Assembly (NCBI GenBank): GCA_000388065.2 | Contig: KB932205.1 | Length of the DNA stretch: 24,920 nt | Source: Fonticula alba ATCC 38817 | Lineage: Eukaryota; Protista; Nucleariida | Direction: 5' to 3' (one strand) | Shown: piece after piece, positions 1 to 24,920 of the stretch | Layout: each line of letters starts with the position of its first letter | Numbering within the stretch: position 1 is the stretch's first letter | Notes under the pieces: generated by a model | What the model saw: the letters and a program-made list of their open reading frames with translations, nothing else | Told to the model about the DNA's origin: nothing | The model's database searches: none | Position numbers and translations under genes: made by a program

Positions 1-469
1 CCCCCCCCCCCCCCCCGGGGGGGGCGGCCGGGGCGGAGGGCATCTGGCCGCGGCACGACCGCGGCAAGGTCCCGACACTGGTTCGTGTACGCGTGGGTTG
101 AGGCTCCCCACACAACGGACGGGAAGGAACCAGAGAGTTCCCCCTCCCAGCAAGTCAGCCAACCAACAAGCACTCCAATCGCAGCATGCCCCATTTTTCG
201 GCCAGCCCGACCTGCGCCCCCCCGGAAGCCCGCGCCCACCAACCCGCAATCTCCCCCCCCCCTTCCTCTTCTATTCCCTCCCCTCTCCCCCCCTACCCCC
301 TCCCCTTTGTGCAGATCCCCGGATCGCCCCTTCCCCTTCCCGCCACCTGCGCCCATCGCGCGACCTCCCGAGGGAGTCTCCTTTCTAGTTTTTCTTCCCC
401 CCCCCCCTCTCCCTGCCGAGCTTGGCCCTGATCGCCCTCACCGCCCTCTGAGAGGAACCATTACCCACC

Positions 470-3400
470 ATGGTCCGCGACAAGAAGTCGTCCAAGGGAC
501 GTCTTGACAAATATCCTTGTTATGTGCATCTGTCCCCCCNNNNNNNNNNNNNNNNNNNNNNNNNNNNNNNNNNNNNNNNNNNNNNNNNNNNNNNNNNNNN
601 NNNNNNNNNNNNNNNNNNNNNNNNNNNNNNNNNNNNNNNNNNNNNNNNNNNNNNNNNNNNNCCCTTTCCTGCTGCCCGAGGTTGACCATGTCACCGGTCC
701 GCGTGCGCCCTCTACATTCGGGCGAGCCCGGGCCCGCGACATGGCCCCCTCCGGGAGCTGGCATTCCCCCTTCCTCCCCCTCTCTCTGCTTGTTTGTGTG
801 CTCCCCCTCCCCAACTTGCCCTTCTGAGTTTCAAACGGTGTCTCCTTAACCTTCAGCCCCCCCCCCCCCCCCGGTCCCCCGGTCCCCTTTTCGATTTCTG
901 TCTTTCCCCTGGCGTGCCTAATCTCGCACGTTCTACCGCCTGGCCAAGGAGCAGGGCTACCGTGCCCGTTCGGCTTTCAAGCTGGTGCAGCTGAACAAGA
1001 AGTACAACTTCCTGGCCCGGACGCGTGTGCTCATCGATCTGTGTGCCGCCCCTGGTGGTTGGTTGCAGGTGGCTGCCAAGAGCATGCCCATGTCCTCGCT
1101 GATCATCGGTGTGGATCTGGAGCCCATCAAGCCGGTGGCCTCGAATGTCATCACCATGGTCAATGACATTACCACGGAGAAGTGTCGCCAGGACCTGCGC
1201 GGCCACCTCCACACTCGCAAGGCCGACGTGTGCGTGCTCCCTTTGCCTCGGCCCCTCTCGGCCCCTGCTTTTCTGTCGCCCCACATTTGTCCGGGTCATT
1301 TCCGCCCGGTGGCCAGGCCCCTGTCTTGTCTAATCCATGCTTGCGTCCATCCACCCGGACACACACACACACACACACACATAGCGTCTTGCACGATGGT
1401 GCCCCGAACATGGGTCAGGCTTGGGAGCAGGACGCGTACACCCAGGCGGACCTGGTGCTGAAGTCCCTGCGCCTGGCCACGGAGTTCCTGGTGGAGAATG
1501 GTGTGTTCGTCACCAAGGTCTTCCGGTCGAAGGACTACAACAAGCTGCTTTTCGTCTTCAATCAGCTCTTCCGTCGCGTCGAGGTGACCAAGCCCACCTC
1601 TTCCCGGTGCGTGTGCCCTCCTCTGGGCTTCCATGCTCACTTGCTGCTGCTGCTCTCTCTCTCTCTCTCTGTCTCTCCCACCGACGCCCTCCTGCCTGCT
1701 CTACTCTACCTTTCCTCCTCCTCCATCTCCCGCCATTTGTTTCTTTCCCTTCCCCTCTTTCCCCCCCCCCCCCCCCCCCCGCCGCCGTCCATGTGCCCTG
1801 ACTCCTGCCTCCACGCCGTGCAGTAATGTGTCGGCTGAGATTTTCGTCGTCTGCATCGGGTATCTGGATCCGAAGAATCTGGATCCCAAGCTGCTGGACT
1901 CGAAGTATGTCTTCAGCGAGGTCGACGACGGGGCCAAGTCCCTGACCGTCCGTGACCTGATGAAGCCCTCGCGCAAGCGCCACCGTGATGGCTACGAGGA
2001 TGGCAATGTCACCCTGTTCAAGACGACCACGGCGGCGGATTTCATCGAAGCCGAGAACCCGGCCAACGTGCTGGGCACTTACAACGCCCTGACCTTCGAG
2101 GATGACAAGTCCAAGTCCTTCCTGGAGGGTATCACCGGGACCCTGCTGACCGACATTGTGGAGTCTTGCAAGGATCTCAAGATCCTCGGACCGCGCGACT
2201 TTGCCCGGCTGCTGCGCTGGCGTACCAACATCCATCGTGAGCGTGAGCGTGTGGCTCGCGAGGCCGCCGCTGCCGAGAAGGCCGCCCAGGAGCCCGAGGG
2301 CGTTGTCGAGATCACCGAGGAGAACCTGGATGAGGAGGTACGGCGCGTCAAGTTGACTGGTTGGGGGTGGGGGGAGGGGGGGGGGGGGGGGGGGGTTTGT
2401 GAGCCTGCTGTTGGGGCCTCCCCCATCTTCTTTGTTTTGCCCCCTCTCTCTGCCTACGTGGTTTTCCGTTTCCTTCTCTGACCCCCTCTCTCTCTCTCTC
2501 TCTCCACACACACACACAGCTCGCCAAGGTCGAGGCCAGCGTCCAGGCGGCCGACAAGCGCCGGCGTAAGCAGCTGCGTCTGCTGCGCGTCAAGCTCCAG
2601 AGCCGTATCCGCCAGCTGGCCATGCAGAGTGAGACCGGCGAGGCCATGGATGAGACGCTCTTCTCACTGCGCGAGCTGAGCAAGAAGTACTCGGACCTGG
2701 CGGCACACTTCGCCGAGGGTGGCGAGGGCATCGTCCTGAAGTCCTCCCAGCACGGTGAGGATCTCTTCCTCGGCTCGGACGCCGAAGAGGAGCTGGAGGA
2801 GGATGATGACGATGGCGAGGTCGATGCGTCGGACATCGACGGCTCCGACGCCGAGGCGGCCGGTCCCGACTCCGACACCGAGGAGGCCCACGCCAACTAC
2901 TACGGCGAGCACACCGACAAGGACACCTACCTGGCCATGATCGAGTCCAACATGCACGACGAGTGCGTGTCCATGCGATGCTGCTCTTGCTCATGCGCCC
3001 TCGCTCCTTGTGCTGCTCCCTTTCTCCTGCCCTCATACTGACTGTGCATTCCCCCCCCCCCCCCCCCCCCCCCCCCTCCCCCCCCGCCCCAGATCTCGGC
3101 CCCGCCCCCCCCCCCGGCCCGCCCCTGCGTTGGCCTTCGCTTCCGCTCGAATTAGCTACATCTCCTACCTGGAGTCGCGCAACAAGACGGCCCTTCTGCG
3201 CAAGATGGCCAAGATCGAGGCGTCGAAGAAGCGCAGCCGCGATCCGGCCCAGCAGGAGGAGGATGCCGACTCCGATGAGGACCCGGTTCACCGGGCCACC
3301 CGGCACCGCCATCAGGCGACCGGGGACCATGATGAGGGCGATATGGATGCCGGCGCGTCCGAGGCCCTTCCCCCCTCGCAGCGGGCGTCCATCTGGTTCA

Positions 3401-4684
3401 GCAACCCCCTGTTCAAGAATGTCCTCGGCGACACGGTGACCAGCGCCCAGCTGGACATCGCGGATGAGGATGACTCCAGCGAGATTGCCGATGAGATTGA
3501 GGCCATCCAGAAGATGAAGCGCGAGTACACCAAGGCCAAGGGTCGCGCGGCCCTGGCCGCCGGCTCCGGGGCCGGGTCCCGCAAGGTGGTCGGCCGCATT
3601 GTGGACGACGATTCGGATGACGAGTCGGACCATGCGGACTCCGAGGAGGATGCCCACTCGTCGGGTGACGAGGGTGCCCATGATTATGACGATGATGAGG
3701 ACCTCTCGGACATGGACTCCGACGATCTGGCCGACCTGGAGGAGGGTCTCGGGTCGGATGCCGAGGATGAGGATGGCTTCGAGATTGACCGGCAGGATGA
3801 CACCAGTGGGGATTTCTCGGCCATGAAGAAGCGCGCCCTGGATCCGGCGCAGATCACCCTGGCCAGCCGGCTCCGGTCGAAGATCCACCGCGAGGCGGAG
3901 ATCGATGCCTCGTACAACCGCTACGCCTTCGACGATGACAGTGCTCGCGGGGAGCTGCCTTCCTGGTTCGCTGATGATGAGGGTCGTCACAACCGGCCGG
4001 AGATGCCCATCACCAAGGAGGCCGTGGCCCTGCATCGTGAGCAGCAGCGCGCGGTCGATGCCCGGCCCATCAAGAAGATCCTCGAGGCCCAGGGCCGGAA
4101 GAAGGTCCGCGCCACCCGGCGCGCCGAGCGCATTCGCCAGAAGGCCGAGGCCATCATCAACGAGGGCGACCTGTCGGAGAAGGCCAAGCACAAGCAGATT
4201 CTCGGCCTTTACCGCGCCAAGATCAAGAAGGTGCGTCGTCGCAAGGGGAGAGGGCCGCGCGCGCGCGCGCGCGCGCGAGAGAGAGAGATGCCCTGTCATA
4301 TGTCGTTTTTGCCTGTTTGCTGGTTCCCTGTTTTTTTTTCTTTGCGCCTCCCTCACTCCCCCAGACTACTGACTGCCCCTGCTGCGATCGACTTCTCGTC
4401 GAATGGATATATACCCTGCTCCGCACCTACCCGCTTCGTCTCTCTCTCTCTCTCTTTCCCTCGTGCACACAACAGAAGGAGGAGGTTACCTACGTGCCGG
4501 CCATCGGCTCGAACAAGGGCATCCGCACCCGCCCGCGTGGTGTTACTGGTCGCTACAAGGTGCGTGCTTGCTCTTGCTGCCCGGATATCAACTTGCCCGT
4601 TCTCTGTTGCCTTGATTTCCCGAGACCCTCCTGCCTCCTTTTCTGCCAGCTGACCCTCCCCTTCTCTCCCCTCCCCGCCCCCTC

Positions 4685-4722
<38 letters not shown>

Positions 4723-4806
4723 TGTGCCCAAACACAGCTGGTCGATACCCGCATGAAGAAGGACATGCGTGCGCGCAAGGCCCGGGAGCGCCGCGCTCGC
4801 AAGTAA
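470..4806 (+). CDS. SPB1: 27S pre-rRNA (guanosine-2'-O)-methyltransferase Spb1/FTSJ3. Exons 470-510, 930-1229, 1385-1606, 1824-2337, 2520-2962, 3156-4230, 4476-4559, 4738-4806 (2748 nt, 915 aa).
   Basis: The spliced translation starts [39 protein letters not shown]. It has the SAM-binding motif DLCAAPGGW and an intact RrmJ K-D-K-E tetrad (AFK, LHDGAPN, VTKVFRS, SAEIF). It continues with [11 protein letters not shown], an acidic middle region and a Spb1-type C-terminus (YNRYAFDD...LPSWFADDE...RPIKKILEA). All intron phases match and the total length is divisible by 3. Confidence 0.96.
511..929 (+). other. U12-type (minor spliceosome) AT-AC intron, SPB1 intron 1
   Basis: The 5' end is ATATCCTT (511-518) and the 3' end is CGCAC (AC at 928-929). 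Removing it joins AA|G into Lys and restores the conserved [14 protein letters not shown]. Branch-site candidates are TCCTTAAC (843-850) and TGCCTAAT (915-922). The intron contains an N-gap (540-661). Confidence 0.9.
540..661. other. Assembly gap (122 N). Other gaps are 10 N each at 7257-7266, 17121-17130 and 23587-23596.
   Basis: Runs of N, each flanked by homopolymer or microsatellite sequence. Confidence 1.
1359..1380 (+). repeat. (AC)n microsatellite directly before the 3' splice site of SPB1 intron 2
   Basis: (AC)11 followed by ATAG. Similar tracts occur at 2505-2518, 4687-4719, 5933-5988 (minus-strand sense), 13791-13819 and 23597-23612. Confidence 0.9.
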
Positions 4807-5374
4807 GCGCGCCTTTGCCATAGTCCCCTTGCCCTTTCGCCCGCCTTCCCCGAGGTGCCATGGCGTGAGACAGTGTGTGTGTATGTGTGTGTGCATGTGC
4901 CATCGCTTCTCCGCCTCTCCGCTTCTCCCTTCCTTGTGCGGTGTTGCACCACCCCCTCCCCCTAGAAAGAGACTGGCGCCCCCGGGATGTGGAGAAATGA
5001 CTCGTTCTCTCCCCCCCCCCTCCCCCCCCTGTGCCGGAGCGCACCCGCCGCGGCTTGCCCTTGTTGTTCCTATTTATACACACTTGTCCACTTCCTTCCT
5101 CTTTGGCCCATGCGCACGCGTGCCCCCACTCACCTCACCCCCCCCCCCTGGGGGAGGGGTACGCGGCACGTGCGCTCTCCTGCCGCGGCCCGGAAAATAT
5201 ACAATTTATAAAGTTTTTGAAAAGCACGTCCTTCCTTCTGGTGGAACCGGCTAACTCCGCAAGAAGGAGTGCAAGGCGACAGAGAGGGGGAGAGAGAGAG
5301 AGAGAGAGGCAACGGAAGGGACACACTGACACGAGAGCACATGGATAGTCTATATGTCGAGAAGAGGCCGGCGG

Positions 5375-5930
5375 TCAGTCTTCGGCGGCCAGGCCGGCCG
5401 CGGCGTTCCACGAAATCTCTTGGTCGATGCGCATGAGGGCCTCCTCGAGAATCCGCTCGACGGTCAGCTGGACCCGGGCGCGCGGGAGATGGGGCCAGGT
5501 GGCCCGCTCACCGCGGTGAATCCCCTGGCGAAGACGTGTCCCGCCGGTGGGCGTGGAAGATAGGGCGCGCGCGCCGCGCTGGAAGAGAGTCCGCTTTCGT
5601 GCGGGCCCGGTCCCCGCCGAGGAGGAGGTCGGGCCCCCGGCGGAGGATGACGAGGCGGCAGAGGAGGCCCGGCCGCCGGCGCGGGCCCGCCCGGCGTCAG
5701 TTCCCTTGGCCCGGTTGTTGGCCGGTGCCGAGGCCGACGCCGGCTGGTCGCCGGACCCGGAGGACGACGGGAGCGGGTAGATGACGATGTGACCGCGCTC
5801 ATGCACGGCCAGGTGGCCCTTAAGTGAGGCGAGACCAGCCGGGAGGAGACCCAGAGAGAACAGCTGTACGAGCACACATTGCCGACAGGGGTGCCCGACG
5901 GGATGCCGGGATGTGAGTGACATGTGAGCA

Positions 5931-5963
<33 letters not shown>

Positions 5964-8264
5964 GCGTGTGCGTGTGCGTGTGCGTGTGCAGGGAGGGGGG
6001 CGGGGGGAGCGGAGGGCGCCCATGCGATCAAAGAAGGTGAGCAAGGCACGCACCTGAGACAGGCGGTATTGTGTCTCCCGGCGGACAAATGATCCAACAG
6101 AGTAGCGGAAGCGCCGGGAAAAGCGCAGCAGGCGAGCCACGGCGCGAGCTGGCAACGACCAGGAATTCGGAGCGATTGACCGAACGGGCGGCGGAGGGGT
6201 CACTGATGGGGCAATCGGCTCGAAGACCACGCTCATCTGGCTGACAATGAAGTGGTTCTATGGACGACCGAGGCCATGGTGGGAGGCATACAGGTTAGAC
6301 GGTCGGAATGGGAGGGGGGGGGGGCGAGAGGGTGAAAAAGCAAAAAAAAAAAGGAGAGAAAAAGGGAAGGGCGACAGGGGGCGCGGGAAGAACGAACCAC
6401 ATTGAAAAGCTCAGACAGCCGGGTCGAGGGCAAGTCACCGCTGTGGAGGCGCAAAGTGAAACCCGACAGGGGCAGAGTAAGCACCAAGCTTCGGGAGGAC
6501 ATCAGGCGAAGAGGGAAAGCAAAGGCCGAGGAGGAAACGCACAAGTCCGAGTCCAGCGGCAGGGTCGGCCCGCCGGGCAGGGGAGCCGGGGTTGGCGTGG
6601 CCGCGGCAAACAAGCTGGCCAGCCAGGACCAGGACAGCGTGCCATCGGTGTTGGTAAAGCCACTTCGCAGAAGCGGGTCCTGGTATTCCAGCGACGATGG
6701 CGACGGCGCCGGCGGCGACGACGGCGCCAGGGGGATGGAGCGCGGCGGGGCCGCTGACGCCAGTAGATTCCCCGACGAGGAGTCTGACAGAGACCCGCCA
6801 GCCGGGGCCGGGCCGGTTGGCGCCGTCGCCGAGGTCGAGGAGGACCGCCCCCGACGGGAGACCGGCGTGCCAGATGCACCAGCCTGAGTGGCCGCGCCGC
6901 CGGCCTGGGCACTGGTCCCACCGGCACTGGTCCCAGCCAGGGGCATGGTTGACAGGAGGGACTCCGGGGAAATGGTCGTCCCGCCGGGGCGGCCGGAGCT
7001 CGGCAGCCAGGGGATGTGCTCGCCGTCGGCCGTGCGTGCCAGCACCGGCGTCGGGGAAATGAGCCCCGGCGTGGCACACGCCGCACAGGCCGCCGACCAG
7101 ATGATCTATGAGCAGTGATGTCAGCGCCAGCAAGGCAGATCACCGTGCACGGGGCAGATGGGCGAAGGAGCAAGGGAGTGAGGAAGCAGGAGAAGGGGGC
7201 CCTCCAGGAAACCGGCAGGGAGAGGGAGAGGGAGAGAGAGGGAGGGAGAGAGAGAGNNNNNNNNNNCCGGCAGGGAGAGGGAGAGGGAGAGAGAGGGAGG
7301 AGGGGGGGGGGGGGAGAGGGGGGAGGGGGAGAGAGAGAGAGAGGGGGAGAGAGGGGGGGGGAGGAGGAGAAGGGGGGAGGGAGAGGGAGGGAGAGAGAGG
7401 GAGGGAGAGGGAGAGAGGGAGAGAGGGAGAGAGGGAGAGAGAGAGGGAGAGAGAGGGAGGGAGAGGGAGAGAGGGAGAGAGGGAGAGAGGGAGAGAGAGA
7501 CGCACGGCATTCGGCGCGGTCAGGTAGTTGAGCACCAGGCCATCAGTCACGCGGATGTTGAGCACCCGGCCCGAGCGCTCGAAGGCCTCCATGAAAGTGA
7601 TGTCCTCGATCCAGGCCTGCGGGCAGACCCGAGTCAGAGGGTCGGGGTGAGGGCAATTGCGTGCTTCGGTCGCGTGCGACGCCTCCTCGGTGTCCAGAGA
7701 CCGGATGGTGCACCCGCACCGGACCGACTGGTATTGCGATGAGCCGGACAGCAAATTGGCCACCATGTGCGTGGTGAAGCTGGACGCCGGGGGAGACCCC
7801 CCATGGACAGATGCGCCGGCGACCATGGGGGCCTGTTGGAAGCTGACCCGCAGTTTGGCCCGCACAAAGCGCCGCAAGACCGCCGCATCGAAGAAGACCC
7901 CATGCTGGATGAAGCGATCAAAGCGCCGGCGCAGCGAGGCCGATGAGGAGGAGAATCCCTCGACGGGAGCGTCGCCAGTATCTATGCCGGTGTCAGCAGA
8001 CGCCGGGCACTTGGAGAATGGAGAGGCACAAACGGCGCGGCCATGGGCGTACCAGAGGGAGTGTTGTGCTGATAGAAGATGGAGAAGTCCAATGTCTGGT
8101 CGCCGGTGGTGAAGAACTCCCGAAGCTCGGCCTGGTGGCGGGGTGAAGAAAGCGAGAAGGGGGGAGACCCCGAGGAGGAGAGACAGCAGGGTGAGGAGGA
8201 GGCAGGTGTGCCTGGGAGCAGGCCACAATCAATGAAACACAACAGCAACGACAGCTCCCGCCCG

Positions 8265-8295
<31 letters not shown>

Positions 8296-11200
8296 GAGCT
8301 GACCCCCCCCCCCCCCCCCCTCTGGGTGCCGTGCTCTCCCCCCCCCCTCCTCGTAGGTATATAAAGGAGGCCCTTCGGCGTATCCGAGAGAAGGGGAGAC
8401 AACGAAGTTGTTTCCTGAATAATTTCCTTGCACCTTCCCCTCCCCCCTCCTCCTCCTAGCCAGTATGTCCCGAGCCTTTCCTTCACCGCGCGGCCCTGCC
8501 CAGGAGACAGACACGCACGTCGGTCCGGACGCAAACAAAGGCCGCCACGATGGCCCCGACATCGGTCCCATAGAAGATGGTCGGCAAGATGCCCCGCTCG
8601 AAGGGGTCGGGCGCCGGGGAGGTGCCCCGGGCGCCGGGAGACGGCAGCCGAAGCTGGGCCGTGCTTTGGCCGGCGGCCGGCGGTGACAAAACCAGCGATT
8701 CCAACAGGGGGGACGTCTCTTGCGAAGGGGTGGCCACATTGGGCCGGGCGGTGGAGGGGCCGCTGGCGCCCGCGCCCCGGCGGGGAATCACCGAGTTCCG
8801 CAACCGCAGTGGACTCATCTCAAAGAGGGCCTTCACCACACCGAGGTGCTGTGCCCCCCGGGCCGAGCCAATGCCCCCGCACAGGGCCAGGCATGTCCGG
8901 CCGAGGGACTGCTGTGCATGGCGCAACGCTGTTCGCCGCTCGGTGGCACTGAGTCCGCTGCCGATCATTGGCAGGCCCGGGTAGCCGGGAGCCTCGGCGG
9001 CTGAGCGTGTAGGTGCGAGGGCCGCCTGATGCTCCGGCGCCAGGAGCGTCAGTCGCGGGATATGTGGCAGCGACAATACTTGAATGGCCTCGGCGAGCTG
9101 CGAGACGAACTGAGTGCGAGCGCGCGCGCGTGCACGTGTCCGCGTGTGTGTGTGTGTGTGTCGGTGTGTGTCGGTGTGTGTGTCGGTGTGTGTGTCGGTG
9201 TGTGTGTCGGTGTGTGTGTCGGTGTGTGCGTGTGTGCCGGCGTATGACCGTGTGAGTGGGTGCGCCTGCAGATGTAGGAGAAAGGTAGCAGCATGGGGCA
9301 GCTCCAACAAGGGGCTACTTCACGCACAATCTCAATGAGGGCCTTGGTGCTGCCACTGACCCAGCCAGTGTAGAGGCGCCGGTCGGCCGTGCCGCCAAGA
9401 TTGCGGATCATCAGTGCCCGGACCAGATACCGCAAGGCTACGTAGTCGCCGTTGCGCAAGGCGATATCCTGCGCGCAGCGGAGGCGCTTCACATGTGCTC
9501 GCAGGGCCGGCGCATCGAAGTACTCCTCCTCCTCCGGCTCTTCGATCGGGTCGGCCGGGTGTTGTGAATCACCGGCACAGGGATCCCCCCCACCGAGGGC
9601 CGCCGGCGGCCGTGGGGCAATTCGCCAGGCACTGTACCCGTCTAGACAGTCCAACGACAGGGCCACGCGGCGCCACTCGGGATATGTCCGCGCCAGGGCC
9701 AGCTCCTTCTTCAGAGCCGCCCGGGTCAGGCGGTCCGGCATCAGGTAGTTGATGAAAATCTGAGCCAGATACACCGGCAGCAGGGCGAGACATGGCATGA
9801 GGAAACCGAGAAAAATCGGCACGATGGGGGGGAGGGGGGGGGGAGGACAGGCGGGCGAGCGAAGGGAGTCAGCAGAAGGAGGAAGGCAGCGAGGCGGGCG
9901 CGGGGGAAGGAAAAAAGGGGAACGGAGAGCCGATGGCTGCGGCACAAGCGACGGACACACCTGGCACAGGACATAGAAGCCCACATACACCAGTGACAGG
10001 ACCATGGCGCCGGCCTCAAACAGGTGACCCATGCGTCGACGGAAGGCACTGCGCTGGGGACCGCCCCGGGCAGCCGGGTCCTCGATCAAAAAGCCCGAGG
10101 GGGCCACCGAGGACAAGTCAAAGATGTCGGAGAAAGAGGCATCGCTCAGGCTGAGGCCATGTGCCCCAGGGGGCCCGGCCGATGGGACGCCGGCATTCAT
10201 ACCGGCAAACGGCCCAGGCATGGATCCCAGAAGGTCCAAATGAGAGGTCCCATGGAAGGGCACATCCGAGAGGGGCCCGCCGCCGGGGACTTGCCCCATC
10301 ATTCCCGGGCCCCGGAAGAGCGGGAAGCCCGATGGCAGGAAGGCACTGGACCCACTCGACGGCGAAGGGGGGATCCCCTCGACGAAGTCCAGCCCGGCGA
10401 GCGGTCCGAGCAGGCTGCCCGTGCGACTGGGCGCCGGGGTACTGGCCCGGCCGAGGCCGTGCCCATGCTCCGGGCCCGAAGAGAAGGACGATGAGGACCT
10501 CGAGCTAGGGTGCCGTCCGGAGGGCCGCGGCGACCGATCGACATTCAGCTCCGGAGGCAAGGTGCCAGAGTCAGCCATGGGTGTCAGGGTCGGGACAGGG
10601 GCGCTGGCAGTCCGAGTTGTCCCTGGGGATGAGGAAATCGACGAGGCCGCCGAGTCGAAGAGGATCGACCCGGACAGCGCCATCGAGGACGCCGAGGAAC
10701 CGGGGCTGTTGCCGTGCGGCGGCAGGCCCACGGCTCCAGGGGCCAAGGAGGCCGAATCCCCGGATGAGGATGAAGCCGAAAAGCCCTGCGAGAAATGGGG
10801 ATTGGCCAGGCAGTCCAGCGCCTGGGCTAGCCCAGCGCCATGAGCGGGGAGCCAGCTGTGTGAAGCAACCACCAGGGGGGTCAGTGGCTGAGCGGGAGAG
10901 GGCGAGGGAGGGGGGAGGGGGGAGGGAGGGAGGCAATTAGGGGGAGCCAAAGCAAGGACCTTTGGCGAAGACCGGGAGACAGGGGGGCGGCGCCGGTGCC
11001 GCTGCTGGTGCCGGCATCGGTGCTGGCGGGAACGGTGGAGCGGGGGGTGCTGTTGCTGTTGCTGTTGCTGCTGTTACTGTGGCCGGCACCGGTGTTGGGG
11101 CTGGCGCCGATGCCGCTTCCAGTCTGGGAATAGGCGCGCAGGGTGTCATCCCAGGAAGGGGGAAGGGGCATGAGAGCCGCGGCCGCGGCTGCCGGGGGAA

Positions 11201-11369
11201 GAAACATGGTCGGTGGGAAGAAGCCCGCTCCCGGCGGGGGGAGGGCCGTGTCCAGGGTAAAGGCGGCCGGATCAAAACCCAGCAGGCTGGGCGATACGTC
11301 GCCCAAGTCCGGCGGTGTCAGTGGCTGGGAGGCACTTTCATCGTGCGCGGCACCCGGCTGGCCGCTCAT
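5375..11369 (-). CDS. TGL3/TGL4/SDP1-like patatin-family triacylglycerol lipase homolog (DUF3336 + patatin), probably catalytically impaired. Exons 11369-10960, 10855-9961, 9759-9328, 9109-8519, 8131-8053, 7981-7848, 7616-7506, 7105-6543, 6440-6398, 6257-6054, 5863-5375 (about 1316 aa). The start and the 7847-7617 intron are less certain.
   Basis: DUF3336-like motifs: ARTYPEWRRVALSLDCLDGYSAWR, YFDAPALRAHVKRL, LMIRNLGGTADRRLY, GSTKALIE. Patatin motifs: LGRTCLALCGG...HLGVVKALF, GILPTIFYGTDVGAIVAAFVCVRTD/AELR, ITFMEAFERSGRVLNIRV, LNYLTAPNA/IIWSAACAACATPG, DLPSTRLSELFNV/NHFIVSQ, GERATWPHL. GT-AG introns are in matching phases. Confidence 0.9.
7205..7500 (-). repeat. Long (GA)/(G)n polypurine tract, which is (CT)n/poly-C on the sense strand of lipase intron 7505-7106; contains an N-gap
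   Basis: Directly visible GAGAGGGAGAG... low-complexity run, with Ns at 7257-7266. Confidence 0.9.
9141..9230 (-). repeat. Intronic compound minisatellite, 6 x TCGGTGTGTG(TG), reading (CA)nCCGA on the sense strand
   Basis: Units start at 9161, 9171, 9183, 9195, 9207 and 9219, inside lipase intron 9327-9110. Confidence 0.9.
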
Positions 11370-13788
11370 CGAGGGCGGGGCACGCGGCGTCGGCAAGCGG
11401 GGTAAGGAGGAGAGCGGAGAGAGGGGGTGTTGGGAGGAGGAGGAGGAGGAGGAGGAGGGCGAGCGAGAGAGAGAGAGAGAGAAGGGAGGAAGAAAGAAAG
11501 AGAAGGAGAGAGAGAGAGGGGCGGGGGAGGGAGAGAAGACTGGGGGCTGTTGGCCACGCGTTTGGACGCGGAGGCCAGGCCTCAGCCAAAAAAAAGAGAG
11601 ATCGCCGACGTGGCCGAGGCAGCCAAGTGCTCTCACGGGCCGGACAAGAGGCCAAGTGCGGCCGGAGGGGGGCGAGGGGGCAGACACCCAACAAATGTCT
11701 GTTATTATTGTTGTTGCTACATCGCCCTGTGCGGTGTTGACCGTGCGACACATCCGCGCATTGTCATGTTGAAATGCCCATTCTGGGGGGGGCGCTCCGT
11801 GTTACAGGGTAAAATCGGGCAGGAGCCGGGACAGGGGAGGGGGCGGGCGAGACTCGGTACCCCCCCCCCCCCCGCCCGAGAGGGACGAATACTGCGCGGC
11901 TGGGCTTCTCTGGCCGTCGGGGCCCGCTGGTCAGCCGGTGTTTGGGATGGCGTTTGAGAAAGGCAACTCGGGCAGGGGGAGGGGGGCGCCCGCGGTCCGG
12001 GTAGCATGTGGTTCTAGCACGCTCGCACGCGTGCGCGCGCGCGCGCGTACCTGAGGGGGGTGGAAGCGACGAAATACGCGACGATCGATCCGACATGGGG
12101 GGTCGATCGCCGATTGGGCACCCCCCCGCCCCCCCCAGCTTCGGTCGATATCTTTCAGCCGAGGGGCGGGGAGCGGGGCGCGCGGGGAAACGCGGTTGCT
12201 CCGTCGCCCGGGGCGTGGAGGAAGAGCGTTTCGGGTGCGCACTCGCGCCCGGCGGCCGCTCTTCGCGGTGCGACAGATCGCCATCCGGGGGGCCGGAGAG
12301 CGAGCGAGGTCGTCTGATCCTTCCCGTGACACATGATATCCCGGCATCCACATGGCCCGGTGCTCGTTAATCGACCCTTAACCCTGCGGCGCCCTTTGGA
12401 GCGCATCGCCACCTGTGCCCCTTGGGGTGACCCCCTCTCCTTGAGGCGTGTGTCCAACCGCGCACGGACAGTGGGCATATATGCCCGGTAAGCCCGCTCG
12501 CCGTGCGTCTGCACAGCGCTGTAACACCCGGTTTTGGAGGGGGGGGGGGAGGACGCGCCGGCGAGCACCGGCCCCTAGCCACCTTGGGGGGCAAGACACT
12601 GTGTGGTCGTGTTTTCCGCGGCCTCCCGCCGCCCCCGGGTCCCCTGGGCTGACGGTCGATGTTGTGGTTACGGGCGCAGTACGCCAGACGCGGGAGTGGC
12701 CGCGGGAGGGGCGGAGAGGGGGGGCATTCCTTGCGGAGAGACTACGGAGCGGGGCCGGTCAGGGGGGCCCCCCCGTCCCATGCCGCGGCCTGTCCCCATG
12801 AGAGCCGGGTCCGCGCGAACAGCTTGCCCGGATGCCAGGATTATCGACGTCGGGCCTCGGGGTGTCCGGCCGCGCATGCATGGGCCGTGCTGCCGACGCG
12901 CGCCGAGCGCGCCCCAGGGCCCCGGGGGAGGGGGCGGTCGCGGAAATTTCACGCCCATAAGCAAGGACACCCGCCGGTCGCCGGGCACCCGTGGGCTTCC
13001 TCGCCTCACCAAGCCCGGGCTCGAAGGGGAGGGGGGATCGCCGGACACAATCCACGTTGCGGACGGTGGTGGTCCCAACGAGCGCTTCATGCCCGTCCCC
13101 CCCCCCCCCCATCATCCCCACGGCGCCTCGCAACCGACCATCAGACCGTGCCCGACCCTTGGGCCGTGGCTCCTGCAGCAACAACGACAACAACAACAAT
13201 CCCCTGCACTCGCGCACCGCACATGCGCACCCGCAGGCGGACATTCCCGGCCGGTGGCGGCCCGGGGCGCGGGCAGGGGCGTGGGCGTCGATTCGCCCTA
13301 CTGGTCGTGTCCTGCCCCCCCCCCCCCCCCCCCCCCCCCCCGCCCCAGCTGTCCCCCGCCACCTCTCTCGCAGCAACAATGTGCCGGGCGCGGGGTGCCG
13401 GGCTTCACCCCTCGCCGCGCGTCCCGGCTTTCCTCCCGGTTGGGACATTCCCCACTCCACCTCGCCCCCGACATACCCATATGGCGTCCGGCGCCCACGC
13501 GGGGAGGGGAGCCAAGGGATGGGGACTGGCCGGGCGGGCCGGCCGGCCGGCCGGTGGCGACGAGGACATCAGCCGGCTCCATCGTCAGCCGCACCCTGGG
13601 CTGCTTGTTTTCCCTGGGCCGATTATACAACCGCAAACGCGGGGGGGGGGGGGGGGAAGGCCAGGAGGGGGCGACCAGCATGGGTGCCCCCCTCCACGGC
13701 AGGGTCGCGCGCTCCGTCTCGATGGCCCCAGCTGGCCCTCACTGCCGCCGCACCCGCACATGCGCAACATCCACACGCACACAGGCGG

Positions 13789-13822
<34 letters not shown>

Positions 13823-14108
13823 CGGAGAGATCTCTCCGGCATGTATGCCGTTTTTCTCGGGGCCCCCTGCCGTTCCCTGTTCCCGGGGCGCAGGTATGGC
13901 AACACGCATCGCACCTCCCCCGGGGGCTTCTTCCTGCCCGTGAGCACCTTCCCTTCCCCTTCCCTCGCTTCCGTGCTCCCTCTCCCCCCTCCTCTGCCCC
14001 CTGTGCCCCTTCTCCGGCCTCTGCTCTGCCCCCCCCCTCCCTCCCTCCTCCCGCCTCACCTCCCCTGGACCGGTGCTGGGTGCCCGCTAGCCACATACCC
14101 CTGCCGCG
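11370..14108. promoter_or_regulatory. Divergent intergenic/promoter region between the lipase-like gene (-) and the AEC transporter (+)
   Basis: Inferred from the head-to-head orientation of the two gene models. No protein-like ORF was recognised. It is rich in C/G runs and (GC)n. Confidence 0.5.
13894..14090 (+). other. Probable 5'-UTR intron of the AEC/PILS-like gene
   Basis: Donor CAG|GTATGG at 13894, a C/T-rich body, and acceptor CTAG at 14089-14090, 18 nt before the ATG at 14109. Confidence 0.45.
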
Positions 14109-17090
14109 ATGGCGGACACCTCGATCCTGGCCGGGCTCCCGGCGGCCAACACGCTCATCGAGACGGTCCTCTCTGCGTCATCCGGATCGTCTGGCGGCCT
14201 GCCCCTCGAGTATCTGCCCTTCGTCGGCCTGACCACCATGTCCGTCTTCAAGGTGTACTTCTCGATCAGTGCGCTCATGGGATCCCACCGCATGCATGCT
14301 CGCTCCTCGCTTTCCCTGCCTGCCTGCTTTTTCCCCACCTGTGCTCACATCCCTCCCCCCTCCTTCTCGACTCAGTCATCGGAGCCTTCCTCTCCTTCCG
14401 TGGCTTTTTCACTTTGCAGATCTCGCGCCATGTTTCGGCGGTGCGCCTCCCCAGCTCCCTCGCGCCCCCCCCCCCATCCCCCCATCCCCCCATCCCCTTC
14501 GGCTCTCGCTTGCTGGCCTTATCGGTGCCCGGCCCCAGCACTGACCCTTCCCCCCTCTGTTCCTCTCTCCTTGCAGATCAACTACCATGTCACCCTGCCG
14601 TGTCTCTTCTTCGGCAGCATCATTCGCGCTCTGGAGACCAGCCCGCTCTCGGTCATCAGGTTCGTGAGCCCCATGTCGAGTCAGTTTTCCCATCCTGCCT
14701 TCGGACCAAAGCTAATCCCCCCCCCCCCCCTGCCCACTACCCCATATAGCCTCATCGTCCCGATCGCACTCATCTATCACCTGCTGCTCTTCCTGCTGGG
14801 TATGCTCTTGCGCAAGGTCCTCAATCCCCCGCGCACCTTCCGCTGGGGCATGGTCGTTTGCATGCTCCTCGGCAATGTCGTATGTTCCCCACGCATCCAT
14901 CTGGCGGTGCCGCCGCCGCTGCCGCCCCTTCACACCCGGTCGCTCGCCACCGTGGTCCTCCTCTCATGCTGACCCTTCCCCCCCCCCCCCTATTGCCGTC
15001 TGCCACAGGGCGATCTCATTTTCGCCCTGGTCACCTCGGTGTGTGGCTTCGTGCCGCCCTTCGCCCCGGGGGATGACACGCGAGTCTTCGGCTTCGCGGC
15101 CATGTACTCCATGGTGGCCACGATCATTTCCTTCACCGTGGCCGACGCCCTGCTGGAGGTGGACGCCCAGGAACTCCCCCGGGTGCGGCGGGAGCTGGCG
15201 CGCGCCATGCTCGACGAAGCCCTGGCCGAGCTCAGCCACAAGGTCCCCGGGGCCGAGGCCTCGTCGCTGATCCGCGATGAGGAGGACCTCGTGGAGACCG
15301 TGCGCCTGAGCATGGTCGGCGGTGAGCAGCGCGCCCGGCGGTCGATGGCCATCGCCGCGTCAATTGCCCGCGGGCACAACACCACCCCCGGGCCCACACT
15401 GGCCGAGGTGACCACCGTGGCTCCGCGCTTCCGCCCGGCCAACCCGTCGGAGATGGACCCCCAGTCGCGGGCCAGCTTTGCCAGCATCCGCAGCCGGCAC
15501 TCGGGCTTCGATGAGACCGGGGCTCTGACCGCCGCCGGGGGCCCATTCAGCCCGGCACGCACATCCATGGCCATGGGCTTTTCGCCGGTGCTGGCCGCCG
15601 GGGGCAGTGGCTTCGCCAGCCCCGGGCCCGGGGTGGCGACTCTTGGCCCGGATTCCCTGGCCGGCTCGCATGGGTACATGCTGGATTCGGCCCCCCTGCG
15701 CAGCAGCTTCGCCGCCATGCACCACCCCGGCGCGTATCATCACCATCCCCAGCATCGCCGGATGTCGGCGGCCTCCTCGGCCCGGGTCAGCATGTCGGAC
15801 ATGTCGGCCTCGGCCGAGCTGAGCCACCTGCAGGCGGCCCATGAGCACAGCCTCATGTTGCGAGATTTGGATGATGAGTTTGGTCACTTGCCCATGCATG
15901 AGGATCTGGCCGATGAGGGTGCCGATGGTGGCCGGGGCTCCGGGTCCGGGCTGCAGCGTGGCTGGGCCATCGTGGTGTCTGGCACCCGGGCCGCCGGCAA
16001 GCGGGCCTGGGAAATGGCCCAGATGCCCCCGAACTTGACCATGATCTGTGCCCTGGTCATTGGCTTGATCCCGGGGTTCCGGCGGCTGTTCGTGGCCCCG
16101 GCCGACTCGTTGGCGGTGGCTGGAGGATCGGAATTCGGCCCGGCCCTGGGCTGGGTGCTCAGTGCGACGGATTTGACCGGGCAGGCGGCCGTGCCGCTGG
16201 GGTTGATGATTGTCGGTGCGGCGCTGGAGCGCTTTGTTCGTGCCGAAGTGGCTCGGTATCAGCGCCAGCGCGCGGCCGCGTCGGAGATCGCCGCCGGAGT
16301 GGCGGCCGCCAGCCTTGACACCCAGGCCGCCGACACGAATCCCCTGATGGCCGGCAGCACGGGCCATCCCGGGGATAACCTCTTCCCCGAGGAGGACGAT
16401 GAGGATGCCTTCCCCATGGCGGACCTGTCCTCCCCCTCCTCGGGCATGGGCTATCCCCGGGCTGGCGATGATGACCGGCTGGCCGAGGTCAAGGGGAGTG
16501 GTGGGCCCTCCGGCGGCAAGGACGCCTCTCGGTCCTCCCCCTCCGGCTCCTCCGCCGTCACCACCATCGCCGATGGCAGTCCGCACAGTGTCGGGGGGAA
16601 TTCCAGTGCCGAAGCCAGCGCCCCCGGGTCGATGCCCCTTCCCCCGGCATTCGGCGACACCGGCAAGAACCATCAGACCCTGATGCTGCAGCAGGCCGGC
16701 GCCGGGGCCGACATCGATCTGCTGGTCGAGCGACTGGTCTTGCCTTGTGGCACGCCGCTGGCCGAGTTCGAGGCGCGCATCCCGCTCTCCTCGACGCTGA
16801 TTTTCTCCCTGACCAAGGTGCTGGTCATGCCGGTGGTGTCCTTCTTCCTGGTGCTGGGCCTCCGGCGGCTGGGCATCATCCCGGCCAGTGACATCCCGCT
16901 GCAGCTCCTGCTGTATCTGAACATGACGGTGCCGGCCGCCACGGCCGCCCTGCTGGTCAGCCAGCTGAAGGGCGGCGATGGGCAAAACATCGCTGGCATC
17001 ATGGCCATCCAGTTCCTGGTGGTCATCTTCAGCTTCTCCTTTGGCATTCCGCTGGTCCTGCGACTCCTTCTGTCCATCGAGGGGTGGTAA
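14109..17090 (+). CDS. Auxin efflux carrier family (PILS/ECM3-like, Mem_trans) membrane transporter. Exons 14109-14268, 14376-14440, 14577-14659, 14750-14879, 15009-17090 (2520 nt, 839 aa).
   Basis: N-terminal hydrophobic block VFKVYFSIIIGAFLS...INYHVTLPCLFFGSI...MLLGNV/GDLIFALVTSVC...FAAMYSMVATIISFTV, then a long hydrophilic loop. C-terminal block MPPNLTMICALVIGLIP...GQAAVPLGLMIVGAAL...KVLVMPVVSF...LNMTVPAATAALLVSQL...IMAIQFLVVIFS. This is the 5+5 TM AEC layout. Exon phases are consistent. Confidence 0.87.
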
Positions 17091-18356
17091 GGGCGAGAGG
17101 CCACCAGAGGAATGGGCCGGNNNNNNNNNNGGGCCAGGCGCGCTCCCTCCTCCTCCTCCTCCTCCTCTCCCTCCTGCTGCTGCTCCTCTTTTTGTCTCGC
17201 CTCCTGCCCCCCCCCCCCATTCCTCTCGGCCTCCTGTTGGCCATTCCTCCTTCTCGGATCCCTTGGCTTTCTTTTCTCCGTGCCGTCCTTCTTGCGCCGC
17301 GGATCGTTTGCCTGTCCCCCGGGTGTCGAAAAGATCAAGTGTCGGCAACCCACCCCCTGTGTTTCTCCTGCTCCTGCTCCTGCTCCGGGCCAGGACCTCA
17401 CCCCTTCATAGCAATATAGACAACCCCACCAAAAGATGCGGCGCGGCAGGCGTCCATGGGCAGCCGGGGCTCGGCCGGCTTGTGTATACGTCGGGGGGCC
17501 AGTGGAAGCAAAAGGGGGCTGGCTCGCATGAGACCACCTTGAAGAGAGCAGGCCACCCAGTGTGCTGGCACAGCTCCGCGGCGGGCGTCCCGCCCCCCAG
17601 GCACCGAAGCGGGGCCGATCGAGGGCCGATCAACCTCCTGTGTTAACTGGTGTCATTAACTCGATCGGCGAGGATGAACATCATTCTCTCTGTCTCAGTT
17701 GCAGGAGTTCTCTGTCCATCGCGTTGCCGTGCGCGCCGACCGCAAATGTTCTGTTGCTGGTGTATGCGCGCGTTCGCGCCTGCCATTCTTCTCCCCTCGG
17801 TCCCCCGGCCGCCCTGTGTCCCTCTCCCCCGGGTCGGTGTTCCGCGGGCGGAGCAGTGAAAGGCGGCCGCCGGCGGAAACGCAGCAAATGTTGGCTGGGG
17901 GTTGAAAAAAACGTTCCCCCTCCCGCGAATGCAGTTGGCGCGCCGTTCGCCATAGAGGGGCAAACAGCCGGGCGCGTGTTGATGGGGCAACACGGCGGGG
18001 GCGGGGCCCTCTGGGGGGCAGCACCGCCCAGTCAACAGCCGACCTGAGGAAAGCCAAGGCGCCCACTCTGAAGACGGCCCCGGGCGCGGGGCTCAGTGCC
18101 CGGCCTGGGATTCACCACTCTTCTCCCCCCCCCCCCGTTCTTCTTCTCCACCCCATCCCCGACACGCGCGCCTCCGTACTTGCCATCTGAGATCTCTCCC
18201 CTGTGCCTCGCCCTCCCTGTCCTTGCCTCCTCCGGCCCCCTTCCGCCTTCTCTCCACCCATCGCACCCTGCTGACACGATCAGCCTCCACCACTCATCGC
18301 ACACGCGCCCCTGTGTACACTCGCGCAGCACGCACACTCCGCTGCGCCAAGAGACG

Positions 18357-21300
18357 ATGTCGGCCCTCTATAAGAAGAATGTGCGCCTGCGATCGCCTGT
18401 GCCTCCTGTTCCCTCGCGCTGTGGACCGCGTCTCACACTCCTCCTCCTCCTCCTCCGGCCCCCCTCGCACAGCACCAACGCCTGGTCCTCGCGGTGCTCC
18501 CCCCGAAGGGGGAGCCAAAGAGCCACATGGATGAGACCCAGCTGGCCCAGCTGGTCCACTATGCATCCACCCGGCCGGAGAAGTTGTCCCGGCTGATGCT
18601 CTTCATCCAGGCGAGCCTGTTCAAGAGCCACCGTGCCCGTGAGCTGCCGTGCGTCCCCCCATCTCGCATGGGCATGGCTGCCCCCTCCCTGCTCTCCCCC
18701 CCCCCCCCCCCCCCCCTGCCACCCTGGCAAGCCCATGTCCTGTCGCTCACCCACCTTCCCTCCGTCCTCCCCTCGTCTCGCTCGCCTCCCAGCATCACCG
18801 AGACCTATGTCCATATGATCAATGCCATCGTGGCCAAGACCGCCGCCAGCTACGGCTCCATCTACGGCAAGCAGATCCTGGAGGTGATCTGCTACCTGCT
18901 CCGGTGCATGTCGGCCGATGGTCTGCCGCTGCCCAGCTCGGCCACATCCGACATCCCGCTGGAGGATGTCCGCATGGCCACGTCGTTGGTGCGCGCTGCA
19001 CCGCTGGGTGGTCTCCCCCACCCCCTTTACTTGACATATCTCTGCCATCCCACCCCCCCACCTGACCGAGATTCTGGCATCCGTGTGCCGTAGCTCCTCC
19101 CCTTGGTGGCGGTCCGCGTGCCGGCCAGCGAGGACCCGCTGCTCCAGTCGAACTTTGCTCCCTTCATCGAGCGGCTGATTGCCAGCTACACGGCGCTGCT
19201 AAACCGCCCGGCGGCCCCGACGGCCAATGACCGGGCCATTTCGCGCCTGGCTCTGACGGCCCTGCGTGCCATCTGCCTTGGGGCTGCCTCGCCTCTGCGG
19301 CGCAACGACACCCCGGTCATCTATGGCCGTGTGGTGTCGGCCCTGATGGGGGTCGTGTGGGACGCGGCCCATAGCTCGGCCAATGCTCGCCTCTTCCAGG
19401 GCACCGTAGCGGCCATCGGCGCCGAAGGGGCCGCTGGCAACTTCTCGGAGACCAACTCGACCCTGTGCGCTTCCCTCTCGCCTGCTCCAGCCAGCATGAT
19501 GGTTGATTGGGTGATTTTTTTCCTCTTCCTCCTTCCTCTGTACAAGGGCGTCAGTGCTGACCGTCGTGTGCTGGGGGTGTCCCCTGCTTGCTCTGTCTGC
19601 TGTGTTTTGCTCCCCCTTGCTGATGCTTGCCATCCAGTACCGAGCTCCATCGCCGCATGCTCGGGTACCACGCGCTGCGGACCCTGCAACACCTGGCCAG
19701 CCAGTCCGATGTGACCACCATCAAGTGGCTGCTGGACCCGACCGTGGCGTGCGTTTCTTCTCTGATCTCCTTCCCCCCCCCCTTCCCCCCTTGCCACAAC
19801 ATTCCCCCTTAACCCCAGTGATTGCGATATACCCCTCTCTTGCCTCCCCGGGCCACCTCCTCCTGGGCCATGCTCACGATGCACCCCAGCTGGCTCGAGG
19901 ATCTGGCCAACTGGGACCGGCCGCGCGGCTTTGCTGCCCATCTGATCGCCCAGTACCAGAAGTCCCTCGGTGGATGTGCCCTCCCACTGCCTTTTCACAC
20001 ACATGCTTACATGCACAGGCAAGCAACTCCCATGCTCTGTCGGCTTGCCTGATCGACCGGATCGACGTATTTAGGGCTGACGACCTGGGACAAGGCAGCC
20101 TCCTGTGCGATATGCTGGGTATGGTGCTGTCTCGGGGGAAAGGCTTCGATGCGATAATCCCGCCGGTTTACGGCAAGGCCATGGAGTCGCCGGCGTCCTT
20201 CGCCCTGCCGCAAACCGAAGACCATTTGCTGTGCCTGGCGGACCTTGGTGGGGAGGAGCCGGCCCGGGGTGAGTACCAGTGGGTTGTCCTGCTGGTGAGT
20301 GATACCCTGAGCGCCGACCGGTCGCCCCTTTCCTCGGCCAGCAGCGTGCGGTCCTTCGGCAGTAGTTCCTCGGAGACCGGTGTCGGAGGCCACGGCGTCA
20401 ACCCATCGCCGATGCGTATGCCCACGGTCCAAGTGTCGGAGTGCTGCCTGGGACACGGGTCCCTGAGATATCCATCACGGGTGCACCTACGCATCTTCAC
20501 AAGGATGCGGGGCATGCTGCCCGCACGTATCTCAGAGATGTCTAGAGCTGCCGCCGACCTACGCCAATCCGTTATGGGCGGAACATCAGGAGCCAACGGT
20601 CAACATACTGTGCTGGTTCCTGCTGTCGCTGGTTGAATTGCTGATTCACTATGTTGGCACCCTGCCCGACCGGCTGGCCTGCTCATTGTCAGCCCTTTGC
20701 ATCATAATGGCCCTGACTGGCACCGAGTTGGATGCGGCCATCGGGGTCACTGTTTGCCGATGTTGATTGGCACTGTCGGGCGAATTGCCCAGGCTCCTCG
20801 GTGCAGCCTCACGACTGGTGCAGCCCGCTGCCGAGCTCGGCCAGCCAGCTCTTCAGCCTGACGGTGGGGAATCTCTCGAGCCGGAACTTTGGTGCGCACA
20901 CAGGGCGATGGGGGGCGGGGGCGGGGGGGAGAGCTGCTCGGACAATTGCCGTCCTTTTGGCCGCACTCCCTCTCGACAGGAGCAACGCATGCTTCGCTCA
21001 GATACACACACATGCATACATACATAAGAACATGGTGCTCTGTTCAGCCGCTCGGAGTTGCACGCATGCGCTGCTGCACGAGCTCCTCCGCTCGATGAGC
21101 GATGCGATGCCAGACGGCCAGCGCCCGGAGCAGCCGGTGCTGGACGCCTTTGCCAAGGCACATGGCGCGCGCTTGCTCGTGTCCCTGACGTCGGTCTTCA
21201 GTCGGGAGCTGACCCTCACTTCGGGTCCGGCTTCCGGGGCGGATCCCCTGTCGGTGGGCGACATCCTTGGCCTTGCGGTGGCCTTGGCCGACTACACCGG

Positions 21301-23455
21301 GCTGCAGGCGGCGGCCGCGGCGTCCGATGGTACGGGCGACCCGGCGGGCCTGTCTGCGGCGGGCGGGCTGGCTGTGGCCTGTGTGGTGGCGGCACTGGCC
21401 GCGACGGCCGACTCGGCGTCCACCTCGCTCTCGGCCCGGGCGGGGCACACGCGCAACCTCCTGGCTCTGGTTGCGTGTCTGTACCTGAGCCGGCTGGGCG
21501 CTCTGGTGCCGGCCACGGTGTGCCCCGTGCCGACGGGTGTCCAGGCGCAGTTGGTCCAGGCCACCGGGGCGGCGGTGGATCTGGCCGCGCTGGCTGCCGC
21601 CCTGCCGGAGTTTGAGGCATACCTGACTGATGTGGGCGTCGCCCTGCCGGTGGTTGCTGGCACGGATTTCGCCCCGCAGGATGTGACGTACGGCTCTCGC
21701 CCTCCTCCTCCTCCTCCTCCTCCTCCTCCTCCTCCTCTGTCTCTCCTCCCTGCGCGCACACGCACATGCACATTGCTTTCTCCCTGCTCTCCCTGTGCTG
21801 GTGACCCTGCCGCCCTCAACCACTGACCGCATGCCGTGCTGTCCCCCCTGGTGCCTCATCTCTCGGCCGCGGCATGGCAACATGTAGTGCCTCGGCCCCC
21901 TTGGTTCCGTTTGATTGGGTGGGTCTGGCGTCGGCGCTGGCCTGCTCGGCCGATGAGCTCGGCACCGCGGAGGCCGGCCCGCTGTCCCACTCGGACGAGG
22001 CGCGTCTGGTTCTCGCGGCGCTGGTGACCAAGACTCGGCCGGAGTTCCGGGCTTCGGCTTCGGGGGCCACTCTTTCCCGGCGGACCAGCCTGTACAGCAT
22101 GTTCGGCGCGCCGGTCGCGGCGACGGCCACCGGCCCGAAGGGCCTTGACAGCAACCGCCTCACCATCAGCATGCCACGCATGAGCACCATGCTTTTGGCC
22201 ACGGCTGGCCCGGGGCCGTCGGCTCCGGCGGCCAAGCTGACCCAGCGAGCGGCCTCCAGCGTGACGCTGGCCGCCGCCACAGCGGCCGTGGCCAAGTCCG
22301 GGCCCACTCGGCAGAACACCAATGTGCGTGTGTCCTTTTGCTTTCCCAGTCACGCAGAGGGGGAGGGGGGGGGGGGCAGCTTGACCTTGCCTTTCGCATG
22401 GGTTTTACTCCGGGGCAACTGACATGCCACCTGTTGGTCCGTGTGCCTCGGCCAGAATACGGCCGAGGTGAAGTTTGTGGCTTATGAGCAGCTGGCCAAG
22501 TCCTTCGCCGGCGAGGCGCCCCATGCGCATGTGGCTCTATCTCCGACCAGCTCGGTGCTGGCGGCCGGTGCGGCTGGCACCGACATCACCTCGCTGCTGG
22601 ACTTTGTTGGCTTGGACCAGGGGTACGCGCTGCTTGCCTATATGTACATCTAGCTCTTCTCTCGCATGTTCCTGACCCTCTGGCGGGTGGTCTGCGCACA
22701 GTCTCTGGTCGGCGTCTGAAATGTTCGGCAATGGTAGCCAGCCTAAGTCTGGTGCCGGGGCCGCTGAGGCCAGTCCCGAGGCCGCCGAGGCCAGTCCCGA
22801 GGCCGCTGAGGCTGACCCCGGGGCCGGTGTCGAGGTTGTTGAAGCTGACGTCGAGGTTGTTGAAGCTGACGTCGAGGCCGTCGAGACCGCCGAGACCTCT
22901 GCCGAAGTCGGGGCGATTGGGGAAGTCGAGGACAATGCCCACACCGAGGATGAGGCCGCGACGGCCGACGAGCAACCCGAGCAGGAAGAGGAGACCTCGG
23001 CCTTGCAACTCCCGGAGGTGTCCCTCGAAGCCGGGGCGGAGACCGATGCCTGTGAGGAGGCCATGCAGACGCTGCCGCCGGCCGAGGCCACGAAAGCCAC
23101 CGACGTGCCGGCTGCCGATGAGCCGGTGACCGCCGAGCAGCACCAGGACGCCGCGGCCGCCGCCGCCACCACCGACGACGAGGAGGAGGTGGGGGCCACT
23201 GCCGGGACCACCCAGCCCGAGGAGGTGGCCGACAGCGACGCCGACACGGCCGGGTCCTCTTGCGGCGCGTCCTCCAGTGACTCTTCGGATGCCGGGTCGA
23301 CTGCTTCCTCATCCGGCGATGAGGAGCAGGAGGAGCAGGAGCAGGCCGCTGATGAGGATGAGGCTGTCTCTGGGGCCGACGCGGCCATCGCCCTGCTGGA
23401 TGCGGCGGATGAGGCCTTCGAGGAGGAGCAGCGCGCCGCTGGGGCCAATGTTTAA
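18357..23455 (+). CDS. EFR3: EFR3-like protein (plasma-membrane scaffold of PI4-kinase IIIalpha/Stt4), copy A. Exons 18357-18380, 18473-18648, 18793-18988, 19094-19464, 19638-19748, 19890-about 19969, 20019-20891 (disrupted), 21048-21687, 21888-22323, 22456-22622, 22702-23455.
   Basis: The N-terminus MSALYKKN/HQRLVLAVLP...LAQLVHYASTRPEKLSRL matches the EFR3 KHQ.LV...YP / L.YYA..RPEKL pattern. Downstream TTIKWLLDPTVA/WLEDLANW...FAAHL and SHALSACLIDRID resemble the EFR3 TT.R..L.P.F.YLD.H..W and L.HLD motifs. The middle exon has frameshifts, so this copy may be non-functional. Confidence 0.75.
20019..20891 (+). pseudogene. Degenerated middle exon of EFR3-like copy A
   Basis: Relative to the intact paralogous exon at 23629-24430 it has a net 66-nt insertion (about 20472-20540), a +4 nt insertion (CTAC, 20559-20562) leading to TGA at 20634-20636, and -1 and +2 indels near 20746 and 20798. 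There are many substitutions toward A/T. Confidence 0.6.
22760..22891 (+). repeat. Two adjacent coding 21-bp tandem arrays in the last EFR3-like exon (AAEASPE x about 3; VEVVEAD x about 3)
   Basis: GCCGCTGAGGCCAGTCCCGAG units at 22760, 22781 and 22802 (degenerate). GTCGAGGTTGTTGAAGCTGAC units at 22829, 22850 and 22871 (degenerate). Confidence 0.9.
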
Positions 23456-23628
23456 TGGGCCGCGTGCCACACGCGCGCGCAGCCCCCGGAATAGATCTGA
23501 GCTCGCTTCCGAACGTTCTGAATCCTGGTCAGATCGTGCGCTTTTTGGGCGTGAAAGGAGATCATGCAGCAGGGCTCTCTCTCTCTNNNNNNNNNNACAC
23601 ACACACACACACATATACATATGCACAG

Positions 23629-24920
23629 GCAAGCAACTCCCACGTTCTGTCGGCTTGCCTGATCGACCGGATCGACGCCCTCAAGGCCGGCGACCTGGCC
23701 AATGCCACCCTCCTGCGGAATACGCTGGATCTGGTGCTGGTCCTGCGGACAGCCTTCGATGCGGCCCCGCCGTCAGCTGATGACGGGGCCGAGGAGCCGC
23801 CGGCACCCTTCGCCCTGCCGCAGACCGAAGACCACGCGCTGTACCTGGCGGACCTTGGTGAGGAGGAGCCGGCCCGGGGGGAGTACCAGTGGGATGTCCT
23901 GCTGATGAGTGATACCCTGAGCGCCGACCGGTCGCCCCTTTCCTCGGCCAGCAGCGTGCGGTCCTTCAGCAGCAGCCTCTTGGAGGCCGGTGTCGGAGGC
24001 TATGGCGCCAGCCCCTCACTGGTGCGCATGCGCACGGTCCAGATGCTGGAGTACTGCTTGGGCCACTGGTCCCTGGGACATGTGGACCCGGCCGCCGCCG
24101 ACGCCGATGCGGCCCTGGTGGAAGACCCGGAGCCGTCGGTCTTCAAGCTGCGTCGTGCCCTGCTGTCGCTGGCTGACGTGCTGATCCGCCGGATTGACAC
24201 CCTGCCCGACCGGCTGGCCTGCTCGCTGTCAGCCCTGCGCATCATGACGGCCTTGGCTGGCACCGGGTCGGATGCGGCCACCGCGCGCCACCATCTGGCC
24301 GTGCTGGTTGATACGGCCGGGCGAATTGCCCAGGCTCCGGTGCAGCCCTACGACTGGAGCAGCCCGCTGCCGAGCTCGGCCAGCCAGCTCTTCAGCCTGG
24401 CGGTGGGGAATCTCTCGAGCCCGAACTTTGGTGCGCGCACAGGGCGATGTGGGGCGGGAGCGGGGGGGAAGAGCTGCTCGGACAATTGCTATCCTTTTGG
24501 CCGTATTCGCCCTCGACAGGAGCAACGCATGCTTCACTCAGATACACACACACACACATGCATACGCACATGCTAACATGGCGCTTTGCTCAGCCGCTCG
24601 GAGTTGCACGCATGCGCTGCTGCACGAGCTCCTCCGCTCGATGTGCGATGCGATGCCGGACGGCCAGCGCCCGGAGCAGCCGGTGCTGGACGCCTTTGCC
24701 AAGGCACATGGCGCGCGCTTGCTCGTGTCGCTGACGTCGGTCTTCAGTCGGGAGCTGACCCTCACTTCGGGTCCGGCTTCCGGGGCGGATCCCCTGTCGG
24801 TGGGCGACATCCTTGGCCTGGCGGTGGCCTTGGCCGACTACACCGGGCTGCAGGCGGCGGCCGCGGCGTCCGATGGTACGGGCGACCCGGCGGGCCTGTC
24901 TGCGGCGGGCGGGCTGGCTG
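23629..24920 (+). CDS. EFR3: EFR3-like copy B (partial): intact exon 23629-24430, intron 24431-24593, exon 24594 to beyond the window end
   Basis: Open frame ASNSHVLSACLIDRID...LSSPNF G|CC AARSCTHALLHELL. It is colinear with 20019-21374 and has the same splice sites (GCACAG acceptor, GTGCGC donor, CTCAG acceptor). Upstream exons are not visible because of the N-gap at 23587-23596. Confidence 0.75.

What the first reader, a model, noticed from the sequence alone, without database searches (positions are those of the whole stretch)
511..929. AT-AC minor-spliceosome (U12) intron gating the SPB1 ribosome-biogenesis gene
Seen: exon 1 ends ...CTTGACAA and is followed by ATATCCTTGT. The conserved coding sequence resumes after ...CTCGCAC as G TTC TAC CGC CTG GCC AAG. 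The AT...AC excision cleanly restores the conserved [17 protein letters not shown] in frame, and I found no GT-AG pair that does. Established: RTATCCTT is the U11 5' splice-site signature and TCCTTAAC is the U12 branch-site consensus. Inference: this organism keeps a functional minor spliceosome (U11, U12, U4atac, U6atac). The minor spliceosome has been lost repeatedly in fungi and protists, so a clear case in a possibly fungal-sister protist would be informative. Standard gene predictors would mis-annotate this N-terminus. All other introns I resolved in the window are GT-AG.
Basis: partly seen in the sequence, partly recalled or inferred. Interest (0 to 1): 0.85.

Follow-up and report, generated by a model that had tools for sequence, protein, structure and literature searches.

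The report
Real AT-AC minor intron in SPB1
The amoeba Fonticula alba really does cut a rare "minor-spliceosome" type intron (AT...AC ends) out of its ribosome-biogenesis gene SPB1; it is a known kind of intron and already in the public gene model, but its textbook branch-site motif lies about 80 bases from the intron's end, not the usual 10-20.

Summary
Confirmed. RNA contigs from two samples join window base 510 directly to 930, removing 419 assembled bases with AT..AC ends and no ambiguity. The N gap (540-661) lies wholly inside the intron, so it cannot affect frame or junction. DNA contigs did not close it. No GT/GC-AG pair keeps the frame.

The window is Fonticula alba scaffold KB932205.1. 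An eight-exon model with this intron translates exactly to the public 915-aa protein, so the N-terminus is not mis-annotated.

The donor ATATCCTT is the only RTATCCTT in the window, and TCCTTAAC (843-850) is the only TCCTTRAY. The intron is therefore U12-type by sequence.

The surprise is that the branch motif sits 80-81 nt from the 3' splice site. The published optimum is 11-13 nt, and intronIC scans only -55..-5. The gene's U2-type introns also carry single CTRAY motifs 22-114 nt upstream.

The intron position is shared by none of 10 sampled orthologs. "Gating" is unsupported. Minor snRNAs and proteins could not be tested here.

The scan had already flagged four other AT-AC introns elsewhere in this genome (PCID2, NASP, CPSF30, PIGB).

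The parts
470..4806 (+). SPB1/FTSJ3 gene CDS span (8 exons, 915 aa), Fonticula alba
   Evidence: The eight-exon model translates exactly to public protein P0001. The public gene range is L004 10001-14337, which equals window 470-4806. Pfam domains are FtsJ, DUF3381 and Spb1_C.
470..510 (+). Coding part of exon 1 (ATG at 470; [13 protein letters not shown] + AA of Lys14). Transcript contigs start at 403-415.
   Evidence: RNA contig pieces 415-510 and 403-510.
511..929 (+). AT-AC intron, 419 nt as assembled (297 known bases plus a 122-N gap of estimated length), phase 2
   Evidence: RNA joint 510->930, AT..AC, both=0, in X1 and X4. No GT/GC-AG alternative exists.
511..518 (+). U12-type 5' splice site ATATCCTT
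   Evidence: Only exact RTATCCTT in the window and in locus L004, which adds about 9.5 kb upstream of the window. Consensus RTATCCTTT per PMC1635337.
540..661 (.). Assembly gap (N run) inside the intron, flanked by C homopolymers
   Evidence: DNA contigs end at 539 and resume about 35 nt before 662, so the gap is not bridged.
843..850 (+). TCCTTAAC, consensus U12 branch-site motif. Its branch adenosines A848/A849 lie 81/80 nt from the last intron base.
   Evidence: Only TCCTTRAY on either strand of the window. The chance of the exact motif in an intron of this size and composition is 0.002-0.005.
854..856 (+). CAG 5-8 nt after the putative branch A; not used as an acceptor
   Evidence: No RNA joint ends here. 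It is the last AG before the 3' splice site.
857..927 (+). Pyrimidine-rich spacer (38 C, 19 T, 11 G, 3 A) with no AG or AC dinucleotide. It starts with a C16 run.
   Evidence: The homopolymer length is uncertain because DNA contigs break at 872/883.
917..922 (+). CCTAAT, the only CTRAY-type motif in the intron, 8-9 nt from the 3' end. It is the rival, proximal branch-site candidate.
928..929 (+). AC 3' terminal dinucleotide of the intron
930..1229 (+). Exon 2 (G of Lys14, then [14 protein letters not shown]...; FtsJ methyltransferase domain)
   Evidence: RNA contig pieces 930-1229 with 0 mismatches. Translation.

Best explanation
Window 511-929 is a genuine U12-type (minor-spliceosome) AT-AC intron. 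It is the first intron of the Fonticula alba SPB1/FTSJ3 rRNA 2'-O-methyltransferase gene, and it interrupts Lys14 in phase 2. Shown: the exact AT..AC excision in mRNA, the perfect U12 donor ATATCCTT, and a perfect U12 branch-site core TCCTTAAC in the same intron. Inferred: the U11/U12 di-snRNP binds the donor and the TCCTTAAC at 843-850, and branching occurs at A848 or A849. The CAG 5-8 nt downstream is too close to be used. The second step then takes the first available AC, 80-81 nt downstream, across a C-rich spacer that has no AG or AC. This mirrors the distal branch-site architecture of the gene's U2-type introns, whose single CTRAY motifs lie 22-114 nt from the acceptor. On this reading it is a U12-type intron that breaks the usual rule that the branch site sits 10-20 nt from the 3' splice site. 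My confidence that it is U12-type is about 0.9. My confidence that the distal TCCTTAAC is the branch site used is about 0.7. The figure in the confidence field is the product of the two.
For: The RNA joint 510->930, AT..AC, both=0, appears in two runs and two samples with no mismatches. The spliced model equals the public protein. No GT/GC-AG solution exists. ATATCCTT is unique in the window and unlike this gene's U2 donors (GTGCGT six times, GTACGG once). TCCTTAAC is the only TCCTTRAY in 24.9 kb on both strands. Its expected count in an intron of this size and composition is 0.002-0.005 for the exact motif and 0.02-0.03 for the degenerate form. No consensus U12 branch site lies within the last 55 nt; only CCTAAT does. 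Bases 857-927 contain no AG or AC. The U2 introns of the same gene each carry one CTRAY, at 22, 38, 51, 84, 103 and 114 nt from the acceptor. Earlier-scan notes, untested here, report more AT-AC U12-like introns, SNRNP35 and 65K genes, and distal branch motifs in this genome.
Against: The branch point was not mapped. The 80-nt spacing contradicts what is known for U12 introns: an optimum of 11-13 nt (PMC3584512), a motif within about 45 nt (bioRxiv 10.1101/2020.10.12.336362), and 9-12 nt even in the transformed Physarum system. A CTAAT sits 8 nt from the 3' end. Only one intron was examined. 122 or more bases of the intron are unread. The C16 run length is uncertain.
Confidence: 0.63

Rival explanations
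1. The intron is U12-type, but it branches at the proximal degenerate site (CCTAAT 917-922, A920/A921, 8-9 nt from the 3' end). The distal TCCTTAAC would then be a chance or vestigial motif.
For: The proximal position is near the canonical U12 spacing (PMC3584512). CTAAT is the only CTRAY in the intron. A weak hairpin (911-917 paired with 926-932) would present CUAAUCUC in its loop.
Against: CCTAAT lacks one T of the CCTTAAY core and would pair poorly with a canonical U12 branch-site-binding sequence (established U12/BPS pairing; inference). A distance of 8-9 nt is below the 11-13 nt optimum. An exact TCCTTAAC arising by chance in this intron has an expected count of 0.002-0.005. The fold is not significant (z = -1.75).
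Confidence: 0.22
2. It is a U2-type (major-spliceosome) AT-AC intron that uses the CTAAT branch site and the C-rich tract like its neighbours.
For: A pyrimidine tract and a CTRAY motif are present, as in the gene's U2 introns. U2-dependent AT-AC introns exist (PMC1557818). An earlier-scan note, untested here, reports an ATACGT-type AT-AC intron in this genome.
Against: U2-type AT-AC donors resemble the U2 consensus apart from the first base (PMC1557818). Here positions +4 to +6 are TCC, against CGT or CGG in all seven U2 donors of the gene. The donor is instead a perfect 8/8 match to the U12 consensus, and a perfect U12 branch-site core co-occurs in the intron. A CTAAT 8 nt from the acceptor is also much closer than any CTRAY in the gene's U2 introns (22-114 nt).
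Confidence: 0.07
3. It is an artefact: either a false junction from RT template switching or contig mis-assembly, or the gap hides extra exons or a mis-join.
For: The RNA evidence consists of assembled contigs at low depth (3-5x), and the gap is unresolved.
Against: The same junction appears in two runs from two samples. There is no microhomology (both=0), which template switching needs. It has perfect splice motifs at both ends, and it restores a universally conserved N-terminus with no residue missing relative to orthologs. All other introns of the gene are removed in the same contigs.
Confidence: 0.02

Closest known systems
Canonical U12-type AT-AC introns of animals and plants (as catalogued in U12DB, SpliceRack and IAOD)
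   Same: AT-AC termini, the /ATATCCTT donor and a TCCTTAAC branch-site core. The host gene has an 'information-processing' function. The intron is not in phase 0.
   Different: The consensus branch-site motif lies 80-81 nt from the 3' splice site, against an optimum of 11-13 nt (PMC3584512). It is outside intronIC's -55..-5 scan window (PMC7367187). It is followed by a long C-rich pyrimidine tract, which canonical U12 introns lack. The position is not shared with any sampled ortholog.
Transformed minor-intron system of Physarum polycephalum (bioRxiv 10.1101/2020.10.12.336362)
   Same: A protist lineage in which one hallmark of U12 introns has drifted while the RTATCCTT-type donor is kept.
   Different: In Physarum the branch-site sequence changed (to TTTGA, with a compensating U12 snRNA change), but the 9-12 nt spacing is kept. 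Here the sequence is canonical and the spacing is what deviates.
U2-type introns with distant branch points and long AG-exclusion zones (for example alpha-tropomyosin, cited in PMC1557818; my own knowledge for the AG-exclusion-zone concept)
   Same: The branch motif sits at the 5' edge of an AG-free pyrimidine-rich zone tens of nt long, and the first downstream acceptor is used. The same layout is seen in this gene's seven U2 introns.
   Different: Those introns are spliced by the major spliceosome with U2AF and polypyrimidine-tract recognition. This intron carries minor-spliceosome donor and branch motifs and an AC acceptor.
U2-dependent (type II) AT-AC introns (PMC1557818)
   Same: AT-AC termini.
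   Different: Their donors match the U2 consensus after the first base. This donor matches the U12 consensus and not the local U2 consensus GTGCGT.

Membership tests
U12-type (minor-spliceosome) intron | Extended 5' splice site RTATCCTT(T) at the intron start | tested here: met
   ATATCCTT lies at 511-518, exactly at the RNA-verified junction, and is unique in the window.
U12-type (minor-spliceosome) intron | AT-AC (or GT-AG) termini actually used in mRNA | tested here: met
   Joint 510->930, AT..AC, both=0, in two RNA runs.
U12-type (minor-spliceosome) intron | Branch-site motif TTCCTTRAY present in the intron | tested here: met
   cTCCTTAAC at 842-850 matches the core 8/8 and the 9-mer 8/9. 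It is the only TCCTTRAY in the window, and the chance expectation for the exact core in this intron is 0.002-0.005.
U12-type (minor-spliceosome) intron | Branch site close to the 3' splice site (optimum 11-13 nt; within about 45-55 nt in all detection schemes) | tested here: not met
   A848/A849 lie 81/80 nt from base 929. Within the last 55 nt only CCTAAT is found, 8-9 nt from the end (PMC3584512, PMC7367187).
U12-type (minor-spliceosome) intron | No distinct polypyrimidine tract upstream of the 3' splice site | tested here: inconclusive
   Bases 857-927 are 80% pyrimidine and include a C16 run. All introns of this gene are about 69% pyrimidine, so the tract may simply reflect composition.
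U12-type (minor-spliceosome) intron | Excision depends on U11, U12, U4atac and U6atac snRNPs | not testable with these tools
   This needs snRNA depletion or blocking, or cross-linking.
U12-type (minor-spliceosome) intron | The genome encodes the minor snRNAs and U11/U12-specific proteins | not tested
Unchecked earlier-scan notes report SNRNP35 and 65K genes.
U2-type AT-AC intron | Donor matches the U2-type consensus apart from A at +1 | tested here: not met
   The donor is ATATCC, against the local U2 donors GTGCGT (six) and GTACGG (one). Positions +4 to +6 all differ.
SPB1/FTSJ3 rRNA 2'-O-methyltransferase (host gene) | FtsJ methyltransferase domain, DUF3381 and Spb1_C domains, and the conserved N-terminus KGRLDK-FY-LAKE-GYRARS | tested here: met
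   Precomputed Pfam domains PF01728, PF11861 and PF07780 on P0001, with 68-79% identity of residues 1-230 to the 119 best orthologs listed, mostly fungal SPB1. N-terminal sequences are shown.

The most novel reading that the evidence does not exclude
In Fonticula alba the minor spliceosome has lost the branch-site-to-3'-splice-site proximity rule. Its U12-type introns would then generally branch at a canonical TCCTTAAC tens of nucleotides upstream and reach the acceptor across a long AG/AC-free pyrimidine tract, as the organism's major introns do. That would imply altered 3'-splice-site recognition in a minor spliceosome. It would also mean that standard classifiers, which look only at the last 45-55 nt, under-score minor introns in this lineage.
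Probability: 0.4. Interest if true: 0.65.

Novelty: new variant of a known kind. Interest (0 to 1): 0.45.

Why it matters
The intron gives transcript-level evidence that minor-type (U12-like) splicing is active in Fonticula alba, a member of the sister lineage of Fungi. No paper in the searchable library mentions minor introns for this organism. On its own that adds one more lineage to a known distribution, and the gene model is already public.

The part that could matter to splicing specialists is the 3' architecture. A short, fixed branch-to-acceptor distance is treated as a hallmark and a mechanistic constraint of U12 splicing, and it is built into every detection tool. An intron with perfect U12 donor and branch motifs but about 80 nt of spacing, in a genome whose major introns also use distal branch motifs, makes a direct question testable: is that constraint intrinsic to the minor spliceosome, or can it evolve?

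It also warns that intronIC-type surveys may undercount minor introns in this lineage.

Tried and rejected
1. Closing the gap. DNA contigs of the source organism and of three metagenomes were laid on 350-1300. Contigs stop at 539 and resume just before 662, and they also break at the C16 run (872/883). The gap was not closed.

2. GT/GC-AG alternatives. All donor and acceptor pairs were enumerated, and none keeps the frame. Two other excisions (512-930 and 513-931) give the same protein but a different mRNA (AAA instead of AAG). The zero-mismatch contig pieces ending at 510 and starting at 930 exclude them.

3. Other U12-like introns in the window. Of the 22 one-mismatch matches to RTATCCTT, I looked at the four that keep the ATATC start; two were read in context (9464 and 12148) and neither lies at a plausible exon boundary. 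The other two (4403 and 20468) and the rest were not examined individually.

4. Minor snRNAs. Rfam found nothing in the window or in 10 kb upstream.

5. RNA structure that might bring the distal branch site close to the acceptor. No significant fold was found (z = -1.75).

6. Orthologous intron. Ten orthologs were examined: fish, spider, Rhizophagus, Phycomyces, Basidiobolus, Phlyctochytrium, Phytophthora, the green alga Symbiochloris and two unnamed close relatives. None has an intron at Lys14 phase 2.

7. Literature on Fonticula minor introns or on FTSJ3 as a minor-intron gene. Nothing was found.

8. Splicing to the CAG at 856 (AT-AG). There is no RNA support.

9. Retrieving the other Fonticula AT-AC introns (PCID2, NASP, CPSF30, PIGB) to test whether the spacing is general.
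Full report
**What is there**

Reading the window shows an ATG at 470. It is followed by 41 coding bases that end ...CTTGACAA at 510, then ATATCCTTGT. Further on comes a run of 122 N (540-661), then ...TCTCCTTAACCTTCAG at 841-856. After that lies a C-rich stretch that ends ...GCCTAATCTCGCAC at 929, followed by GTTCTACCGCCTGGCCAAG.

**Is the junction real?**

Four small RNA-derived runs from 2012 hold 86% of the sampled words of the gene's long exon.

Their contigs were laid on 300-2600. In two runs from two samples (X1, X4) they show a joint from 510 to 930: 'skips 419, ends AT..AC, both = 0'. The contigs have 96 and 108 nt on the 5' side and 300 and 170 nt on the 3' side, with no mismatches. 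RNA depth across 531-915 is zero.

The same contigs also skip 1230-1384 and 1607-1823 (the latter as an explicit GT..AG joint). They end at 2337 with a loose end that matches base 2520 onwards. They therefore come from cDNA, not from contaminating DNA.

I enumerated every GT or GC donor in 473-538 against every AG acceptor in 663-944. No pair keeps the frame into the conserved [11 protein letters not shown]. Two shifted excisions give the same protein but an AAA Lys codon instead of AAG. The zero-mismatch contig pieces exclude them.

**The gap**

The N run lies wholly inside the excised segment, so it cannot affect the reading frame or the junction. Both flanks are present in one mRNA, in the expected order and strand.

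I could not close the gap. Logan DNA contigs of the source organism stop at 539 and restart about 35 nt before 662. They break again at the C16 run (872/883). The true intron length and the exact homopolymer length therefore remain unknown. The distance from 843 to 929 could be off by a few bases, but not by tens.

**Organism and annotation**

A homology search returned a 915-aa protein at 100% identity, named 'methyltransferase [Fonticula alba]', with FtsJ, DUF3381 and Spb1_C domains. Its encoding record is GCA_000388065.2 scaffold KB932205.1, and the gene range equals window 470-4806.

My eight-exon model has intron 1 = 511-929 (AT-AC) and seven GT-AG introns. It translates to exactly that protein.

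Fonticula alba is an opisthokont of the order Rotosphaerida.

**Which spliceosome?**

The U12 consensus is RTATCCTTT at the donor and TTCCTTRAY at the branch site (PMC1635337). According to PMC3584512, the donor and the branch site are the defining features of the class, not the terminal dinucleotides.

- ATATCCTT at 511 is the only exact RTATCCTT on either strand of the window (0.26 expected). It is also the only one in locus L004, which adds about 9.5 kb upstream of the window.
- It is unlike the gene's seven U2-type donors, which are GTGCGT six times and GTACGG once. This argues against a U2-type AT-AC intron, whose donor should match the U2 consensus after the first base (PMC1557818).
- TCCTTAAC at 843-850 is the only TCCTTRAY in the window on either strand. 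In an intron of this size and composition, the expected number of exact matches is 0.002-0.005, and 0.02-0.03 for the degenerate form.

The co-occurrence of both motifs in an RNA-verified AT-AC intron makes a U12-type assignment about 90% likely in my judgement.

I could not verify the machinery. Rfam finds no snRNA in the window or in 10 kb upstream, and the rest of the genome was out of reach. Earlier notes of this scan, which I did not test, report four further AT-AC U12-like introns (PCID2, NASP, CPSF30, PIGB) and SNRNP35 and 65K genes elsewhere in this genome.

**The unexpected feature**

The branch adenosines of TCCTTAAC (A848/A849) lie 81/80 nt from the last intron base. Published values are much shorter:

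- The U12 optimum is 11-13 nt, and U12 introns are said to lack a polypyrimidine tract (PMC3584512).
- The motif is described as lying within about 45 nt of the acceptor. Even the transformed Physarum system keeps a 9-12 nt spacing (bioRxiv 10.1101/2020.10.12.336362).
- intronIC scores only positions -55 to -5 (PMC7367187).

In this intron the last 55 nt contain no consensus motif. The only candidate is CCTAAT at 917-922, 8-9 nt from the end.

Directly after TCCTTAAC comes a CAG (854-856), 5-8 nt from the branch A. It is not used. The following 71 nt (38 C, 19 T, 11 G, 3 A) contain no AG and no AC until the AC that is used. No significant RNA fold shortens the distance (z = -1.75).

The gene's U2-type introns have a similar layout. 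Six of the seven carry exactly one CTRAY motif each, mostly CTGAC, at 22, 38, 51, 84, 103 and 114 nt from the acceptor, followed by C-rich or CA/CT-repeat tracts. Two untested earlier notes describe distal branch motifs elsewhere in this genome.

The most economical reading is that Fonticula's minor spliceosome, like its major one, can branch far upstream and use the first suitably distant acceptor. I put about 0.7 on the distal site being used, about 0.2 on the proximal CCTAAT, and the rest on other possibilities, including a site hidden in the gap. Only one intron was available, so I cannot say whether this is general.

**Age of the intron**

I mapped the N-terminal gene structure of ten orthologs from their genomic loci.

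| Ortholog | First intron near the N-terminus |
|---|---|
| Fish and spider FTSJ3 | GT-AG, phase 1, in the Gly of ETG\|YR (26 nt downstream of the Fonticula site) |
| Rhizophagus and Phycomyces | GT-AG, phase 1, in the Gly of KG\|RLDK (13 nt upstream) |
| Green alga Symbiochloris | GT-AG, phase 2, in the Gly of EQG\|Y |
| Phlyctochytrium, Basidiobolus, Phytophthora | None in this region |
| Two closest unnamed relatives (78-79% identity) | None in this region |

. None has an intron at Lys14 phase 2. There is therefore no evidence that this is an ancient conserved minor intron. This contrasts with the PIGB intron of the same genome, which an earlier agent described as conserved (untested here). 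It may be a lineage-specific gain, or a survivor lost everywhere else that I sampled.

**Claims not supported**

'Gating' of SPB1 expression has no evidence. Only the spliced form is seen, in low-depth contigs that cannot show retention.

No paper in the searchable library mentions Fonticula together with U12 or minor introns, or FTSJ3 as a minor-intron gene. The large survey PMC10639083 may include the genome in data I could not read.

**Verdict**

- The U12-type interpretation is well supported by sequence and RNA evidence, but not by direct evidence for the machinery.
- The gene model is already public.
- This scan has flagged sibling introns on other scaffolds of the same genome.
- The new element is the roughly 80-nt spacing between a perfect U12 branch motif and the acceptor. 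It makes this a variant of a known kind and gives a concrete, cheap test: a genome-wide spacing census plus lariat mapping.

Noticed in passing
window 1230-4737 (SPB1 introns 2-7): All seven U2-type introns have GTGCGT (six) or GTACGG (one) donors. Six of the seven carry a single CTRAY motif (mostly CTGAC) 22-114 nt upstream of the acceptor, followed by C-rich tracts. Distal branch sites seem to be the norm in this gene.
   Followed up: partly
window 1363-1380, 2488-2518, 4688-4720: (CA)n and (CT)n microsatellites sit directly upstream of several 3' splice sites, ending in the acceptor CAG/TAG.
   Followed up: no
window 662-1700 (runs X29-X35): Soil and sediment metagenome DNA runs from 2022-2025 hold 13-69% of the sampled words. 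Their contigs match SPB1 exon 2 with 0-1 differences, so Fonticula alba or a near-identical strain occurs in environmental samples.
   Followed up: partly
window 539/662, 872/883; also 7257-7266, 17121-17130, 23587-23596: Short-read contigs break at every long C/G homopolymer. The 122-N gap is flanked by C runs, and three further 10-N gaps lie elsewhere in the window.
   Followed up: partly
L005:3001-4908 and L006:1273-3228: The nearest relatives of the Fonticula SPB1 methyltransferase domain (78-79% identity) are two unnamed eukaryotic contigs, one from an ENA metagenome (KANT15-1) and one from Logan SRR32944840. Both read through the Lys14 site without an intron. Their organisms are unknown.
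   Followed up: partly
L001, L003, L007, L008, L010 (orthologous SPB1/FTSJ3 loci): The first 25 codons of SPB1/FTSJ3 carry introns at four different nearby positions in different lineages: Gly10 phase 1, Lys14 phase 2, Gly23 phase 1 and Gly23 phase 2. Later positions (about codon 58-60 phase 2, 74-76 phase 1) are shared by animals and Mucoromycota or Glomeromycota but are absent in Fonticula.
   Followed up: partly
window 403-470: RNA contigs start at 403-415, which gives a 5' UTR of at least about 55-67 nt for SPB1. It is preceded by a C/T-rich promoter region with long C runs.
   Followed up: no
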